NCBI GenBank assembly: GCA_023398815.1
Contig: JAEWRW010000028.1
Location: 139,102-203,101, forward strand
DNA length: 64,000 nucleotides
Direction: 5' to 3'
From: Bacillota bacterium
GTDB lineage: Bacteria; Bacillota; Clostridia; Christensenellales; UMGS416
In this document: positions 1 to 64,000 of the stretch, one piece after another
Position numbering within the stretch: the stretch's first letter is position 1
Layout: each line of letters opens with the position of its first letter
Position numbers and translations under genes: made by a program
The notes under the pieces: generated by a model
Told to the model about the DNA's origin: nothing
The model's input: only the letters and a program-made list of their open reading frames with translations
Databases searched by the model: none

Positions 1-1046
1 GGCGCACGGGTCAGCAAGTCCATGGGGGGCACCCGGTATACCGGCGGCGCGGGATCCGCCGGCGGCTCGTGGGCAGCGGGTGCGGCGGCGACAGGGGCGG
101 ACGCTTCGGCGTGCGCAGGCGCGGCAGCCACCGGCATGGGAATGCTGCTGGGCGGCAGGTCATCGTCAGGCACCACCAGCTCAATGGAAAACGGGAGTTC
201 CCCGTCATCGGGCTCTGGCACCGGGTCTGGCTCGGGTGACCGCTGCAGAGTCTTCAGTTCGTCCAGCGGGTCGAAGAGATCGAAACCCAGAATGGGACGA
301 GCGTCCTCCTTCTCGTCGTGCGGCAGCGTTTCAAACTCCGTGGTGTTGAGGAGCGCGAGATCGGGTTTTTGGCGGTTCTCTTCGAGCTCGTACCCATCCA
401 GCCGGCCGATGAACAGCCGCTGTTGGCTCTGCTGGCTCCGGCGCTCCTGCCGCTCCTGCTGGCGGGCCACCACGGTGTCGGAGAACTCCTTCACATTGGT
501 GCCCAGCGACCGCAGCGACAGGCCGGTGTTTAGGAGCAGAATGGCCACCATGACGCAAGCCGTCACCAGAATGGTGCCGATTTTGCCCAAATACAGATGG
601 ATGGGATAGACGATGGCGCCACCCAGCACCCCGCCGCCTAGCAGCGATTTGCGGCCCCATTCAAAGGAGGAATTGGTAAAATCAATGAAGCTGGAGAGAC
701 TCATCTTCTCCAGATAGAACACATGATAAAGCGCGATGCCGCACAGGACAAACGTGCCCCAGATGAGGATCGCCCACCAATCGAAAGAATCCAACCCCTT
801 GAAAATAACGAAAATGCCCAAGCCCAAGAAGAGAACGGGCATGGCATAGGCCAACACGCCCATGAGACCAAAGAGAAAGAGCTTGACAAACTGGCCGGCA
901 CTGCCCACCGAGTCAGTGAAGATGGCGAACGCCAGAAACACGCCCAACGCCAAAAACAGCAACGCCGCAATCTCTACCCCGTTGCTGTTCTTCCGCCGGG
1001 CGGACTTCTTCCGTTTTTGTTTCTGCTTCGCCTTTGCCGCCGCCAT
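1..1046 (-). CDS. ftsK: DNA translocase FtsK/SpoIIIE, N-terminal membrane and linker part (gene body continues beyond window start)
   Basis: Absent from the ORF track because it has no in-window stop. My own minus-strand translation from the ATG at 1046-1044 stays open to position 1: MAAAKAKQKQKRKKSARRKNSNGVEIAALLFLALGVFLAF... It shows about four hydrophobic helices, a Q/E/P-rich linker and ...PVYRVPPMDLLTRA, the Y-x-x-PP-x-x-LL segment that usually precedes the FtsK motor domain. Confidence 0.75.
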   Translation of the reverse strand, partial: MAAAKAKQKQKRKKSARRKNSNGVEIAALLFLALGVFLAFAIFTDSVGSAGQFVKLFLFGLMGVLAYAMPVLFLGLGIFVIFKGLDSFDWWAILIWGTFVLCGIALYHVFYLEKMSLSSFIDFTNSSFEWGRKSLLGGGVLGGAIVYPIHLYLGKIGTILVTACVMVAILLLNTGLSLRSLGTNVKEFSDTVVARQQERQERRSQQSQQRLFIGRLDGYELEENRQKPDLALLNTTEFETLPHDEKEDARPILGFDLFDPLDELKTLQRSPEPDPVPEPDDGELPFSIELVVPDDDLPPSSIPMPVAAAPAHAEASAPVAAAPAAHEPPADPAPPVYRVPPMDLLTRA

Positions 1047-1115
1047 GCTGCCCTACTCTCCAAATGCAGTATACATACTCTTCCAAGTATACCACATCTG
1101 TCGTCGATGCACAAA

Positions 1116-2087
1116 TCAACCGGTGGGCAAATCGGTGCCGTCCACAATGCGGACCAGCAATTGTTCAATGCCGCCAATGCTGTTCACGGCATTGAGTGCG
1201 CCACGCCAACGGGCGGCCTGCGGGATGCCATGGATGTACCAGGAGAGGTGCTTGCGCATCTCCTGCACGGCAATGCGCTCCCCCTTCTGCCCCAGCAGAG
1301 CCTGCGCGTGGGTCAGCGCGGTTTGCGCCACCTCAGCCAGTGTGGGCGGCACAAAGGAGCGACCATCGGCAAGGGCTGCGATTTCGGCGAAGATCCAGGG
1401 GTTCCCCTGGGCCCCACGGGCCACCATGACGGCGTCGCAGCCGGTATGACCCAGCATGGCCATGGCATCCGCGCCCGAAAACACATCGCCGCTGCCGATA
1501 ACCGGGATGGCGACCTTGCGCTTGACGGCGGCAATGATGTCCCAGTCCGCCTTCCCCGCGTAGAACTGGTCACGGGTGCGTCCATGAACGGCCACGGCGG
1601 CAGCGCCGCTCTGCTCCATGCGCTGAGCAAACTCCACCGCGTTGATGTCGGACGCGTCCCAACCTTTGCGAAACTTCACGGTAACCGGTTGGGACAGGCG
1701 ATCGCTCATCACCCGCACGATGCGCTCGGCCAGTTCCGGTTGGGTCATGAGGGCACTCCCCTGCCCGTTCTTCACAACCTTTGGCACAGGGCACCCCATG
1801 TTGATGTCCACGATGTCATGCCCCTGGCAGTGCTGCAGGGCCATCTCCGCCATGAGCTCGGGCTCGCTGCCAAAGAGCTGCGCGGCGCTGGGGCGCGGGC
1901 CGCCTTCGTTGGTCAGCAGCTCCGCCGAATGCTCGGGCGAATACAGCAGACCCTTGGCGCTGACCATCTCGGTGTAGGTGAGCGCCGCACCTTGGGCCGC
2001 ACACAGCACGCGAAAAGGCAGGTCAGACACCCCGGCCATGGGCGCCAGGAACGCCCTGCCGCCGATGGAAACCGAACCGATGTTCAT
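1116..2087 (-). CDS. dusB: tRNA-dihydrouridine synthase (Dus family)
   Basis: ORF 1116..2087, 323 aa. Dus TIM-barrel motifs are present: LAPMAGVSDLPFR, DINMGCPVPKV, VTVKFRKGWD, AVHGRTRDQ, DAVMVARGAQGNPWIF. The start lies 1 nt after the stop of the upstream gene. Confidence 0.9.
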   Translation of the reverse strand: MNIGSVSIGGRAFLAPMAGVSDLPFRVLCAAQGAALTYTEMVSAKGLLYSPEHSAELLTNEGGPRPSAAQLFGSEPELMAEMALQHCQGHDIVDINMGCPVPKVVKNGQGSALMTQPELAERIVRVMSDRLSQPVTVKFRKGWDASDINAVEFAQRMEQSGAAAVAVHGRTRDQFYAGKADWDIIAAVKRKVAIPVIGSGDVFSGADAMAMLGHTGCDAVMVARGAQGNPWIFAEIAALADGRSFVPPTLAEVAQTALTHAQALLGQKGERIAVQEMRKHLSWYIHGIPQAARWRGALNAVNSIGGIEQLLVRIVDGTDLPTG

Positions 2088-2088
2088 G

Positions 2089-2709
2089 TCAGTCCTTCTT
2101 GGTAGCGGAGGGTGTGGCTGTTACCGTGGCCGTTGGAGTGGCGGTCGGCACCGGCGATGCGGTGATGAACTCCGACGGTTCAGGCGTTGGGGTGGCCTCG
2201 GGCGGCAGAGTCTCCACCTTCTTCACACCCACAATGTGCCACGCATCGTCATTCTTTTTGAGGTTCACCGTGTAACGCGCCCGGGGCCAGGTTGGCGGCT
2301 CCATCGCATCCATCTCTTCCTCGGTCAAATCCGCACTCACGTCATAATCAATCTCGGGCACAGACTCCACCACGGTGACGGTGGCGGTGTTCTTCCAGGG
2401 CTGACACCACAAAGACTCCACACCGATGTTGTAATCGATGTTCGTGATGGTATATTCGTCGCTCTCCACCGGCACCAAGTCGGCGGTAATGCTATCCAAA
2501 TAGGTCTGTCCAAAGTATTTATTAAGATCGGTGTCGGTCTCCTGCAACAGGACCCGGTCGGCCTTGGCCTTCATGCCGTCGGTGACGATAATATAGACGT
2601 TGGCAGAGTCCATCGCCACAAAAAACACCACGGCCAGAATGGCAAACGCCGAAAGGACAACGAGAGCAACCCTCGCCGTGTACCAGATCATTCGCAACGC
2701 TACTTTCAT
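2089..2709 (-). CDS. membrane-anchored protein of unknown function with T/P-rich C-terminal tail
   Basis: ORF 2089..2727. The likely start is [31 protein letters not shown] (one N-terminal TM helix). The tail reads [26 protein letters not shown]. No family recognised; start 2709 versus 2727 is uncertain. Confidence 0.55.
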
Positions 2710-2851
2710 CTCATCACCATGCCCCATGTTGGATTCAATGCAACAGTATACACCATCTTGGACGCAAAATCAGCCTGTCGGTTCCCGATTGGCAGTGGTG
2801 TCCTTGCCGTGGTACAGTGATGGAACATACGACTACAGGAGGTTCGTGCCC

Positions 2852-3876
2852 ATGCAGGCGGTGGAATGGCAGGAAGGCGCATTGATTTTGTTGGATCAAA
2901 GGCTGCTTCCGGGGCAGATTGTTTACCGGGAGTGCCGCACGGCACAGGAGACGGCGGACGCCATCGCCGCCATGGTGGTGCGCGGCGCGCCGGCCATTGG
3001 CGTGGCTGCGGCTTTCGGCGTGGTGCTGGCAGCGGCCGAGTGTGCCCGCGACAGGTTGAACGGTGAAGCCTTTGCAGAGCGTTGTGCGGTCATCCGCGGT
3101 GCGCGGCCCACGGCCGTCAACCTCATGTGGGCGGTGGACCGCATGAGGGCTGTGGCAGACCGGCACACGCACGACGTGGCGCTGGTTGCGCGGCTGGAGC
3201 AGGAAGCGCTGGCCATCCAGCGGGAAGATGTGGAGAGTTGCCGTGCAATTGGGCGGCATGGGAACGCGTTGATTGCGCCCGGTGACGGCATTCTGACCCA
3301 CTGCAACGCAGGGGCACTGGCAACGGCGGGGTACGGCACAGCGCTGGGCGTGGTTCGCGCCGCCTGGGAAGCCGGCAAGAGCATCCACGTCTATGCCGAT
3401 GAGACCCGACCCTACCTGCAGGGCGCGCGGCTCACTGCCACCGAGCTCCACGAAGACGGTATCCCGGTGACGCTACTGTGCGACAACATGGCCGGATGGC
3501 TTATGAAAACCGGCAGCGTGCAAAAAGTGATCGTCGGAGCCGACCGCATTGCCGCCAACGGCGACACGGCCAACAAAGTAGGCACCTACTCACTGGGTAT
3601 TCTGGCAAAACCCACGGCATTCCGCTGCTGGTGGCCGCGCCACTCTCCACGGTGGATTTTTCGCTGCCCAATGGTGAGGATATCCCCATTGAGAATCGCC
3701 CGGCCGACGAGGTGTTCCACGCCATGGGTGTGCGCACCGCACCGGAGGGCATCGCTGCCTACAACCCCGCCTTTGATGTGCTGCCAGCCAGCCTCATCCA
3801 CGCCATTGTGACCGAACGTGGTGTGGCCTTCCCGCCCTTCGCCGATAGCATGGCCGCGCTGCAAAACCATCGTTGA
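2852..3876 (+). pseudogene. mtnA: S-methyl-5-thioribose-1-phosphate isomerase (MtnA / eIF-2B-like), interrupted by a 1-nt frameshift near 3607-3613
   Basis: AGGAGG lies at 2836-2841 and the ATG at 2852: [20 protein letters not shown]...VRGAPAIGV...[10 protein letters not shown]...[15 protein letters not shown]...[25 protein letters not shown]. The reading frame then breaks. The family-typical continuation [30 protein letters not shown]...[22 protein letters not shown] is in the -1 shifted frame (ORF 3478..3876). The joined length is 342 codons including the stop, as expected for MtnA. Confidence 0.8.
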
Positions 3877-3999
3877 TGCATAAGATCGCCTTCTGCTGGA
3901 AAAAGTGTTATTGCATTGGCACCGCCAAACAGAATTTCCCAATCATATTGGCCAGCCAATGGGAAAAAATACGCTCAGAAGGAGGCGAAAAAACGAATT

Positions 4000-4248
4000 A
4001 TGAGCAAGAAGATCCTGATTGTCGTCGCAGTGGTGATGCTGGTGGTGATGTCCTTCGCCGCGTGCCGGCCCAACACCACCACGCCAACCCCCGCTACGAC
4101 CCTGGAAATTACCCTCAGGCCGACCGCGTCGCCCTCACCGGTAGTCTCTCCCTCGTTGAGTCCTGCAGCTACGGTGTCAACGGCAGCGTCAGCCTCTCCG
4201 GCCGGGTCAGCCGCAGCGTCGCCGGGAGCTACCTCGACTACCAAGTAA
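4000..4248 (+). CDS. small S/T/P/A-rich putative lipoprotein
   Basis: This is the inner start of ORF 3916..4248. GAAGGAGG lies at 3978-3985. MSKKILIVVAVVMLVVMSFAAC is a signal peptide with a lipobox-like SFAAC; the remainder is low-complexity T/P/S/A. A hairpin terminator follows. Confidence 0.5.
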   Translation: MSKKILIVVAVVMLVVMSFAACRPNTTTPTPATTLEITLRPTASPSPVVSPSLSPAATVSTAASASPAGSAAASPGATSTTK

Positions 4249-4269
4249 ACAGCAGTCGTTACCGACAGA

Positions 4270-4302
4270 GAAAGACGGTCCATAGAACCGCCTTTCTTTT
4301 TG
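4270..4302. terminator. hairpin terminator between convergent lipoprotein gene and aspS
   Basis: GAAAGACGG-N9-CCGCCTTTC (8 of 9 pairs), followed by TTTTTGTGTTG on the plus strand and TTTCTCTGT on the minus strand. Confidence 0.55.
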
Positions 4303-4319
4303 TGTTGTGTTGATGTTTG

Positions 4320-6104
4320 TCACTCCTGAGGCAAATCGACGCGAATGGAGAGTTCGCGCAGCTGTTTTTCATCCACGGTGTAGGGCGCGTCGGTCATGAG
4401 GCAGGCCGAACTCTGCACTTTCGGGAAGGCGATGACGTCACGGATGCTGTCCACCCCGGCCAGGGTCATGGTCACACGGTCCAGGCCAAAGGCCAGGCCG
4501 CCATGGGGCGGTGCGCCGTATTTGAAGGCGCTGAGCAGGAACCCAAACTTGGCCTGTGCTTCCTCGGGGGTGTAGTTGAGGGCCTTGAAGATGCGCTCCT
4601 GCAGAGCGCGGTCATGAATGCGGATGCTGCCACCGCCGATCTCGTCACCGTTGCACACCATGTCATAGGCCTTGGCACGCACCGCGGCAAGGTTCGTCTC
4701 CAGCAGGGGCAGGTCTTCATCCATGGGGCTGGTGAATGGATGGTGCTTGGCCACAAAGCAGCCATTTTCCTCATCCACCTCCACAAGCGGGAACTCAGTG
4801 ACCCACAGGAGATTGAACGCCTTGGGGTCGATGAGGTTGAGGCGACGGGCAAGCTCCAACCGCAGCTGACCAAGGGCCGTGTAGGTCACATCGGCCTTGT
4901 CTGCCACGATGAACACGGCGTCGCCCGTCTCCATACCGCAGCGCGCGACGATGGCCTGTTGCTCCTCGGGGGTCAGGAACTTGGCAACCGAGGAGCGGAC
5001 ACCGGCCTCCTCCAGGAAGAACCAGACGAGCCCCTTGGCCTTGTAGGTCTTGACGTGCTCGGTCAGCGCGTCAATCTCCTTTCGGGTGAAGCCACCTGCC
5101 GCCCCCTTGGCGTTGACGGCACAGACCTTGCCGCCGCTCGCCAGCGTATCGGCGAATACCTTGAAGGCTGAGGTGGCCACCGCCTCGCCAATGTCGATGA
5201 TCTTCATGTCAAAGCGGGTGTCCGGCTTGTCGGATCCGTAGGCCTCCATCGCCTCCTGGTAGGTCAAGCGCGGCAGAGGCGTTGGCACCTCATACCCCAC
5301 CGCCTGCCGGAACACGTGGGAAATGAGCCCTTCCATGGTGGCAATGACGTCCTCCTGATCGACAAAGGACATCTCCATATCCACCTGCTGAAACTCCGGC
5401 TGGCGGTTGGCACGCAGGTCCTCATCGCGGAAACACTTAACGATCTGGTAATAGCGGTCAAAGCCGGAGACCATGAGAAGCTGCTTGAAAAGCTGGGGCG
5501 ACTGCGGCAGGGCGAAGAACTTACCCGGCATGACGCGGCTGGGCACCAGGTACTCCCGCGCGCCTTCCGGCGTGCTGCGGGTCAGCATAGGCGTCTCCAG
5601 GTCAATGAAGCCGTTGCCATCCAGAAACTCCCGGAAGGCGTGTGTGATGGTATTCTTCAACAGGATGGGACGCTGCACACTTTCCCGCCGCAGGTCAAGG
5701 TACCGGTGCTTCAGGCGCAGCTGCTCCGAGACACTGTCGCTGTCCAGGCTGAAGGGCGGCGTCTCAGAGACGTTGAGGATTTTGAGCTCGTTCACGGCAA
5801 CCTCAATGGCGCCGGTTTTCATGTCGGTGTTGACGTTGCGCTCATCGCGGGCGACGACCGTACCCCGCAGGGCCACGACGTACTCGCTGCGCAGGGTAGC
5901 GGCTTGGTCAAAGAGCTCGCTGTTGATGGATTGGTCAAAGACGGCCTGCACCTGGCCGGTGCGATCCCGGAGCGAAATGAAGATGAGACTGCCCAGGTCG
6001 CGGCGGCGGTGCACCCAGCCCATCAGCGTCACGCTCTGACCAACACTTGCAAGAGAAAGCTCCGCGCAATAGCCGGAGCGTTTCCAGTTCCCAATCGTTT
6101 CCAT
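4320..6104 (-). CDS. aspS: aspartate--tRNA ligase
   Basis: ORF 4320..6347. The plausible start is METIGNWKRSGYCAELS at 6104, giving 594 aa. The longer ORF overlaps hisS. Class II motifs: FYALPQSPQLFKQLLM-like (FFALPQSPQLFKQLLMVSGFDRYYQIVKCFRDEDLRANRQPEFQQVDMEMSF) and GGGSIRIH...PPHGGLAFGLDR. Confidence 0.93.
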   Translation of the reverse strand: METIGNWKRSGYCAELSLASVGQSVTLMGWVHRRRDLGSLIFISLRDRTGQVQAVFDQSINSELFDQAATLRSEYVVALRGTVVARDERNVNTDMKTGAIEVAVNELKILNVSETPPFSLDSDSVSEQLRLKHRYLDLRRESVQRPILLKNTITHAFREFLDGNGFIDLETPMLTRSTPEGAREYLVPSRVMPGKFFALPQSPQLFKQLLMVSGFDRYYQIVKCFRDEDLRANRQPEFQQVDMEMSFVDQEDVIATMEGLISHVFRQAVGYEVPTPLPRLTYQEAMEAYGSDKPDTRFDMKIIDIGEAVATSAFKVFADTLASGGKVCAVNAKGAAGGFTRKEIDALTEHVKTYKAKGLVWFFLEEAGVRSSVAKFLTPEEQQAIVARCGMETGDAVFIVADKADVTYTALGQLRLELARRLNLIDPKAFNLLWVTEFPLVEVDEENGCFVAKHHPFTSPMDEDLPLLETNLAAVRAKAYDMVCNGDEIGGGSIRIHDRALQERIFKALNYTPEEAQAKFGFLLSAFKYGAPPHGGLAFGLDRVTMTLAGVDSIRDVIAFPKVQSSACLMTDAPYTVDEKQLRELSIRVDLPQE

Positions 6105-6112
6105 ATCGAACT

Positions 6113-7375
6113 TCACCCAATTCCTTTCCATTGAGTCAACAGGGATGCGCGCTCGACGGTGCGCTCCTCGCCGGTCGTCATGTCCTTGAGCTTCCACTGG
6201 CCGGTGGCCAGCTCTTGCTCCCCCACGACGACGACCTGGGGGCAACCCAGCTTGCCGGCGTACTTGAATTGCGCCTTCAGGCTGCGACCCATGTGGTCGC
6301 ACTCGGCAGCCACGCCGTTCTGACGTAGTTCCATGGCCAGCTTCCAAGCCGCCAGGCGGGCTTCGTCGCCCATGGCAGCGATGAAAACTGGCCTTGTATC
6401 AAGGTCGGGTGGTAGTTTCCCCTGTGCTTCCAGCACCATCAGCAGCCGCTCCATCCCCATGCCGAAGCCGATGCCCGGCGTCTTCGGGCCGCCGACTTCC
6501 TCAATGAGGCCGTCGTACCGGCCGCCGCCGCACAGCGTGCTCTGCGCGCCCAGGTCGGCGGAGATGATCTCAAACACGGTCTTGGTGTAATAATCCAGCC
6601 CGCGCACGATGAAGGGATTGACGATGTAGTCGACCCCAGCGTCGGTCAGGCAGGTTTTGAGCGTATCAAAGTGATCGTGGCACTCGTCGCAAAGGTGGTC
6701 AATGCTCTTGGGCGCGTCCTTTGCGATGGCGCGGCACCCCTCCTCCTTGCAGTCCAGCACACGAAGGGGGTTGCGCTCAATGCGCTCCGCACAGGTATGG
6801 CAGAGTCCGTCCTTCTTATCTAGCAGGTAGGCAAGGAGTTCCTCGTGGTATTTCGGCCGGCAGATTGGGCACCCAATGTTGTTCAGGTTGACGGTCAGGT
6901 TGGCCAGCCCCAGCTTCTGCAGGATGGTGCATGCCAGCAAGATGACTTCGGCATCCAGCGTTGCCTGCTGCGCGCCAAAGGCTTCTACCCCAAATTGATG
7001 ATGCTCCCGCAGACGCCCGGCCTGGGGCCTCTCGTAGCGGAAGGTGGGGTTGTACAAATAATAGCACTTCAAAGGTAGCGGCTCGTTGTACAGGCTGTGC
7101 TCCACAAAGGCGCGGGCGACACCAGCGGTGCCCTCGGGCTTCAGCGTGATGCTGCGGCCACCCTTGTCCTCAAAGGTGTACATCTCCTTCTGCACGATGT
7201 CGGTGGTGTTGCCCACGCTGCGCAGGAAGAGCTCCGTATGCTCAAAGGTGGGGATGCGGATCTCGCGGTACCCGAAGGCCGCACAGGCCTCCCGGATGAC
7301 GCGTTCCATATACTGCCATTTGGCACTTTCGCCCGGCAGAATGTCCTTGGTTCCCTTTGGCGCGGTCGTCAGCAT
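6113..7375 (-). CDS. hisS: histidine--tRNA ligase
   Basis: ORF 6113..7411. The start is chosen at 7375 (MLTTAPKGTKDILPGE), with GGAGGA 6 nt upstream. The 12 extra ORF codons would overlap the -10 box. HisRS motifs: YYLYNPTFRYERPQAGRLREHHQFGVE and GGGRYDGL. Confidence 0.93.
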   Translation of the reverse strand: MLTTAPKGTKDILPGESAKWQYMERVIREACAAFGYREIRIPTFEHTELFLRSVGNTTDIVQKEMYTFEDKGGRSITLKPEGTAGVARAFVEHSLYNEPLPLKCYYLYNPTFRYERPQAGRLREHHQFGVEAFGAQQATLDAEVILLACTILQKLGLANLTVNLNNIGCPICRPKYHEELLAYLLDKKDGLCHTCAERIERNPLRVLDCKEEGCRAIAKDAPKSIDHLCDECHDHFDTLKTCLTDAGVDYIVNPFIVRGLDYYTKTVFEIISADLGAQSTLCGGGRYDGLIEEVGGPKTPGIGFGMGMERLLMVLEAQGKLPPDLDTRPVFIAAMGDEARLAAWKLAMELRQNGVAAECDHMGRSLKAQFKYAGKLGCPQVVVVGEQELATGQWKLKDMTTGEERTVERASLLTQWKGIG

Positions 7376-7402
7376 GTGCGTTCCTCCGTCAATCGTCCCA
7401 TT

Positions 7403-7431
7403 ATTATACAAGCCGGCCGTGGGGAAGTCAA
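7403..7431 (-). promoter_or_regulatory. sigma-A type promoter of hisS-aspS (TTGACT-17-TATAAT)
   Basis: Minus strand reads TTGACT (7431-7426), a 17-nt spacer and TATAAT (7408-7403). The -10 box is about 27 nt upstream of the hisS ATG and immediately downstream of a U-tailed hairpin. Confidence 0.7.
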
Positions 7432-7443
7432 CGAACGGCGGCC

Positions 7444-7477
7444 ATAGAAAAGGGCGGCCACACCCCTGTGACCGCCC
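7444..7477 (-). terminator. intrinsic terminator hairpin (copy 1 of an identical 28-nt repeat)
   Basis: Minus strand reads GGGCGGTCAC-AGGGGT-GTGGCCGCCC (10-bp stem with one G-U pair), followed by TTTTCTAT. The 28-mer AAGGGCGGCCACACCCCTGTGACCGCCC (plus strand, 7450-7477) recurs identically at 7750-7777. Confidence 0.7.
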
Positions 7478-7749
7478 TCAGGCTGTCGACAAAGTCGACA
7501 GCCTTTCGCGTCTGCCGCTGTGGCGACAGCCGCGATACAAACTGCTTGTTCTCGTTATGGCCAGATCGGTCGCCGCACATGTCGCCGCCCGATCACAAAT
7601 TGCAGCTTTCATGCGGGTTTCTAAGGATACGTTGCGCCTTCGGGCGGAGTTTTTCCTTCTGCTCGCGCTGACCCCGACTTTCCTGCCGCCGAATGAATCG
7701 GCGGCAGGTTCATCTCCCTTTGCCTGTTCTAGGGGGTTATAGACACTCT
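7478..7749 (-). other. unassigned ORF-less, hairpin-dense non-coding segment (candidate sRNA or structured 3' UTR)
   Basis: No ORF of 60 aa or more on the minus strand. Perfect hairpins: CCTGCCGCCGA-TTCAT-TCGGCGGCAGG (7682-7708) and GGCTGTCGAC-TTT-GTCGACAGCC (7481-7503); GATCGG...CCGATC also encloses a GTCGCCGC direct repeat. The segment is bounded by the two identical hairpins. I could not match it to any RNA family by eye. Confidence 0.3.
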
Positions 7750-7777
7750 AAGGGCGGCCACACCCCTGTGACCGCCC
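7750..7777 (-). terminator. hairpin (copy 2 of the identical 28-nt repeat) just downstream of the TIM-barrel gene stop; weak U-tract
   Basis: Same 28-mer as 7450-7477, located 15 nt after the stop at 7792. On the minus strand it is followed by TTAGAGTG (no real U-run), so termination may be partial. Confidence 0.45.
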
Positions 7778-7791
7778 CCACATTTTCTTGC

Positions 7792-8655
7792 TTACAGCGC
7801 TTCCACGAACCGCTTGAGGTTCTTGTATCCCAGCGTGATGCCCACGATCGGATCCTCGATGCCCTCAAACTCTAACGACACGGTGCCGCTGTAACCGGCA
7901 CGCTTCAGGATGGCCAGGCACTGGGGTACCGGAATGACGCCGTGACCCACGACGGCCCCGCGGACGTAGTTGCCGGCACGGGTGGTGAACCATCCCTCGC
8001 CGGGGTTCGGCTCTGTGCCGGGCTTGTAGTGGAAGTCCTTGGCGTGGACGTGGAAGGCATAAGGCGCGGCGATGCCAACGGCCTTGGCCGAGTCTTCATC
8101 GGCGCAGATGAAGTTGCCCATGTCCACCAGCCAGCCGAAGTTCGGGTGGTTGACGGCGTTCATCAACTTCTCTACCCGGTCGCTGTCCTGGGCGAAGAAA
8201 CCGTGATTCTCCACCATGGTGCGGATGCCAAATGTCGCGGCGATCTCGGTGACGGCGCGGCAGCCCTCCGCCAGAGTGGGCAGCACGCGGTCAAAGCTCC
8301 GACCGGCAATGGCGGCCCCTCCCCAGGTGGCGTCGTGGCGCATGCCCGGCGCACCCATCAGGCGCGCAGCCTGGATTTCACCCTTGAGCGCCTCCACCTG
8401 ACCCTTGACTCCCTGGGGGTGGTTGAGGAAATCAGCGGCGATGGTATAGTTGCCCACATCGATGCCAACGCGGGCGGCCTCTTCCTTCACCTTCGGGGCG
8501 AAGGTCAAGGGTGTCTCCCCCTCCGGCAGCACGAAGGTGGAGAACTCGATGACATCAAAGCCGATCTCCTTGGCCTTGGCGATGACGTCGAGCTGGCTCA
8601 TTTTGCCGGCCCGAACCAGGTTGATGAAGCTGTAGGAACTGACGCCGATTTTCAT
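7792..8655 (-). CDS. sugar phosphate isomerase/epimerase (xylose isomerase-like TIM barrel)
   Basis: ORF 7792..8655, 287 aa: MKIGVSSYSF...IGFDVIEFS...VENHGFFAQ...HVHAKDF...LEFEG, the typical AP-endonuclease-2/xylose-isomerase-like TIM pattern. Confidence 0.8.
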   Translation of the reverse strand: MKIGVSSYSFINLVRAGKMSQLDVIAKAKEIGFDVIEFSTFVLPEGETPLTFAPKVKEEAARVGIDVGNYTIAADFLNHPQGVKGQVEALKGEIQAARLMGAPGMRHDATWGGAAIAGRSFDRVLPTLAEGCRAVTEIAATFGIRTMVENHGFFAQDSDRVEKLMNAVNHPNFGWLVDMGNFICADEDSAKAVGIAAPYAFHVHAKDFHYKPGTEPNPGEGWFTTRAGNYVRGAVVGHGVIPVPQCLAILKRAGYSGTVSLEFEGIEDPIVGITLGYKNLKRFVEAL

Positions 8656-8677
8656 GGGATACCTCCTGTTGGTTGAA

Positions 8678-10204
8678 TTAGAGAAGGGCCGCAGTGCGCG
8701 CGAAGCTGGGCTTCAGCGCGGCATACAGCTCCTGATAAACCGGGTAGAAACGCTGGTAGACGGCGGCGCTGGCGGCTTCCGGCCCTTGGCGGCGTACGGT
8801 GCGGATGGTGGCGTCGCAAGCCTCGGGCACGGTAGCGTAGAGCCCCGCGCCTACGCCTGCCAGCAACGCCACGCCCAGGGCCGGGCCTTCGCTGGAGTTG
8901 GTGGTCACGATGTCTGTGCCAAACATGTCGGCCTGAATCTGCCGCCACAGGGGGCTGCGCCCGCCGCCGCCGGAGGCACGCACCTCCCCCGCCTCCACGC
9001 CCATCTCCCGGATGATTGAGAGGCAATCGAGCAGGCTGTAGGATACGCCCTCCAGTACGGCACGGATCATCTCCTGCCGGCGGTGACGCGCCGTCAAGCC
9101 GAAGAACACGCCCTTGGCATTGGGGTCAAGGTGGGGCGTGCGCTCACCCATCAGGTAGGGCAGATATAGGAGACCGTCACACCCAGCTTTCGCCTGGGCG
9201 GCCTCCTGCCCCATCAGCTCGTAGGGGTCGACGCCCATCCGCTCGGCCAGGGTGCGCTCCATGGCTCCGAACTCGTTGCGGAACCACTGCAGCGACAGGC
9301 CGGCCCCCTGGGTCACGCCCATGATGTGCCAAGCACCCGGCACCGCGTGGCAGAAGGTGTGAACCCGGCCCTTGGGGTCGATGGAGACGGTATCGGCATG
9401 GGCAAACACCACGCCGGACGTGCCGATGGTGGAGGAAATGACGCCGGCGCGCACGATGCCGTTGCCCACCGCGCCAGCCGCCTGGTCACCGCCGCCGCCT
9501 ACGACCGGGAGACCTTCCCACAGGCCGGTCAATTCCGCCGCCTGACGTTTCAGCTTGCCGGAGACCTCGCAGCTCTCATAGACGTGCGGCAGCCACTCCA
9601 TGGGAATGCCGAGTTTCTCCAGCACCTCCTGGGACCAACGGCGGCGCGGCACATCCAGAAACTGCATGCCGCTGGCGTCCGACACCTCGGTGGCGTACTC
9701 GCCGGTCAGAAGCAGCCGTACATAATCCTTGGGCAGCAGGATGTGGCGTGTTTTCTCAAAAATCTCCGGCTGGTGGTTCTTCACCCACACGACCTTGGAG
9801 GCGGTGAAGCCCGTGAGCGCCGGGTTGGCGGTGATCTCTATGAGCCGGGCAGCGCCGACCTTGGCGGTGATCTCGTCACACTCGGCTTGGGTACGCTGGT
9901 CGCACCAGATGATCGCCGGGTGCAACACGTTGTTGCTGCCATCCAGCAGCACCATGCCATGCATCTGGCCGGAAAGGCCAAGGCCCTTGATGTCCCGCGG
10001 GTTCACGCCGCTTTTACGCACGACCTCGGCTATGCTGCCGGCCGACGCGCGCCACCAATCCTCGGGGTTCTGCTCCGCCCAGCCAACCTGCGGCTGGCTC
10101 AGCGGATATTCCCAAGTGGCCGACGCCACGGTATTGCCCTGCTCGTCAAAGAGCACGGTTTTGGTGCCCGATGTGCCGATGTCTACGCCCAGAAGGTATG
10201 CCAT
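8678..10204 (-). CDS. xylB: FGGY-family carbohydrate kinase, xylulokinase-like
   Basis: ORF 8678..10255. The start is at 10204, with AGGAGG upstream: MAYLLGVDIGTSGTKTVLFDEQG...WAEQNPEDWW...GGGDQAAGAVGNG...GGGGRSPLWRQIQADMFG. Confidence 0.85.
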   Translation of the reverse strand: MAYLLGVDIGTSGTKTVLFDEQGNTVASATWEYPLSQPQVGWAEQNPEDWWRASAGSIAEVVRKSGVNPRDIKGLGLSGQMHGMVLLDGSNNVLHPAIIWCDQRTQAECDEITAKVGAARLIEITANPALTGFTASKVVWVKNHQPEIFEKTRHILLPKDYVRLLLTGEYATEVSDASGMQFLDVPRRRWSQEVLEKLGIPMEWLPHVYESCEVSGKLKRQAAELTGLWEGLPVVGGGGDQAAGAVGNGIVRAGVISSTIGTSGVVFAHADTVSIDPKGRVHTFCHAVPGAWHIMGVTQGAGLSLQWFRNEFGAMERTLAERMGVDPYELMGQEAAQAKAGCDGLLYLPYLMGERTPHLDPNAKGVFFGLTARHRRQEMIRAVLEGVSYSLLDCLSIIREMGVEAGEVRASGGGGRSPLWRQIQADMFGTDIVTTNSSEGPALGVALLAGVGAGLYATVPEACDATIRTVRRQGPEAASAAVYQRFYPVYQELYAALKPSFARTAALL

Positions 10205-10238
10205 GTGGTTCCTCCTACTTTCCTTAAACAAAAGTGCT

Positions 10239-10676
10239 CTAGTCCATTTCGACAACGGTGATGCAATTCCTTTTTAGAAGTGCGGCCGTCACGCCGTCGC
10301 CGGGGCGCAGCCCACCGGCAAACGACCCATCGTGGATGGTGCCCACGCCGCAGGACGGGCTGCGGCTCTTCAGCCACACCTCTGTGGCGCCATGATGATG
10401 GCAGAGCTCCAACACCTTCTGCGCACCCAGCAGGAACGCTTCGGTCACGTCCTGCCCGGTGCGGCTGAGCACACGGGCACGGCCATCCAGCACATCGGCC
10501 CCGTCACCGCCCACAATCTCCGACGGCTCGCGCGGGATGGGAAGGCCACCCAGACACTCCGGGCAGATGAGCACATGGGGCACACCGTTCAGGCGTTGCC
10601 GCGCGGCGACGCTTTCCTTGCTCTTGCCGTCGTAGCGGACGGGTTTGCCCAGGAGGCAGGCACTGACCAGAATCAT
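10239..10676 (-). CDS. DUF523 family protein (TudS-like)
   Basis: ORF 10239..10676: MILVSACLLGKPVRYDGKSK...CPECLGGLPIPREP...SPSCG. Its RBS, GAGGAGG, overlaps the mutS2 stop. Confidence 0.7.
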   Translation of the reverse strand: MILVSACLLGKPVRYDGKSKESVAARQRLNGVPHVLICPECLGGLPIPREPSEIVGGDGADVLDGRARVLSRTGQDVTEAFLLGAQKVLELCHHHGATEVWLKSRSPSCGVGTIHDGSFAGGLRPGDGVTAALLKRNCITVVEMD

Positions 10677-10686
10677 CGCAGCCTCC

Positions 10687-13044
10687 TCACTGGTTCAGCA
10701 CCACCACGGTGACGCCATCCTCCCCCTCGCCAAAGCGGCCCAGGCGGTAGCTCTTCACATGCGGGTGGTGCCGCAGATGCTCCTGGATGGCACCGCGGAG
10801 CTTTCCCGTGCCCTTGCCGTGGATGAGGAACACCTCAGTCAAGCCCGCCAGCACTGCCTCGTCGAGGTATCGGTCGACCTCCATCAACCCGTCCTCGGCG
10901 TTGTGACCGCGGATGTCCAGTTCCCGCGGCACGTTGCCCACCCGCAGCTTGCTGACGCGTTCGGCGCGCCGCTCGGCCTTGCGTTGGGCGGCGGTGGGGC
11001 GGCGCAGGCTCTCCACGTTGGTGGAAAGCTTCATGATGCCCGCCTGCACCATCAGGTCGCCCTTGTCATCGGGCAGCGTCAGTACCGTCACGCTCTGGTT
11101 GGTGTCGACCAGGATGACCGTCTCCCCCCGCTTCAGATCCTTGGGCGCGGGGGTCAGGCGTTCGGCCTGGGTGCTATCACCCACCTGCTGCTGGGCCTGG
11201 CGCATGCGGTCGCGCAGCTGCTGCACCTCCCGCTCGGTGTTGGCGCTCTGGTTCTTCTTGAGGTCCCGCAATTCGCGGATCATTCCCTCGGTCTCGGTGC
11301 GGGTGCGCTCCAGGAGTTTCCGCGCATCCTCACGAGCGTTGGCCAGGATCTTGTCACGCTGCTGTTCCAACCGCTCCCGCTCCCGGTCAGCGATGCGGTG
11401 CAGGTCGCCAACCTCCCGGCGCAGAATTTCAGCTTCCTCCCGCTCGCGTTGGGCAGCTTCCTTGTGTTTCTCCGCGCTCTGGATGACGTCCTCAAAGCGC
11501 ACAATCTCAGTGGAGAGGTGCTTTCGGGCGTTGTTGATGACGTTTTGGTCGAGCCCCAGCCGCTGGGAAATCTCAAAGGCGTTGGAACGGCCGGGAATGC
11601 CCATCATCAGCCGGTACGTGGGGCGAAGCGACTCCACATCGAACTCCATGGAGGCGTTCTCCACCCCGGCGGTGGCAATGGCATAGGCCTTGAGGTCGCT
11701 GTAGTGGGTGGTGGCCATGGTGCGACACCCCAAGAGGCGCAGCCGCTCCAGAATGGCGATGGCCAGCGCGGATCCCTCGTTGGGGTCAGTGCCGGCACCC
11801 AATTCATCCAGCAGCACCAGCGAACCATTGTCGGCCTCACCCAGGATGGAGACGATGTTGCGCATGTGGCTGGAGAAGGTGGATAGGCTCTGCTCAATGC
11901 TCTGCTCGTCGCCAATGTCGGCGAAGACGCCGGTGAACACCGGCATGGTGCAGCCGTCCTCCGCCGGCAGGAACAGGCCTGCCTGCGTCATCATGGCAAA
12001 GAGGCCCACGGTTTTGAGCGTCACGGTCTTGCCACCGGTGTTAGGACCGGTGATGAGTAGCGTGTCGAAGTGTTGGCCCAGCTCCAGGGTGGTGGGCACC
12101 ACCGTCTCCGCCGCGATGAGGGGATGCCTCCCCTTGCGGATGCGCACATGCCCTTCGCGGTTGAGTTCGGCCGGGCAGGCGTTCATGAGCGCCGCCAAGC
12201 GTGCCTTGGCAAAGGCGAAATCGATCTGCGCCAACGTGTCCTCGGCATAGCCGATGGCCTCGCCATGGGGGGCGAGTTCATTGGTCAGCTCCCGCAGGAT
12301 GCGCTGCACCTCCTCCAACTCGGCCAGTTCCAGCTCCCGCAGCTCGTTGTTGATCTCCACCACTTCCAGCGGCTCCACAAAGAGCGTCGCGCCGCTGCCG
12401 GATTGATCGTGCACCAAGCCGGGCACCTTGCCGCGGTGCTCCTGCCGCACGGGCACGACGTAGCGGCCCGCCCGCTGGGTCACGATGGAGTCCATCAGGG
12501 AGTCCTTGTAGCGCGGGGAGCGCACGATGCTGTCAAGCTTCTGGCGGACGCGCACATGGCAGAGCCCCACCTTGCGGCGGATGGCGGCAAGCTGCGACGA
12601 GGCGGCGTCGGCCACCCGATCCTCCGACTCCATGCTGCGTTCAAAGGTCTCTTCCAGCCCCTTCATAGCGACCAGCGCCACAGCCAGCTCCCGCAGGTGG
12701 GGGCCAGCGGGGCCCTGCTCCTTGGTGAGCTCCGTGCGCACCGCGCGGGAGACCCGCAGGGTATTGGCGACCTTCAGAAACTCCCCCGGTGACAGGATGA
12801 GGCCGATGCGCGCCTTGTGCAGCGCCTCCCGCACGTCGTCAAAGCCGTGCAGCGGCGCGGCCCCGGTGTTGTCCACCCAGGCGACGGCCTCCTGCGTCTC
12901 CCGCAGGCGTTGGGCGACCTCCAGCGGGTTGTCGCTGGGCAGCAGCGCCTCGGCGATTTCCCGGCTCATCACCGACAGGCATTCCTCCGCCAGCCGGCGG
13001 CGAATTTTATCGAACTCCAGAGTTCGTATGGCTTTTTCGTTCAT
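10687..13044 (-). CDS. mutS2: endonuclease MutS2 (MutS domain + C-terminal Smr)
   Basis: 785 aa. Walker A ITGPNTGGKTVTLKTVG, then DELGAGTDPNEGSALA, a long coiled-coil middle region, and a C-terminal Smr domain (ELDIRGHNAEDGLMEVDRYLDEA...IHGKGTGKLR). Confidence 0.93.
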   Translation of the reverse strand: MNEKAIRTLEFDKIRRRLAEECLSVMSREIAEALLPSDNPLEVAQRLRETQEAVAWVDNTGAAPLHGFDDVREALHKARIGLILSPGEFLKVANTLRVSRAVRTELTKEQGPAGPHLRELAVALVAMKGLEETFERSMESEDRVADAASSQLAAIRRKVGLCHVRVRQKLDSIVRSPRYKDSLMDSIVTQRAGRYVVPVRQEHRGKVPGLVHDQSGSGATLFVEPLEVVEINNELRELELAELEEVQRILRELTNELAPHGEAIGYAEDTLAQIDFAFAKARLAALMNACPAELNREGHVRIRKGRHPLIAAETVVPTTLELGQHFDTLLITGPNTGGKTVTLKTVGLFAMMTQAGLFLPAEDGCTMPVFTGVFADIGDEQSIEQSLSTFSSHMRNIVSILGEADNGSLVLLDELGAGTDPNEGSALAIAILERLRLLGCRTMATTHYSDLKAYAIATAGVENASMEFDVESLRPTYRLMMGIPGRSNAFEISQRLGLDQNVINNARKHLSTEIVRFEDVIQSAEKHKEAAQREREEAEILRREVGDLHRIADRERERLEQQRDKILANAREDARKLLERTRTETEGMIRELRDLKKNQSANTEREVQQLRDRMRQAQQQVGDSTQAERLTPAPKDLKRGETVILVDTNQSVTVLTLPDDKGDLMVQAGIMKLSTNVESLRRPTAAQRKAERRAERVSKLRVGNVPRELDIRGHNAEDGLMEVDRYLDEAVLAGLTEVFLIHGKGTGKLRGAIQEHLRHHPHVKSYRLGRFGEGEDGVTVVVLNQ

Positions 13045-13088
13045 CTTTGTTCCGTCCTTCTCTCAATCGATACACACCAATCCATGGC

Positions 13089-13120
13089 ATGAAAACGGGG
13101 CAGCGCTGCCGCTGCCCCGT
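13089..13120 (-). terminator. intrinsic terminator after zapA
   Basis: Minus strand reads ACGGGGCAGCG-GCAG-CGCTGCCCCGT, followed by TTTTCATG. Confidence 0.6.
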
Positions 13121-13137
13121 AAATGTTGGAATGGTGT

Positions 13138-13455
13138 TCAGCCCTTCTTCGCGTCCTTAAAGTTCGCGATATTGCTGCGTACCGGCTGCTGTTGGGGGAG
13201 TTTGCCCGCCTTCTCCCGCTCCATGCGAAGGAAGGCTTCCTTTTCCCCGCGCAGTTCCATCACTTCGTCGGCAATGTTGATGGCGGCCATCACGGCGGCC
13301 ATGGCAGTGCTGAGGTCGTTCCGTTGCCGGGTTACTTCGTTCATCTTCCGGTCGACATAGATCGCGACCTTGTGGACATACTCCTCCGGCAAGGTGGATA
13401 CCAAGGTATATTCGTTGCCGCCAATGCGTACAACGGTCTTGTTTTTCTCCGCCAA
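13138..13455 (-). CDS. zapA: cell division protein ZapA
   Basis: ORF 13138..13536. The best start is the TTG at 13455, which is 7 nt after AGGAGG. (M)AEKNKTVVRIGGNEYTLVS...EEYVHKVAIYVDRKMNEV...LSTAMAAVMAAINIADE has the ZapA signature. Confidence 0.75.
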   Translation of the reverse strand: MAEKNKTVVRIGGNEYTLVSTLPEEYVHKVAIYVDRKMNEVTRQRNDLSTAMAAVMAAINIADEVMELRGEKEAFLRMEREKAGKLPQQQPVRSNIANFKDAKKG

Positions 13456-13548
13456 CCCGACACCTCCTTGTTCAGCATACCCTGATTGTACAGGATGCCA
13501 CCGCAAGGCACAAGGCAATTTTGCCCATTTTTCCACAAATCCCCAGCC

Positions 13549-15984
13549 TTACTTGCGAATTTCCGCCCCAAAGGCTCGGTTCAGGGCATCCACAACGCTC
13601 TGGAAGGCCCGGTTGGCGTCGTCGTCGGTCAGTGTTCGCTCCTGCGCGCGGAACACGAGGGAGAATGCCACGCTCTTCTTCCCCTCACCCACCTGCTTGC
13701 CTTCGTAGAGGTCAAAGAGGGCTGCTGACTCCAGCAGCTTCCCCCCGGCGGTGCGGATGCAGGTGAGCATATCCCCCACGGGGCAGAGGCGATCCACCGT
13801 CACCGCCAGGTCGCGGTCGATGGACGGGAAGCGCGGCAGCGGACGGATGGCGCAATCCTGCCGCTCCAACGCCAGCAGCGTCTCCACATCGAGCTCGGCC
13901 AAGTAAACCCGGTCGCCCTCCAGCTCAAAGGCCGCGGCCACGTCGGGGTGCACCTCGCCAAACTGGCACAGGCGCACATCGCCCACGGTAAGGACAGCAC
14001 TGCGGCCGGGGTGGTAGTAGACATCGGCCCCAGCGGCACACTGGGCACCCGCAATGCCGAAGCGTTCCAGCACCAGCTCCACCAGGCCCTTAAAGGCGAA
14101 GAAGTCCATGCCCTTATCCACCACGCCGACGCAGAGCGTTTCGCGCTCCTCGCAGGGGGTGTCCTGGGTGTAGCCGCCGGCGGCATGGCGCGCCTCCGCC
14201 CCCTCGTTGGGGCCAAAGGTACGGCTGACCTCAAAGAGCGCGACGCGCTCCATCTTGCGGTTGCGGTTGGTGGCCAGCGACCGCAGCATGGCCGGGGCCA
14301 GCGTGGTGCGCATCAGGCTGTAATCCTCACCAATGGGGTTCAAGAGCCGCGTGGCCCGGCGCAGGGGGCTCTCAGCGGGCAAGCCCAGCCGATCCAGCGC
14401 CGACGGCGCCAGGAAGGAATAGCTGACCGCCTCGTTGAGCCCCGCGCCATAGAGCAGGCGGCGCAGCTTGATGAGGTCGTTCTGTCGGCGGGTGCGCCGC
14501 CCCTGCAGCGCCTCCCCAGGGGGTGCAATGGACGGGATGGACCCGTAGCCGTAGAGCCGCTGCACTTCCTCGGCAATGTCGGCATAGCCTTCCACGTCCT
14601 GCCGCCAAAGCGGAACGCCCAGCGTCAGGGTATCGCCATCCTGCTGCACATCGAAGCCTAGCTTGACCAGCAGTTTCACCATCGTGTCCGTCGGGATGGT
14701 CTGCCCCAGCAGCGCTGAGATGCGCCGGGCCGAAACTGCCAGCGTGCGAGCCTGCTGGGGGGCGGCGTTGCAATCCAGCACGCCGGGCACCACCGTGCCG
14801 GCCCCAAGCTCCTGCACCAGGGCCATTGCGCGGTCCAGAGCCGCCTCGGTCAGGTACGTGGGCAGGTTCTTCTCATACCGGGCGGAGGACTCAGTGCGCA
14901 TGCCGTGGCTGCGGGCGGTGAGGCGGGTGGCGCTCCAGTTGAAGTTGGCACTCTCAAAGACGACGGTCGTGGTGTCGTCATAGACGCCGGACTGCATGCC
15001 ACCCATGATACCCGCCAACGCCACCGGGCCTTCGCCATCGGCAATGACAAGGTTGCGCGGGTTGAGGATGCGCTCCTTCTCGTCGAGCGTCTGCAGGCGT
15101 TCGCCCTCACCGGCGCGGCGCACGACGATCTTGCCACCGCGGATGGTGCGGTAATCGAAGGCATGCATGGGCTGGCCCAGCTCCAGCATCACATAGTTGG
15201 TGATGTCCACGATGTTGTTGATGGCCTTGACGCCCGAAGCCGCCAGCGCCTGCCGCAGCCACAGTGGGGATGGGGCGATCTTCACATCCCGCACCACCCG
15301 AGCCATGTACCGGGGGCAGAGGTCCGGCGCTTCCACCGTCACTGCGAGGTAGTAGCCCACGCTGCCGGTCGTCCCCACCGCATACGCGTAGGAAGGCTGG
15401 CGCAGAGGCGTATCCAGCACCACCGAAGCCTCCCGCGCCAGGCCCAGCATGCACATGCAGTCGGCCGCGCGGTTGGCGGTGATTTTGAAGTCCACGATGG
15501 GCTCGGCCAAGCCGAGGATGGGCTTGACGTCAGCCCCCAGCGGGTATTCCTCCTGGAAGATGAGAATGCCGTCCACCGACGCGCCAGGGTACCAGTTGTC
15601 GTCGATGCCCAGTTCTTCCCCTGCGCAGAGCATGCCGTCGCTGGCCACCCCGCGCAGCTTGGAGGCCTTGATGACCACACCGCCATGGAGGTGCGCCCCC
15701 AGTCGCGCCACCGGTACCAGCGCCCCCTCAAAGACATTGGTCGCGCCGGTCACGATCTGCAGGGGGGCACCCTCCCCCACATCCAGCGTGCAGATCTGCA
15801 GTTTGTCGGCGTTGGGGTGCTTGGCAAGCTGGGTGATGCGCCCGACGACGACGTTTGAAATCGCCGCGCCGGGGTCCTCCACACCCTCCACCTCAAAGCC
15901 CGCCATAATCATGCGGCGTTGAAAATCCTCGAGGTCGGTGTTGATGTCCGTATAAGTCTGAAGCCATTGAATCGGTGCTTTCAT
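13549..15984 (-). CDS. pheT: phenylalanine--tRNA ligase beta subunit
   Basis: 811 aa: MKAPIQWLQTYTDINTDLEDF... It has the tRNA-binding, B3/4, B5 and FDX-ACB domain order and sits directly downstream of pheS. Confidence 0.95.
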   Translation of the reverse strand: MKAPIQWLQTYTDINTDLEDFQRRMIMAGFEVEGVEDPGAAISNVVVGRITQLAKHPNADKLQICTLDVGEGAPLQIVTGATNVFEGALVPVARLGAHLHGGVVIKASKLRGVASDGMLCAGEELGIDDNWYPGASVDGILIFQEEYPLGADVKPILGLAEPIVDFKITANRAADCMCMLGLAREASVVLDTPLRQPSYAYAVGTTGSVGYYLAVTVEAPDLCPRYMARVVRDVKIAPSPLWLRQALAASGVKAINNIVDITNYVMLELGQPMHAFDYRTIRGGKIVVRRAGEGERLQTLDEKERILNPRNLVIADGEGPVALAGIMGGMQSGVYDDTTTVVFESANFNWSATRLTARSHGMRTESSARYEKNLPTYLTEAALDRAMALVQELGAGTVVPGVLDCNAAPQQARTLAVSARRISALLGQTIPTDTMVKLLVKLGFDVQQDGDTLTLGVPLWRQDVEGYADIAEEVQRLYGYGSIPSIAPPGEALQGRRTRRQNDLIKLRRLLYGAGLNEAVSYSFLAPSALDRLGLPAESPLRRATRLLNPIGEDYSLMRTTLAPAMLRSLATNRNRKMERVALFEVSRTFGPNEGAEARHAAGGYTQDTPCEERETLCVGVVDKGMDFFAFKGLVELVLERFGIAGAQCAAGADVYYHPGRSAVLTVGDVRLCQFGEVHPDVAAAFELEGDRVYLAELDVETLLALERQDCAIRPLPRFPSIDRDLAVTVDRLCPVGDMLTCIRTAGGKLLESAALFDLYEGKQVGEGKKSVAFSLVFRAQERTLTDDDANRAFQSVVDALNRAFGAEIRK

Positions 15985-15993
15985 GTTCTCACC

Positions 15994-17022
15994 TCACAGA
16001 ATCTGTTCCAGGAACCGCAGGTCGTTCTCAAAGAGCATCCGCAGGTCACTGATGCCGTAGCGACTGACGGTGAGGCGGTCGAGGCCCATACCGAAGGCGA
16101 AGCCTGTGTACTCGTTGGGATCGATGCCGCACATCTCCAGCACGCGGGGGTTGACCATACCGCAGCCCAAAACCTCAATCCATCCGGTGCCGCGGCACAC
16201 CCGGCAGTTCGGGTCCTTGCCGTCGCAGATGTAACAGGAGATGTCCACTTCAGCGCTGGGCTCGGTGAAGGGGAAGAACGAAGGGCGGAACCGAATGCGG
16301 GTCCCCTTGCCGTAGTACTCCTTGGCGAAGATATCAAGCGTACCCTTGAGGTGCCCAAAGTTGATGCCACGGTCCACGACCAACCCCTCCACCTGGTGGA
16401 ACACCGGGGAATGGGTGGCATCCACCTCGTCCATGCGGTACACCCGCCCGGGGCAGATGATGCGAATGGGCGGTTTCTGCCGCAGCATGGTGCGGGCCTG
16501 CACCGGCGAGGTATGGGTGCGCAGCAGCACGTTGTCACTCACATAGAACGAGTCGTGCATGTCCCGCGCCGGGTGGTTGGCCGGCAGGTTGAGGAGCTCA
16601 AAGTTGAAGTGGTCCCACTCCACCTCCGGCCCCTCGGCAATGTCAAAGCCCATGCCGATGAAGATGTTCTCCACTTCCTCCCGCACCAGGCTCAGCGGGT
16701 GGGGGTGCCCCACCGTGGGCTTGCGTCCAGGAATCGTTACATCCAGCCGCTCGGCAGCCAGGCGCTTCGTCTTCTCCTCCCCTTGCAGGGCATTGAGACG
16801 GTCACTGATCTGCTCCTCTAACTCTTTACGCAGGTCGTTGACGAGCTTGCCCATGACGGGGCGCTCCTCGGCCGAAAGGCCGCCCATCATCCGCAGAATC
16901 TGCGTGAGCTCACCTTTCTTGCCCAGCACCTGCACCTGCAGCTCCTCCACCTCACCGGCCGACGTGGCGGCCTGCAACCGCGCCTGTGCCTGCGCGGCAA
17001 TGCGTTGCAATTCCTCCTGCAT
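15994..17022 (-). CDS. pheS: phenylalanine--tRNA ligase alpha subunit
   Basis: ORF 15994..17199. The start is at 17022 (MQEELQRIAAQAQARL), 8 nt after AAAGGA; upstream ORF codons cover the T-box leader. Class II motifs: FRPSFFPFTEPSAEVD and GMVNPRVL...GFAFGMGLDRL. Confidence 0.95.
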   Translation of the reverse strand: MQEELQRIAAQAQARLQAATSAGEVEELQVQVLGKKGELTQILRMMGGLSAEERPVMGKLVNDLRKELEEQISDRLNALQGEEKTKRLAAERLDVTIPGRKPTVGHPHPLSLVREEVENIFIGMGFDIAEGPEVEWDHFNFELLNLPANHPARDMHDSFYVSDNVLLRTHTSPVQARTMLRQKPPIRIICPGRVYRMDEVDATHSPVFHQVEGLVVDRGINFGHLKGTLDIFAKEYYGKGTRIRFRPSFFPFTEPSAEVDISCYICDGKDPNCRVCRGTGWIEVLGCGMVNPRVLEMCGIDPNEYTGFAFGMGLDRLTVSRYGISDLRMLFENDLRFLEQIL

Positions 17023-17042
17023 GGTTCCCATCCTTTCCAATG

Positions 17043-17271
17043 AAAAAGCCTTCGCCCCAGCATGGGACGAAGGCATCGCGGTACCACCCAATTTGCCCGC
17101 CAAAGCGAGCCACTCAACGGCGATAACGGGGCCACCGTCCACGCCTACTCCAAGTTCAGCGCGACACTCCCAAGCGAACTTCCCCCACTTCCACCGCAAT
17201 GGCGCTTGCAGCCGGTGACGCCGTCTCTCTTACCGGGGATGGGCAGGGTACTCCTCTTGTTCCTCGTGTTT
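17043..17271 (-). promoter_or_regulatory. T-box riboswitch leader (Phe, UUC specifier) with terminator
   Basis: Minus strand: canonical T-box AAATTGGGTGGTACCGCG (17094-17077); terminator GCCTTCGTCCCATGCTGGGGCGAAGGC (17074-17048) plus TTTTT; stem I elements GGTAAGAGAGACGG and GCGGTGGAAG; specifier loop GAAG-UUC-G, with UUC at 17179-17177 followed by a purine. Confidence 0.9.
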
Positions 17272-17277
17272 CGTTTT

Positions 17278-17306
17278 AGTATAGCACGGAGATTTGCCGG
17301 TTTCAA
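17278..17306 (-). promoter_or_regulatory. sigma-A type promoter of the pheST T-box leader (TTGAAA-17-TATACT)
   Basis: Minus strand reads TTGAAA (17306-17301), a 17-nt spacer ending in GTGC, and TATACT (17283-17278). Confidence 0.75.
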
Positions 17307-17348
17307 GCCCAGGAATACCGGGTTTTACCCACGATTCATCAATCCGTT

Positions 17349-19109
17349 TCATTCTCGGTAGTACTGGGCTTGCATATGGAACAGTTCACTGTACACCCCG
17401 TTTTGTTCCAGCAGCTCCTCGTGTGTCCCTCGCTCAACGATCTCCCCATTGGCAAACACCGCAATGGTATCACAGAACCGGGCACTAGAAAGCCGATGGG
17501 AAATGTAGACGGCTGTCTTTCCGGCCACCATCTCGTTGAAAGATTCGAGCATGGCAACCTCCGCACGTGGGTCGAGGGCTGCGGTGGGCTCGTCCAGTAT
17601 GACGATGGAGCTTTCCCGGCAAATGGCACGTGCCAGGGCGATCTTCTGCCCCTCACCACCCGAAGGCTCAAACCCCGCCTCGTCAAAGTCCTTGTATACG
17701 CCGGTGTGAATGTCATGTGAAAGCGACCGAAGCTTTTCGCTCATACCGACGCGCTCCAGAACTTCTTCCACGGCCCGGTCGGACACCTCCCGTGACAATG
17801 CAACGTTCTCCTTGAGGAAAAAAGAGAAGAGCTTGAAGTCCTGAAACACCGTCGAAAGCAAACTGACATACGCATCGTAGTCGATGTCTCGAATGTTGAC
17901 ACCGTTGAGCAGAATTTCACCCTCTGTGGGGTCGTAGAGTCGGCAAAGGAGTTTGACGAATGACGTTTTGCCCGCGCCGTTCTCCCCCACGATTGACAGC
18001 TTTTCCCCTTGGCGCAGTGTGAGGTTGACGTTTCGCAGGGCGTAGCTCTCCTGGCCCGGGTATCGAAAGGACACGTTGCGAAACTCAATGGCACAGCCGC
18101 CGGTTGGAACGGACTTGCCCCCGCTCGCGCGCAGGCGTTTGGGTACGTGCAGATATTCGTCGAGGGCGTCAAAGTATACACTGTACGTTCTGATCTCCAC
18201 AATGCTGCCCATCAAGGCCCGCAGCGACGCCGCGAAGGCCGTCACCGCGCCAACATACATAGTGAACCCACCGATGGTGATCGCACCCGACAGCACCCGA
18301 CCGATGAGGTAGGCATAGGCGGCGCACTGCTGCAGGAAGGTCAGTGCCGCGCCAACGATGCCGCTCTTGATGTGGAAATCGTTCTGCCGCTTCAGGTTGG
18401 CAACACAACGTTCCGTGTACATCCGCTCACGGCTCAAAAGCCAGTCCCCCAGGCCGTTCATCCGAATCTCCTTGCCATAGGCAACGTTCTCGAACAGCTC
18501 CCCGTAGTAGCGCCAGCCCCGTTGGTTGCGGACAACCTCCAAAGACAATCGATGAGCGTGTTTGCTCGCCCAGCCCTCCACCCATGCGCCCAGCGCAACA
18601 AGGACAACAAACAACAGGACGATGGGAATACTGAGCGTGGCGATGATTGCACCGATACCAAAGAGCGTGACGCACTGCCCCACAATCGTCAGGGCGCAGT
18701 CGAACAGGTAAGAGAAACCGTGCCAGTCGCAATACAGAAACTTGTTGGCCTTCTCTTTCAAATCCAGAAAGGCCGGGTTCTCCAGATTCTCCCAATCCGC
18801 GTCGGCAAGGTTTTTGTGGAGCATGAGATCAAAGGCCGCCGACACCCTGCACCGGCGGGTGAAGCCATCCCGGAAGAAGTAGGTAGACAAACAGGAAGCC
18901 ACTAGCGTGTACCCGGCAAGAATGCCGACGTAGAAAACGAGATGGGCCATCCGTCGAGCTCCCACCAGCTCGTCGATGATAGAACGTGGCATGATCGTTG
19001 CCACAATTGGGAGAACGGAATTTACAATCTGATGAATCACATTCCAGAGAATATAGCGCTTGTCGGTTTTCCACCCAAAACTGCAAAAGAACCAAAGACC
19101 TTTTAACAT
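17349..19109 (-). CDS. ABC exporter, fused permease/ATP-binding protein (type 1 exporter, half-transporter)
   Basis: ORF 17349..19169. The start is at 19109 (MLKGLWFFCSFGWK), after GGAGGGA. An N-terminal 6-TM domain is followed by Walker A GENGAGKTSFVKLL, signature SGGEGQKIALARA and Walker B IVILDEPTAALD. It is visibly lower in GC than its neighbours, and there is no partner half-transporter gene. Confidence 0.85.
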   Translation of the reverse strand: MLKGLWFFCSFGWKTDKRYILWNVIHQIVNSVLPIVATIMPRSIIDELVGARRMAHLVFYVGILAGYTLVASCLSTYFFRDGFTRRCRVSAAFDLMLHKNLADADWENLENPAFLDLKEKANKFLYCDWHGFSYLFDCALTIVGQCVTLFGIGAIIATLSIPIVLLFVVLVALGAWVEGWASKHAHRLSLEVVRNQRGWRYYGELFENVAYGKEIRMNGLGDWLLSRERMYTERCVANLKRQNDFHIKSGIVGAALTFLQQCAAYAYLIGRVLSGAITIGGFTMYVGAVTAFAASLRALMGSIVEIRTYSVYFDALDEYLHVPKRLRASGGKSVPTGGCAIEFRNVSFRYPGQESYALRNVNLTLRQGEKLSIVGENGAGKTSFVKLLCRLYDPTEGEILLNGVNIRDIDYDAYVSLLSTVFQDFKLFSFFLKENVALSREVSDRAVEEVLERVGMSEKLRSLSHDIHTGVYKDFDEAGFEPSGGEGQKIALARAICRESSIVILDEPTAALDPRAEVAMLESFNEMVAGKTAVYISHRLSSARFCDTIAVFANGEIVERGTHEELLEQNGVYSELFHMQAQYYRE

Positions 19110-19140
19110 AGAAATCCCTCCGCATCGTGTTACTTTTGGG

Positions 19141-19193
19141 CACAAAAATACCGCAAAAAAGCAACACAAACACGAAGGCAGCGCACTGCCTTT
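19141..19193 (-). terminator. hairpin + long U-rich tract inside the ABC exporter leader (candidate attenuator)
   Basis: Minus strand reads AAGGCAG-TGCG-CTGCCTT, followed by CGTGTTTGTGTTGCTTTTTTGCGGTATTTTTGTG. It lies about 30 nt upstream of the exporter RBS and downstream of the separate strong terminator at 19354-19384. Confidence 0.5.
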
Positions 19194-19266
19194 CTGCGCA
19201 AGTGAATGCTCTTTGCGGTTAACCGATCACGAAGGGCTTGTACAAGGAATCCACCTCACTCTTTTG

Positions 19267-19299
19267 CTAATAGTGTACACCATCGAACTCAATGGTCAA
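19267..19299 (-). other. candidate 10-codon leader mini-ORF (TTG start) upstream of the ABC exporter
   Basis: Minus strand reads GAGGAGG-ATTTTC-TTG ACC ATT GAG TTC GAT GGT GTA CAC TAT TAG (MTIEFDGVHY). The SD and spacing are strong. The same bases could instead act as a TTGACC-16-TACACT promoter. Confidence 0.25.
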
Positions 19300-19353
19300 G
19301 AAAATCCTCCTCAGCGTCGCGAGAAGTGGGAGCCGATCATGCTGGTGTAACAG

Positions 19354-19384
19354 AAAAGCAAGGAAGCATTGCTTCCTTGCTTTT
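19354..19384. terminator. strong bidirectional terminator after the 2-oxoacid dehydrogenase operon
   Basis: AAAAGCAAGGAAG-CATTG-CTTCCTTGCTTTT is a perfect 13-bp stem flanked by A- and T-runs, 28 nt after the stop at 19412. Confidence 0.8.
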
Positions 19385-19411
19385 TGGTGTTCCTGGGTGA
19401 TAAATGGGTAC

Positions 19412-21880
19412 CTACACGCCCTTCTTGGCGTTGACAAGCTGAGCCGCGGCGGTGAACTGGCCCTTGGGCGTGTAACCCTGGAGCGGCAACATCTTCTCGT
19501 GCACGGCCTCCACCACCCACCAAGGCTGGGGGAAGAACGCGCTGTCGAGCTCGGTGGCCGGGGTAACCCAGTTGCGGGAGCCGATGACGACCGGCGGCGC
19601 GTCCAGATCGTCAAAAGCCAGCTCGGTGAGGTTGCGTGCCAGGTCGGCCGCGAAGCTGCCGCGCTCGCAGGCCTCGGTGAGCACCACGACCCGTCCGGTC
19701 TTCTTGAGGGACGCAAGCACGGGCTGGTAATCGAAGGGCACCAGTGACCGGGCGTCGATGACCTCGGCCGAGACGCCATACTTGGCCAGTTCGTCGGCGG
19801 CGGCAATGGCGGTGTAGAGTGCCGCACCGATGGAGACGATGGTGAGGTCGCTGCCCACGCGCTTGACATCGGGCAGGCCAATGGGCACCTCGTAATACCC
19901 CTCGGGCACACCGCCCTGGTGGAAGAGCTCGCCCACGTCGTAGAGACGCTGGCTCTCAAAGAACACCACCGGGTCGGTGCCGGAGAGTGCGGCGTTCAAC
20001 AGGCCCTTGGCGTCATAGGGCGTGGCCGGGTAGACGACCTTGAGCCCCGGCATGTGGGCGGCCAGCGCCGTCCAATCCTGGCTGTGCTGGGCGCCGTACT
20101 TCATGCCCACCGACAGGCGCAGCACCACGGGCATCTTGAGCTCGCCCGCGCTCATGGCCTGCCACTTGGCCAGTTGGTTGAAGATCTCATCGCCGGCGCG
20201 GCCCATGAAGTCGGCATACATGAGTTCCACCACCGCACGACCACCGCACATGGCATAGCCCACGGCGGAACCCACAATGGCGGCCTCGCTGATGGGCGAA
20301 TTGAACAGGCGATGATACGGCAGCGCCTCGGTGAGGCCGCGGTACACGGCGAACGCACCGCCCCAGTCGCGGTTGTCCTCGCCATAGGCGATGAGCGTGG
20401 GGTCGGTGTAGAACTTGTCAACGAGGGCCTCAAACAGGCCATCGCGCAGCTGGTACGCCTTCGTCTTGGAGACGGGCTTGCCATTGGCGTCGATGCCGAA
20501 GCGTTCCTTCTTGGCGATGGCCTGCACGCGGGGATTTTCTTCTTTGGGCATCAAAGTCGTGCAGTGGCCGTCCTCCATGGCCATCTCATGGCCGTTGGAA
20601 AACATGAGGTCGGCGATGGCGTCGGGCCGGGCCGACAGGCTCATGTAGGGCGACACTTCGTTGTCGGCCGCGAGTTTGAGCGACTGCAGGATGAGCGCGC
20701 GGGTGCGAGCCCAGATGGCCTCGATGCTCTCGTCTGCGAGGAGGCCAGCCGCCTTCAGCTCCGCCGGGTAGGCGGTCAGCGGGTCAACGGCCTGCCAGGC
20801 CTTGATTTCGTCCTCGGTGCGGTAGGTCGAGCTATCCGACGGGGAGTGGCCACTGTAGCGGTAGGTCACCACATCGAGAAGCGCCGGGCCGCAGCCGCCG
20901 CGCAGAATCTCCTTCTTGCGGGCGACGGCGTCCATCACCGCCAGCGGGTTGAAGCCATCCACACGCTCGGCATGGAGCTGGGTGGGGCTGATGCCCGCGC
21001 CGATGCGCGCCACCATGTTGTAGGCCATCGTCTCGCCCACGGTCTGCCCACCCATGCCATAGTGGTTGTTGAAAATGTTGAAGAGCACCGGCAGGCCGCC
21101 GTTGTGGCCGTCCTCCCACAGCTCAGTGAGCTGATCCATGGCAGCGAAGTTCATGGCCTCCCACACCGGGCCGCAGCCGATGGAACCGTCGCCGATGTTG
21201 GCGATGACGATGCCGTCCTTCCCACGCACACGCTTGTAGAGCGCAGCGCCGGTGGCGATATCCGCCGAGCCACCCACCAGAGCGTTGTTGGGGTAGATGC
21301 CGAAGGGCAAGAAGAACGCGTGCATGGAGCCGCCCAGGCCCTTGTTGAAGCCGGTCTCCTTGGCGAAAATCTCCGACACGGCACCGTAGACGAGGAATGC
21401 CGCTGCCAATTCCTTCACGCTGGCGTAGCTGCCGTTGGCCTCCACCACCGCGAGGATGCGCCCGCCGTTGGCCGCCTTCATGATGCGCATGAGTTCGTCA
21501 TCCGGCAACTTCGCAATGGCCGACAGGCCCTTGGCAAGGATTTCGCCGTGGCTGCGGTGGGAACCGAAGATGAAGTCGTTGGTATCAAGGTGGAAGGCCT
21601 GGCCCACGGCCGATGCCTCCTGCCCCATGGAAAGGTGGGCCGGGCCACCGTAACCACAGGTGAGACCCATGTATTCGCCCGTCCGCTTGATGGAGTTGAT
21701 CATCGACTCAAACTCGCGGATGACCGCCATATGCTCAAAGATGCGCACCAGCGCCGCGTCACCATACCGGGCGCGCTCGTCGGCCATGGTGCCGCTGTAT
21801 TGGTTGACCGGGATGGCGGAAAACTCAATCCAACCGCTGGCGCGGGCCGCCTCGGGGCTTACACTCAATCGCTTTGTCAT
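19412..21880 (-). CDS. 2-oxoacid dehydrogenase E1 component, fused alpha+beta subunits (TPP-dependent)
   Basis: ORF 19412..21907. The start is at 21880, 10 nt after GAGGAG. The N-terminal half is E1-alpha, with TPP motif GDGSIGCGPVWEAMNFAAM...NIFNNHYGMG. The C-terminal half is E1-beta/transketolase-like (LIAYGEDNRDWGGAFAVYRGL...RLFNSPISEAAIVGSAVGYAM...PVVFFESQRLY). It is one continuous 822-aa frame. Confidence 0.85.
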   Translation of the reverse strand: MTKRLSVSPEAARASGWIEFSAIPVNQYSGTMADERARYGDAALVRIFEHMAVIREFESMINSIKRTGEYMGLTCGYGGPAHLSMGQEASAVGQAFHLDTNDFIFGSHRSHGEILAKGLSAIAKLPDDELMRIMKAANGGRILAVVEANGSYASVKELAAAFLVYGAVSEIFAKETGFNKGLGGSMHAFFLPFGIYPNNALVGGSADIATGAALYKRVRGKDGIVIANIGDGSIGCGPVWEAMNFAAMDQLTELWEDGHNGGLPVLFNIFNNHYGMGGQTVGETMAYNMVARIGAGISPTQLHAERVDGFNPLAVMDAVARKKEILRGGCGPALLDVVTYRYSGHSPSDSSTYRTEDEIKAWQAVDPLTAYPAELKAAGLLADESIEAIWARTRALILQSLKLAADNEVSPYMSLSARPDAIADLMFSNGHEMAMEDGHCTTLMPKEENPRVQAIAKKERFGIDANGKPVSKTKAYQLRDGLFEALVDKFYTDPTLIAYGEDNRDWGGAFAVYRGLTEALPYHRLFNSPISEAAIVGSAVGYAMCGGRAVVELMYADFMGRAGDEIFNQLAKWQAMSAGELKMPVVLRLSVGMKYGAQHSQDWTALAAHMPGLKVVYPATPYDAKGLLNAALSGTDPVVFFESQRLYDVGELFHQGGVPEGYYEVPIGLPDVKRVGSDLTIVSIGAALYTAIAAADELAKYGVSAEVIDARSLVPFDYQPVLASLKKTGRVVVLTEACERGSFAADLARNLTELAFDDLDAPPVVIGSRNWVTPATELDSAFFPQPWWVVEAVHEKMLPLQGYTPKGQFTAAAQLVNAKKGV

Positions 21881-21896
21881 CGTTCTTCCACTCCTC

Positions 21897-23264
21897 TCAA
21901 AACTCAAAGGCTGCTTCCCGCAGCACTTCCGACACCGTCGGGTGCGGGAACACGACCTTCTTCATGTCTTCCACACGCATGCGGCGCTCAATCATCATCG
22001 CCGCCCCATAGATCATCTCCGAGGCATAGGGGCCACAGAGCTGCACCCCCAACACCGCACCGGTGCGCCGGTCGGCCACCAGCAGGGCGAAGTCCGCCCC
22101 TGAGGGCTGCTCAGCCAGGTACCGGCCGGAATACCGCATGGAAAGCTCCACCGTTTTCGCGTCGATGCCACGGCGCTGGGCTTCGGCGGCGGTGAGGCCG
22201 ACGCTGGCGACCTCCGGATGGGTGTACAGCACCGAGGGAATGGCGTCGTAGTTCATGGCGTCAGCCTTCCCCAGGATGATGTTGACGCACAACTCGGCCT
22301 CGCGGTAGGCGGTGTGGGCCAGCAGGGATTTGCCGTTGATGTCACCGGCGGCAAAGACGCCGCCCACATTGGTACGGCCACGGTCGTCAGTGACGACGGC
22401 ACCCCGCTCGGTGGCCACGCCGATGCGCTCCAGCCCCAGGCCGTCGCTGACCGGCCGGCGGCCGATGGAGACGAGCACCAGGTCAGGCTGGGAACACTGC
22501 TCGGCACCGTCCACCTCATAGAACACCCTGCCCGGCTCCAGCCGGGTGACCTTGGCAGAGAGGCGGAAGCGAATGCCCGCCTTCTCCAAATCCTTGCGCA
22601 GGTGGTCGGCCAGCTTTTCATCCAGCGGGCCACCCACGCGGGGCAGCATTTCGACCACTTCCACTTCGGCCCCGGCTTCGCGGTAGTAGCTGGCCATCTC
22701 GAGGCCAATGACGCCACCGCCGATGACCAGGAGCTTGCCAGGCACAGTCTGCCGCTCCAGCATGCCGGTGGAGGTGACGGCAAAGCCCGCGTTCAGCGCG
22801 TCCGCCAAGCCCGGGATGGGTGGCAGCAGCGGCGCAGACCCGGCGCACAGAAGCACATAGCGAGCGGTGTAAGTCTCCTCCCCCGCCTTCAGCTGGAAGC
22901 CGCCGTCGGTGCGGCCAAGGATCTCAGCCGCAGCCTTCACCACGGTGACCCCAGCTTTTTTGAGTTTTGCTTCCACCCCGCCCACCAGGGTCTTGACCAC
23001 CCGGGCCTTGTGAGCCATGACGGCGGCGTGATCCAGGGTGATGCCCTCCACCTTCACACCCAGGCGCGCGCCGTCGCGGGCGGCGGCATAGACCTTGGCG
23101 CTGTTCAGCAGTGCCTTGGTGGGGATGCACCCCTCATTGAGGCAGGTACCGCCCACGTTCTTCTTCTCAAAAAGTACAGTCTTCAGGCCGCCTTTGGCTG
23201 CGAGCTCGGCCCCGTGGTACCCGGCTGGGCCGCCGCCGATGATGGCAAGATCAAATTGTTGCAT
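21897..23264 (-). CDS. lpdA: dihydrolipoyl dehydrogenase (E3)
   Basis: 455 aa: MQQFDLAIIGGGPAGYHGA, redox-active disulfide GGTCLNEGCIPTK, NAD site VIGGGVIGLEMA, and C-terminal HPTVSEVLREA. Confidence 0.9.
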   Translation of the reverse strand: MQQFDLAIIGGGPAGYHGAELAAKGGLKTVLFEKKNVGGTCLNEGCIPTKALLNSAKVYAAARDGARLGVKVEGITLDHAAVMAHKARVVKTLVGGVEAKLKKAGVTVVKAAAEILGRTDGGFQLKAGEETYTARYVLLCAGSAPLLPPIPGLADALNAGFAVTSTGMLERQTVPGKLLVIGGGVIGLEMASYYREAGAEVEVVEMLPRVGGPLDEKLADHLRKDLEKAGIRFRLSAKVTRLEPGRVFYEVDGAEQCSQPDLVLVSIGRRPVSDGLGLERIGVATERGAVVTDDRGRTNVGGVFAAGDINGKSLLAHTAYREAELCVNIILGKADAMNYDAIPSVLYTHPEVASVGLTAAEAQRRGIDAKTVELSMRYSGRYLAEQPSGADFALLVADRRTGAVLGVQLCGPYASEMIYGAAMMIERRMRVEDMKKVVFPHPTVSEVLREAAFEF

Positions 23265-23265
23265 G

Positions 23266-24492
23266 TCACGCCTCCCCGTTGTCGCGCAGAATGGTATCGA
23301 GCTGGCCGATGGTGTCGCACAGCTCCTTCAGGAACCGGGAGGCCGGCGCACCGTCCACCGCCCGGTGGTCGTAGGTCAGCGACAGGCCCAAGGCCGGGTA
23401 AATCTGCAGGTAACCGTTCGGATCCCGCCGGGGCCGGTCCACAATGGCGCAGACGCCGAGGATGCCGGTTTGGGGCGGGTTGATGACGGGGGTGAAGAGC
23501 TCCACCCCCAGCGCCCCCAGGTTGCTGACGGTGAAGGTACCGCCAGTCAGCTTGTCAGGGCTGATGGCCCCGCTGCGGCATTCCTCTGCCAAAGCCTTGG
23601 CCTGGGCGGCAATCTCCTCCAGCGACAGGGAATCGGCATGGAAGAGCGTGGGCACCATGAGCCCGCGGTCGGTATCCACCGCCACACCCAGATGCACCCC
23701 GTGGAAGCGGCGCATCTTGCCATCCAACAGGTTGGCGTTGAGGTCGGGGTGATTCTTCAGCACTCGGGACACAGCATAGAGCACCATGTCATTGAGGGTC
23801 ACGTTGACGCCACCGGCAGCGGCCTTGGCCTTGCGCTGGGCGCGCAGCGCAAGGAGTGCGCTGGCGTCGGCCGAGCTATGGTGGGTGAGCTGGGCCATGG
23901 TGGCCAGCGACTGATGCATGCTCTCGGCAATACGCTTGCGGATGTTACTGAGGGGCGTCTCATCGTACCCCATGTCGCCGGTGGGAGCCGTGCGCACCCG
24001 GCCATCAGCCAGGGCGTAGAGGTCGCGCTCGATGACGCGCCCGTGGGGGCCGGTACCGATGGCTTGGGCCGGGTCAAGACCCATCCGCTCCGCCGCGCGT
24101 CGCGCCCGGGGGGAGACTGAGACCTCGCCCGCCGGTTGAGCGGCCATGACCGGTGCAGGCTCAGCAACCTGCGGGGCGCCGCTTTGCTTGGCCGGGGCAG
24201 CGGATGTGTCATCCTTGGGAGCCACCTCCGCCAATAGGGCGGCAATGTCCTCCCCCGCCGTGCCGACGACGCAGACCGGCTCCATGACGGGGATCTCGTC
24301 GCCCTCCTCGCACAGCAGCCGCAGCAGCGTACCGTCGGTTTGGGCGGTCTCTTCAAAGGCCGATTTGTCCGTTTCGTAGGAGAAGAGCACGTCCCCAGCC
24401 GCGATGGTCTGGCCCTCGGCCGCGTGCCACTTGGTCAGGATGCAGCTTTCTACCGTATTGCCCTGTTTGGGCATTTTGATGATGGTCGCCAA
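23266..24492 (-). CDS. dihydrolipoamide acyltransferase (E2)
   Basis: ORF 23266..24501. The preferred TTG start at 24492 is 8 nt after AGGAGG and gives (M)ATIIKMPKQGNTVESCILTKW. It has a lipoyl domain (ETDKSAFE), an A/P-rich linker, a subunit-binding domain (SPRARRAAERMGLDPAQAIGTGPHGRVIERD) and the catalytic motif LTYDHRAVDGAPASRFL. Confidence 0.88.
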   Translation of the reverse strand: MATIIKMPKQGNTVESCILTKWHAAEGQTIAAGDVLFSYETDKSAFEETAQTDGTLLRLLCEEGDEIPVMEPVCVVGTAGEDIAALLAEVAPKDDTSAAPAKQSGAPQVAEPAPVMAAQPAGEVSVSPRARRAAERMGLDPAQAIGTGPHGRVIERDLYALADGRVRTAPTGDMGYDETPLSNIRKRIAESMHQSLATMAQLTHHSSADASALLALRAQRKAKAAAGGVNVTLNDMVLYAVSRVLKNHPDLNANLLDGKMRRFHGVHLGVAVDTDRGLMVPTLFHADSLSLEEIAAQAKALAEECRSGAISPDKLTGGTFTVSNLGALGVELFTPVINPPQTGILGVCAIVDRPRRDPNGYLQIYPALGLSLTYDHRAVDGAPASRFLKELCDTIGQLDTILRDNGEA

Positions 24493-24534
24493 CGGGCGCA
24501 CCTCCTGCTGTTGTTGTCAATTTAGGATGCATAA

Positions 24535-24549
24535 TGTGATTTATTCACA
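24535..24549. promoter_or_regulatory. palindrome TGTGA-N5-TCACA in the AT-rich region upstream of the E2-E3-E1 operon (candidate operator)
   Basis: Plus strand reads TGTGATTTATTCACA; with flanks it reads ATTGTGAATAAATCACAT on the minus strand. It lies about 45 nt upstream of the E2 start in the only AT-rich stretch nearby. Confidence 0.3.
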
Positions 24550-24603
24550 ATGATATGGTACCAATCGGCCAACCATTCGTCAACAGGAATCTGAACAAAA
24601 GGA

Positions 24604-25473
24604 CTACCGAGGCCGTCCCACCAAAAGGAGCCACTCGGCCGTGACCGTGGGCTGGGGGTGGGCAATCAAGCTCACTCGGCGTTCCTCGTCCGCCGGCCAA
24701 GTGAGCGGGGTCATGGCAATGAGGTCGGGCCACAGGGCCGGCGAAATGGGAACGTCCGCCCGTATCATCTTCCGCTCCAACACCTCAAACCCCTGCGCAA
24801 AGTGTTGCAGCACATCGTCGTTGTCGTAGCTCTCCCGGTCGTCGCCGCCGTAGAGCGCCTGCCGCAGCTCACGGAGGTACGCCGCCCCGGGCACGGCCTT
24901 CAGCACCACGCCGCCGGGTGCCAGCACGCGGGAAAACTCCCGGTGGTTGGTGGGCGACAGGATGTTGAGGATGGCGTGGAACGTGCCATCGGCAAAGGGA
25001 AGGTGGGTCAGGTCAGCCACGCACCACAGCGGCCCGGCATAAGCCGACGCCGCTAGACGGATCCCCTCTTTGGAAAGGTCAACGCCGGCGGCTTCCGCTG
25101 CCCTGTCCCCCTCGGCCAACAGGGCCAGAATGGAGTGGAGCGCGCTGCCCTCACCACAGCCGGCGTCAAGCAGGCGGGTCTGGTCTCCGGGCAGAAAGTG
25201 AATCACCGCTTCAGCCAGCGCTGCTTCCAGCGCGTCAAAAAAGCCGCTGCAAGCAATGGCCCGGCGGCTTGTGAGCATGGGACGGTCGTATTTGGAGGGA
25301 GCGGCGGCCTGTGCCAAGGTGAGAGACCCTTTGGCGTTGATGTCAAAACTGTGGCCGACGGCACAACGCACGCTGCCGGCATCTCGTGTGCCCAAAGCAC
25401 CGCCACACACCGGGCAGCACAGCACACCCGCGTTGCGGGCCATCCAGTCGTGCACCTGGGAAGTGCGGTTCAT
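24604..25473 (-). CDS. SAM-dependent methyltransferase with N-terminal zinc ribbon (RlmA/RrmA-like rRNA methyltransferase family)
   Basis: 289 aa: CCPVCGGAL...RCAVGHSFDINAKG, then SAM motif I LLDAGCGEG; the rest has the class I methyltransferase pattern. Confidence 0.65.
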   Translation of the reverse strand: MNRTSQVHDWMARNAGVLCCPVCGGALGTRDAGSVRCAVGHSFDINAKGSLTLAQAAAPSKYDRPMLTSRRAIACSGFFDALEAALAEAVIHFLPGDQTRLLDAGCGEGSALHSILALLAEGDRAAEAAGVDLSKEGIRLAASAYAGPLWCVADLTHLPFADGTFHAILNILSPTNHREFSRVLAPGGVVLKAVPGAAYLRELRQALYGGDDRESYDNDDVLQHFAQGFEVLERKMIRADVPISPALWPDLIAMTPLTWPADEERRVSLIAHPQPTVTAEWLLLVGRPR

Positions 25474-25478
25474 GGTCG

Positions 25479-26639
25479 TCAGCTCCTACCCGCCGGCTGC
25501 TTTTTCAGGAAGCCGCGCTTGGCCTCCATGGCCTTGGCGGGGCAAAGCTCCTGGCAGCAGAAGCAGCGGATACAGGCGTCGTAGTGGATGACGGGCCGGC
25601 GCTCCACCATGGTGATGGCGTGGGGCGGGCAGGCGCGATCGCACTCGCCACAACCCACACAACGGCTGGCATCCAGCACCGGATGGGGATGCAGGGCATC
25701 GACCCAGGTGCGGGGCAGCACATTCTCCAGGTGCCGCACGATCTGGAGGGTGGAGGTCGGCGGCTGGAACGGCCGTTTGTCGTTCTTCATGAGGTCGGCC
25801 ACCGGCGTGCCGACGACCTCAATGTCCTCGAGCTTGGCGGGAAGCAGGCCCCGCTCCCGCGCTAGCGTCAGCAGCAGCACGTCGCTCTGCTTCCAGCCCA
25901 TCAGTTGCACGGCGACGGCATCCAGAGCATAGGGCGAGGCGCTGGCCAGCAGGGCACCGCGTTTACGGGGCGAGCCGGCAGAGGGGCCAGGGCCCTCCAT
26001 CCCCACAATGGCATCCATGACGCTCAAGGCCGGACGCACGGTCTCCGCAATGTCCAGCAGGAAATGGTTGAAGGCCTTGGGCGTGCTGTAGATGGCGTGG
26101 TATTTGGCCTTATCCAGGCCGTAGATGGTACCGTACAGGTTCTTCACCGCGCCCGTCATGGTGCACAGGGCGTGGGTCTTCATCTTGCACAGGTCGATGA
26201 GAACATCGGCCTCCAGCATTTCGGAGACGAGGTCAAAGCTCTTGGCCGAGACACCGTTTGGCACGGGCCTGGTCACCTTGTTGTGGTTGATGACGATTTC
26301 CGCACCCTCCCGGTCAGCCGCGGCCTGAAAGCCACAGACGCGGTAAGCGCGCGCGATTTCCTCACCAAAAAGCCCGGGGCCGCCGGGGCAATCCCCCACC
26401 AGCACGCGGGCAGCACCAGCCTCCCGCGCCAGGCGGATGAAGGCGGCCACGACCTCCGGGTGGGTCGTCTTGGCGTCGCCGGGCGGCGCTTTGACCAACA
26501 TATTTGGCTTGAGGTACACGGTCATGCCGGGCTTGACAAACCGGGACATGCCCCCTAACTCCTCCATCACCCGCCGGGCGGCGTCCAGCACGACAGCGGG
26601 CTCGTAATTGTTGCAGGTTGTCAATGACACTTGCGACAT
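25479..26639 (-). CDS. DUF362 domain protein with C-terminal 2x[4Fe-4S] ferredoxin domain
   Basis: 386 aa: VKPGMTVYLKPNMLV...HPEVVAAFIRLA..., with C-terminal CVGCGECDRACP and CIRCFCCQELCP motifs. Confidence 0.75.
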   Translation of the reverse strand: MSQVSLTTCNNYEPAVVLDAARRVMEELGGMSRFVKPGMTVYLKPNMLVKAPPGDAKTTHPEVVAAFIRLAREAGAARVLVGDCPGGPGLFGEEIARAYRVCGFQAAADREGAEIVINHNKVTRPVPNGVSAKSFDLVSEMLEADVLIDLCKMKTHALCTMTGAVKNLYGTIYGLDKAKYHAIYSTPKAFNHFLLDIAETVRPALSVMDAIVGMEGPGPSAGSPRKRGALLASASPYALDAVAVQLMGWKQSDVLLLTLARERGLLPAKLEDIEVVGTPVADLMKNDKRPFQPPTSTLQIVRHLENVLPRTWVDALHPHPVLDASRCVGCGECDRACPPHAITMVERRPVIHYDACIRCFCCQELCPAKAMEAKRGFLKKQPAGRS

Positions 26640-26660
26640 CTGCTCTATGTCCTTCGATCC

Positions 26661-27836
26661 TTACAGAGTGGACAGGAACTGTTCCAGGCGTTGGAGAGCC
26701 GTCTTCAGCTTCTCCACCGAGTAGGCGTAGCTGATGCGGACATGCCCTTCGCCCGAGGGACCAAAGGCCGTACCCGGCACCACCGCGACCTTGGCTTCGT
26801 ACAGCAGCCGCTCGCAGAACTGCTCACTGGTCATGCCGTAGCGCTTGACGGATGGGAACACATAGAACGCGCCTTTGGGCTCAAAGCACTCCATCCCCAT
26901 GGCGTGCAGTGACTGCAGCATGAAACGCCGGCGGCGGTTGTACTCCCGCTGCATCACGCCCACGTCGGCAAAGCCGTCGTTAAAGCCCTGGCGCAAGCCC
27001 TCTAGCGCGGCCTCCTGCGCCAACACCGGGGCACAGAGCGTAGTGTACTGGTGGATCTTCACCATGCCGGCGAGCGCCTCCACCGGGCCGCAGACATAGC
27101 CCAGGCGCCAACCCGTCATGGCAAAGGCTTTGGAGAACCCGCTCAATACTATGGTGCGCTCCTGCATACCTGGGAGCTCAGCGATGGAAACGTGGCGCTG
27201 CCCTGTGTAGGTCAGCTCCGCATAGATCTCATCGGAAATGACGGCAAGGTTGGTGGGGCGCAGCACTTCGGCCAGCGCCTCCAGATGTTCGCGCTCCATC
27301 ACGCCACCGGTGGGGTTGTTGGGGTACGGCAGCAGAATGGCCCGCGTGCGGGGGGTAATGGCCGCCCGCACGGCGTTGGGCTCCACCCGGAACTCCACCT
27401 CAGCACTCGTCTTGATTCCCACGGGCACGCCGCCGCACAGCGTCACACAAGGCGCATAGGAGACATAGGACGGCTCAGGGATGAGCACCTCGTCGCCCGG
27501 CTCCAGCAGTGTCCGCAGGGTGATGTCGATGCCCTCGCTGCCGCCCACGGTCACCAAAACCTGGTTGCGGGGGTTGTAGGCCAAACCGAAGCGCTTTTGC
27601 ATGTACTCGGCGATGGCCACACGCAATTCCAGCGTGCCCCAGTTGGAGGTGTAGTGCGTCGCACCGTGTTCCAGCGCCCAGATGCCAGCCTCCCGGATGT
27701 TCCAAGGCGTGTCAAAGTCCGGCTCACCCACGCCCAAGGAGATGGCCCCCTCAATCTCCGACACAACGTCAAAGAACTTGCGGATGCCCGAGGGCGGCAG
27801 GTCGCCGACGACCTGATTGACCCATTGAATGCTCAC
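26661..27836 (-). CDS. pyridoxal-phosphate-dependent aminotransferase, class I/II
   Basis: 391 aa: PPSGIRKFFDV...LGVGEPDFDTP...YPNNPTGGVM...SGFSKAFAMTGWRLGY (PLP lysine motif). It has a 4-nt overlap with the upstream AsnC gene. Confidence 0.88.
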   Translation of the reverse strand: MSIQWVNQVVGDLPPSGIRKFFDVVSEIEGAISLGVGEPDFDTPWNIREAGIWALEHGATHYTSNWGTLELRVAIAEYMQKRFGLAYNPRNQVLVTVGGSEGIDITLRTLLEPGDEVLIPEPSYVSYAPCVTLCGGVPVGIKTSAEVEFRVEPNAVRAAITPRTRAILLPYPNNPTGGVMEREHLEALAEVLRPTNLAVISDEIYAELTYTGQRHVSIAELPGMQERTIVLSGFSKAFAMTGWRLGYVCGPVEALAGMVKIHQYTTLCAPVLAQEAALEGLRQGFNDGFADVGVMQREYNRRRRFMLQSLHAMGMECFEPKGAFYVFPSVKRYGMTSEQFCERLLYEAKVAVVPGTAFGPSGEGHVRISYAYSVEKLKTALQRLEQFLSTL

Positions 27837-28324
27837 GGCGACACCACCAATCTGTCGTCAACACGCTCCTCGTCGTCCACGATGACGCCGTTTTCCTTAT
27901 ACTTCTTCAGCACAAAATGGGTGGCGGTGGAGAGCACCCCTTCGATGGTGGAGAGCTTCTCCGCCACGAAGAAGGCAATCTCCCGCATGGAGCGGCCGTC
28001 GACCAAAACCATGAGGTCGTAGGCCCCAGACATGAGGTACACCGAGTGCACCTCCGGGAAGCCGTAGATGCGCCGGGCAATGTCGTCAAAGCCCTTGCCA
28101 CGCTGGGGCGTCACCTTCACCTCGATGAGGGCCTCAACCGTCTCGTCGCCGACCTTCTGCCAGTCGATGATGGTGTTGTACTGCACGATGACGCGGTCAC
28201 GCTCCATCTCCGCGATGGCCTGCTGAACCTCCGCCAGCGACGCGCCCACCATGACAGCAATGTCTTCGGCGCTCGCTCGGGCGTCCCTACCCAAAATCTC
28301 GAGGATCTCTTTCTTCAGCTCCAT
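27833..28324 (-). CDS. Lrp/AsnC family transcriptional regulator
   Basis: ORF 27833..28390. The start is at 28324 (MELKKEILEILGRDARASAEDIAVMVG), after AAGGGAG. It has an HTH plus a RAM/AsnC_trans_reg C-terminal domain. Confidence 0.85.
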   Translation of the reverse strand: MELKKEILEILGRDARASAEDIAVMVGASLAEVQQAIAEMERDRVIVQYNTIIDWQKVGDETVEALIEVKVTPQRGKGFDDIARRIYGFPEVHSVYLMSGAYDLMVLVDGRSMREIAFFVAEKLSTIEGVLSTATHFVLKKYKENGVIVDDEERVDDRLVVSP

Positions 28325-28436
28325 CGCGAAACACTCCCTTCGTCCTAAAAAGAATTTCCTCATTATAACAAGCCGCCTTTGGGTGGTCAAGGCAAGTCAT
28401 ACGGGATGCATTCCCGCTGCCCCTCGCACTTCCCAC

Positions 28437-28465
28437 TTCATTTCAACACCAGTTTGTGCTATACT
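28437..28465 (+). promoter_or_regulatory. extended -10 promoter of the NifU-like/GGGtGRT pair
   Basis: TTCATT (28437-28442), a 17-nt spacer ending TGTGC, and TATACT (28460-28465), which gives TGC-TATACT as an extended -10 element. It lies 45 nt upstream of the ATG at 28510. Confidence 0.55.
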
Positions 28466-28509
28466 ATCTTGGATTTTGTTTTGCCGACAACACAAAAGGA
28501 GGAACTCCC

Positions 28510-29202
28510 ATGGAATATTCAAGAGAAGTGGAAGAAATGGTGTGTGTCGCCAAGGGCCCGCACCATGGCCCGGCGGCCATTCCTGAGGAAGGCAAGTGGG
28601 TCAAGTCCTATGAAATCAAGGACATTTCCGGCTTCACCCACGGCGTGGGCTGGTGCGCCCCGCAGCAGGGTGCCTGCAAGCTCTCCCTCAACGTCAAGGA
28701 CGGCGTCATCCAGGAAGCACTGGTGGAGACGATCGGCTGCAGCGGCATGACCCACTCGGCCGCCATGGCCGCTGAGATTCTGCCCGGCAAGACCGTGCTG
28801 GAGGCCCTGAACACCGACCTGGTGTGTGACGCCATTAACACCGCCATGCGCGAGCTCTTCCTGCAGATCGCCTATGGCCGCACCCAGTCGGCCTTCTCCG
28901 AGGGTGGCCTGCCCATTGGCGCGGGCCTCGAAGACCTGGGCAAGGGCCTGCGCAGCCAGATCGGCACGATGTATGGCACCAAGGCCAAGGGTGTCCGCTT
29001 CATGGAAATGGCCGAGGGTTACGTGCTGGAGATGGGTCTCGATGAAAACAACGAGGTCATCGGCTACAAGTTCGTGAGCCTTGGCAAGATGCTGGAAGCC
29101 ATCCGCAAGGGTGTGGACCCCAAGGAAGCCTTTGAAAAGAACGTGGGCACCTATGGCCGCTTCGCTGAAGCCGTCAAGAAGATTGACCCGCGGCACAACT
29201 GA
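28510..29202 (+). CDS. IscU/NifU-N-like scaffold-type protein with about 110-aa C-terminal extension
   Basis: ORF 28456..29202. The start is at 28510, after AAGGAGG: MEYSREVEEMVCVAKGPHHG...WCAPQQGACKLSLNVKDGVIQEALVETIGCSGMTHSAAMAAEILPGKTVLEAL. This has an IscU-like layout with conserved Cys positions. The C-terminal half was not recognised. Confidence 0.65.
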   Translation: MEYSREVEEMVCVAKGPHHGPAAIPEEGKWVKSYEIKDISGFTHGVGWCAPQQGACKLSLNVKDGVIQEALVETIGCSGMTHSAAMAAEILPGKTVLEALNTDLVCDAINTAMRELFLQIAYGRTQSAFSEGGLPIGAGLEDLGKGLRSQIGTMYGTKAKGVRFMEMAEGYVLEMGLDENNEVIGYKFVSLGKMLEAIRKGVDPKEAFEKNVGTYGRFAEAVKKIDPRHN

Positions 29203-29216
29203 GGAGGGAACGCGAT

Positions 29217-30215
29217 ATGGCGCAGTTTGAGAGCTACGAGAGAAGAATCAAGCAGATTGAGAAGTGCATGGCCGAATACGGCATTCCCTCCCTGGACGAA
29301 GCGAAGGAATACTGCCTGAATAAGGGCGTGGACGTGGAGAAGATCGTCCGCGGCATCCAGATGATCGCCTTCGAGAACGCGGTGTGGGCCTACACGCTGG
29401 GCGCGCGCATCGCCTTTGCCAAGGGTTGCACCACCGCTGCCGAGGCCGCTGAAGCCATCGGCGTGGGCCTGCAGGCCTTCTGCATCCCCGGGTCGGTGGC
29501 GGATAGCCGCCAGGTCGGCCTGGGCCACGGCAACCTGGCCGCCATGCTCCTGCGGGAGGAGACCAAGTGCTTCTGCTTCCTGGCCGGGCACGAGTCCTTC
29601 GCCGCCGCGGAAGGTGCCATCGGCATCGCCCGCACGGCCAACAAGGTGCGCAAGGATCCCCTGCAGGTCGTCCTCAATGGCCTGGGCAAGGACGCCGCCT
29701 ACATCATCAGCCGCATCAACGGCTTCACCTATGTGAAGACCGACTATAACTACTACACCGGCGAGCTGAAGATTGCTGAAGTGAAGCCCTTCAGCGACGG
29801 TGAGAAGGCCAAGGTGCGCGTCTACGGCGCGGACGACGTGAGCGAAGGTGTGGCCATCATGATCCATGAGAAAGTGGACGTATCCATCACCGGCAACTCC
29901 ACCAACCCCACCCGCTTCCAGCACCCGGTCGCCGGCACCTACAAGAAGTGGTCGGTGGACAACGGCAAGAAGTTCTTCTCGGTGGCGTCTGGCGGCGGCA
30001 CGGGCCGTACCCTGCACCCCGACAACATGGCCGCCGGCCCTGCCTCCTACGGCATGACCGACACCATGGGCCGCATGCACAGCGACGCTCAGTTCGCCGG
30101 TTCCTCCTCGGTGCCGGCCCACGTGGAGATGATGGGTCTCATCGGCATGGGCAACAACCCCATGGTCGGTGCGTCCGTCGCCGTGGCCGTGGCCATTGAG
30201 GAAGCTGGGAAGTAA
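29217..30215 (+). CDS. GGGtGRT family protein (conserved, function unknown)
   Basis: 332 aa. The literal motif G-G-G-T-G-R-T is encoded at 29991-30011 (SVASGGGTGRTLHPDN). The size matches the roughly 330-aa family named after this motif. The RBS GAGGAGGG overlaps the stop of the upstream gene. Confidence 0.8.
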   Translation: MAQFESYERRIKQIEKCMAEYGIPSLDEAKEYCLNKGVDVEKIVRGIQMIAFENAVWAYTLGARIAFAKGCTTAAEAAEAIGVGLQAFCIPGSVADSRQVGLGHGNLAAMLLREETKCFCFLAGHESFAAAEGAIGIARTANKVRKDPLQVVLNGLGKDAAYIISRINGFTYVKTDYNYYTGELKIAEVKPFSDGEKAKVRVYGADDVSEGVAIMIHEKVDVSITGNSTNPTRFQHPVAGTYKKWSVDNGKKFFSVASGGGTGRTLHPDNMAAGPASYGMTDTMGRMHSDAQFAGSSSVPAHVEMMGLIGMGNNPMVGASVAVAVAIEEAGK

Positions 30216-30240
30216 GACCCCGCCAATCCACAAGTACAAG

Positions 30241-30274
30241 AAACTCCGCCGGCAACTGTGCCGGCGGAGTTTTC
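30241..30274. terminator. bidirectional terminator between GGGtGRT gene and convergent lipoprotein gene
   Basis: AAACTCCGCCGGCA-ACTG-TGCCGGCGGAGTTT is a perfect 14-bp stem, followed by TCGTTTGG. Confidence 0.8.
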
Positions 30275-30322
30275 GTTTGGTTCTACTGTGTTGCGTATTT
30301 CAGAAGCGCCGTCGCCCGTTCG

Positions 30323-31012
30323 TTATTGATCCTCGTCCTTGCCCACCACCACGGTGTAGTTGACGGTATCCTCCTGCAGGGAGTCGGCGATGTACACCGA
30401 GATGTCTCGTCCATCAAACGTGGCGCGCAGCAGCACCATGCCTGCCTTCTTCTCCTGCCGGAAGCTGTCGCCATCCAGCAGGATGTCCTGATAAGCGGCC
30501 ACCACATCCTGCACGGTGGTGTCGAGCACATAGCCGGAGACGACCAGCACATCGCCCAAGTTGGCGGTGGCTGTCAGGGTGAACCCCTCCATCAGGGGCA
30601 GAAGATCGGAGGGGTACTCGTCGGGCAACACGGCCTTCTCACCGGTGGCCACCACCGCACCGTCGTCGGAGCGATACTCGCTCCCCTTTCCCTCGGTCTC
30701 CAGCACACGGCGCTCGCCGTCGCCATCCACAATCTCAATGCGATCCCCGCGAACCTCTACCGTGCTGTCGCCCTGCTCAATGTCGAGCCCCTCGCTCGTC
30801 AGCGAAAGACCTCCGCTGGGATAGGTGATCTGCAGACCGTCCTTGTCGAGCGATACGCTGGTGAAATGGCCGTCCAGCAGGAATCCGCTCTTATCAATGC
30901 GCACGATGTCCTGTCCGTCATCCTGGATATGGATGCCATTCTCCAACACCGAGCAGCCGGCAAGCATTGCGGCCAGCAGGAAGGCAACCCCCAACACACG
31001 CAGGCGGTTCAT
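30323..31012 (-). CDS. putative lipoprotein of unknown function
   Basis: ORF 30323..31066. The start is at 31012: MNRLRVLGVAFLLAAMLAGCSVLENG (lipobox LAGC). Its ATG overlaps the TGA of the upstream dehydrogenase (ATGA). Confidence 0.6.
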   Translation of the reverse strand: MNRLRVLGVAFLLAAMLAGCSVLENGIHIQDDGQDIVRIDKSGFLLDGHFTSVSLDKDGLQITYPSGGLSLTSEGLDIEQGDSTVEVRGDRIEIVDGDGERRVLETEGKGSEYRSDDGAVVATGEKAVLPDEYPSDLLPLMEGFTLTATANLGDVLVVSGYVLDTTVQDVVAAYQDILLDGDSFRQEKKAGMVLLRATFDGRDISVYIADSLQEDTVNYTVVVGKDEDQ

Positions 31013-32277
31013 CCGGCCAGCTTCTTTCCGTTGGCCAGCAGGTATTGCTCGGCCGCCGGGCACCACAGGCCACCGGCTGCCTCCACAATACGGGCCAACT
31101 CAACAAAGAGCGGGTCGCTCTTCCCCTTGTGAGCAAAATCATCAATGGCGGTCAGCTCCATCTCCAGCTGGGTGTAGATGAGCTTCTTGCCGCCGGAGAT
31201 CTTCGGCAGGTTGAGCGTCGTCTCGGGCACGCAATTGAGCCCGCCGACATGGGTGATCATCGACGACGGGTTGATGCGGCCGTCGGCCATCATGGCCAGA
31301 CTCTCAATCATATCCGCGGTGTTGCCGCCAGAGGTGCCCACCACATGGGTGGAGTTGTAATGCACGTTGTAGAAGTTGAACGTTGCCGAGAGTTTCGGAT
31401 CCGACGGGCCAGCAAAGAAGTTGAGGCAACCGTCGCGCCCCAGGATGGCATCGCCCTGCTCAATGACCGGGCGCACCGGCGCGAACACCAGCACATCGTC
31501 GTATCCCTTCCCGCCATTGAGGCCAAGGAGCGTGGCCACCGCGTCGCCGCTGCCGGTGTTGCAGTAAACGAGCTTCACGCCGTGAGCCGCGGCCTCCTCC
31601 ACCGTGTAGATGGACTGGGCACGATGGAGCCGCGCGTCGTCGATGTCGGTGACGACCAACAGGCCCGGCTTGCGGTCGCAATGGATGGCATAGTCGATGG
31701 CGCCCATGCCCATGGGGCCAGCCCCGGCGAGGATCGCCATACTGCCGCCGGGCACAATGCCCATGTGGTGGTCGTAGCTGCCGTTCACCGTGTGGTACAT
31801 GGCGTGGAAAGTGCCTACGATGCAGCTCATGGGCTCAGCCAGGGAGCCGAAGTAGTAGGCCTCACCGTTGTAATCGAGCAGGCAATTCTGCTCCATCACC
31901 TCGTTGGGGATGACGATGTGGGTGGCGTCGCCGCCAATGTAGCGGTAGGAATAGCCCGGCGCGGCCAACGAACCCTTATAGTTGAGGGCCGGCTGGATGG
32001 CAAACTTGCTGTCCTCGCGGTAGCGGCCCTGCCACTTGCTGCCGACCTTCAGGAGCCTACCGCAGAACTCATGACCGATGATGACCGGGTACTCGGCGAT
32101 GTCGTCGGGCACACGCTTGTGGGCACTGCCCTGCTCGGCGGCCTTCCAGCTGGACATGCAGATGCTGTCAGAGACAATCTCCGCCAGAATTTCATCCTCG
32201 CCAATCTCCGGCAGGGGGAATTCCTCCAGCCGCAGATCCTCTTTGCCATACATGCGAACGGCCTTGGTCGTAATCAT
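31009..32277 (-). CDS. zinc-binding medium-chain dehydrogenase/reductase, long (422-aa) form
   Basis: MITTKAVRMYGKEDLRLEEFPLPEIGEDEILAEIVSDSICMS...IIGHEFCG...ILAGAGPMGMGAIDYA (Rossmann motif). It is longer than typical polyol or alcohol MDRs; the size is reminiscent of ketose-phosphate reductases, but this was not verified. Confidence 0.75.
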   Translation of the reverse strand: MITTKAVRMYGKEDLRLEEFPLPEIGEDEILAEIVSDSICMSSWKAAEQGSAHKRVPDDIAEYPVIIGHEFCGRLLKVGSKWQGRYREDSKFAIQPALNYKGSLAAPGYSYRYIGGDATHIVIPNEVMEQNCLLDYNGEAYYFGSLAEPMSCIVGTFHAMYHTVNGSYDHHMGIVPGGSMAILAGAGPMGMGAIDYAIHCDRKPGLLVVTDIDDARLHRAQSIYTVEEAAAHGVKLVYCNTGSGDAVATLLGLNGGKGYDDVLVFAPVRPVIEQGDAILGRDGCLNFFAGPSDPKLSATFNFYNVHYNSTHVVGTSGGNTADMIESLAMMADGRINPSSMITHVGGLNCVPETTLNLPKISGGKKLIYTQLEMELTAIDDFAHKGKSDPLFVELARIVEAAGGLWCPAAEQYLLANGKKLAG

Positions 32278-33053
32278 TCAGTGCCCTCCTCGGCTATGAT
32301 GACGGTGACGTTGTGGGCCTCTGCCTGCGCCAGCATCTCGGTTGGCAGAGGGGTATCACAGATGAGGGTATCGATTTGATCCATGCAGCCAAAGGTGAAA
32401 GGCAGCACACGGTTGATCTTGCTGTGGTCCATGAGCATGATGCGCGTCTTGGCCTTGCTCAGCACCATGCGTTTGATCTCGCTCTCCTCCACCGAGCCGG
32501 AGGTGAAGCCGTTCTCCACCGAGTAGCCCGACGTCGCCAGGAAAGCCACATCCAGGTTGACGGTGCGCAGCGCTGAGGTCGTCCACTCCCCCGAGACCGA
32601 AAGCGTGTTGTTGCGGATGCGCCCCCCCAGTTGCAGCACGTCAACCCGAGACTTGCCCGCCAGCTCCAGCGCGATATTCGGGCCCGCCGTGATGACCAGA
32701 CAGGTCTCGTCTGGCAGCATCTGCGCGAAGTGCATGAGGGTACTGCCCGAATCGATGAACAACGTGGTATCGGGCGAAAAGAGGCTGAGCGCCGCACGAC
32801 TGATGGACCGCTTGGCCATTACGTCCCGCTGGGCCCGACGGGAAAAGGCATCCTCATAAGGCTTGTTGAGCCGCGAAACCGACAACGCCCCGCCGCGTGT
32901 GCGCCGCACGATGCCGATCTTTTCCAGGTAAATCAAGTCTCTGCGCAATGTCATGGAAGAAATGTCTGGAAAGACTTCCTCCAATTCAGAAAGCAGTACC
33001 TCGCCCTTGGCGGATACCAGTTGCTCTATGGCTCTGCGTCGTTCTTCTGTCAT
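32274..33053 (-). CDS. DeoR/GlpR family transcriptional regulator
   Basis: 259 aa. N-terminal HTH (RRRAIEQLVSAKGEVLLSELEEVFPDISSMTLRRDLIYLEKIGIVRRTRGGA) plus a DeoR C-terminal sugar-phosphate sensor domain. Confidence 0.88.
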   Translation of the reverse strand: MTEERRRAIEQLVSAKGEVLLSELEEVFPDISSMTLRRDLIYLEKIGIVRRTRGGALSVSRLNKPYEDAFSRRAQRDVMAKRSISRAALSLFSPDTTLFIDSGSTLMHFAQMLPDETCLVITAGPNIALELAGKSRVDVLQLGGRIRNNTLSVSGEWTTSALRTVNLDVAFLATSGYSVENGFTSGSVEESEIKRMVLSKAKTRIMLMDHSKINRVLPFTFGCMDQIDTLICDTPLPTEMLAQAEAHNVTVIIAEEGTE

Positions 33054-33129
33054 ATCATCCCCACCCTACTCCTATTATACCGGCTTCATGCCTATGGAAC
33101 AAGCGGAAGGATGCGGTTTCTGGCACAAA

Positions 33130-33162
33130 ACAAACGGCCGGGAATGCCTCCCGACCGTTTGT
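33130..33162 (-). terminator. intrinsic terminator after the Gfo/Idh/MocA gene
   Basis: Minus strand reads ACAAACGGTCGGGA-GGCAT-TCCCGGCCGTTTGT (one mismatch), followed by TTTGTGCC. Confidence 0.6.
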
Positions 33163-33178
33163 GCGTCACAACGAGCGT

Positions 33179-34339
33179 TTACAGACTGGCGACGTCCACC
33201 CAGGCCCGCCGCTCAATGGAGCGATCCACAGCATCTAGAACCTGTGCCACGGCCACGCCGTCCTCAAAACCGGGAGTGGCCGGACGGCCTTGAGCGATGG
33301 CCTGTGCAAACTCATAGAGCTCGTGCACAAAGGTATGCTCAAAGCCGATGACATGGCCGGTGGGCCACCAGTGGTCGGCATAGGGGTGGCCCGGTTCGGT
33401 GGCCTGGATGACGGCGAACCCCTGCTGCCCTGCCGGCGCTGTGGCATCGAAGAACTGCAGTTCGTTCATCCGCTCCAGATAGAAGCGCACCGAACCCTTA
33501 CTGCCGTTGATCTCAAAGCTCATGGCATTCTTGTTGCCCTGGGCGAAGCGCGTCGCCTCAAAGGTTCCCATGGCTCCACTGTCAAACTCGCAGCAGAACA
33601 TGGTGGCGTCGTCCACGGTGACCTCAGCCAAGGGTGCGTCGGCGTCCGCCTTGCCTGAAAGGCCGGTCATGCTGGTCACCACCGGGCGCTGCTTGACAAA
33701 GGTCTTGCTCATGCCGGTGACGGTGTGGATGGAACCCACCAGATAGTGCGCCAGATCGATGACGTGGGCACCAAGGTCGCCGAGCGAGCCGGAGCCGCAG
33801 ATGTCGCGGTTCAAGCGCCATACCATAGGGAACGTCGGGTCGATGATCCAATCCTGCAGGAAGAGCCCGCGGAAGTGGAAGATCTGCCCGAGCCTGCCCT
33901 CGTCAATGAGGCGCTTGGTCAGCTGCACCGCCGGCGCAAACCGGTAGTTGAAGCCAATCTGGTGACGGACACCGGCCTTCTGGGCGGCAGCCAGCATCTC
34001 CCGCGCGTCGGCCAGATTCAAGGCCAGCGGTTTCTCACAGAAGACATGCTTGCCCGCCGCCAGTGCCGCCATCACGATGGGCTTGTGGAAATCGCTGGGC
34101 GCGGTGACGTCCACCGCGTCCACATCCGGGCGGCACACCAAGGCATGGTAGTCAGTCTCGACCTCCTCCCACCCCAGGGTGTGCCGGGCCTGCTCCAATG
34201 CGGCGGCATCCCGCCCGCAGAGCACCCGACGGCGCACGGGCACATCGGTTTCAAAGAACATCGGCAACCGGGCCAAGGCGTTGCTGTGCGCCTTGCCCAT
34301 GAATTTATAGCCGACCAGCGCGACGTTGAGTTCCTTCAT
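33179..34339 (-). CDS. Gfo/Idh/MocA family oxidoreductase
   Basis: ORF 33179..34384. The start is at 34339, after GGAGGG: MKELNVALVGYKFMGKAHSNA...VFCEKPLA..., i.e. an N-terminal Rossmann fold plus a C-terminal alpha/beta domain. Confidence 0.85.
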   Translation of the reverse strand: MKELNVALVGYKFMGKAHSNALARLPMFFETDVPVRRRVLCGRDAAALEQARHTLGWEEVETDYHALVCRPDVDAVDVTAPSDFHKPIVMAALAAGKHVFCEKPLALNLADAREMLAAAQKAGVRHQIGFNYRFAPAVQLTKRLIDEGRLGQIFHFRGLFLQDWIIDPTFPMVWRLNRDICGSGSLGDLGAHVIDLAHYLVGSIHTVTGMSKTFVKQRPVVTSMTGLSGKADADAPLAEVTVDDATMFCCEFDSGAMGTFEATRFAQGNKNAMSFEINGSKGSVRFYLERMNELQFFDATAPAGQQGFAVIQATEPGHPYADHWWPTGHVIGFEHTFVHELYEFAQAIAQGRPATPGFEDGVAVAQVLDAVDRSIERRAWVDVASL

Positions 34340-34364
34340 GGCGCCGCCCTCCATTCGTTTGGCG

Positions 34365-35330
34365 TCAGGCCCACCACATGGCACTGTTCGATTCGGTCAC
34401 CATCGTGTCCTGCAGCATGCTGATGGCCTTGCGCAGGCCCTCATTCTGGGACATCAGGCTGTCCTCATGCTCGATGGAAAGCACGTCGTCGTAGCCGACC
34501 ATGCGCAGGTTGGAGACGATGTCCTTCCAAACCGAGGCATCGTGGCCATAGCCCACCGAGCGGAAGATCCAGGAGCGATTGATCTCGTCGCCATAATGCT
34601 TGGTGTCCAACACGCCGTTTCGGGCGGTGTTGATGGCGTCGATCTTGGTGTCCTTGGCGTGGACATAGAAGATGGCCTCACCCAGATAACGGATGGCGGC
34701 AACCGGCTCAATGCCCTGCCAGAACAGGTGGCTGGGGTCAAAATTGGCACCGATGACGGGGCCGACGGCCTTGCGCAGCTTCAGCAGTGTCTCCGGGTTG
34801 TAGACGCAGAAGCCAGGGTGCATCTCCAGCGCGATACGGGTGACGCCGTGGCTCTTGGCAAAGGCAACGGCCTTCTTCCAATAGGGAATGAGCACCTTAT
34901 TCCACTGGTACTCCAGCGCCTTGGAGAAATCCTCCGGCCAGGGGCAGGTGATCCAGTTCGGGGTCTTATCCTTGGGCGAGCCGCCGGGGCAGCCGGAGAA
35001 GGTGATGATGCGATCGATGCCAAGCTTCTCCGCCAGCAGAACGCAATTCTCAAAATCGGCGTGGTAGGCCGCGGCGATGGCCTTATCGGGGTGGACGGGA
35101 TTGCCGTGCACCGACAGGGCGCTGATGCTAAGCCTAGACTTCTCTATGGTGGACTGGAATTTGGCAAACGCGGCCTCATCGTTCAAAAGCACCGCGGGGT
35201 CGCAGTGGGCCTTGCCCGGGTACCCGCCGCAGCCGATCTCCACCTGCTGGATACCGACGGATTTGAACGTGGCAAGAGCCTCCTCCAGCGGGCGGTTGCC
35301 CAAAAGAACAGCACAAACACCAAGCTTCAT
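34365..35330 (-). CDS. sugar phosphate isomerase/epimerase (xylose isomerase-like TIM barrel)
   Basis: 321 aa: MKLGVCAVLLGNRPLEEALATFKSVGIQQVEIGCGG...IALEMHPG...YVHAKD...SIEHED. Confidence 0.8.
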   Translation of the reverse strand: MKLGVCAVLLGNRPLEEALATFKSVGIQQVEIGCGGYPGKAHCDPAVLLNDEAAFAKFQSTIEKSRLSISALSVHGNPVHPDKAIAAAYHADFENCVLLAEKLGIDRIITFSGCPGGSPKDKTPNWITCPWPEDFSKALEYQWNKVLIPYWKKAVAFAKSHGVTRIALEMHPGFCVYNPETLLKLRKAVGPVIGANFDPSHLFWQGIEPVAAIRYLGEAIFYVHAKDTKIDAINTARNGVLDTKHYGDEINRSWIFRSVGYGHDASVWKDIVSNLRMVGYDDVLSIEHEDSLMSQNEGLRKAISMLQDTMVTESNSAMWWA

Positions 35331-35474
35331 TGGCTGACCTCCTGTTTTGCGTTGATGGAGTCATTATATACCAGTACAGGGCAAAAATCCATTGCCGCGA
35401 GACATTCCAAACAGCATCGGCGCGCGTTTTATGCCGCGAAAAATGGGTAAAAAAGACCACTGACCGGCCTTAGG

Positions 35475-35503
35475 TTTGCGTTTGATGGGCATTGTGCTAT
35501 AAT
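35475..35503 (+). promoter_or_regulatory. extended -10 promoter of the peptidoglycan-binding protein gene
   Basis: TTTGCG, a 17-nt spacer ending TGTGC, and TATAAT (35498-35503), which gives TGC-TATAAT. It is 24 nt upstream of the ATG at 35527, which is preceded by AGGAAGGTGA. Confidence 0.55.
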
Positions 35504-35526
35504 ACAAACATTCTATAGGAAGGTGA

Positions 35527-36303
35527 ATGCGAATGCGCGGAAGATTCGTCCTGTCATTGCTGATGTGTGTGGCGCTGTTGCTTGGCCTCAGCCCCGCTGC
35601 ATTGGCGGCACCGGACAACGAAGGAATTGTCATCCGCAAGGGAGAAACCGGCGACAACGTCATCCTATTGCAGATGCGCCTGCGCGACCTCGGTTACTAC
35701 GACTACAAAACCACCGGCTATTTCGGTGAGTTCACCTATGAAGCTCTTCGCGACTTCCAGAAAAACAACGATCTGTCCTCCGACGGCGTGGCCGGTCAGA
35801 AGACGTTGGATCTGATGTACAGCAACGACGCCAAACGCAAGCCGGTGGAACCGCTGATCAAGCCCGCCGACACCGTTTCAACCAACCATGTCCGGTATGG
35901 TCAGCTCAAGGACTGGGACAAATGGGTTCGCTCGCGCTTCTCGCGGGACACGCGCCTGAAGAAGGCCAAGGTGATCGACTTCAACACCGGCAAGACCTAC
36001 ACGGTCGTCGCCGTTGGCGGCCACAACCATGCTGATGTGGAGCCGGCGACCAAGAACGATACTGCCGTTCTCAAGAGCACCTTTGGCGGCGAATGGAGCT
36101 GGGACCGCCGAGCGGTCATCGTGTACATCAGTGGCATCTGGGTTGCAGGGTCCATCAATGGTATGCCTCACGGGTATGAGACCGTCTCCGGCAACGGAAT
36201 GGACGGACAGGTATGCATCCACTTCCTCAATAGCCGCAACCACATCCACAACATGCGTGACCCAACACACCAAGCCCAGGTGATGCGCGCCGCCGGCAAG
36301 TAG
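35527..36303 (+). CDS. secreted protein with peptidoglycan-binding (PG_binding_1) domain and unrecognised C-terminal domain
   Basis: 258 aa. Signal peptide MRMRGRFVLSLLMCVALLLGLSPAALAA; PGB repeat GETGDNVILLQMRLRDLGYYD...TYEALRDFQKNNDLSSDGVAGQKTL. Confidence 0.7.
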   Translation: MRMRGRFVLSLLMCVALLLGLSPAALAAPDNEGIVIRKGETGDNVILLQMRLRDLGYYDYKTTGYFGEFTYEALRDFQKNNDLSSDGVAGQKTLDLMYSNDAKRKPVEPLIKPADTVSTNHVRYGQLKDWDKWVRSRFSRDTRLKKAKVIDFNTGKTYTVVAVGGHNHADVEPATKNDTAVLKSTFGGEWSWDRRAVIVYISGIWVAGSINGMPHGYETVSGNGMDGQVCIHFLNSRNHIHNMRDPTHQAQVMRAAGK

Positions 36304-36328
36304 CGGAGCACCCAACCAGTAACCAAAT

Positions 36329-36352
36329 AAGGCCGTCCCGATGGGACGGCCT
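36329..36352. terminator. bidirectional terminator between convergent PG-binding gene and tex
   Basis: AAGGCCGTCCC-GAT-GGGACGGCCTT is a perfect 11-bp stem, followed by TTCACTTT. Confidence 0.8.
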
Positions 36353-36430
36353 TTTCACTTTATACCCAATCCCATCGGGCATTGTTTGGGCAGGAACAGC
36401 GCTTCCCGGCAAAGCGGCAATCTTTTGAGG

Positions 36431-38575
36431 TCAGAGCTCCTTCATAGTGAGGGAGATGCGCTTGCGCATGGGGTCGATCTCCAGCACCTTCACACGCACC
36501 ACATCCCCCACCCGCACAGCATCCAGCGGGCTGCGTACAAAGCGGCCCAACTGAGAGACGTGTACCAGGCCATCCTGGTGGACGCCGATGTCCACAAACG
36601 CGCCAAAGTCGGCGACGTTGCGCACCGTGCCCCGCAGCACCATGCCAGGCCGTAGGTCTTTCATCTCCAGCACTTCGCTCGATAGGATCGGCTTGGGCAG
36701 CTCGTCGCGGGGGTCACGGCCGGGCTTGGCCAGCTCCCCAGCAATGTCGAGGAGCGTGGGGACACCCACGCCCACCTGCGCAGCAAGCTCTTCTGCCCCA
36801 CGGGCACGAACTTCCTCCGGCAGGTCGCCCAACTTCCGGGCCGTAACGTCTGCCAGCGACCGCCCGAGCAGGACCAGCAGCCGTTCGGCGGCGGCGTAGG
36901 ATTCGGGGTGCACGCCGGTGTTATCAAGAGGATGGTCGGACCCGGCAATGCGCAGGAACCCCGCACACTGCTCAAAGGCCTTCTCGCCCAGCTTCTTCAC
37001 CTTTTTCAGTTCCCGCCGGCTGCGGATGCGCCCGACTTCAGCGCGGTACGCCACGAGGTTGGCGGCCACCGTTTGGTTGATGCCCGACACATACCGCAGT
37101 AGCGAAGGGGACGCGGTATTGACGTCCACCCCTACGGCGTTGACGCAATCCTCCACCACGCCGCCCAGCGTTTCGTCCAGCCGCTTCTGGTTGAGGTCGT
37201 GCTGGTACTGCCCCACCCCAATGGCCTTAGGATCGATCTTGACCAGCTCAGCCAGCGGGTCTTGCAGGCGGCGGGCGATGGAGACGGCGCTGCGCAGGCT
37301 CACATCAAACTGCGGAAACTCCTGGGCCGCCAGCTCCGACGCCGAGTAGACAGAGGCCCCCGCCTCGCTGACGATGACATAGTACACCTTCTGTGGCAGA
37401 CGACGGATGCAATCGGCCACGAACTGCTCACTCTCTCGGCTGGCGGTGCCATTGCCAATGGCGATGATCTCGATGCCGTAGCGGTTCACAAGGTCGGTCA
37501 CCACCTTGGCAGCTTCCTCGGTGCGGCTTTGGGGCGGTGTGGGGTAAATGACGCCGGTGTACAGGACATTGCCAATCTCATCGACGACGGCCAGCTTGCA
37601 GCCGGTGCGGTAGGCCGGGTCGAACCCCAGCACCGCGTGGGCCTTGACCGGTGGCTGCAGCAGCAAGCCCTTGAGGTTGGTGGCAAACACGCCGATGGCC
37701 TGGTCGGAGGCACGCTCCGTGAGGATGGTGCGAATCTCGTTGGCAATGGAAGGGGCGATGAGACGGGCATAGCTGTCTTCCACCGCCGCCTCCACCACCT
37801 TGGCCATGGCGCAGGAACCCTTGACGACCTTACGCTTGAGGATGCCCAGAATGATGGCTTCGGGCGCTTCCAGCTTCACCTGCAGGAAGCCCTCCCGCTC
37901 GCCCCGGTCCACCGCTGACACCCGGTGGGGCGCGATGCGGCCCACCGTCTCCCGGTAGTCGTAGTACATGCGGTAGGCCGAGTCCTCCTTCTTCTTGGCA
38001 GAGGTGATGAGAATGCCCTCCCGCAGTGTTAAGTCGCGGATGAAGCGACGGTGGTCGGCGTTGTCGGCCACGCCCTCAGCGATGATGTCCTGCGCACCGG
38101 CCAGCGCGTCCTCCACCGTGTTGACGCCCAGGGCGGGGTTGACGAAAGGCAGAGCCTCCTTCTGAGGGCTCTTCTGCGGGCTCTGTTGCAATACAATATC
38201 CGCCAGTGGCTCCAGCCCGCGCTCCCGGGCGATGGAAGCGCGAGTGCGCCGCTTGGGGCGGAATGGACGGTAGATGTCATCAAGCTCGGTCAGCGTCTCC
38301 GCCCCATCCACTGCCGCCGCCACTTCCGGCGTCAACTTCCCCTGCTCGCCAATGAGGCGGTGCACCTCAGCGCGGCGCTCCTCCACCGCCCGCAACGCGA
38401 CCAGCCGCTCATGAAGCCGCCGCAGCACCTGGTCGTCCAGCGACCCGGTCACTTCCTTGCGGTAACGGGCGATGAAGGGGATGGTGTTGCCCTCGTCGAT
38501 GAGGCGCACGGTACTGCGCACCTGTTCGGCCCGCAGTTCAAATTCCTGTTTTAGGATGCTCTCAATGTCGCGCAT
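36431..38575 (-). CDS. tex: Tex-like RNA-binding transcription accessory protein (S1 domain C-terminus)
   Basis: ORF 36431..39286. The real start is at 38575, after GGAGGA: MRDIESILKQEFELRAEQVRSTVRLIDEGNTIPFIARYRKEVTG... (Tex N-terminal signature). It has YqgF-like and HhH regions and a C-terminal S1 domain (GMVLRGTVRNVADFGAFVDIGVHQDGLVHVSQL), 714 aa in all. Confidence 0.9.
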   Translation of the reverse strand: MRDIESILKQEFELRAEQVRSTVRLIDEGNTIPFIARYRKEVTGSLDDQVLRRLHERLVALRAVEERRAEVHRLIGEQGKLTPEVAAAVDGAETLTELDDIYRPFRPKRRTRASIARERGLEPLADIVLQQSPQKSPQKEALPFVNPALGVNTVEDALAGAQDIIAEGVADNADHRRFIRDLTLREGILITSAKKKEDSAYRMYYDYRETVGRIAPHRVSAVDRGEREGFLQVKLEAPEAIILGILKRKVVKGSCAMAKVVEAAVEDSYARLIAPSIANEIRTILTERASDQAIGVFATNLKGLLLQPPVKAHAVLGFDPAYRTGCKLAVVDEIGNVLYTGVIYPTPPQSRTEEAAKVVTDLVNRYGIEIIAIGNGTASRESEQFVADCIRRLPQKVYYVIVSEAGASVYSASELAAQEFPQFDVSLRSAVSIARRLQDPLAELVKIDPKAIGVGQYQHDLNQKRLDETLGGVVEDCVNAVGVDVNTASPSLLRYVSGINQTVAANLVAYRAEVGRIRSRRELKKVKKLGEKAFEQCAGFLRIAGSDHPLDNTGVHPESYAAAERLLVLLGRSLADVTARKLGDLPEEVRARGAEELAAQVGVGVPTLLDIAGELAKPGRDPRDELPKPILSSEVLEMKDLRPGMVLRGTVRNVADFGAFVDIGVHQDGLVHVSQLGRFVRSPLDAVRVGDVVRVKVLEIDPMRKRISLTMKEL

Positions 38576-38604
38576 GGTTCCTCCGCTTGACGTGGTTCGG
38601 ATGC

Positions 38605-38634
38605 AGTATAGCACAAGGTGGGCGCTCTTGTCAG
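38605..38634 (-). promoter_or_regulatory. extended -10 promoter of tex
   Basis: Minus strand reads CTGACA, an 18-nt spacer ending TGTGC, and TATACT (38610-38605). It lies between the ricT terminator and the tex RBS. Confidence 0.55.
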
Positions 38635-38643
38635 GCGGCGTAC

Positions 38644-38684
38644 CCACAAAGAAAGAACCCCGCGCGATGGTTCGCGTGGGGTTC
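38644..38684 (-). terminator. intrinsic terminator after ricT
   Basis: Minus strand reads GAACCCCACGCG-AACCAT-CGCGCGGGGTTC, followed by TTTCTTTGTGG. Confidence 0.75.
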
Positions 38685-38690
38685 GCACAA

Positions 38691-40040
38691 TTACTGCTGG
38701 GGCGCGGGCGCACCGCCGCCCGAGGGGCCGGGTGCTCCACCGGGAGCGCCACCGCCACCGCGGTTGCCGCCGCGATGCCGCCGCCCACCCCTGCGGCGGC
38801 GGCGCTTGGCCGGGGCCTGGGGGTCCGCACCACTGTCGGGTTGCGTCGTTTCCGCTTCTTCGCCGTCGTCATCCTCATCGCCAGGCTCCACCGGCGCGGG
38901 CTTGACCGGTGCAGCCGGTCGTGCTGGTTGGGATTGGCGGCGCTCCTGAGCACGCTTTTCCTTCTCCGCCCGGATGATGGCATCCACCGCCCGGCGGGTC
39001 TCGTCATCGGCGGCATTGGGCGTGGCAGCCGGGGCGGCCACCGTACTTTCCGGCGCGACGGGCTGTTCAGCGGGTTCCGCTGCCGGTTGGGAGGGCGTGA
39101 CAAAGCGGTCGGTGGAGTAGTCAGGGAACTCCTCCTCCTTGTTCTTGGCGCGGTTGAGGTTCTGAATATAGGCAGCCTTGGCCAGCGTGGCCCGCGCCCG
39201 TCCGCCGGACGATTCCCACTCGGCAATGCCACCTTCATTGGTCTCGGTGATTTCCTCCAGCGCATATTCCCGGAATTCCGGTTCATCCCCCCGTAGGCGC
39301 ACCTTGAGCTTCTCCTTTACGATGAGCGCCTCCACCACGGTGGCGGGGCCTTCGGGCGTCATCACCAGCGTGCCGCGCTTGGGGCTGCGCTTGAGCGTTT
39401 CGGCGTAGTGGTTCTGCTCATAATTGAGGCAGCACATCAGCCGGCCGCAAAGGCCGGAAATCTTGGTCGGGTTGAGCGAGAGGTTCTGATCCTTGGCCAT
39501 GCGGATGGAGACGGGGCTGAAGTCCGTCAGGAACGCCTTGCAGCAGGCCTCCCGCCCACAGGGGCCAAGACCACCCAGCATCTTCACTTCATCCCGTACG
39601 CCGATCTGCCGCAACTCAATGCGGGTGCGGAACACGGCGGCCAAGTCACGCACCAGGGCGCGGAAGTCCACCCGTCCATCGGCGGTGAAGTAAAAGATGA
39701 TCTTGCTGCCGTCGAAGGAATACTCGACGTTGACGAGCTTCATCTCCAGGTTGTGCAGGCGCACCTTCTCCTCACACACCTCCAAGGCGTGGCGCTCCTT
39801 GTCGGCACGCTCCCGCACAACGCGCAGATCGTCCTCGGTGGCACGGCGGAGCACCGGCTTGAGCGGCGTGGCAAGCTGGTCGTCGGGCACCTCACGGGGG
39901 GCCTGCATCACCTCGCCGCACTCCTTGCCCTGGGCAGTCTCCACGATGACCCAATCCCCCTGGGCCAGTTCCAACGCGTTGGGGTCAAACGAGTACACTT
40001 TGCCCGCTTCCTTGAAGCGGACGCCTACTATGGTATGCAT
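38691..40040 (-). CDS. ricT: PSP1-domain protein RicT/YaaT with long disordered RGG-rich C-terminal extension
   Basis: 449 aa. The N-terminal roughly 280 aa are PSP1/YaaT-like (MHTIVGVRFKEAGKVYSFDP...GGLGPCGREACCKAFL...GLCGRLMCCLNYE). The C-terminal roughly 170 aa are P/A/E-rich and end KRRRRRGGRRHRGGNRGGGGAPGGAPGPSGGGAPAPQQ. Confidence 0.85.
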   Translation of the reverse strand: MHTIVGVRFKEAGKVYSFDPNALELAQGDWVIVETAQGKECGEVMQAPREVPDDQLATPLKPVLRRATEDDLRVVRERADKERHALEVCEEKVRLHNLEMKLVNVEYSFDGSKIIFYFTADGRVDFRALVRDLAAVFRTRIELRQIGVRDEVKMLGGLGPCGREACCKAFLTDFSPVSIRMAKDQNLSLNPTKISGLCGRLMCCLNYEQNHYAETLKRSPKRGTLVMTPEGPATVVEALIVKEKLKVRLRGDEPEFREYALEEITETNEGGIAEWESSGGRARATLAKAAYIQNLNRAKNKEEEFPDYSTDRFVTPSQPAAEPAEQPVAPESTVAAPAATPNAADDETRRAVDAIIRAEKEKRAQERRQSQPARPAAPVKPAPVEPGDEDDDGEEAETTQPDSGADPQAPAKRRRRRGGRRHRGGNRGGGGAPGGAPGPSGGGAPAPQQ

Positions 40041-40049
40041 ATGCTATTA

Positions 40050-41039
40050 TTATCCTCCTGCCAATTGCAGCAACAAGTGATCGGTTGCAACGGTATACAT
40101 GGCGTTGCCGTCCAAAGCCCGCCGGGCCTGGGCACAGGCCGCCAGCATGGTCTCCAGCCGCGCGCCATCGAGCGTTGGCAAGGCCCTGCCCACCGCGCCG
40201 GTCAGCTTTGGCGCCTGGGCCGAAAGCTGGGCGAGACGCGCGTCCCGCAGGGCGCACTCCCACAGCAGCAGCACATCGCCCACCCGGGCGCGGCGCTCCT
40301 GTAGGAAACGCATGGCCTGGGCCAGGCCGCCGCCGGCGGCCAGCAAATCCAGCGTGCGCAGGGCGTCCTGCCGCAGGGGCCAATAGTCCTCATCCCCCAG
40401 CAGGGCAAGCGCCCGGCCGGGGCTGCCGTCAGCGATGGCGGCGGCGTGCCTCGCCCGCTCGTCGCCATCATGGCCATGCCGCGCCAGCACCGTCAGCACA
40501 TCGGCGGGTGACAGCCGTGCGAGCTTGACCACCGTGCAGCGGGATTGAATCGTGGGCAGCAATGCCGACAGTGAGTCCGTCAGCAGCACAAGCACCACGT
40601 GGGGCGGCGGTTCCTCCAGGGTCTTGAGCAGGGCGTTCTGCGCCTGCACGGTCATATCCTGGGCTTCCTCCACCACCACGACGACGCGGCCACCCTCGTA
40701 GGGTTTCATATCAATCAGCCGTTGCAGCCCCCGGGCGTCCTCAACGCCAAGCGCCTTGCCCGGTTCGGCCGGCCGTATCACGTGCAGGTCAGGGTGGCTC
40801 TGGGCCAGCGCCTTCCGGCACGACGAACAATGGTTGCAGGGTTTGTCAGAAAGGCTCTGGCACAGCAGTGCGCGGGCATAGAGCGCCGCCACCGTGCGCT
40901 TGCCAGAGCCCGATGGCCCCAACACAAGTAGGGCATGGGCAACCGTGCCCCGTGCAAGCGGCGCCAGCAGGCGGGCTTTCAGGGTCGGTTGCCCAATCAA
41001 ATCGTCAAAGGTTATGGGTTGGTCGTTCTGCGCTGCCAA
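40050..41039 (-). CDS. holB: DNA polymerase III delta-prime subunit
   Basis: ORF 40050..41198, which overlaps darA. There is no ATG after the darA stop. I propose the TTG at 41039, giving (M)AAQNDQPITFDDLIGQPTLKARL...AHALLVLGPSGSGKRTVA...LCQSLSDKPCNHCSSCRK (zinc module), 329 aa. Confidence 0.75.
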   Translation of the reverse strand: MAAQNDQPITFDDLIGQPTLKARLLAPLARGTVAHALLVLGPSGSGKRTVAALYARALLCQSLSDKPCNHCSSCRKALAQSHPDLHVIRPAEPGKALGVEDARGLQRLIDMKPYEGGRVVVVVEEAQDMTVQAQNALLKTLEEPPPHVVLVLLTDSLSALLPTIQSRCTVVKLARLSPADVLTVLARHGHDGDERARHAAAIADGSPGRALALLGDEDYWPLRQDALRTLDLLAAGGGLAQAMRFLQERRARVGDVLLLWECALRDARLAQLSAQAPKLTGAVGRALPTLDGARLETMLAACAQARRALDGNAMYTVATDHLLLQLAGG

Positions 41040-41046
41040 CGGATGG

Positions 41047-41376
41047 TTACACCTTCTTGAACTGTTCGACGTCCATGACGAACACGGTGGCGCCGCCGAC
41101 CACGACCTCGACCGGGTAGGGTACATACATGCCGGAGGAGCCCGCCACCGGCGAGGGCGACGTGGCGATCTGCTTGCGGCTCTTGCACACCTTTTCAATG
41201 ACGCCCATGGCGCCCTGCAACTTGTCGTCAGACACGCCGACCAGCAGTGTCGTGTTGCCGGCCCGCAGGAAACCGCCTGTCGTCGCCAGTTTCGTCACGC
41301 CGTAACCGTCGCTCATCAGGGCGCTGACCAGTCTGCCGGAATCCTCGTCCTGTACAATCGCAATGACCAATTTCAT
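41047..41376 (-). CDS. darA: cyclic-di-AMP receptor DarA (PII-like, YaaQ/DUF970)
   Basis: ORF 41047..41484. The start is at 41376, after AAGGAGG: MKLVIAIVQDEDSGRLVSALMSDGYGVTKLATTGGFLRAGNTTLLVGV...YVPYPVEVVVGGATVFVMDVEQF. By eye this closely parallels B. subtilis DarA. Confidence 0.8.
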   Translation of the reverse strand: MKLVIAIVQDEDSGRLVSALMSDGYGVTKLATTGGFLRAGNTTLLVGVSDDKLQGAMGVIEKVCKSRKQIATSPSPVAGSSGMYVPYPVEVVVGGATVFVMDVEQFKKV

Positions 41377-41455
41377 AGGGGTTCCTCCTTTTTGTTGAGA
41401 GGCCATCCTCGTGTTTTGCTTTCGCACCGACGGCACCGCCGTCTGGCTTGTACCT

Positions 41456-41484
41456 ATTATAGCGCAGCGAGTGTGCTTTGGCAA
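41456..41484 (-). promoter_or_regulatory. sigma-A type promoter of darA-holB-ricT (TTGCCA-17-TATAAT)
   Basis: Minus strand reads TTGCCA (41484-41479), a 17-nt spacer and TATAAT (41461-41456), about 80 nt upstream of the darA ATG. Confidence 0.7.
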
Positions 41485-41589
41485 ACCAGAGCGAGCCCAA
41501 ACGGTACTTATATCACAATATTACCATGTATTTCCCTGTTTGCAACGGGGAATTCCGACGGTTTCTGCCGAATGGTGCGAACCACGCCC

Positions 41590-42657
41590 TCAGTAGCGGC
41601 CCACTTCCTTAACCAGGGCGACGATGCGGCGGAAATCAGCAAGCGACACGGTATTGGGGATGGAGTGATCGGAGGAGAAGATGTATCCCCCGTTTTGCTT
41701 CATCAGCGGCACCACGCGGCGGATTTCTTCCTCAATTGCCTCGGGCTTATCCCACAGGACGGCGTTGACCCCGCCGTGGAAGGTCAGCCGGTCGCCATAC
41801 ATTCCCTTGAGCTTGACCGGATCCATGCCAGCCTTAACTTCCACGGGATTGAGGACATCGATGCCGCAATCCAGGATGTCAGGCAGCAGGGGCTCGATGA
41901 ACCCGCAGGAGTGAAGCTCGGCCTTGATGCCGTGGGCATGGGCCCACTCCACCGCCCGCCGGTGGGCCGGCTGCAGAATCGTCCGGTAGGTATTGCGGGA
42001 GAAGAACGGCGTGTGCTTGTAGCCCATGTCGTCGTACCAGAAGATGGAATCGAAGTGATAGCCCCTCTCCCACACCTTGTCAAAGAGGGCGATGGTGGTA
42101 TCGAGGTAGTGGTTGACCATGTCAATGATCCACTCAGGGTCCTCCATCATGCCGATGAGGACCGTCTCCATCCCCGCCATCCAGGAGTGGAGAACGTCGT
42201 AGCCAAACCAGAATGTGCCGGTGATCCAGCGCCCCTCCTGCCGCCAGCGGCGGTAGTTGCGTTCCAGCGCTGCCCAGTCCACCCGGTCCTCGGTGGGCAC
42301 CATGCGGGCTTTGGCCTCCCGCCAGGCGTCGGGGGTGTTGACCTTGTAGCCCAGGAACTCCGGCGTGGAGTCGATGATGCCACGGCGCTCGCGGATCGTC
42401 ACGCCCCAGGGGGTCGTCACAATGCGGTACTCCTCGGTCTCCTCCAGCACCTCTTCGGGGTAGCGGGGGCTGTTGTCGATGCCGATGTTGGCGAAGAGAT
42501 CCACATCGAAGAAGCGGTCCCACTCGGCGTCGGCGGGCATCCCCTCAGCCTGCCAGCGCTGCAATGTGCCCCTCCACGGTGTGTCGGTGATGGGAATGCG
42601 ATCGGCCTCTTTGTGCTCGATCATGCGGAGAACCCGTTCCTGTGTCGTCATGGTCAT
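41590..42657 (-). CDS. uroporphyrinogen decarboxylase (URO-D) family protein, function unknown
   Basis: 355 aa: MTMTTQERVLRMIEHKEADRIPI...FWYDDMGYK...ELHSCGFIEPLLPDILDCGIDVLNPVE...IFSSDHSIP. This is the URO-D/MtaA-like TIM-barrel pattern. No corrinoid protein or heme genes are nearby. Confidence 0.75.
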   Translation of the reverse strand: MTMTTQERVLRMIEHKEADRIPITDTPWRGTLQRWQAEGMPADAEWDRFFDVDLFANIGIDNSPRYPEEVLEETEEYRIVTTPWGVTIRERRGIIDSTPEFLGYKVNTPDAWREAKARMVPTEDRVDWAALERNYRRWRQEGRWITGTFWFGYDVLHSWMAGMETVLIGMMEDPEWIIDMVNHYLDTTIALFDKVWERGYHFDSIFWYDDMGYKHTPFFSRNTYRTILQPAHRRAVEWAHAHGIKAELHSCGFIEPLLPDILDCGIDVLNPVEVKAGMDPVKLKGMYGDRLTFHGGVNAVLWDKPEAIEEEIRRVVPLMKQNGGYIFSSDHSIPNTVSLADFRRIVALVKEVGRY

Positions 42658-42672
42658 CCTCCTGCCCCGCGC

Positions 42673-43800
42673 TCAGCGCTCTTTGAGTTGCTTGCCGTAT
42701 ACCCGACGCCGACGATGCCGCCGGTGTTCAAAGTGCTTCCACTGGGCCTGCACCTGCTCGTTCGTCTCCAACTCCGGCATGGCGATGGCATACCGATACC
42801 CCTGGGCCAGTGCCTCGCGCAGGATGGAGGTCAGCAACAGCGCGTTGACGCCCATGTTCTGGTAGCAGGGGCGCACCGCCACCAGATACAGGTCCAGAAT
42901 GTCATTGTGCCGGATGGCGCGCAGAACCGGAATGAAGCCGAAGGGCAACAGTCGCCCGCCGTTGCGGCGCATGGCCTTGGAGAGGGACGGCAGGCAGATG
43001 CCCACGGCGGCGACGCGGCCTTCCTTATCCAACACCACCTTGATGAAGTGGGGATTGACGAAACCAAAGAACTGATCGATGTATTGCTTCACCTCGTGCT
43101 CGGTCAGCGGCACGTAGCCGTAGAGGTGGCGATAGGCCTCCATGAGGACGTCAAAAATCTCCTTGGCCCAGGGCAGAATCTCCTTGTTGCGGTGGAAATC
43201 GAGGAGACGGAACCCTCCCTTGGCCACCACCATCTGGGCGATGCGCTCGAGGCGCTCGTCTGGCTTCTCCGGCACCTTGATCTCAAGCTCAATCCAGTCG
43301 GCTTCCTTGGCGTAGCCCAAGGCCTCCAGGTGCTGCATGTAGTAGGGATAATTGTAGTAAGTGACAAAGCCGGAAATCTCCTCGAAGCCCTCGATGAGCA
43401 TGCCTTCCTTGTCCATGTCGGTGAAGCCCATGGGGCCGACGATCTCGTTCATCCCCTGCTGGGCAGCCCACTGCTCGGCTTCTGCCAGCAGGGCGGCCGA
43501 TACCTCGGGGTCGTCGATGAAATCCAACCGGGAGAAACGAGCCTGGCGCTTGTTCCAGGCTTTGTTGACGTTGTGATTGACCAGAGCCATGACGCGCCCC
43601 ACCAGCTTACCGTCCTTCCATGCCAGCCACTTGTCGGCCACGCTGTGCTCAAAGGCCGGGTTCTTCTTGGGGTTCAGGCTGTTCTTTTCATCCATGTACA
43701 GGTCGGGGACATACCAGGAGTTGCCAGCATAGAGCTTGTTGGGAAATTGCAGAAAGCGCCGAAGATCTCGCGCGGTGCGAACCGGTGTGATGGTAACCAT
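42673..43800 (-). CDS. conserved 375-aa protein, probable GNAT-fold acyltransferase-like
   Basis: MVTITPVRTARDLRRFLQFPNKLYAGNSWYVPDLYMDEKNSLNPKKNPAFEHS...KLVGRVMALVNHNVN...LYLVAVRPCYQNMGVNALL (the Q/R-x-x-G-x-A/G-like acetyl-CoA motif region). The assignment is from memory of similarly annotated proteins, not from a search. Confidence 0.45.
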   Translation of the reverse strand: MVTITPVRTARDLRRFLQFPNKLYAGNSWYVPDLYMDEKNSLNPKKNPAFEHSVADKWLAWKDGKLVGRVMALVNHNVNKAWNKRQARFSRLDFIDDPEVSAALLAEAEQWAAQQGMNEIVGPMGFTDMDKEGMLIEGFEEISGFVTYYNYPYYMQHLEALGYAKEADWIELEIKVPEKPDERLERIAQMVVAKGGFRLLDFHRNKEILPWAKEIFDVLMEAYRHLYGYVPLTEHEVKQYIDQFFGFVNPHFIKVVLDKEGRVAAVGICLPSLSKAMRRNGGRLLPFGFIPVLRAIRHNDILDLYLVAVRPCYQNMGVNALLLTSILREALAQGYRYAIAMPELETNEQVQAQWKHFEHRRHRRRRVYGKQLKER

Positions 43801-43804
43801 GGAA

Positions 43805-44770
43805 TCACTCCTTTGGCATCAATTCCTGTGTAACGCCCGTGCCAGCCTCCATCGCACGGCGACGGTTCTGGCGTGTCTGCTCCAGCATGTACCACAGCAT
43901 GCCCGCCATGGTGACCAGGCCGCCCATCAGCAGGAAGATGGAAGGGCGGTCGCCCAGCAGGAAGAAGGCCCACGTGCCCGTGATGAGCGGCTGCACCAGC
44001 ATCATGATGGACGCGGTGGACGTGGGGATGTGCCCCAGAGACCAATTGACGATGGTGTGCCCAAAGAACGTGGAGCACACCACAATGACGCCCACATCCA
44101 GGAAGAGCCTGGGTGCGTAGGGCGCGAAGGACCAGCCGGACACCAAGATGAATACGGCCAGCAACACCGCGCTGATGCCGTATACCCCGGTGGTGTAGGT
44201 ATTGACCGTATAACGGGAGCGCATCTCCCGCCCGACGAGCATATAGCCGGAGAAGAGCAGCGCCCCCAGCAGAGCCAGCAGGTCACCGGTGATGTTGCCC
44301 TCCCGCCGCAGGAGCGAATTGGCCCCAACGAGCAGGATACCAAGGAAGCACACCGCCACCCCCATGAGACTGCGGCGCGAGTACCGCACGCCGAAGAGGA
44401 AACGGTCGCCAATGAGGGTGAACACCGGGTGGGCGCAGACCAGCACCATGGAGCCAAAGGTGGAGGTAAACTTGAGCGACTGCACCCACACATAGAAATG
44501 GAGTGCCAGGAACACCCCGGACGTGGCCAGCAGCAGCATGTCCTTGCGGGAGGACACGAGCTGGCGCAGCTCCTGTCTGCCCCGGGCGGAGAATACCACG
44601 AAGGGCAGCGTGCAGAGCGCAGCGGTGCTCAGCCGCCAGAAGTTGATGACAGCCGCCGGCATGCCGCCGGCCATGATGATCTTGTTCATCGGGGCAGAGA
44701 CGCCCATCATCAGGATGCTGAACCCCAGCGCCAGATACACCGGCAGCTTGTTCTGTTCGTCGTGTTTCAT
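43805..44770 (-). CDS. DMT superfamily (EamA-like) transporter
   Basis: ORF 43805..44971. The start is at 44770 (MKHDEQNKLPVYLALGFSILMMGVSAPMNK). It has about 10 hydrophobic helices in two EamA halves. Its ATG overlaps the TGA of the upstream gene (ATGA). Confidence 0.8.
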   Translation of the reverse strand: MKHDEQNKLPVYLALGFSILMMGVSAPMNKIIMAGGMPAAVINFWRLSTAALCTLPFVVFSARGRQELRQLVSSRKDMLLLATSGVFLALHFYVWVQSLKFTSTFGSMVLVCAHPVFTLIGDRFLFGVRYSRRSLMGVAVCFLGILLVGANSLLRREGNITGDLLALLGALLFSGYMLVGREMRSRYTVNTYTTGVYGISAVLLAVFILVSGWSFAPYAPRLFLDVGVIVVCSTFFGHTIVNWSLGHIPTSTASIMMLVQPLITGTWAFFLLGDRPSIFLLMGGLVTMAGMLWYMLEQTRQNRRRAMEAGTGVTQELMPKE

Positions 44771-45777
44771 GGGTGGCTCCTGTCCTGGGTTTGATCGTGC
44801 CAGCTGGAGCGGACGCGCGCGGCCAGCTCGGCGGCGATGTCCTCCAGCGGCAGGGCGCGTACGTCGTTGGGCGCCGCGGCATGGGGCTCGTGCAATACGG
44901 CGTTGCGATCCATCCACACCGACCAACTGCCGTTGCGGGAGAGAGCTTCCAGCCCGTTGCAGCCACCGCACCCCGCGCAGGGCAGCAGCACACCGGCTGC
45001 TGTGCCGCCCGGCAGCGCTGCCAGCGAAAGGAAAAGCTGATCGGCCAGGCAGCAGCGGGCCGGCAGACCCAACTTCAGAACCAAGCCGCCGGAGCCCTCC
45101 AATACCTGGGGGCGGCGGTTGCCGGTGTAGAGGTACACCATGCCAGCTTCCAGTAGCGTGGTCTCATCAATGGCACGCACTGTGCGGCCGCACATCTGCG
45201 ACAGGGTGCGGGCAAAATCAGCGCTGTACGCCCGCGCGTGGTGCTGCAGAATGAGCACCGGCGGTCCTTCCAACGGCAACTGGCGCAGCAGATAGGTCAC
45301 CGCCACCGGCCCGCCTTTGGCCGCCGCAATGGCGACGACGCGAAGTGTTGTATCTTGGGCCGCAACGGGCTGGGGCATCGCCATGGCGGCGATGCGCACG
45401 CGGGAAGCGAGCTCGGTGCCGAATTGGTCAATCTCACTGTCGCTGCCATAGAGCGGCAGATACAGAAAGTCAACCGCACCAGCATCCAGCAACGAAAGCG
45501 CCATGTCATTGGTGGGGCTGATGGCCACAACGGGCAACCGGGGAAAGCGGCTTTGCAGTGTCACCAGGGGCACAGGGCGGCGGTACCGCCCGGCGTCCAG
45601 CACCACGGCATCGGCCATGCGCGCCGCAAGCGCGGTGAGCATCCCCTCCGGCGGGACACACCGGCAATGCAGGGCGTCGCCCCAGCGGTCCAGTTCGGCC
45701 CCCACGATGCGGCGCACGTCCTCATCGCCGCTCACCACCAGCACCTCGATGCTCCAGTTGCGTCCCGGCCCCTCCAT
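44767..45777 (-). CDS. CheB-like protein (receiver-like + methylesterase-like domains), catalytic residues not conserved
   Basis: ORF 44767..45780; the ATG at 45777 overlaps the AraC TGA by 1 nt. The C-terminal domain aligns by eye with CheB: VVAIAAAKGGPVAV versus IGASTGG, LILQHH versus VQHMP, LPCAGCGGC versus LTGMGNDGA. The N-terminal domain is receiver-like (VVLDAG, VVAISP, DFLYLP). Confidence 0.6.
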   Translation of the reverse strand: MEGPGRNWSIEVLVVSGDEDVRRIVGAELDRWGDALHCRCVPPEGMLTALAARMADAVVLDAGRYRRPVPLVTLQSRFPRLPVVAISPTNDMALSLLDAGAVDFLYLPLYGSDSEIDQFGTELASRVRIAAMAMPQPVAAQDTTLRVVAIAAAKGGPVAVTYLLRQLPLEGPPVLILQHHARAYSADFARTLSQMCGRTVRAIDETTLLEAGMVYLYTGNRRPQVLEGSGGLVLKLGLPARCCLADQLFLSLAALPGGTAAGVLLPCAGCGGCNGLEALSRNGSWSVWMDRNAVLHEPHAAAPNDVRALPLEDIAAELAARVRSSWHDQTQDRSHP

Positions 45778-46673
45778 CACTGTCTCCCCACCTGGCGGCG
45801 ATACTTCATGGGGGAGATGCCCACAGACTTGATGAAGAGCTCGTTCATACGGCGCTGGTCACTGAAGCCGGCGGCCATCGCCACGTCCTTGATGCTGCGG
45901 TCGGTGTTCACCAGCATCTCCTGCGCCTTGGCCAGGCGCACCTGCTGCAGGTAGTGCATGGGCGACTGCCCCCATGCCTCCTTGAAGGCGCGAACAAAAT
46001 AGCTGGGGCTGAGGTAGACATAGCCAGCGATCTGGCGAAGGGTCAGGTCTTCGGTGTAGTTCTCCTCAATGTATGCCCGGGCGCTGTGCATGTATTCACT
46101 GATGCGCTGGCCGTGGGGCTCCACCGAACTCTCCCACTGGGCGCGGAGCGCCCGGGAGATGAGCACAAAGAGCTCCAGCACCATGAGGCGAATCATGAAC
46201 TCGTATCCTTCGTTGGCCTGGCGCTGTTCGGTGAGGATTCGGTTGATCTGGCGGGTGACATCGCTCCACAGGCCAGCATTGATGGGCACATACTCGGTGT
46301 CGGAGGGGTTGACCAGATAATTGAGAAAATCCTTGAGGGCCGGGGCGTAAATCTCATTACCAGCGTAGTCGGCAAATTGAAAGCGCATGACGACAATGTC
46401 GCAGCTCCCCTCCCCCAGCACGGTGAAACGGTGCAGCATGCGGGGGCGTATGATCATTAGGTCGCCGGGGCCCATGGGGGCGGTGCGGTCACCGGCAAAG
46501 GTGAACACCGCCTGGCCCTGGCGGATGAACGCCATCTCAAAGCTGTCATGGGTGCTGAAGTCGGTGCTGATGCGGTTGGCGTCGTGCACCCGCTCCACCA
46601 ACTCCACAATGACCGGCACAAGGCCTGCGGTCTGCATTGTCTGTTCCCAAATGATGGGATTCGGTTGGCTCAT
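45777..46673 (-). CDS. AraC family transcriptional regulator (cupin sensor + HTH)
   Basis: ORF 45777..46832. The start is at 46673, 1 nt after the glycerate kinase stop. It has a cupin-like N-terminus (FIRQGQAVFTFAGD...MIIRPRMLHRF) and a C-terminal AraC HTH (LTLRQIAGYVYLSPSYFVRAFKEAWGQSPMHYLQQVRLAKAQEML...GFSDQRRMNELFIKSVGISPMKYR). Confidence 0.85.
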   Translation of the reverse strand: MSQPNPIIWEQTMQTAGLVPVIVELVERVHDANRISTDFSTHDSFEMAFIRQGQAVFTFAGDRTAPMGPGDLMIIRPRMLHRFTVLGEGSCDIVVMRFQFADYAGNEIYAPALKDFLNYLVNPSDTEYVPINAGLWSDVTRQINRILTEQRQANEGYEFMIRLMVLELFVLISRALRAQWESSVEPHGQRISEYMHSARAYIEENYTEDLTLRQIAGYVYLSPSYFVRAFKEAWGQSPMHYLQQVRLAKAQEMLVNTDRSIKDVAMAAGFSDQRRMNELFIKSVGISPMKYRRQVGRQ

Positions 46674-46674
46674 G

Positions 46675-47814
46675 TCAGCGTTCCATCCCCCTGCCAGTTT
46701 GAAGGGCCCGGGCCAGCCGGGCTGTGGCACCCTCGATGAGCGCCGCCGCGTTTGCCATGGATTGCTCCGGCGACAGGGGGCCGTCCGCAATGGCCATGAC
46801 GCAGTGGATTCCCTGTTGATGCACGGCCTCATACCCAGGCCCTAACCGCCCGGCGATGGCCGCCACCGGCAGGCCGCCGGCCCGGCGGGCCACACCCACC
46901 GGTACCTTGCCCAGCGCCGTCTGCTCGTCCAGGCTCCCCTCGCCGGTGAGGAGCAGCGACGCGCCGGAGAGCGCCTCGTCAAAGTGTGCGGCCTCCAGCA
47001 CCACGTCGATGCCGGGGAGCATTTGGGCTCCGCAGTAGCGCATCAGTGCCCAACCCAAGCCACCGGCAGCCCCTGCTCCCGGCTGGTTGGCACAGTCCGC
47101 CCCACCCCGCGCCGCCACGGCAGCCAGGTGGGCAAGGCAGCGCTCCATGTGCGCCACGTCGTCGGGCGTCGCGCCCTTCTGCGGGCCAAAGACCGCAGAC
47201 GCACCCTGGGGGCCGCAGAGCGGGTTGCCCACGTCACTTGCCAACACCATTTCGCAGGCGGCCAGGCGGGCATCGAGGCCGCTCACGTCAATGGCAGCGA
47301 GCCGACACAGATCACCGGGGGCAACAAGCTCGCCCCCCTCGGACAAGAAGCGCACGCCCAGCGCCCGCAGCAGACCCATGCCGCCGTCGTTGGTGGCACT
47401 GCCGCCGATGCCCACGATGAAACGGCGACACCCGGCGTCCAGCGCGGCCCGCACCAGTTCACCGGTGCCATAGGTATCGGCCCGCCGCACATCGCGGCGC
47501 TCGGTCGGCACCAGCGCAAGCCCAGAGGCCCTTGCCATCTCGATGACGGCGGTGTTGTCGGGCAGCAGGAGCCAAGCCGCTTCCACCATGTCGCCCAGCG
47601 GGCCGCGCACGGCACAGCGCTGCCAGCTGCCTCCACAGGCGGCCTGCATCGCTTCCAGTGTTCCCTCGCCGCCATCGGCCACCGGCAGTAACACCAATTC
47701 ATCCCCCGGGCAAACGCGAGCCCACCCCCGCGCCATGGCGCGAGCCACCTCATCGGCGGGGCAAGAGCCTTTGAACTTGTCGGGTACAATCACAACCTTC
47801 ATGCGCAGATCCAT
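46675..47814 (-). CDS. glxK: glycerate kinase
   Basis: 379 aa: MKVVIVPDKFKGSC...LPVADGGEGTLEAM...IVGIGGSATNDGGMGLLRALG...LLLTGEGSLDEQTALGKVPVGVA. Confidence 0.88.
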   Translation of the reverse strand: MDLRMKVVIVPDKFKGSCPADEVARAMARGWARVCPGDELVLLPVADGGEGTLEAMQAACGGSWQRCAVRGPLGDMVEAAWLLLPDNTAVIEMARASGLALVPTERRDVRRADTYGTGELVRAALDAGCRRFIVGIGGSATNDGGMGLLRALGVRFLSEGGELVAPGDLCRLAAIDVSGLDARLAACEMVLASDVGNPLCGPQGASAVFGPQKGATPDDVAHMERCLAHLAAVAARGGADCANQPGAGAAGGLGWALMRYCGAQMLPGIDVVLEAAHFDEALSGASLLLTGEGSLDEQTALGKVPVGVARRAGGLPVAAIAGRLGPGYEAVHQQGIHCVMAIADGPLSPEQSMANAAALIEGATARLARALQTGRGMER

Positions 47815-47892
47815 ACCATCCCTTATGATTCACACACGACAACAGGGCGCGGCGTGAACCGCTCCCCGCTGTTACATAGGTGGTTAACGATC

Positions 47893-47921
47893 AGTATACC
47901 ATTTGCACGATGCCGAGGAAA
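47893..47921 (-). promoter_or_regulatory. candidate extended -10 promoter of the glxK operon
   Basis: Minus strand reads TTTCCT, a 17-nt spacer ending TGG, and TATACT (47898-47893), about 80 nt upstream of the glxK ATG. Confidence 0.45.
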
Positions 47922-47959
47922 GCGGCATCCGTCACATTTTGACACAAATCACCGGTTCC

Positions 47960-48979
47960 TTATGCCCTGCGCGGCCACTGGGCTAGCATTTTCTGAATTT
48001 GAGGAAGCGGTTGCACGCCCTGCCCGCCCAACAAGCAGGCCGCCGCGCCCGCACCCAGGTCCATGGCTGCGGCCACGTCCCACCCGTGATGCAGGCCGTA
48101 GAGCATGCCCGCGCAGAAGGCATCGCCCGCACCCACGGTGGTGCGGATGTACCCCACCGGCAGCTGCAGGCTGGGCCGCACGGCCACCGTGCCATCGGCC
48201 TCAACACACCAGGCACCTTCCGGCGTGTGGATGGCAACCAGCCGCCGCACGCCCAGGCCAAGAAGCGCCCGGCAGATGGCCACAAGGTTGTGGCGCAGCA
48301 GGGTGCCGTTACCGTCCCGCGCGGGGATATCCACAATGCGGGACGCCTCAATCTCGTTGACGATGAGGTAGTCACAATGGGGAAGGCTGGGCCGGACGAT
48401 CGCGGCAAAGCGGTCACCCTCCTCCGATACCACATCCATGGAGGTGACAAAGCCGGCCTCGGTGGCTATGGCCAGTGCCCGAGCCATGCCGGTGCCATAT
48501 TCTGGGTCGGGGGCATCCAGTGCGTCCAGCAGCAGCGCGTAGGCGATGTGAAAGAGCCCGCAGCCCTCATAGGCCGTGAAATCCAGATGCTCCACCCCAA
48601 GGTGGGCATTGGCCCCCCGGGCGTGGAAGAACGTGCGTTCTTTGGTGCCGCTGTCGGTCATCACATCGGTAAAGGCCGTCACATCGTCGCCGAGGCGCGC
48701 TACACCACTCACATCCATACCAACGGCCGCCATCTCGCCCAGCACCCAGTCGCCGTTGGCGTCGTCGCCCACCAGGCCCACGCCCACCACCCGTTGGGTT
48801 GGGTCCATGCGCCGCAGCGTCAGGCCCATGTTGGGCACCGAGCCACCAACCGACCGGCTGACCGAGGAGATGCTGGCGAGCATCCCCGGCCGCGGAAAGC
48901 GATCGATGTGTTTGATAGTGTCCACCACGATGTTGCCGGCCAGCACAATGCCGGCCCGATTGGTTTCTCCCTCTCCCAT
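47960..48979 (-). CDS. PfkB-family carbohydrate kinase (fructokinase/ribokinase-like)
   Basis: ORF 47960..49189. The start is at 48979, after GGAGGA: MGEGETNRAGIVLAGNIVVDTIK... with C-terminal TTVGAGDAFCAGMLYG (PfkB signature 2). Confidence 0.85.
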   Translation of the reverse strand: MGEGETNRAGIVLAGNIVVDTIKHIDRFPRPGMLASISSVSRSVGGSVPNMGLTLRRMDPTQRVVGVGLVGDDANGDWVLGEMAAVGMDVSGVARLGDDVTAFTDVMTDSGTKERTFFHARGANAHLGVEHLDFTAYEGCGLFHIAYALLLDALDAPDPEYGTGMARALAIATEAGFVTSMDVVSEEGDRFAAIVRPSLPHCDYLIVNEIEASRIVDIPARDGNGTLLRHNLVAICRALLGLGVRRLVAIHTPEGAWCVEADGTVAVRPSLQLPVGYIRTTVGAGDAFCAGMLYGLHHGWDVAAAMDLGAGAAACLLGGQGVQPLPQIQKMLAQWPRRA

Positions 48980-49098
48980 ACCATCCTCCAGCCGGCAAGG
49001 CCGGCAGTATAAATCATGAATTGGGCTCACCAGGATGCGACTGCTCCCCCGAGCCACCCAGATATCCCGTTCATCCACACATTCCGTGGGCGGGCGTG

Positions 49099-50484
49099 TC
49101 AACCCAGGCGGTTGACCACGAAATGGTTGAGCACGCACTCTCCGGTGAGCTCCGCGCTCAAGCTGTGGTTCTCCTCCACCGGGTAACACAGGGCCGAGAG
49201 CAACACCCGCCCCTCCTGCAGGGCGATCTCCACGGCGTTATGGTCGACGACGACGCGCAGCCCCACCGGTACCCCCGGCACCAGCGGTGCGGTGAGTGGC
49301 TTCGAGAAGACCGGGTGTTCGCAGGCATTGCGGCCTGGCAGCCGTTCAACCGTGGCCGTCATGGCGGCGGTGTCCACTGTCAGGCGCAGAGCATCGCACA
49401 GGGTCAGCACCCACTGGCCCTGCCCCGTCAACTCGCCCTGCAGCACGGCCACATGGCCCATATCGGCGCAGTGGAGCTGCCGCGTGGCAGCGGCGGCCTC
49501 CCCCGCCCGCACCAGGAGCGTGGTGCGGCGCAGGCCATCGAGCTCCCTGCAGGTCTGCTGGGTCAGCATCGGGCCGTCGGGGCCCTCCACCAGCGCCAGC
49601 TCCCGTGGCAGGCTCATCATGCCGCGCCAGCCCTCCGCTGGGGTGGCGTTGGCATAGACCCAGGAGTTGAGCCAGCCAATCCACACCGTGCGGTCCTCGG
49701 CCCCCTGAAAGGTGATGGGCGCGTAGAAATCGAGCCCCCAGTCTGCCAGCCGGGGCTCGCCCTGTGGTGTGTAGCGGTAACCGTCGAAATCGCCTACGAA
49801 ATACTTGACGCCCTGCACGCCAAGCGGCCCGCCGGTGGTGACGCTCAGGGTGAAGATCCACTTCTGCCCATCCTTCCAGGGCAGCGGGAAGAGGTCAGGG
49901 CACTCCCACACGACATCCCCCAGTGCCGGCACCGGGCCGAACTCGCTGGCAAACTGCCACTTCCGCAGGTTTGGCGAGCGGTAGAGCCGCGCACGATCAC
50001 CACTGGCCACCACCATGACCCAGCTTTGGGTGGGTGCGTGCCAGAAGACGCGTGGGTCGCGGAAGTCCCGAGAAGCAGGCTCGGCCACCACGGGATTGCC
50101 TTGGTACTTCTGCCAGGTCTGGCCACCGTCCACGCTGTAGGCCAGGCTTTGCCGCTCACCGTCGTCGCGGTGGCTGGTGTAGGCCGCCACCAGCGGCGTC
50201 TCCCCCACCGCGCCAAAGCCAGTGGTGTTGGCCTCATCGACCACTGCTGAGCCGGAGAAGCACATGCCCAATTCATCTGGTGCAAGCGCAATGGGCAGGT
50301 GCTCCCACTCCAGCAAATCGCGGCTAACGGCGTGACCCCAATGCATGGGACCCCAAACGACGTCGTCGGGGTAATGCTGATAGAACAGATGGTACTGCCC
50401 GTCGTGAAACAGCGTACCGTTGGGGTCGTTGATCCAACCCTTGAGAGGGGTGAAGTGCAGCAGCGGGCGTTCAATGGCAGACAT
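49099..50484 (-). CDS. glycoside hydrolase family 32 (sucrose-6-phosphate hydrolase / beta-fructofuranosidase-like), no signal peptide
   Basis: ORF 49099..50691. The start is at 50484, after GGGAGG: MSAIERPLLHFTPLKGWINDPNG (nucleophile motif), FRDPRVFW (RDP), WECPDLF (EC). Confidence 0.88.
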   Translation of the reverse strand: MSAIERPLLHFTPLKGWINDPNGTLFHDGQYHLFYQHYPDDVVWGPMHWGHAVSRDLLEWEHLPIALAPDELGMCFSGSAVVDEANTTGFGAVGETPLVAAYTSHRDDGERQSLAYSVDGGQTWQKYQGNPVVAEPASRDFRDPRVFWHAPTQSWVMVVASGDRARLYRSPNLRKWQFASEFGPVPALGDVVWECPDLFPLPWKDGQKWIFTLSVTTGGPLGVQGVKYFVGDFDGYRYTPQGEPRLADWGLDFYAPITFQGAEDRTVWIGWLNSWVYANATPAEGWRGMMSLPRELALVEGPDGPMLTQQTCRELDGLRRTTLLVRAGEAAAATRQLHCADMGHVAVLQGELTGQGQWVLTLCDALRLTVDTAAMTATVERLPGRNACEHPVFSKPLTAPLVPGVPVGLRVVVDHNAVEIALQEGRVLLSALCYPVEENHSLSAELTGECVLNHFVVNRLG

Positions 50485-50524
50485 GGCAACCTCCCAAGTC
50501 GTTGTGGTGGTGACAGCATCGTTT

Positions 50525-51400
50525 CTATAGCAGGTCGTCGAAGGGCGCGGCGACGGTGAAACGCTGGCCCGCCAGCTCGACCAGGGGCGGGTATGCCTCG
50601 GGTGGAAATTCAAACCCCAGGGCACAGGCCCACAGCATCTGCCGGCGGGCCTTATTCTGGCGGTTGAAGGCACGGTCGCCGTATTTGTCATCCCCCAGCA
50701 GCGGGTGGCCCAGGTGGGCCAAGTGGGCGCGGATCTGATGGGTACGGCCGGTGTGCAGGCGCACCTCCAACAGCGACCGGTCGCCAGCGGTGCGCAGCAG
50801 CGTGTACTCGGTCACGGCGGTTTTGGCTCCCCGCCGAGGGGTGTCAGTGACCGATACCTCCGATCGTGCGGCATCCTTGCTGAGGTAGGCTGTGCGCACG
50901 GCGTGGGGCGGCTGAGGCGTTCCCCGCACCACGCAGTGGTAGGTTTTTTCGATGCAGCCGGCCTCCATGGCTGCCCGGGCTGCCTGCTCGGCGGCGACAT
51001 CGCGTGCCAGCAACACCAACCCTCCGGTCTGTACATCCAGCCGGTGGCAGGCCAACGCAAAGGGCTCCTCCCCCCGTGCCGCCAGCCACGCGCTAACCAG
51101 CGTTACCATGTCCACAGAACCTTCCTCCACCGTGGGCACACCGGCGGGCTTTTCCGCCACGACCACCCGGGCAGAGTGATGCAGCACCCGCAGGCGGGCG
51201 GCGTCCAGTACGTCGTCGGGCAGGTAGACGGCCACCTCGTCACCGGGCGAGAGCGGCACATCCTCGCCGGTGCGCTGGCCATTCACCCGCACATCGCGCC
51301 GCTCCAGGAGCTTCCGCAGCCGCCCCGGCGACAGGTTGGGCCAATGCACCGCCAGCAGGCGCCGCAGGGTGCCGGGTTCGGTTGCCGTCAGCGTTCGCAT
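50525..51400 (-). CDS. RluA-family pseudouridine synthase
   Basis: 291 aa. S4-like N-terminus (RLRKLLERRDVRVNGQR), catalytic HRLDVQTGGLVLLA, and TGRTHQIRAHLAHLGHPLLGDDKYG. Confidence 0.85.
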   Translation of the reverse strand: MRTLTATEPGTLRRLLAVHWPNLSPGRLRKLLERRDVRVNGQRTGEDVPLSPGDEVAVYLPDDVLDAARLRVLHHSARVVVAEKPAGVPTVEEGSVDMVTLVSAWLAARGEEPFALACHRLDVQTGGLVLLARDVAAEQAARAAMEAGCIEKTYHCVVRGTPQPPHAVRTAYLSKDAARSEVSVTDTPRRGAKTAVTEYTLLRTAGDRSLLEVRLHTGRTHQIRAHLAHLGHPLLGDDKYGDRAFNRQNKARRQMLWACALGFEFPPEAYPPLVELAGQRFTVAAPFDDLL

Positions 51401-51466
51401 GGCTCCTCCTCGTCAACAGCACTACTCTACCACAGCCGGCCGCTGCGGGAAAGCCATTGCGATACA

Positions 51467-51499
51467 CGAAGGCCCCGGAGCGTCCGTCCGGGGCCTTCG
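51467..51499 (-). terminator. strong hairpin after Gfo/Idh/MocA copy A (poor U-tract)
   Basis: Minus strand reads CGAAGGCCCCGGA-CGGACGC-TCCGGGGCCTTCG (13-bp stem), followed by TGTATCGC. Confidence 0.45.
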
Positions 51500-51508
51500 G
51501 CTGTGTAG

Positions 51509-52615
51509 TTAGTCCAGCTGACCGTCTGCCAGGCCAGTGGGCAGCGGAGCGGGCTGGGCGCAGGTGCTCTCCATCTGGTAGACCCGCCCCTCGCGGCTGG
51601 CGTCGTGGAAGGCCTGCATCAGATCCTGTACGTGGGCAGTCAACTCCACCCCGGCACGGGGCTTCCGACCTAGGCGGATGGCCTTGGCCATGTCAGTCAG
51701 GCCGAGGCCACGGCTGTTCTCAGCATAGCTATGGGTCAGTTCCACATCTTCCCATGCCTTGGTTTCACTCCGGTAGAGCCGCACCGGGCCGCCGAAGGTG
51801 TTGGGGTCGGGGACGCTCAGCGTGCCCAGGCTGCCATAGATTTCGATGCGGGGCAACTCGGCCGCCCAGACGTCAAAGCTCGTGATGATCGTGCCGATCG
51901 CGCCGTTGGCGAAGTTCAGGATGCCCGCTACATGGGTCGGCACCTCAACCTCAATCGTCTGACCATTCTTCTTCTCGCTAGTGATCGTGCGCGTCGGGAA
52001 GCTGATGCGCGCGGAGCCTGCAACGCTGGCAACCGGACCCATCAGGTTCACGAGGGCCGTGAGGTAGTACGGGCCCATATCAAACATCGGGCCGCCTCCG
52101 ACCTTATAGAAGAACTCCGGGTCGGGGTGCCAGCCCTCCGGTCCGTGGCCGGTCATAAAGGCCGTGGCCGCGACCGGCGTGCCGATGGCGCCGTCGTCGA
52201 TGAGCTTGCGGCAGGTCTGTATCCCTGCGCCCAGGAAGGTATCGGGCGCGCCGCCAGCCAACAGGCCCTTCTGCGCGGCCAGCTTCTGTATCTTCCTGCC
52301 GTCCTCCCTCGTGATGGAGAGGGGCTTCTCCACATAGACATGCTTGCCGGCCTCCAGCGCCGCCAGGCACAGTCGCGCGTGGTTTGGCGGCTGGGTGATG
52401 TTCAGGACGAGCTCGATCTCCTCGTCCTTCAAAAGGGTCTCGCCGCTTTCATAGGTCTTGGGGATGCCATATTCGCGGGCCGCCTTCTGCACCCGCTCCG
52501 GAATGAGGTCAGCCACGGCCACGACCTCGATATCCACAAAGCGCTGGGTCAGGTTTTTCAGATAGATTCCACTGATGTTGCCGCAGCCGATGATGCCAAC
52601 CTTTACCTTTTCCAT
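51509..52615 (-). CDS. Gfo/Idh/MocA family oxidoreductase, tandem copy A
   Basis: ORF 51509..52657. The start is at 52615: [22 protein letters not shown]...VYVEKPLSITRED. 368 aa. Confidence 0.85.
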   Translation of the reverse strand: MEKVKVGIIGCGNISGIYLKNLTQRFVDIEVVAVADLIPERVQKAAREYGIPKTYESGETLLKDEEIELVLNITQPPNHARLCLAALEAGKHVYVEKPLSITREDGRKIQKLAAQKGLLAGGAPDTFLGAGIQTCRKLIDDGAIGTPVAATAFMTGHGPEGWHPDPEFFYKVGGGPMFDMGPYYLTALVNLMGPVASVAGSARISFPTRTITSEKKNGQTIEVEVPTHVAGILNFANGAIGTIITSFDVWAAELPRIEIYGSLGTLSVPDPNTFGGPVRLYRSETKAWEDVELTHSYAENSRGLGLTDMAKAIRLGRKPRAGVELTAHVQDLMQAFHDASREGRVYQMESTCAQPAPLPTGLADGQLD

Positions 52616-52640
52616 GTTCTGCTTCTCCATTTTCTCAGCG

Positions 52641-53747
52641 CTAATCCAACATGCCATCCTGCAGGCCGGTGGGCAGCGGCGCGGGTTGGGTGCAGGTGCT
52701 CTCCAGCCGGTAGACCAGCCCCTCGCGGCTGGCGTCGTGGAAGGCCTGCATCAGATCCTGCACGTGGGCAGTCAGCTCCACCCCGGCGCGGGGCTTACGG
52801 CCCAGGCGGATGGCCTTGGCCATGTCGGCCAGGCCCAGGCCCCGGCTGTTTTCGGCATAGCTGTGGGTCAGTTCCACATCCTCCCAGGCCTTTGTCTCAC
52901 TCCGGTAGAGCCGCACAGGGCCGCCGAAGGTGTTGGGGTCCGGCACGCTCAGCGTGCCCAGGCTGCCATAGATTTCGATGCGGGGTAACTCGGCCGCCCA
53001 GACGTCAAAGCTCGTGATGATCGTGCCGATCGCTCCGCTGGCAAAGTTCAGGATGCCCGCCACATGGGTCGGCACCTCGACCTCAATCGTCTGGCCGTAC
53101 TTCCCTTCGCTGGTGATCGTGCGCGTCGGGAAGCTGATGCGCGCGGAGCCTGCGACGCTGGCAACCGGACCCATCAGGTTCACAAGCGCCGTGAGGTAGT
53201 ACGGGCCCATGTCGAACATCGGGCCGCCGCCGACCTTGTAGTAGAACTCCGGGTCGGGGTGCCAGCTCTCGTGCCCGCGGCAGGTCATAAAGGCCGTGGC
53301 GGCGACCGGTGTGCCGATGGCGCCGTCGTCGATGAGCTTACGGCAGGTCTGTATCCCCGCGCCTAGGAAGGTATCGGGCGCGCCGCCAACCAACAGGCCC
53401 TTCTGCGCGGCCAACTTCTGTATCTTCCTGCCATCCTCCCGCGTGATGGCGAGGGGCTTCTCCACATAGACGTGCTTGCCGGCCTCCAGCGCCGCCAGGC
53501 ACAGCCGCGCGTGGTCCGGCGGCGTCGTAATATTCAGCACCAGTTCGATCTCCCCATCCTTCAAAAGCGCCTCGCCGCTTTCATAGGTCTTGGGGATGCC
53601 ATATTCGCGGGCCGCGTTCTGCACCCGCTCCGGGATGAGGTCAGCCACGGCCACGACCTCGACATCCACAAAGCGCTTGGTCAGATTTTTCAGATAAATC
53701 CCACTGATATTGCCGCAGCCAATGATACCAACTTTTACCTTTTCCAT
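52641..53747 (-). CDS. Gfo/Idh/MocA family oxidoreductase, tandem copy B
   Basis: 368 aa, collinear with copy A without gaps, and by eye more than 90 % identical in protein sequence. Confidence 0.85.
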
Positions 53748-53763
53748 TTACCGCGCTACTCCT

Positions 53764-54474
53764 TTATGCCTGCAACGATTTGTAGTCCAGCCCCCGTGCC
53801 ACAGCGATGTCCCGCCCCTCGGCGCACCAGAGGAAGCCGCGGCGCATCATCTCGATGGCCGTGGGGTTTTCAAAGATGTCGTCGTGGTGGCCCAGCGAGT
53901 TGTAGAACACACGGCCGTAGCCCCACAGCTTGGTCCAGCAGACCGGCACGTCGACCTCGCCGTTGGTGCTGTGGTAGCCCTTTGCCACCGGGAAGCGCGT
54001 CGTCGCCAGGACGTTGACCGCCGGGTCGACGTGCACGTAGTACTGCTCGCTGGCAACGTCAAAATCCTCCATCCCCTGGATGAGCGGGCTGGAACTGTTC
54101 TTTTTGAAATTGACCCGGTACGGGGTGCCGTCGTTGCCGGGGTGGGCCACCCACTGGCCGCCGGTCATGAACTGCCACTCGGTATCCTCGCGGAAGCTGT
54201 CACACATGCCGCCGTGGCAGCCTGCCAGCCCCACGCCGGAGGCAACCGCCTCGCACACGGCGCTGCGCTGCTCGCCTGTGATCTTGCCCATCGTCCAGCA
54301 GGACACGATGAGGTGCAGCTTCTTCAGCTTCTCCACATCCAGAAAGGCGTCCAGCGTGTCGGAGACCTCGACCTCAAAGCCCTCCGCCCGCAGCACCGCC
54401 GCGAAACGCTCGGAAACCTTCACGGGCTCATGACCGTCCCAACCGCCCTGAACCACCAATGCCTTCTTCTTCAT
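53764..54474 (-). CDS. ThuA-domain protein (trehalose-utilisation-like, class I glutamine amidotransferase-like fold)
   Basis: ORF 53764..54513. The start is at 54474, after GGAGGA: MKKKALVVQGGWDGHEP...LAGCHGG...VFYNSLGH. Confidence 0.8.
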   Translation of the reverse strand: MKKKALVVQGGWDGHEPVKVSERFAAVLRAEGFEVEVSDTLDAFLDVEKLKKLHLIVSCWTMGKITGEQRSAVCEAVASGVGLAGCHGGMCDSFREDTEWQFMTGGQWVAHPGNDGTPYRVNFKKNSSSPLIQGMEDFDVASEQYYVHVDPAVNVLATTRFPVAKGYHSTNGEVDVPVCWTKLWGYGRVFYNSLGHHDDIFENPTAIEMMRRGFLWCAEGRDIAVARGLDYKSLQA

Positions 54475-54593
54475 CCATACATCCTCCGGATTGATTTCAC
54501 TGACATATACCACGTGGGGGTGCCGCTCTCCTGCCTGGCAGGGGGGAAAGGTGGACGTTGCGCGAAAATGATCATTTGTTGCCAGTTTTCACA

Positions 54594-54625
54594 AGTCACC
54601 GCGCCCCTTGCGGGACGCGGTGACT
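54594..54625 (-). terminator. hairpin after the GH30 gene (weak U-tract)
   Basis: Minus strand reads AGTCACCGCGTCCC-GCAA-GGGGCGCGGTGACT (one mismatch), followed by TGTGAAAAC. Confidence 0.4.
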
Positions 54626-54646
54626 ACCCACCAAAACCTGCGGCGG

Positions 54647-56038
54647 CTACCCTCTCAACACATAGGTGGTGATGGAATGGGGCCGCAACTGGGAATCGGC
54701 CAAACGGCCATGGAGGCGCAGACGCAGCGGCCGCTCCTCCTCCCCGGCGTTCATGGCCACGACGGCGATGGTGCCATCGGGGTTGCGGAAGGCGGTGGCC
54801 TCCAGCTTGTCGGTGTACAGGCTGTGGCCGATACGACGGGCACCACGGCGGATGAACTTGCTGAAATGCCCGGTGTAGGCCCAGGACGATGCGTACTCCA
54901 GCTGGCCGGTGGCACGGTTGAGCTGAATGGGCGACTCCCCCACCCAAATCTTCTTGCCGCCGGTTCCCTCCTGGCGCTGCTCCTCCAGCCAATGGCTGGG
55001 GCCGCCGTCCTCGTTGAGCAGCATATTCCAGTCCACCCAGGCGTTGGACCAGTGGTTGAGGTCGCCAAAGATGTCGTGGGCGTAGCGCTCGCCCGAGGCC
55101 CAGGGGATGCCAGGCGTCTTGCCCACGCAGTGCTCGGTGGAAAGAATGAGCTGCTCCGGGAAGAGGTCGTGGAACACATCGAGCGCCGTGAAGTGGCTGC
55201 CCGAATACCAATGCACCGCGATGCCCGAGGATGCCGCCCGCGCACGGGCATTGAGGAGCGTACGTTGCGCCCGCTCCACCACGCGTTCCTTGTTGTGATC
55301 CCAAAAGAACACCTGCCGGTCGCCCACGCCGGCACGCTCCATCGCCGGGCGCAGATACCCCAGCAGGAAATCCCGCTCCTCATCCGCCGAATAGGTGCAG
55401 GACTCCCAGCCCTGCACGGCCTTGGCCTCGTTCTGTATGGTCAGGCCCCACACCGGCAGGTCCTCACGCTCCATCTCTTGCAGGTAGCGGGCGAGGTACC
55501 TCGCCCAGACTTCGCGGCACTCCTCCCGCAGGGAGCCACCCTTGGCCATTTTGCCGTTGGTCTTCATCCACGCCGGCGGGCTCCAAGGCGAGGCAAACAG
55601 CGTCAGCTCCGGCGAACGCTCCCGCGCCCGGCGTACCATGGGCAGCACGGCGGCCCGGTCGGGGGCCAGGTCAAAGTGCTTCAGATCGAAGTCGCCTTCG
55701 ACATCGTCATAGCTGTAAGGCGCGGCGGAGAAATCACAGCTGTTGATCGTCAGGCGGCAGAAGTTGTAGCCAATGCCGCCTTCCGTGTCGAAGTAGGCCG
55801 ACAGCACCTCCTGGCGCTGCGCCTCGCTGAGGGCGGCAAAGTTGCGGGCTGACGACTCGGTAAACGCGCCTCCAAAACCCAGAATGCTCTGGTACTGCAC
55901 GTCGTCATAAAGGCAGAGCAGGGCACTCTCCTCCCCGTCGGCGTCGGTGCGGTCGTCGTAGAAGGCGATGGGCGCAGCGGCTTTCAGCGCGTGGCCCTCA
56001 GCAGGAACGGTTTCGTAGGGTTGTGCGATCGAATACAT
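54647..56038 (-). CDS. glycoside hydrolase family 30 (glucosylceramidase-like), no signal peptide
   Basis: ORF 54647..56101. The start is at 56038, after AGGAGG: MYSIAQPYE...QSILGFGGAFTES...FASPWSPPAWMKTNG...LTIQNEA (acid/base Glu region)...STEHC (nucleophile Glu region). Confidence 0.85.
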   Translation of the reverse strand: MYSIAQPYETVPAEGHALKAAAPIAFYDDRTDADGEESALLCLYDDVQYQSILGFGGAFTESSARNFAALSEAQRQEVLSAYFDTEGGIGYNFCRLTINSCDFSAAPYSYDDVEGDFDLKHFDLAPDRAAVLPMVRRARERSPELTLFASPWSPPAWMKTNGKMAKGGSLREECREVWARYLARYLQEMEREDLPVWGLTIQNEAKAVQGWESCTYSADEERDFLLGYLRPAMERAGVGDRQVFFWDHNKERVVERAQRTLLNARARAASSGIAVHWYSGSHFTALDVFHDLFPEQLILSTEHCVGKTPGIPWASGERYAHDIFGDLNHWSNAWVDWNMLLNEDGGPSHWLEEQRQEGTGGKKIWVGESPIQLNRATGQLEYASSWAYTGHFSKFIRRGARRIGHSLYTDKLEATAFRNPDGTIAVVAMNAGEEERPLRLRLHGRLADSQLRPHSITTYVLRG

Positions 56039-56305
56039 AACGAGCCTCCTTCCACCATGCAGAACCAGCTCCCCCCTGCCTTGGCGGCAAGATGCCAGCA
56101 AGCTGCCAAGAGGGTTGCGCTCTCCTTGCTTTCTACGGTTTCCTCACCCTGGGTGCCCGGGCATCGCCGGAGCCACAGAAAGCGGTCATTCTTTATTCAA
56201 GATGGTATTCCTCAAGAACGAATCGCACAATGCCAATCTATACAACGAACCAACTCGTAACCTAACTCGATGTGCGCTGTTAACCGCCAACAACATGCCG
56301 GCTGT

Positions 56306-56343
56306 ACAAAAAACAAACACGGCAGGAGAAGCGCCTGCCGTGT
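56306..56343 (-). terminator. intrinsic terminator of the gcv operon
   Basis: Minus strand reads ACACGGCAGG-CGCTTCT-CCTGCCGTGT, followed by TTGTTTTTTGT, 22 nt after the gcvPB stop. Confidence 0.8.
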
Positions 56344-56364
56344 CAGTGGTGAATTTCCAGACCC

Positions 56365-57813
56365 TCACTCGGGCCGCCAGCGCAGGCGAGGCTTGCGGGC
56401 GGCGGTGACTTCATCGAGCCGCCCCACCGGCGTGGTGACCGGCGCGTCGTGCAGCGCCTGGGGATTGGTGCGTGCCTCCTCCACCAGCTGCAGGAGAGCA
56501 TCGGCGGCGGCGTCCAGCGTCTCGCGGCTCTCGCTCTCGGTAGGCTCCAGCATCAGTGCCTCGTGCACGATGAGCGGGAAGTACATCGTCGGCGGGTGCA
56601 TCCCCCGGTCGATGAGGCCCTTGGCCAAGTCCATGGCCGAGACGCCTGTTTCCTTCTTCAACCCCTCCAGCGACAGCACGAACTCGTGCATGCAGGTGCG
56701 GTCAAAGGCCGCGTCCAGCGTGCCGGCCAAGCGCGCCTTCAGGTAGTTGGCGTTGAGCACCGCCGCGCGGGAGGTGGCCAGAAGGCCGTCCCCACCCAGC
56801 GAGAGCAGATACGTCATGGCCCGCACCAGCACGCCGAAGTTGCCGTGGAAGCTGCGCACCCGGCCGATGGACTGAGGACGGTCGTCATCCCAGTAGTAGC
56901 TGCCGTCCGCCCTCTGGGCCGCCACCGGGGCCGGAAGGAAGGGCGTCAGCGCCGCCCGGCAGGCCACCGGGCCGCTGCCCGGGCCGCCACCGCCGTGGGG
57001 CGTGGCAAAGGTCTTGTGGACGTTGAGGTGCATGACGTCAAAGCCCATGTCGCCGGGCCGCGTCACACCCAGGATGGCGTTGAGGTTGGCCCCGTCGTAA
57101 TAGAGCAGGCCGCCCACGCCATGGACGATGTCGGCAATCTCAGCGATGCCCGTCTCAAAGAGCCCCAGAGTGCTGGGGTTGGTGAGCATCAGGGCCGCGG
57201 TGCGCTCGTCGGCCGCCGCCCGCAGGGCGTTGAGGTCGACGTTGCCGTTGGCGTCACTGGCGACCTGCACCACCTCGAACCCCGCCACGGCCGCACTAGC
57301 CGGGTTGGTGCCGTGGGCGGTGTCGGGCACCAGCACGCGGGTACGCCCGTGGTCGCCCCCGGCAGCGTGGTAGGCCTTGATCATCGCCATCCCCGTCCAC
57401 TCGCCATGGGCACCGGCTGCCGGCTGCAGCGTGACGCCATCCATGCCGGTGATCTCCATGAGCCAACGCTGCAGGGTGAATGCCAACTCCAGGCTGCCCT
57501 GAGCAGTGTCGTCGGGCTGCAGGGGGTGCACCTCAGCAAAGCCTGGCAGTGCCGCCATGTCCTCGTCGATCTTGGGGTTGTACTTCATGGTGCAGGAGCC
57601 CAGCGGATAAAAGCCGCTGTCCACACCGAACGCCCGGCGGGAAAGGGTCGTGTAGTGGCGCACCAGGTCGACCTCGGCCACCTCCGGCAGAGCCGGGGGC
57701 GTAGCACGCAGGTAGGCGCTCTCTACCGGGCAGACGCCGGCGGTGTGCGGCAATTGCTCGCTGCCCCTGCCGGGAACGGAGCGTTCAAAGATCAACTTCT
57801 CCACACTACGCAT
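56365..57813 (-). CDS. gcvPB: glycine dehydrogenase (decarboxylating) subunit 2
   Basis: 482 aa with the PLP-lysine region [16 protein letters not shown]. The start overlaps the gcvPA stop (TAATG). Confidence 0.93.
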
Positions 57814-59144
57814 TACCGCACCTCCTTCAGGGCTTCCACCAGCCGGTCAAGATCGGCGGTGGTGTTGCGCTCGGTGCAGCAATACAGCGTGCTGTGAGCG
57901 TATTCCTGCCCCAAGAACCCCAGCGGCAAGCCAGAGAGGATGCCTTGATCAGCCAGGGCCTGTTCGATGCATTCGGGCGCGATGTCGCTGTCAATGACGA
58001 ACTCATGGAAGAACGGCCCAGTAAAGCGCAGGCGCATGCCCGGCAGCACGGCGATACGCTCGGCCGCCTCGTGTGCGCGCTGGGTGCAGAGCATCGCCGC
58101 GTCACCCAAGCCCCGCGGCCCCATGGCGGCCAGGTAAACCGCCGCCGCCAGGGCGTTGAGCGCCTGGTTGGAGCAGATGTTGCTGGAGGCCTTCTCTCGC
58201 CGGATGTGCTGCTCGCGCGCCTGTAACGTCAGCACGAAGCCGCGGTTGCCCTCGCCGTCGGTCGTCTGCCCCACGATACGGCCGGGGAGCTTGCGCTGCA
58301 ATGCCTCCCGACAGGCCATGAAGCCTAAGTAGGGCCCGCCATAGCCAATGGGCGTGCCCAGGGGCTGGCCCTCGCCAATGGCGATGTCGGCCCCCCACTC
58401 ACCGGGGGACTTGAGCGCACCCAGGGAAATGGGGTTGCAGCTCAACACCAGCTTCGCGCCCTGCCCGTGGGCCAAGGGTTCGATGGCAGCCACGTCCTCC
58501 AGCTGGCCGAAGAAGTTCGGCTGCTGCACCAGCACACAGGCCGTGCTGGCATCGATGGCCCCTGCCAGCGCCTCGGGGTCAGTGACGCCGCCCCGCGCGG
58601 GCACGATGACCAGCTCCACCCCCGCCGTGCGGCACCAGGTGGCAGCTACGGCGATGGTGTGCGGGTGGAACGCGCCGCTCATCACGGCCCGGCGGCGTTT
58701 GGCGTCCACGCACATGGCGATGGCCTCGGACGCCGCCGTCGCCCCGTCATAGACCGAGGCGTTGGAGGCATCCATGCCGGTGAGTTCGCAGATCATCGTC
58801 TGATACTCAAAAATGGCCTGCAGTACGCCCTGGCTCATTTCGGCCTGGTAGGGCGTGTAGGCGGTGACAAACTCGCTGCGGCCCACGATGCGCCCCACGG
58901 CAGCGGGGATGTGGTGCCGATAAGCTCCCGCGCCCCGGAAGCACGTGGGGAACACGCGGTTGCGGGCGGCCATGCTCTCCATGGCGGCGCGCACTTCCAG
59001 CTCCGGCAGGCCACCTGGCAGGGCAAGGGGGCGACCCAACAGCGCCGACGCGGGAACGTCCGCAAACAGTTCCTCCGTCCCCTGGAACCCCAGGGTGGCG
59101 AGCATGGCTTGCTCCTCAGCCGGGGTGTGGGGAACGTAGCTCAT
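57813..59144 (-). CDS. gcvPA: glycine dehydrogenase (decarboxylating) subunit 1
   Basis: ORF 57813..59231. The start is at 59144 ([19 protein letters not shown]), in an ATGA overlap with the gcvH stop. 443 aa. Confidence 0.93.
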
Positions 59145-59524
59145 TGGTGCCCTCCCTGCTCCAGCAGTGCCACGTATTCGTCGGCGCTGAGCAGCCCCTC
59201 CACCCGCACATGGTGCAAGCGGAAGATCCACTGTTCGTAGGGCTCACTGTTCAGGAGTTCAGGGCTCTGTTCCAGTTCGGCGTTGACCTCACTGACCTCC
59301 CCGGCCACCGGGGCGAAGATCTCCGACACGGCCTTGACCGATTCCACATTGGCGGCCACATCGCCGGCCTGAAGTTTGGAGCCCGCCTGGGGCAGCTCGA
59401 TGAACACGATGTCGCCCAATTGGCTCTGGGCGAAGTCCGTGATGCCAACGACGGCGGTGCCGTCGCCTTCCAGTTTGACCCACTCGTGGTCAGGGGTGTA
59501 CTGCAGGTTGTAAGGAACGTTCAT
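59141..59524 (-). CDS. gcvH: glycine cleavage system H protein
   Basis: 127 aa: YTPDHEWVKLEG...VESVKAVSEIFAPV (lipoyl-lysine motif). Confidence 0.93.
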   Translation of the reverse strand: MNVPYNLQYTPDHEWVKLEGDGTAVVGITDFAQSQLGDIVFIELPQAGSKLQAGDVAANVESVKAVSEIFAPVAGEVSEVNAELEQSPELLNSEPYEQWIFRLHHVRVEGLLSADEYVALLEQGGHQ

Positions 59525-60618
59525 TTGCTCTCCTCCGCTCTACGATAAAATGGTAGTTTTTTGATTTCAGCATTCAGTTGTTTGCCACGCACCTCCACGG
59601 TCACCTGGGTCCCTACCTGGGCAAGCGAAGGCGGCACATAGGCCATGGCGATGGCCTGCTCCAGCCAGGGGGCCATGGTGCCGGAGGTGACAGCGCCCAC
59701 AACTTCGCCATTGTGCAGCACCGGTGCGCCGTCCCGGGCAATGCCGCGATCCCGCAGCACCAAACCAACCCGGCGGCGGGCCAAACCCGCCTCCTTCTGG
59801 GCAAGCAGGGCGTCCCGGCCGACAAAGGCGTCCTTCTCCAGCCGCACGAAGCGCCCGAGACCCGCCTCCAGCGGCGAAATGGTATCGGTCAGCTCGTGGC
59901 CGTAGAGGGGCATGGCAGCCTCCAGCCGCAAGGTATCGCGCGCGCCCAGGCCCGCCGGAAGCAACCCCAGCGGCTCCCCCGCCGCCAGTAGCGCCTGCCA
60001 CAGGGGCGGCGCGTGTTCAGGCGGCAGGTAGAGTTCAAAGCCGTCCTCCCCCGTGTACCCCGTGCGGGAGACGATCATCGGCGCACCGTGCCACACCGTC
60101 TCCAGAAAGGTGTAATACCGCTCGGGCTGTGGGAGCTCCGGCAGGGCGAGGCGCAGAATCTGCACGGCCCGCGGCCCCTGCAGCGCCACCTGCGCCCACT
60201 GGTCGGAGACGTCCTCAATCGTCACACCCAAGGGGTTGTGGACCGTCATCCAGGCAAAGTCCTTCTGCCGGTTGGCGGCGTTGACGACGACGAGGTAACG
60301 GTCGGCCCGCTGGCGGTAGACGAGCACATCATCCACCGTGCCGCCATCCTCGCGGCACAGGGGGCTGTAGCGGACGTCGCCGTCCTGCATGCGTGTAAAG
60401 TCATTGGGAAGCAGATGCTGCAAGGCCGCCAGGGCCTGCGAGCCAGTAAATAGGATCTCCCCCATGTGGGAGACATCAAAGAGCCCGGCCGCCTGACGCA
60501 CGGCTCGGTGTTCGGCGACGATGCCGGAATACTGCACCGGCAGTGTCCAGCCGGCAAAGTCCACCATGCGCCCGCCCAGGCGCAGGTGTTGGTCGTACAG
60601 GGCCGTTTGTTGTGCCAT
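59521..60618 (-). CDS. gcvT: glycine cleavage system aminomethyltransferase T
   Basis: ORF 59521..60660. The start is at 60618, after GGAGGG: MAQQTALYDQHLRLGGRMVDFAGWTLPVQY...GLFDVSHMGE. 365 aa. Confidence 0.93.
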   Translation of the reverse strand: MAQQTALYDQHLRLGGRMVDFAGWTLPVQYSGIVAEHRAVRQAAGLFDVSHMGEILFTGSQALAALQHLLPNDFTRMQDGDVRYSPLCREDGGTVDDVLVYRQRADRYLVVVNAANRQKDFAWMTVHNPLGVTIEDVSDQWAQVALQGPRAVQILRLALPELPQPERYYTFLETVWHGAPMIVSRTGYTGEDGFELYLPPEHAPPLWQALLAAGEPLGLLPAGLGARDTLRLEAAMPLYGHELTDTISPLEAGLGRFVRLEKDAFVGRDALLAQKEAGLARRRVGLVLRDRGIARDGAPVLHNGEVVGAVTSGTMAPWLEQAIAMAYVPPSLAQVGTQVTVEVRGKQLNAEIKKLPFYRRAEESK

Positions 60619-60636
60619 CTCAATCCCTCCGGAATA

Positions 60637-60670
60637 CAAAAATAGGCGCAGCTTTGCCAAAGCTACGCCT
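60637..60670 (-). terminator. expression-platform terminator of the glycine riboswitch
   Basis: Minus strand reads AGGCGTAGCTT-TGGC-AAGCTGCGCCT (one G-U pair), followed by ATTTTTGTATT, about 20 nt before the gcvT RBS. Confidence 0.75.
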
Positions 60671-60825
60671 CTGTTCCTTCACCTGAGAGATTCTTCCCGA
60701 AGGAATTGCCCCGTTGGTGCCCATGTGGGCTTTCCAGAGATGTGTCGTGGCACGGTCCGGTTTGCCTGAGAGGTTCTGCGCGATTGCTCCTTCGGCGCCG
60801 GCGCGTGGCCGGTCTCTCCCATGCC
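60671..60825 (-). promoter_or_regulatory. tandem glycine riboswitch (two aptamers)
   Basis: Minus strand. Aptamer 1: GGGAGAGACCGGCC...GCGCCGAAGGAGCAA...CTCTCAGGCAAACCGGAC. Aptamer 2: CTCTGGAAAGCCCACATGGGCACCAACGGGGCAA...TCTCTCAGGTGAAGGAACAG. It sits directly upstream of gcvT, the classic context. Confidence 0.88.
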
Positions 60826-60869
60826 AGTCATCCACAACGGATTAAGCCTACCCGATGTGGGGCCATCTG

Positions 60870-61439
60870 TCAATCGACGATTTCCTTCTTTTCCCGTTCG
60901 GCCAGGATGATGTTGATGTAGCCGTACTGCACCATGGAAATGATGTTGAGCGCCACCGCCAGTGCCATGAACCAAGCGTCCCAGGGGGCCACATACTGAT
61001 GCAGGAACAACAGCACCACCGCCAGGAAGTAGGTGAACGCCGCAAACTTGCCAAAGTAGTTGGCCTGTACCACACGCTTGAACACAAAGTAAATGAGTGC
61101 GCCGCCCACGACCATCATAAGTTCCTTGGCCACGATGACGACAAGCAGCCACGTGCTGAAATACCCCTGCACCAACATGCAGATGAGTGCCGCGATCGTC
61201 AAACCCTTGTCGGCAATGGGGTCAAGCACCTTGCCAACGTTGCTGATCTGATGGAAGCGCCGGGCGATGTAGCCATCCACCACGTCGGTGGCCGAAGCCG
61301 TGAGGTACACGACCATGGCGGCAATCGGTCGCTCCAGAATGAAGTAGCGCACCATGACGCCAATGAGCGCCAGGCGCACCAGCGTCAGCAGGTTCGGAAT
61401 GGTCAGTATGCGATTGCTGTTGGCAGTGTTCTCGCTCAT
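60870..61439 (-). CDS. pgsA: CDP-diacylglycerol--glycerol-3-phosphate 3-phosphatidyltransferase
   Basis: 189 aa with the CDP-alcohol phosphatidyltransferase motif DVVDGYIARRFHQISNVGKVLDPIADK and multiple TM helices. Confidence 0.85.
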   Translation of the reverse strand: MSENTANSNRILTIPNLLTLVRLALIGVMVRYFILERPIAAMVVYLTASATDVVDGYIARRFHQISNVGKVLDPIADKGLTIAALICMLVQGYFSTWLLVVIVAKELMMVVGGALIYFVFKRVVQANYFGKFAAFTYFLAVVLLFLHQYVAPWDAWFMALAVALNIISMVQYGYINIILAEREKKEIVD

Positions 61440-61500
61440 ACGGTCTCCCCTTTTCGGCCCTGATTATACACCCGGCCCAACGGCCAAACAAGTGAGGCGA

Positions 61501-62970
61501 TTACGCATTCTCCCCGGTGATGGGGGTGAGACGGAAACTCTCCACATGGCTGCTGCGGCTAGAGAAGATCTCCACGTTCTTCATTTCCCGGGCCATACCG
61601 CTGCGCTCCAGGTAGTCGGCAACCTCCACATTCACCTTGAGCATGTACTTCTCCACAGTCAGGTTGTCACAGGCGCGCTTGTACTGTCGCAACACCTCGA
61701 TGGCCACCGACTGGGGTGTCAGCACCCGTCCGGTGCCGCCGCAGTGGGGGCAGGTCGTGTGCAGGATGGTCGACACCCGCTGGCGGATCTTCTTTCGCGT
61801 CATCTCCACCAGCCCAAGCTGGGTGATGCCCAGCACATTGGTGCGGGTGCGGTCGCGCTTCAGGGCCTCCCGCAGGGTGGCGAGCAGCTCTTCCTTGTTC
61901 TGCTCGGTGTTCATGTCAATGAAGTCAATGAGGATGATGCCGCCGATGTCCCGCAGGCGGATCTGCCGTGCGATCTCCCGTGCGGCTTCCTTGTTGGTGT
62001 GGAGGATCGTCTCCTGCAGGCTGCTGTCGCCCACATACTTGCCGGTGTTGACATCGATGACCGTCAGTGCCTCGGTGTGGTCGATCATCAGGTATCCGCC
62101 AGACTTGAGCCAGCTCTTGCGCTGGAAGGTTTTCTTGATGTCGCTCTCAATGGAGAAGCGGTCAAAGAGGTCGTAGGCGCCGTCGTAGCACTCCAACGCC
62201 GTGGGCTCGATGCCCTGCTCGGTGAGCAGGCCGTGAATGATATCGTAGGTCGCCCGGTCGTTGACGACGTAGCGGCGAACGTCCCGATCGAACATATCGC
62301 GCACGGCGCGCACCGCCAGCCCCTGGTCGCGGTAGAGCTCCTTGGGCGCGGTGGCCTTCTTCTCCCGCTGCTCCAGGTCGTGCCACCAGTCGAGCAGCGC
62401 CGGAATCTCGTCGGCCAGTTCCTCCTCCGACACGCCCTGGGCGGCAGTACGCACGATGATGCCAACCCCCGCCGGGCGCAGGCTCTCAGCCATGCGCTTC
62501 AAACGCATGCGCTCCCCATCGTCCTCTATGCGGCGGGAGACACCCACATATTCCATGTGCGGCATCATCACCATGAGCCGTGAGGGCAGCGTGATGTTGG
62601 TGGTGATGCGTGCGCCTTTGGTACCCGAGGGGTCCTTGAGCACCTGCACGACGATCTCCTGCCCCTCCCGCAGCACCTGGCGGATGAGCCGGGGCTCCAC
62701 CCGCTGGCCGCTCTCCCCACCGAACTGGAAGTCGCTGTTGTCGAGTGCCACATCCCCCAGGTGCAGGAAGGCATTCTTCTCCAGGCCGATGTCTACAAAG
62801 GCCGCCTCCATCCCCGGCAGGATGTTGCGCACCACGCCCTTGTAGATGTTGCCGGCCAATCGCTCCCTGCCCGGGCGCTCCACATAGTATTCGGCTAGGT
62901 CACCATCCTCCAGAAGAGCCACGCGGGTTTGATAGGGAGTCACGTCGGCCAGCAGTATCTTCTCACTCAT
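61501..62970 (-). CDS. rng: ribonuclease G/E family (Rne/Rng) endoribonuclease
   Basis: ORF 61501..62979 (GTG). The ATG at 62970 gives MSEKILLADVTPYQTRVALLEDG. It has an S1 domain (GNIYKGVVRNILPGMEAAFVDIG), a catalytic core (IDHTEALTVIDVNTG...IILIDFIDM) and a Zn-link (CPHCGGTG). Confidence 0.88.
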   Translation of the reverse strand: MSEKILLADVTPYQTRVALLEDGDLAEYYVERPGRERLAGNIYKGVVRNILPGMEAAFVDIGLEKNAFLHLGDVALDNSDFQFGGESGQRVEPRLIRQVLREGQEIVVQVLKDPSGTKGARITTNITLPSRLMVMMPHMEYVGVSRRIEDDGERMRLKRMAESLRPAGVGIIVRTAAQGVSEEELADEIPALLDWWHDLEQREKKATAPKELYRDQGLAVRAVRDMFDRDVRRYVVNDRATYDIIHGLLTEQGIEPTALECYDGAYDLFDRFSIESDIKKTFQRKSWLKSGGYLMIDHTEALTVIDVNTGKYVGDSSLQETILHTNKEAAREIARQIRLRDIGGIILIDFIDMNTEQNKEELLATLREALKRDRTRTNVLGITQLGLVEMTRKKIRQRVSTILHTTCPHCGGTGRVLTPQSVAIEVLRQYKRACDNLTVEKYMLKVNVEVADYLERSGMAREMKNVEIFSSRSSHVESFRLTPITGENA

Positions 62971-63637
62971 CCTCGTCACTTCCGATGCAAATTTGGGAAA
63001 GCGGCGTCAGAGCGCCGTCTCGCTCGGCATACAACTCCAACCGGGTGAAGGTGGCGGCGGCGTCCCGCTCCAACGCGGCGCGCACCACCGTTTCGGGACG
63101 GATGTTCCGCACGCTCCCGGCCGAGAGCAGCAGTTCCACGCCGTCTTCGGCTGGCTCCACCGCCAAGAGACCCGGGCGGATGTCAGTGAGCGTCTCGCCC
63201 TTCTTACCCTGCTTCATCACGGGCACGGTCTCCCGCCCCAGCAGGGCAGCAAAGGCTGCGGTCTGGTCACCTTCCTCGGGCTGCAGGGCCACATGCCAGC
63301 GGGCAGCGGCCACCGAGGCCATGAGGGTGGACGATTCCTCCGCCAGCGCCCACACCCCGGTGGCATGGAGGCCGCTTGGCAGCGCCCCGTTGAGCACGGC
63401 CAGCGCAGATGACAGATCATAGCCGTCGGGCAGAGTGATCTCCATGTATTCGGCGCGGGAGAGATACCCCAGCCCCAGCGCCTGGGCAAAGCTCATGACA
63501 ATATGCGGGTGAAAGCCCTGGGACACCTTGGCCGGCAGCCCCGCGCGGCGGATGGCACGGTGCATGGCACGCATCAGATCCAGGTGAGCAATGTACTGGG
63601 TCGGGCCGTCCTTTTCAAAGCGGAATACCACTCTCAT
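62963..63637 (-). CDS. DUF2344 / TIGR03936-type radical-SAM-associated protein
   Basis: ORF 62963..63730. The start is at 63637 (MRVVFRFEKDGPTQYIAHLDLMRAMHRAIRRAGLP...SQGFHPH), in an ATGA overlap with the upstream radical SAM gene. Confidence 0.8.
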   Translation of the reverse strand: MRVVFRFEKDGPTQYIAHLDLMRAMHRAIRRAGLPAKVSQGFHPHIVMSFAQALGLGYLSRAEYMEITLPDGYDLSSALAVLNGALPSGLHATGVWALAEESSTLMASVAAARWHVALQPEEGDQTAAFAALLGRETVPVMKQGKKGETLTDIRPGLLAVEPAEDGVELLLSAGSVRNIRPETVVRAALERDAAATFTRLELYAERDGALTPLSQICIGSDEDE

Positions 63638-64000
63638 TGCTTGGCACCTCCGCAGCGATCCATGAGTCCGCAGCCCAGGCAGCCATTCCGGCAATCGGGG
63701 GTCAACTCGCCGCGCTGGGCGCGCTCCCACTCCTGCCAGAGGAACTGGGCGTCAATGCCCGAATCGATGTGCGCCCAAGGCAGCACTTCGTCCCGGTCAA
63801 AGGCACGGTTGGCCCAGAAGGTACCCTCCACCCCGCTCACCCGGAACGCCTCGTCCCAACGCTCCTGGCGGAAGTGCTCCCGCCAGCTATCCAGCCGGCA
63901 GCCCTGCCGCCAGGCTTCCTCAATGAGGCGGGAGACCGGCCTGCCACCCCGGGCGATGACGGCCTCCAAGTAGGAAAGCTCGGCGTCATGCCAGCTGTAA
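63634..64000 (-). CDS. C-terminal part of a radical SAM protein (TIGR03960-like partner of DUF2344); gene start lies beyond window end
   Basis: The frame is open from 64000 (my translation reads ...YSWHDAELSYLEAVIARGGRPVSRLIEEAWRQGCRLDSWREHF...CRNGCLGCG...). The identity is inferred mainly from its conserved pairing with the DUF2344 gene; the radical SAM core itself is outside the window. Confidence 0.6.
   Translation of the reverse strand, partial: YSWHDAELSYLEAVIARGGRPVSRLIEEAWRQGCRLDSWREHFRQERWDEAFRVSGVEGTFWANRAFDRDEVLPWAHIDSGIDAQFLWQEWERAQRGELTPDCRNGCLGCGLMDRCGGAKQ

Follow-up and report, generated by a model that had tools for sequence, protein, structure and literature searches.

CheB is among the best-understood signaling enzymes. 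In its canonical representatives (Salmonella 1A2O/1CHD, P. atrosepticum 6YMZ, and T. maritima 3SFT), a receiver domain (PF00072) is combined with an alpha/beta esterase domain (PF01339). The catalytic Ser/His/Asp triad is essentially invariant, since none of the 68 ordinary homologs that we examined has lost any of the three residues; loss of the triad is not an incidental trait in the CheB family. Two other groups of described proteins are pertinent to the locus reported here. (i) Pseudo-receivers, such as the N-terminal domain of KaiA, FrzS, and the HP1043-type proteins, keep the receiver fold but lack the Mg2+-binding Asp pair and/or the conserved Lys and do not carry out canonical phosphotransfer. 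(ii) Some AraC/XylS regulators are controlled by a dedicated, gene-linked partner that does not bind DNA, as in ExsA-ExsD, InvF-SicA, and MxiE-IpgC; these partners are chaperones or anti-activators. Nothing relevant on a CheB pseudo-enzyme, an AraC-linked CheB, or a CheB-derived AraC partner was found in the searchable literature.

We analyzed a stretch of 64,000 nucleotides from a Bacillota bacterium, referred to as the window, which contains a gene for a two-domain protein with the receiver and esterase architecture of canonical CheB and a similar length. The features of this locus are compiled in Table 1. The open reading frame is real (44767..45780 on the reverse strand, including an alternative GTG start at 45780 that extends the protein to 337 amino acids). 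The ATG start is accompanied by a GGAGA Shine-Dalgarno sequence 6 nt upstream. Residues are numbered according to the 337-amino-acid version; the numbers in an earlier note on this DNA are one lower because they were counted from the ATG.

Table 1. Coordinates of the CheB-like gene, its domains, and neighboring genes in the window
Feature	Position	Strand	Characteristics
Putative CheB-derived pseudo-enzyme gene	44767..45777	(-)	336 aa from ATG 45777; Pfam CheB_methylest 74.9 bits, 1A2O E 3e-20
N-terminal pseudo-receiver domain (predicted)	45382..45750	(-)	Residues 11-133; AF2 (beta-alpha)5 fold, TM 0.73-0.79 to receiver domains
C-terminal CheB-methylesterase-fold domain, degraded active site	44779..45339	(-)	TM 0.79 to 1CHD
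Putative partner regulator, cupin (AraC_binding) and AraC/XylS HTH	45777..46673	(-)	HTH_18 81.5 bits, AraC_binding 30.5 bits
Glycerate kinase (GlyK) gene, first of the conserved GlyK-AraC-CheB-like trio	46675..47814	(-)	Gly_kinase 449 bits
EamA/DMT transporter gene	43805..44770	(-)	EamA 96 bits
GNAT-like gene	42673-43800	(-)	375 aa; variable downstream companion, near locus across genus
URO-D-family gene	41590-42657	(-)	Variable downstream companion, near locus across genus

The relationship to CheB, for which the earlier note had suggested a profile alignment and the superposition of an AlphaFold model, was borne out by profile, phmmer, and fold, which all agree. The Pfam family CheB_methylest (PF01339) matches residues 149 to 319 over its full 174-position profile (74.9 bits, E 8e-21, cut-off 24), and the phmmer comparison was made with Salmonella CheB. 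The scores obtained with the curated NCBIfam CheB models are far below the respective cut-offs (94.1 versus 342 bits for NF009206 and 84 versus 293 bits for NF001965). In the AF2 model (pLDDT of 86, exceeding 90 in the receiver domain), the C-terminal domain superposes on 1CHD with an rmsd of 2.5 A and on 3SFT with a TM of 0.80, and the N-terminal domain forms a full receiver fold. The predicted orientation of the two domains differs from that of canonical CheB (whole-chain TM of 0.49). A Pfam profile search of the window protein returned no Response_reg (PF00072) match at an E of 1 or lower, and the comparison with the NtrC receiver gave an E of only 0.13; this family was matched by 10 of 18 members of the subfamily described below (best E 4e-10), the window protein not being among them. 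Judged from sequence and predicted fold, the N-terminal domain appears to be a receiver homolog and not a functional member of the receiver family.

The residue substitutions were assigned in a register on which phmmer against 1A2O and two MAFFT alignments agreed. (i) In the esterase domain, Ser164 of Salmonella CheB is replaced by Ala154 (IGASTGG to IAAAKGG; codon 45319-45321), which is followed by Lys155, and Asp286 by Gly272 (GMGNDG to AGCGGC; codon 44965-44967), and His190 is kept as His180 (VQHMP to LQHHA; codon 45241-45243). (ii) In the receiver domain, the acidic pocket Asp10/Asp11 has become Ser17/Gly18 (VDDS to VSGD) and Lys109 has become Leu108 (DFVTKP to DFLYLP), while Asp62 corresponds to a retained acceptor Asp56 and Ser88 to a retained Thr/Ser position. 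The by-eye reading in the earlier note, namely, that the triad Ser and Asp were lost and His was retained, and that the receiver had kept a candidate acceptor Asp with an altered pocket and a Leu in place of the Lys, was thus reproduced by profile-level alignment to Salmonella CheB. The window protein shares with canonical CheB the Gly-Gly of the GxSxGG loop, the acceptor Asp, and the Gln before His, but its HMP, APG, TGMG, and GMP motifs are remodeled. The loss of the Mg2+-binding Asp pair and of the switch Lys would prevent the usual phosphorylation of the receiver. Of the properties of a functional CheB enzyme, the protein has PF01339 homology and lacks the triad, a phosphorylatable receiver, the NCBIfam score, and linkage to che or MCP genes.

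This protein is not a lone oddity: it belongs to a small subfamily of about 13 clusters scoring above 130 bits among 1.84 billion representative proteins. All seven genomes of one uncultured gut Bacillota genus carry the subfamily, and it was not found in any of approximately 394 further genomes sampled from the order; in the profile search of genomes, its members scored 359 to 450 bits and canonical CheBs at most 200 bits. In the tree, it forms one split with 100/100 support, and the single long branch connecting it to the canonical CheBs measures about 2.1 substitutions per site, so that long-branch effects are likely. The positions conserved in at least 85% of canonical CheBs are nearly all abandoned (DD-S, T, MP, and K; G-S-T, H-M-P, APG, T-G-M, and GMP), and new motifs have been fixed, namely, GSxSD, F..DA..R.K, MxGR, KNAxL, and ELPLED. 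Specific to the receiver domain of the subfamily are the nearly invariant loop G112-S-x-S115-(D/E)116 and the helix F120..R127; in the C-terminal domain, (K/R)292-N-A-x-L296 takes the place of the canonical GMP loop, and E-LPLE-D314 is conserved. The window protein has all the subfamily features: replacement of the pocket Asp by A/S/G/T and of the Lys by a hydrophobic residue, GSxSD, KNAxL/ELPLED, and an AraC ortholog encoded immediately upstream. The pseudo-receiver is found in all members. P0030, a protein of 337 amino acids that matches only PF01339, was rejected as a member, its triad being intact and its gene context unrelated.

Within the subfamily, only a sister clade composed of the proteins of genomes G006 and G008 and the metagenomic P0083 has an intact triad; elsewhere, the triad has decayed in different ways, Ser being replaced by A/G/D/E/P and His by K/R/Q/W/M/D, with a shortened Asp loop. 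The sister clade resembles the window protein in its GlyK-AraC-CheB-like locus, its pseudo-receiver (pocket Ala, Lys replaced by V/M), its subfamily motifs, and its monophyly. It differs in having kept Ser, His, and Asp (GSSGG, LHG or QHN, and GRDG), shares about 35% identity with the window protein, and could still have catalytic activity. Since triad-intact members are sister to triad-degraded ones, catalysis would have become dispensable after the linkage to AraC arose.

An AraC ortholog is encoded directly upstream in all 13 loci, with stop and start codons that overlap or abut. In the window, the overlaps of the CheB-like gene with the AraC gene upstream and the transporter gene downstream, as previously noted, are real: the AraC TGA overlaps the CheB-like ATG (TGATG), and the EamA ATG overlaps the CheB-like TGA (ATGA). 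The likely AraC start, ATG 46673, lies 1 nt after the GlyK stop, and GlyK is located ahead of AraC in all loci that extend far enough. The notion of a linked unit holds for AraC but not for the transporter, which occurs only in the sub-clade of the window protein (G000, G005, and the P0002 contig) and is absent after the CheB-like gene in G006 to G010 and L065. Downstream genes vary and comprise EamA, a large GNAT, a methyltransferase, a convergent acetyltransferase, or none, with a convergent GNAT and an MCP gene beyond. The phylogenetic distribution, another check that had been suggested, showed that the AraC ortholog is confined to the same seven genomes as the CheB-like gene and was not found in any of 16 further genomes from the family. 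The carriers are all close kin, so that this co-occurrence represents one evolutionary event and not independent replication. Adjacency and coupling also fit products of the same pathway that never touch, an observation that weighs against a physical partnership. A promoter and terminator scan yielded nothing above shuffled expectation.

Since the CheB-like gene is maintained by selection and always linked to one AraC gene, its product is most likely a non-catalytic regulatory partner of the adjacent cupin-AraC protein, a reading to which we assign about an even chance. The earlier proposal that a pseudo-enzyme has been recruited as a module for binding or regulation and is tied to AraC is in line with the residue losses, a dN/dS of 0.13, the adjacency in 13 of 13 loci, and the co-occurrence; the regulatory role itself is putative. 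The protein is descended from the chemotaxis methylesterase CheB and kept under selection, and its esterase domain is devoid of the nucleophile Ser and the triad Asp; it would have left the chemotaxis pathway and now be a putatively expressed pseudo-enzyme. Missing catalytic residues together with purifying selection and an intact frame across species are the properties by which it would be classed as such. Translational coupling would probably lead to its synthesis in fixed proportion to AraC, with which it may interact physically as a co-regulator, an anti-activator, or a signal-input subunit, and the output would be control over the transcription of the operon headed by GlyK and of the variable cargo downstream. 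Unlike known pseudo-receivers, the receiver domain here is fused to a putatively dead esterase domain and coupled to an AraC regulator, and, unlike the ExsD-type partners, which have unrelated folds, the putative AraC partner is derived from CheB.

Lost catalytic residues, a very long branch (1.9 substitutions per site), and the many overlapping spurious open reading frames in this region of 65% GC could point to a decaying pseudogene or an annotation artifact. This we consider extremely improbable, and decay was rejected on the dN/dS: five independent close pairs gave values between 0.08 and 0.19 (0.13 for G000/G005, the latter with an 89%-identical ortholog; 0.08 for G006/G008; and 0.14 to 0.19 for G007/G009/G010), and the frame is intact in all seven genomes and in the metagenomic members. 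The pLDDT of the model, the Shine-Dalgarno sequence, and the coupled start and stop codons also argue against it. The purifying selection indicates that the gene is functional and is also compatible with an enzyme that uses other residues or a new substrate, i.e., a neo-functionalized hydrolase or deamidase that acts, for instance, on a modification of AraC or on a small-molecule ester. The retention of His180 and the full triad of the potentially active sister clade are consistent with this alternative, but the three triad positions vary freely in the triad-degraded clade, and P0002, which belongs to the sub-clade of the window protein and is 46% identical to it, lacks His as well. Furthermore, the C-terminal domain offers no other invariant Ser, Cys, or His; the residues conserved there across the subfamily are Gly, Leu, Asn, Asp, and Glu. 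A persisting enzymatic function thus appears quite improbable. A related and speculative scenario, which we judge to be a long shot, is that GlyK-AraC-CheB-like is a new kind of transcription switch, with a transcription factor taking the place of the chemoreceptor as the protein that a CheB-type domain modifies or binds; the triad-intact clade would covalently edit AraC, by Gln deamidation or Glu-methyl-ester hydrolysis, and the clade of the window protein would be frozen as a binding subunit. If true, the genus would have kept both steps in the conversion of an enzyme into a pseudo-enzyme, with the target unchanged.

A role in chemotaxis is unlikely, but part of the data are compatible with it: a dead CheB could bind chemoreceptor methylation sites or compete with CheB/CheR and thereby tune adaptation, with AraC only timing its production. 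The absence of chemotaxis and MCP genes from the window was confirmed, and the designation "orphan" applies locally but not genome-wide, since a canonical CheB (207 bits) adjoins CheR on contig C62 and at least 11 MCP genes are located on other contigs. The organism is thus chemotactic, and the window protein has kept both the esterase fold and the Gly-Gly of the oxyanion hole. An MCP gene is found near the locus in G006 and G008, but it is convergent and therefore not co-transcribed, so that operonic MCP linkage was rejected. Moreover, none of the 13 loci links the CheB-like gene to che genes, the strict coupling is to AraC and not to receptors, and the residues of the CheB substrate cleft are unconserved within the subfamily. 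The maintenance of a separate canonical CheB-CheR pair for chemotaxis is in keeping with a partnership with AraC. We also hold little expectation that the pseudo-receiver is the working part, with Asp62 and the acidic G-S-x-S-D loop forming an atypical phospho-, metal-, or ligand-sensing site of a stand-alone signal adaptor unrelated to AraC. Of 18 non-redundant members, 15 have retained Asp62, and the GSxSD motif is nearly invariant and subfamily specific; however, no member has the Mg2+ pocket or the Lys, no cognate kinase gene is linked, and the invariant coupling to AraC is left unexplained.

The clade thus appears to be a CheB scaffold that has left chemotaxis and lost phospho-switch and catalysis, yet is still under selection and strictly linked to a transcription factor; the data suggest a possible new class of AraC partner proteins. 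As triad-intact and variously degraded orthologs occur at the same locus within one genus, they provide a natural series for the conversion of an enzyme into a pseudo-enzyme. Annotation pipelines will label such proteins [quoted passage not shown] very probably in error. The two linked genes differ in their rate of evolution: the dN/dS of the AraC partner is 0.018, and the CheB-like protein evolves 5 to 10 times faster (dN of 0.061 versus 0.011), a difference that is atypical of the subunits of an obligate complex with a tight fit and speaks against the proposed partnership. The identity between sub-clades amounts to 33 to 37% for the CheB-like protein versus 68 to 73% for AraC.

The region around the CheB-like gene has a GC content of 65% and abounds in spurious overlapping open reading frames (ORFs), so the reality of the gene was tested rather than assumed. 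All seven species of the genus have an uninterrupted reading frame. Comparison with the 89%-identical orthologue in another metagenome-assembled genome (MAG; GCA_023409755.1) gave dN/dS ratios of 0.13 (NG86) and 0.115 (YN00) at a dS of about 0.5, in the same range as the neighboring GH32, PfkB, glycerate kinase, and holB genes (0.08 to 0.13); four more close pairs within the genus gave 0.08 to 0.19. The gene is protein coding and under selection, and the alternative, decay as a pseudogene, is rejected by these dN/dS values. Its second codon is preceded by a GGAGA Shine-Dalgarno sequence 6 nt upstream, overlaps the AraC stop codon (TGATG), and is the called start at the equivalent position in the orthologues. 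Residues are numbered here from the GTG, one higher than in the earlier note, which counted from the ATG. The CheB-like and EamA genes overlap as ATGA, and a GGAG-type ribosome-binding site is present at each junction (GlyK/AraC, AraC/CheB-like, and CheB-like/EamA). The most likely AraC start (Table) agrees with the AraC N termini in genomes G007 and G009 of the genus; in the orthologous MAG, gene callers chose an ATG farther downstream, corresponding to 46637 and giving 286 aa.

CheB_methylest is the sole Pfam family in the protein (residues 149 to 319, full 174-position profile, 74.9 bits against a cutoff of 24), and Response_reg gave no match at an E value of ≤1. Two NCBIfam CheB models scored far below their cutoffs (94 and 84 bits versus 342 and 293). 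A phmmer search of all PDB sequences returned Salmonella CheB (1A2O; E = 3e-20) as the best match, followed by P. atrosepticum CheB (6YMZ) and the catalytic domain 1CHD. Residues were paired from the phmmer alignment at maximal posterior marks (Table), and the same register was obtained in MAFFT alignments that included the genome's own canonical CheB; there, Asp10/Asp11 correspond to Ser17/Gly18, Asp56 is kept as Asp62, and the Thr/Ser position is kept as Ser88. The codon positions of the aligned residues were verified in the gene. The substitutions, initially read by eye, proved right in every residue. The triad and Asp56 acceptor assignments used here agree with the description of 6YMZ (S165-H191-D287 and D56; PMC7698151). 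All 68 ordinary CheB homologues from the same search keep Ser, His, and Asp, so losing the triad departs widely from what is usual in the family. The protein is homologous to CheB, but it lacks the triad and a phosphorylatable receiver, falls below the curated score cutoffs, lies outside a che context, and should not carry a methylesterase annotation.

Features of the CheB-like locus and aligned residues of the CheB-like protein
Feature	Location	Strand	Description
CheB-like ORF	44767..45780	-	337 aa; first codon GTG, second codon ATG at 45777
AraC start	46637-46675	-	ATG 46673 most likely, giving MSQPNPIIWEQ..., 1 nt past the glycerate kinase (GlyK) TGA
Salmonella CheB Ser164	Ala154		
Salmonella CheB His190	His180		
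Salmonella CheB Asp286	Gly272		
Salmonella CheB Lys109	Leu108		
Downstream gene, window's subclade			EamA
Downstream gene, G007, G009, G010			375-aa GNAT-like gene
Downstream gene, G006, G008	L016 2-1458 (G006); L015 ~3039-3872 (G008)		Operon end, facing convergent small GNAT and MCP
Downstream gene, locus L065			Methyltransferase, after gap
Downstream gene, locus L068			Convergent acetyltransferase
GNAT-like/URO-D-family pair, window	41590-43800	-	
GNAT-like/URO-D-family pair, L065	4490-6476		Inverted; GNAT-like protein of 303 aa
Canonical CheB, contig C62 of the genome	L001 399-3325		Flanked by cheR and flgC

An AlphaFold2 model built from a 71-sequence alignment (mean pLDDT, 86) predicts a complete five-stranded (beta-alpha)5 receiver fold at residues 11 to 133 and an alpha/beta esterase fold at residues 148 to 334. 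Its top Foldseek matches in the PDB were the full-length CheB structures 6YMZ and 1A2O (E = 4e-22 to 2e-19). The C-terminal domain superposed on 1CHD and 3SFT with TM scores of 0.79 to 0.80 (rmsd, 2.5 to 3.0 Å), and the N-terminal domain on many receiver domains with scores of 0.73 to 0.79. The whole-chain TM score was only 0.49 (pTM, 0.61), so the predicted domain packing either differs from that of inactive CheB or is not fixed by the model. Since Response_reg is matched by 10 of 18 members of the AraC-linked subfamily (best E = 4e-10) and not by the window protein, the N-terminal domain is a genuine receiver homologue that drifted beyond profile range on this branch.

A word-indexed search of 5.8 billion proteins retrieved only two close relatives, P0001 (89%) and P0002 (46%). 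All other matches were at most 32% identical and contained both Response_reg and CheB_methylest, except P0030 and the short P0051. When 1.84 billion representatives were searched with a profile, P0002 came first (610 bits), followed by 12 clusters at 130 to 183 bits (P0073 to P0084; 258 to 337 aa) and then by the canonical CheB continuum at about 100 bits. With a profile of the 18 members, all seven species of the genus scored 359 to 450 bits, and in some 394 genomes sampled elsewhere in the order, the best hit per genome was ordinary CheB at ≤200 bits. The finding is thus confined to a single uncultured genus of Bacillota. Maximum-likelihood analysis of 21 subfamily and 33 canonical sequences separated the subfamily from the canonical CheBs by a branch with 100/100 support and a length of about 2.1 substitutions per site. 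Two metagenomic proteins are partially degenerate in opposite ways. P0093, placed by the tree among ordinary CheBs, has a canonical receiver (DD/D/K) and Ala/Thr/Asp at the triad positions (VMGAATGG, VQTMP), and represents an independent case of an esterase-dead CheB, separate from the AraC-linked clade; P0030, a 337-aa CheB on an unrelated contig (L008), has Ser/His/Asp intact and a degenerate receiver (DD pocket absent, Lys replaced by Gln).

Every subfamily member has A/S/G/T in place of the first pocket Asp and L/M/I/V in place of the Lys, so the pseudo-receiver dates back to the ancestor of the clade; most members retain the acceptor Asp. The window protein presumably resembles known pseudo-receivers. 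A full triad is present only in G006, G008, and metagenomic P0083, which group together (99/96) as the sister of all other members (90/99). In the triad-degraded clade, the three positions vary freely: (i) the Ser position is A, G, D, E, or P, with Ser retained in P0073, P0080, and P0084, (ii) the His position is K, R, Q, W, M, or D, with His retained only in the window pair, and (iii) the loop carrying the Asp has been shortened or rewritten. Such a pattern suggests that the constraint on catalysis was released once and that the triad residues then decayed independently. A column comparison of 18 nonredundant subfamily and 57 canonical sequences showed that the subfamily has given up nearly all positions held at ≥85% in canonical CheB (DD-S, T before LD, MP, and K; G-S-T, H-M-P, R, E-A, A-P-G, P, T-G-M, Q, and G-M-P). 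Fixed in the subfamily are G112-S113-x-S115-D/E116 directly after beta5, F120, D123-A124, R127, M196-x-G198-R199, K/R292-N293-A294-x-L296 in place of the canonical GMP loop, and E309-L-P-L-E313-D314. These noncatalytic motifs are the best candidates for a new functional surface.

The upstream gene encodes a cupin and HTH protein of the AraC/XylS type (HTH_18, 81.5 bits; AraC_binding, 30.5 bits). In each of the 13 readable loci (the genus's seven genomes plus the contigs of P0002, P0083, P0073, P0075, P0074, and P0078), its orthologue is the gene directly upstream of the CheB-like one; several subfamily contigs span only about 2 kb. Glycerate kinase precedes AraC in every contig extending that far. 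The junctions read in the window confirm an operon of six genes, of which only these first three are conserved across the genus (Table). AraC orthologues (70 to 100% identity) occur in exactly the seven genomes with the subfamily and are absent from the other 16 genomes of the family (best, ≤29%); a scan of named genomes found no closer AraC elsewhere. As the carrier genomes are close kin, this co-occurrence counts as one origin, not as repeated independent association. In triad-intact G006 and G008, a possibly active CheB-like enzyme is encoded intriguingly near a chemoreceptor gene, in convergent orientation and hence on separate transcripts. The pair of GNAT-like (375 aa) and URO-D-family (MtaA/CmuA-like) genes stays near the locus throughout the genus.

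The earlier note had called the gene an orphan, which does not hold at the genome level. The assembly (3.57 Mb, 94% completeness) encodes another CheB, of canonical type, on contig C62 (207 bits), with VDDS, LDVEMP, TKP, GASTGG, QHMP, and GMGADG intact and an MCP gene about 2.5 kb away on that contig; this is the true chemotaxis adaptation module. Elsewhere the assembly carries no fewer than 11 MCP genes. The organism must accordingly be chemotactic, with the window gene as an additional, divergent paralogue.

The best-supported reading is that a CheB-derived protein was recruited from chemotaxis as a noncatalytic partner of the upstream AraC regulator. The two proteins would be cotranslated, may interact physically, and would jointly control the glycerate kinase-led operon and whatever cargo follows, an arrangement that we take to resemble partner-controlled AraC regulators such as ExsA-ExsD. 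We found neither a pseudo-enzyme derived from CheB nor a CheB linked to AraC described in the searchable literature. A role as an MCP-binding modulator is weakened by the lack of conservation of the old substrate cleft in the subfamily and by the absence of che linkage, and a new enzymatic activity by the free variation at the triad positions, with no invariant alternative nucleophile. Atypical sensing centered on Asp62 and the GSxSD loop is compatible with the AraC partnership and could be its input.

Evolution is far more rapid in the CheB-like protein than in AraC, with dN values in close pairs of 0.061 versus 0.011, 0.147 versus 0.012, and 0.284 versus 0.035, and identities between subclades of 33 to 37% versus 68 to 73%. 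The window's subclade forms the longest internal branch within the subfamily (1.9 substitutions per site). On the P0002 contig (L007), the flanking AraC C terminus and EamA N terminus are nearly identical to those of the window and the CheB-like protein between them is only 46% identical, a striking disparity in rate among the genes of a single operon.
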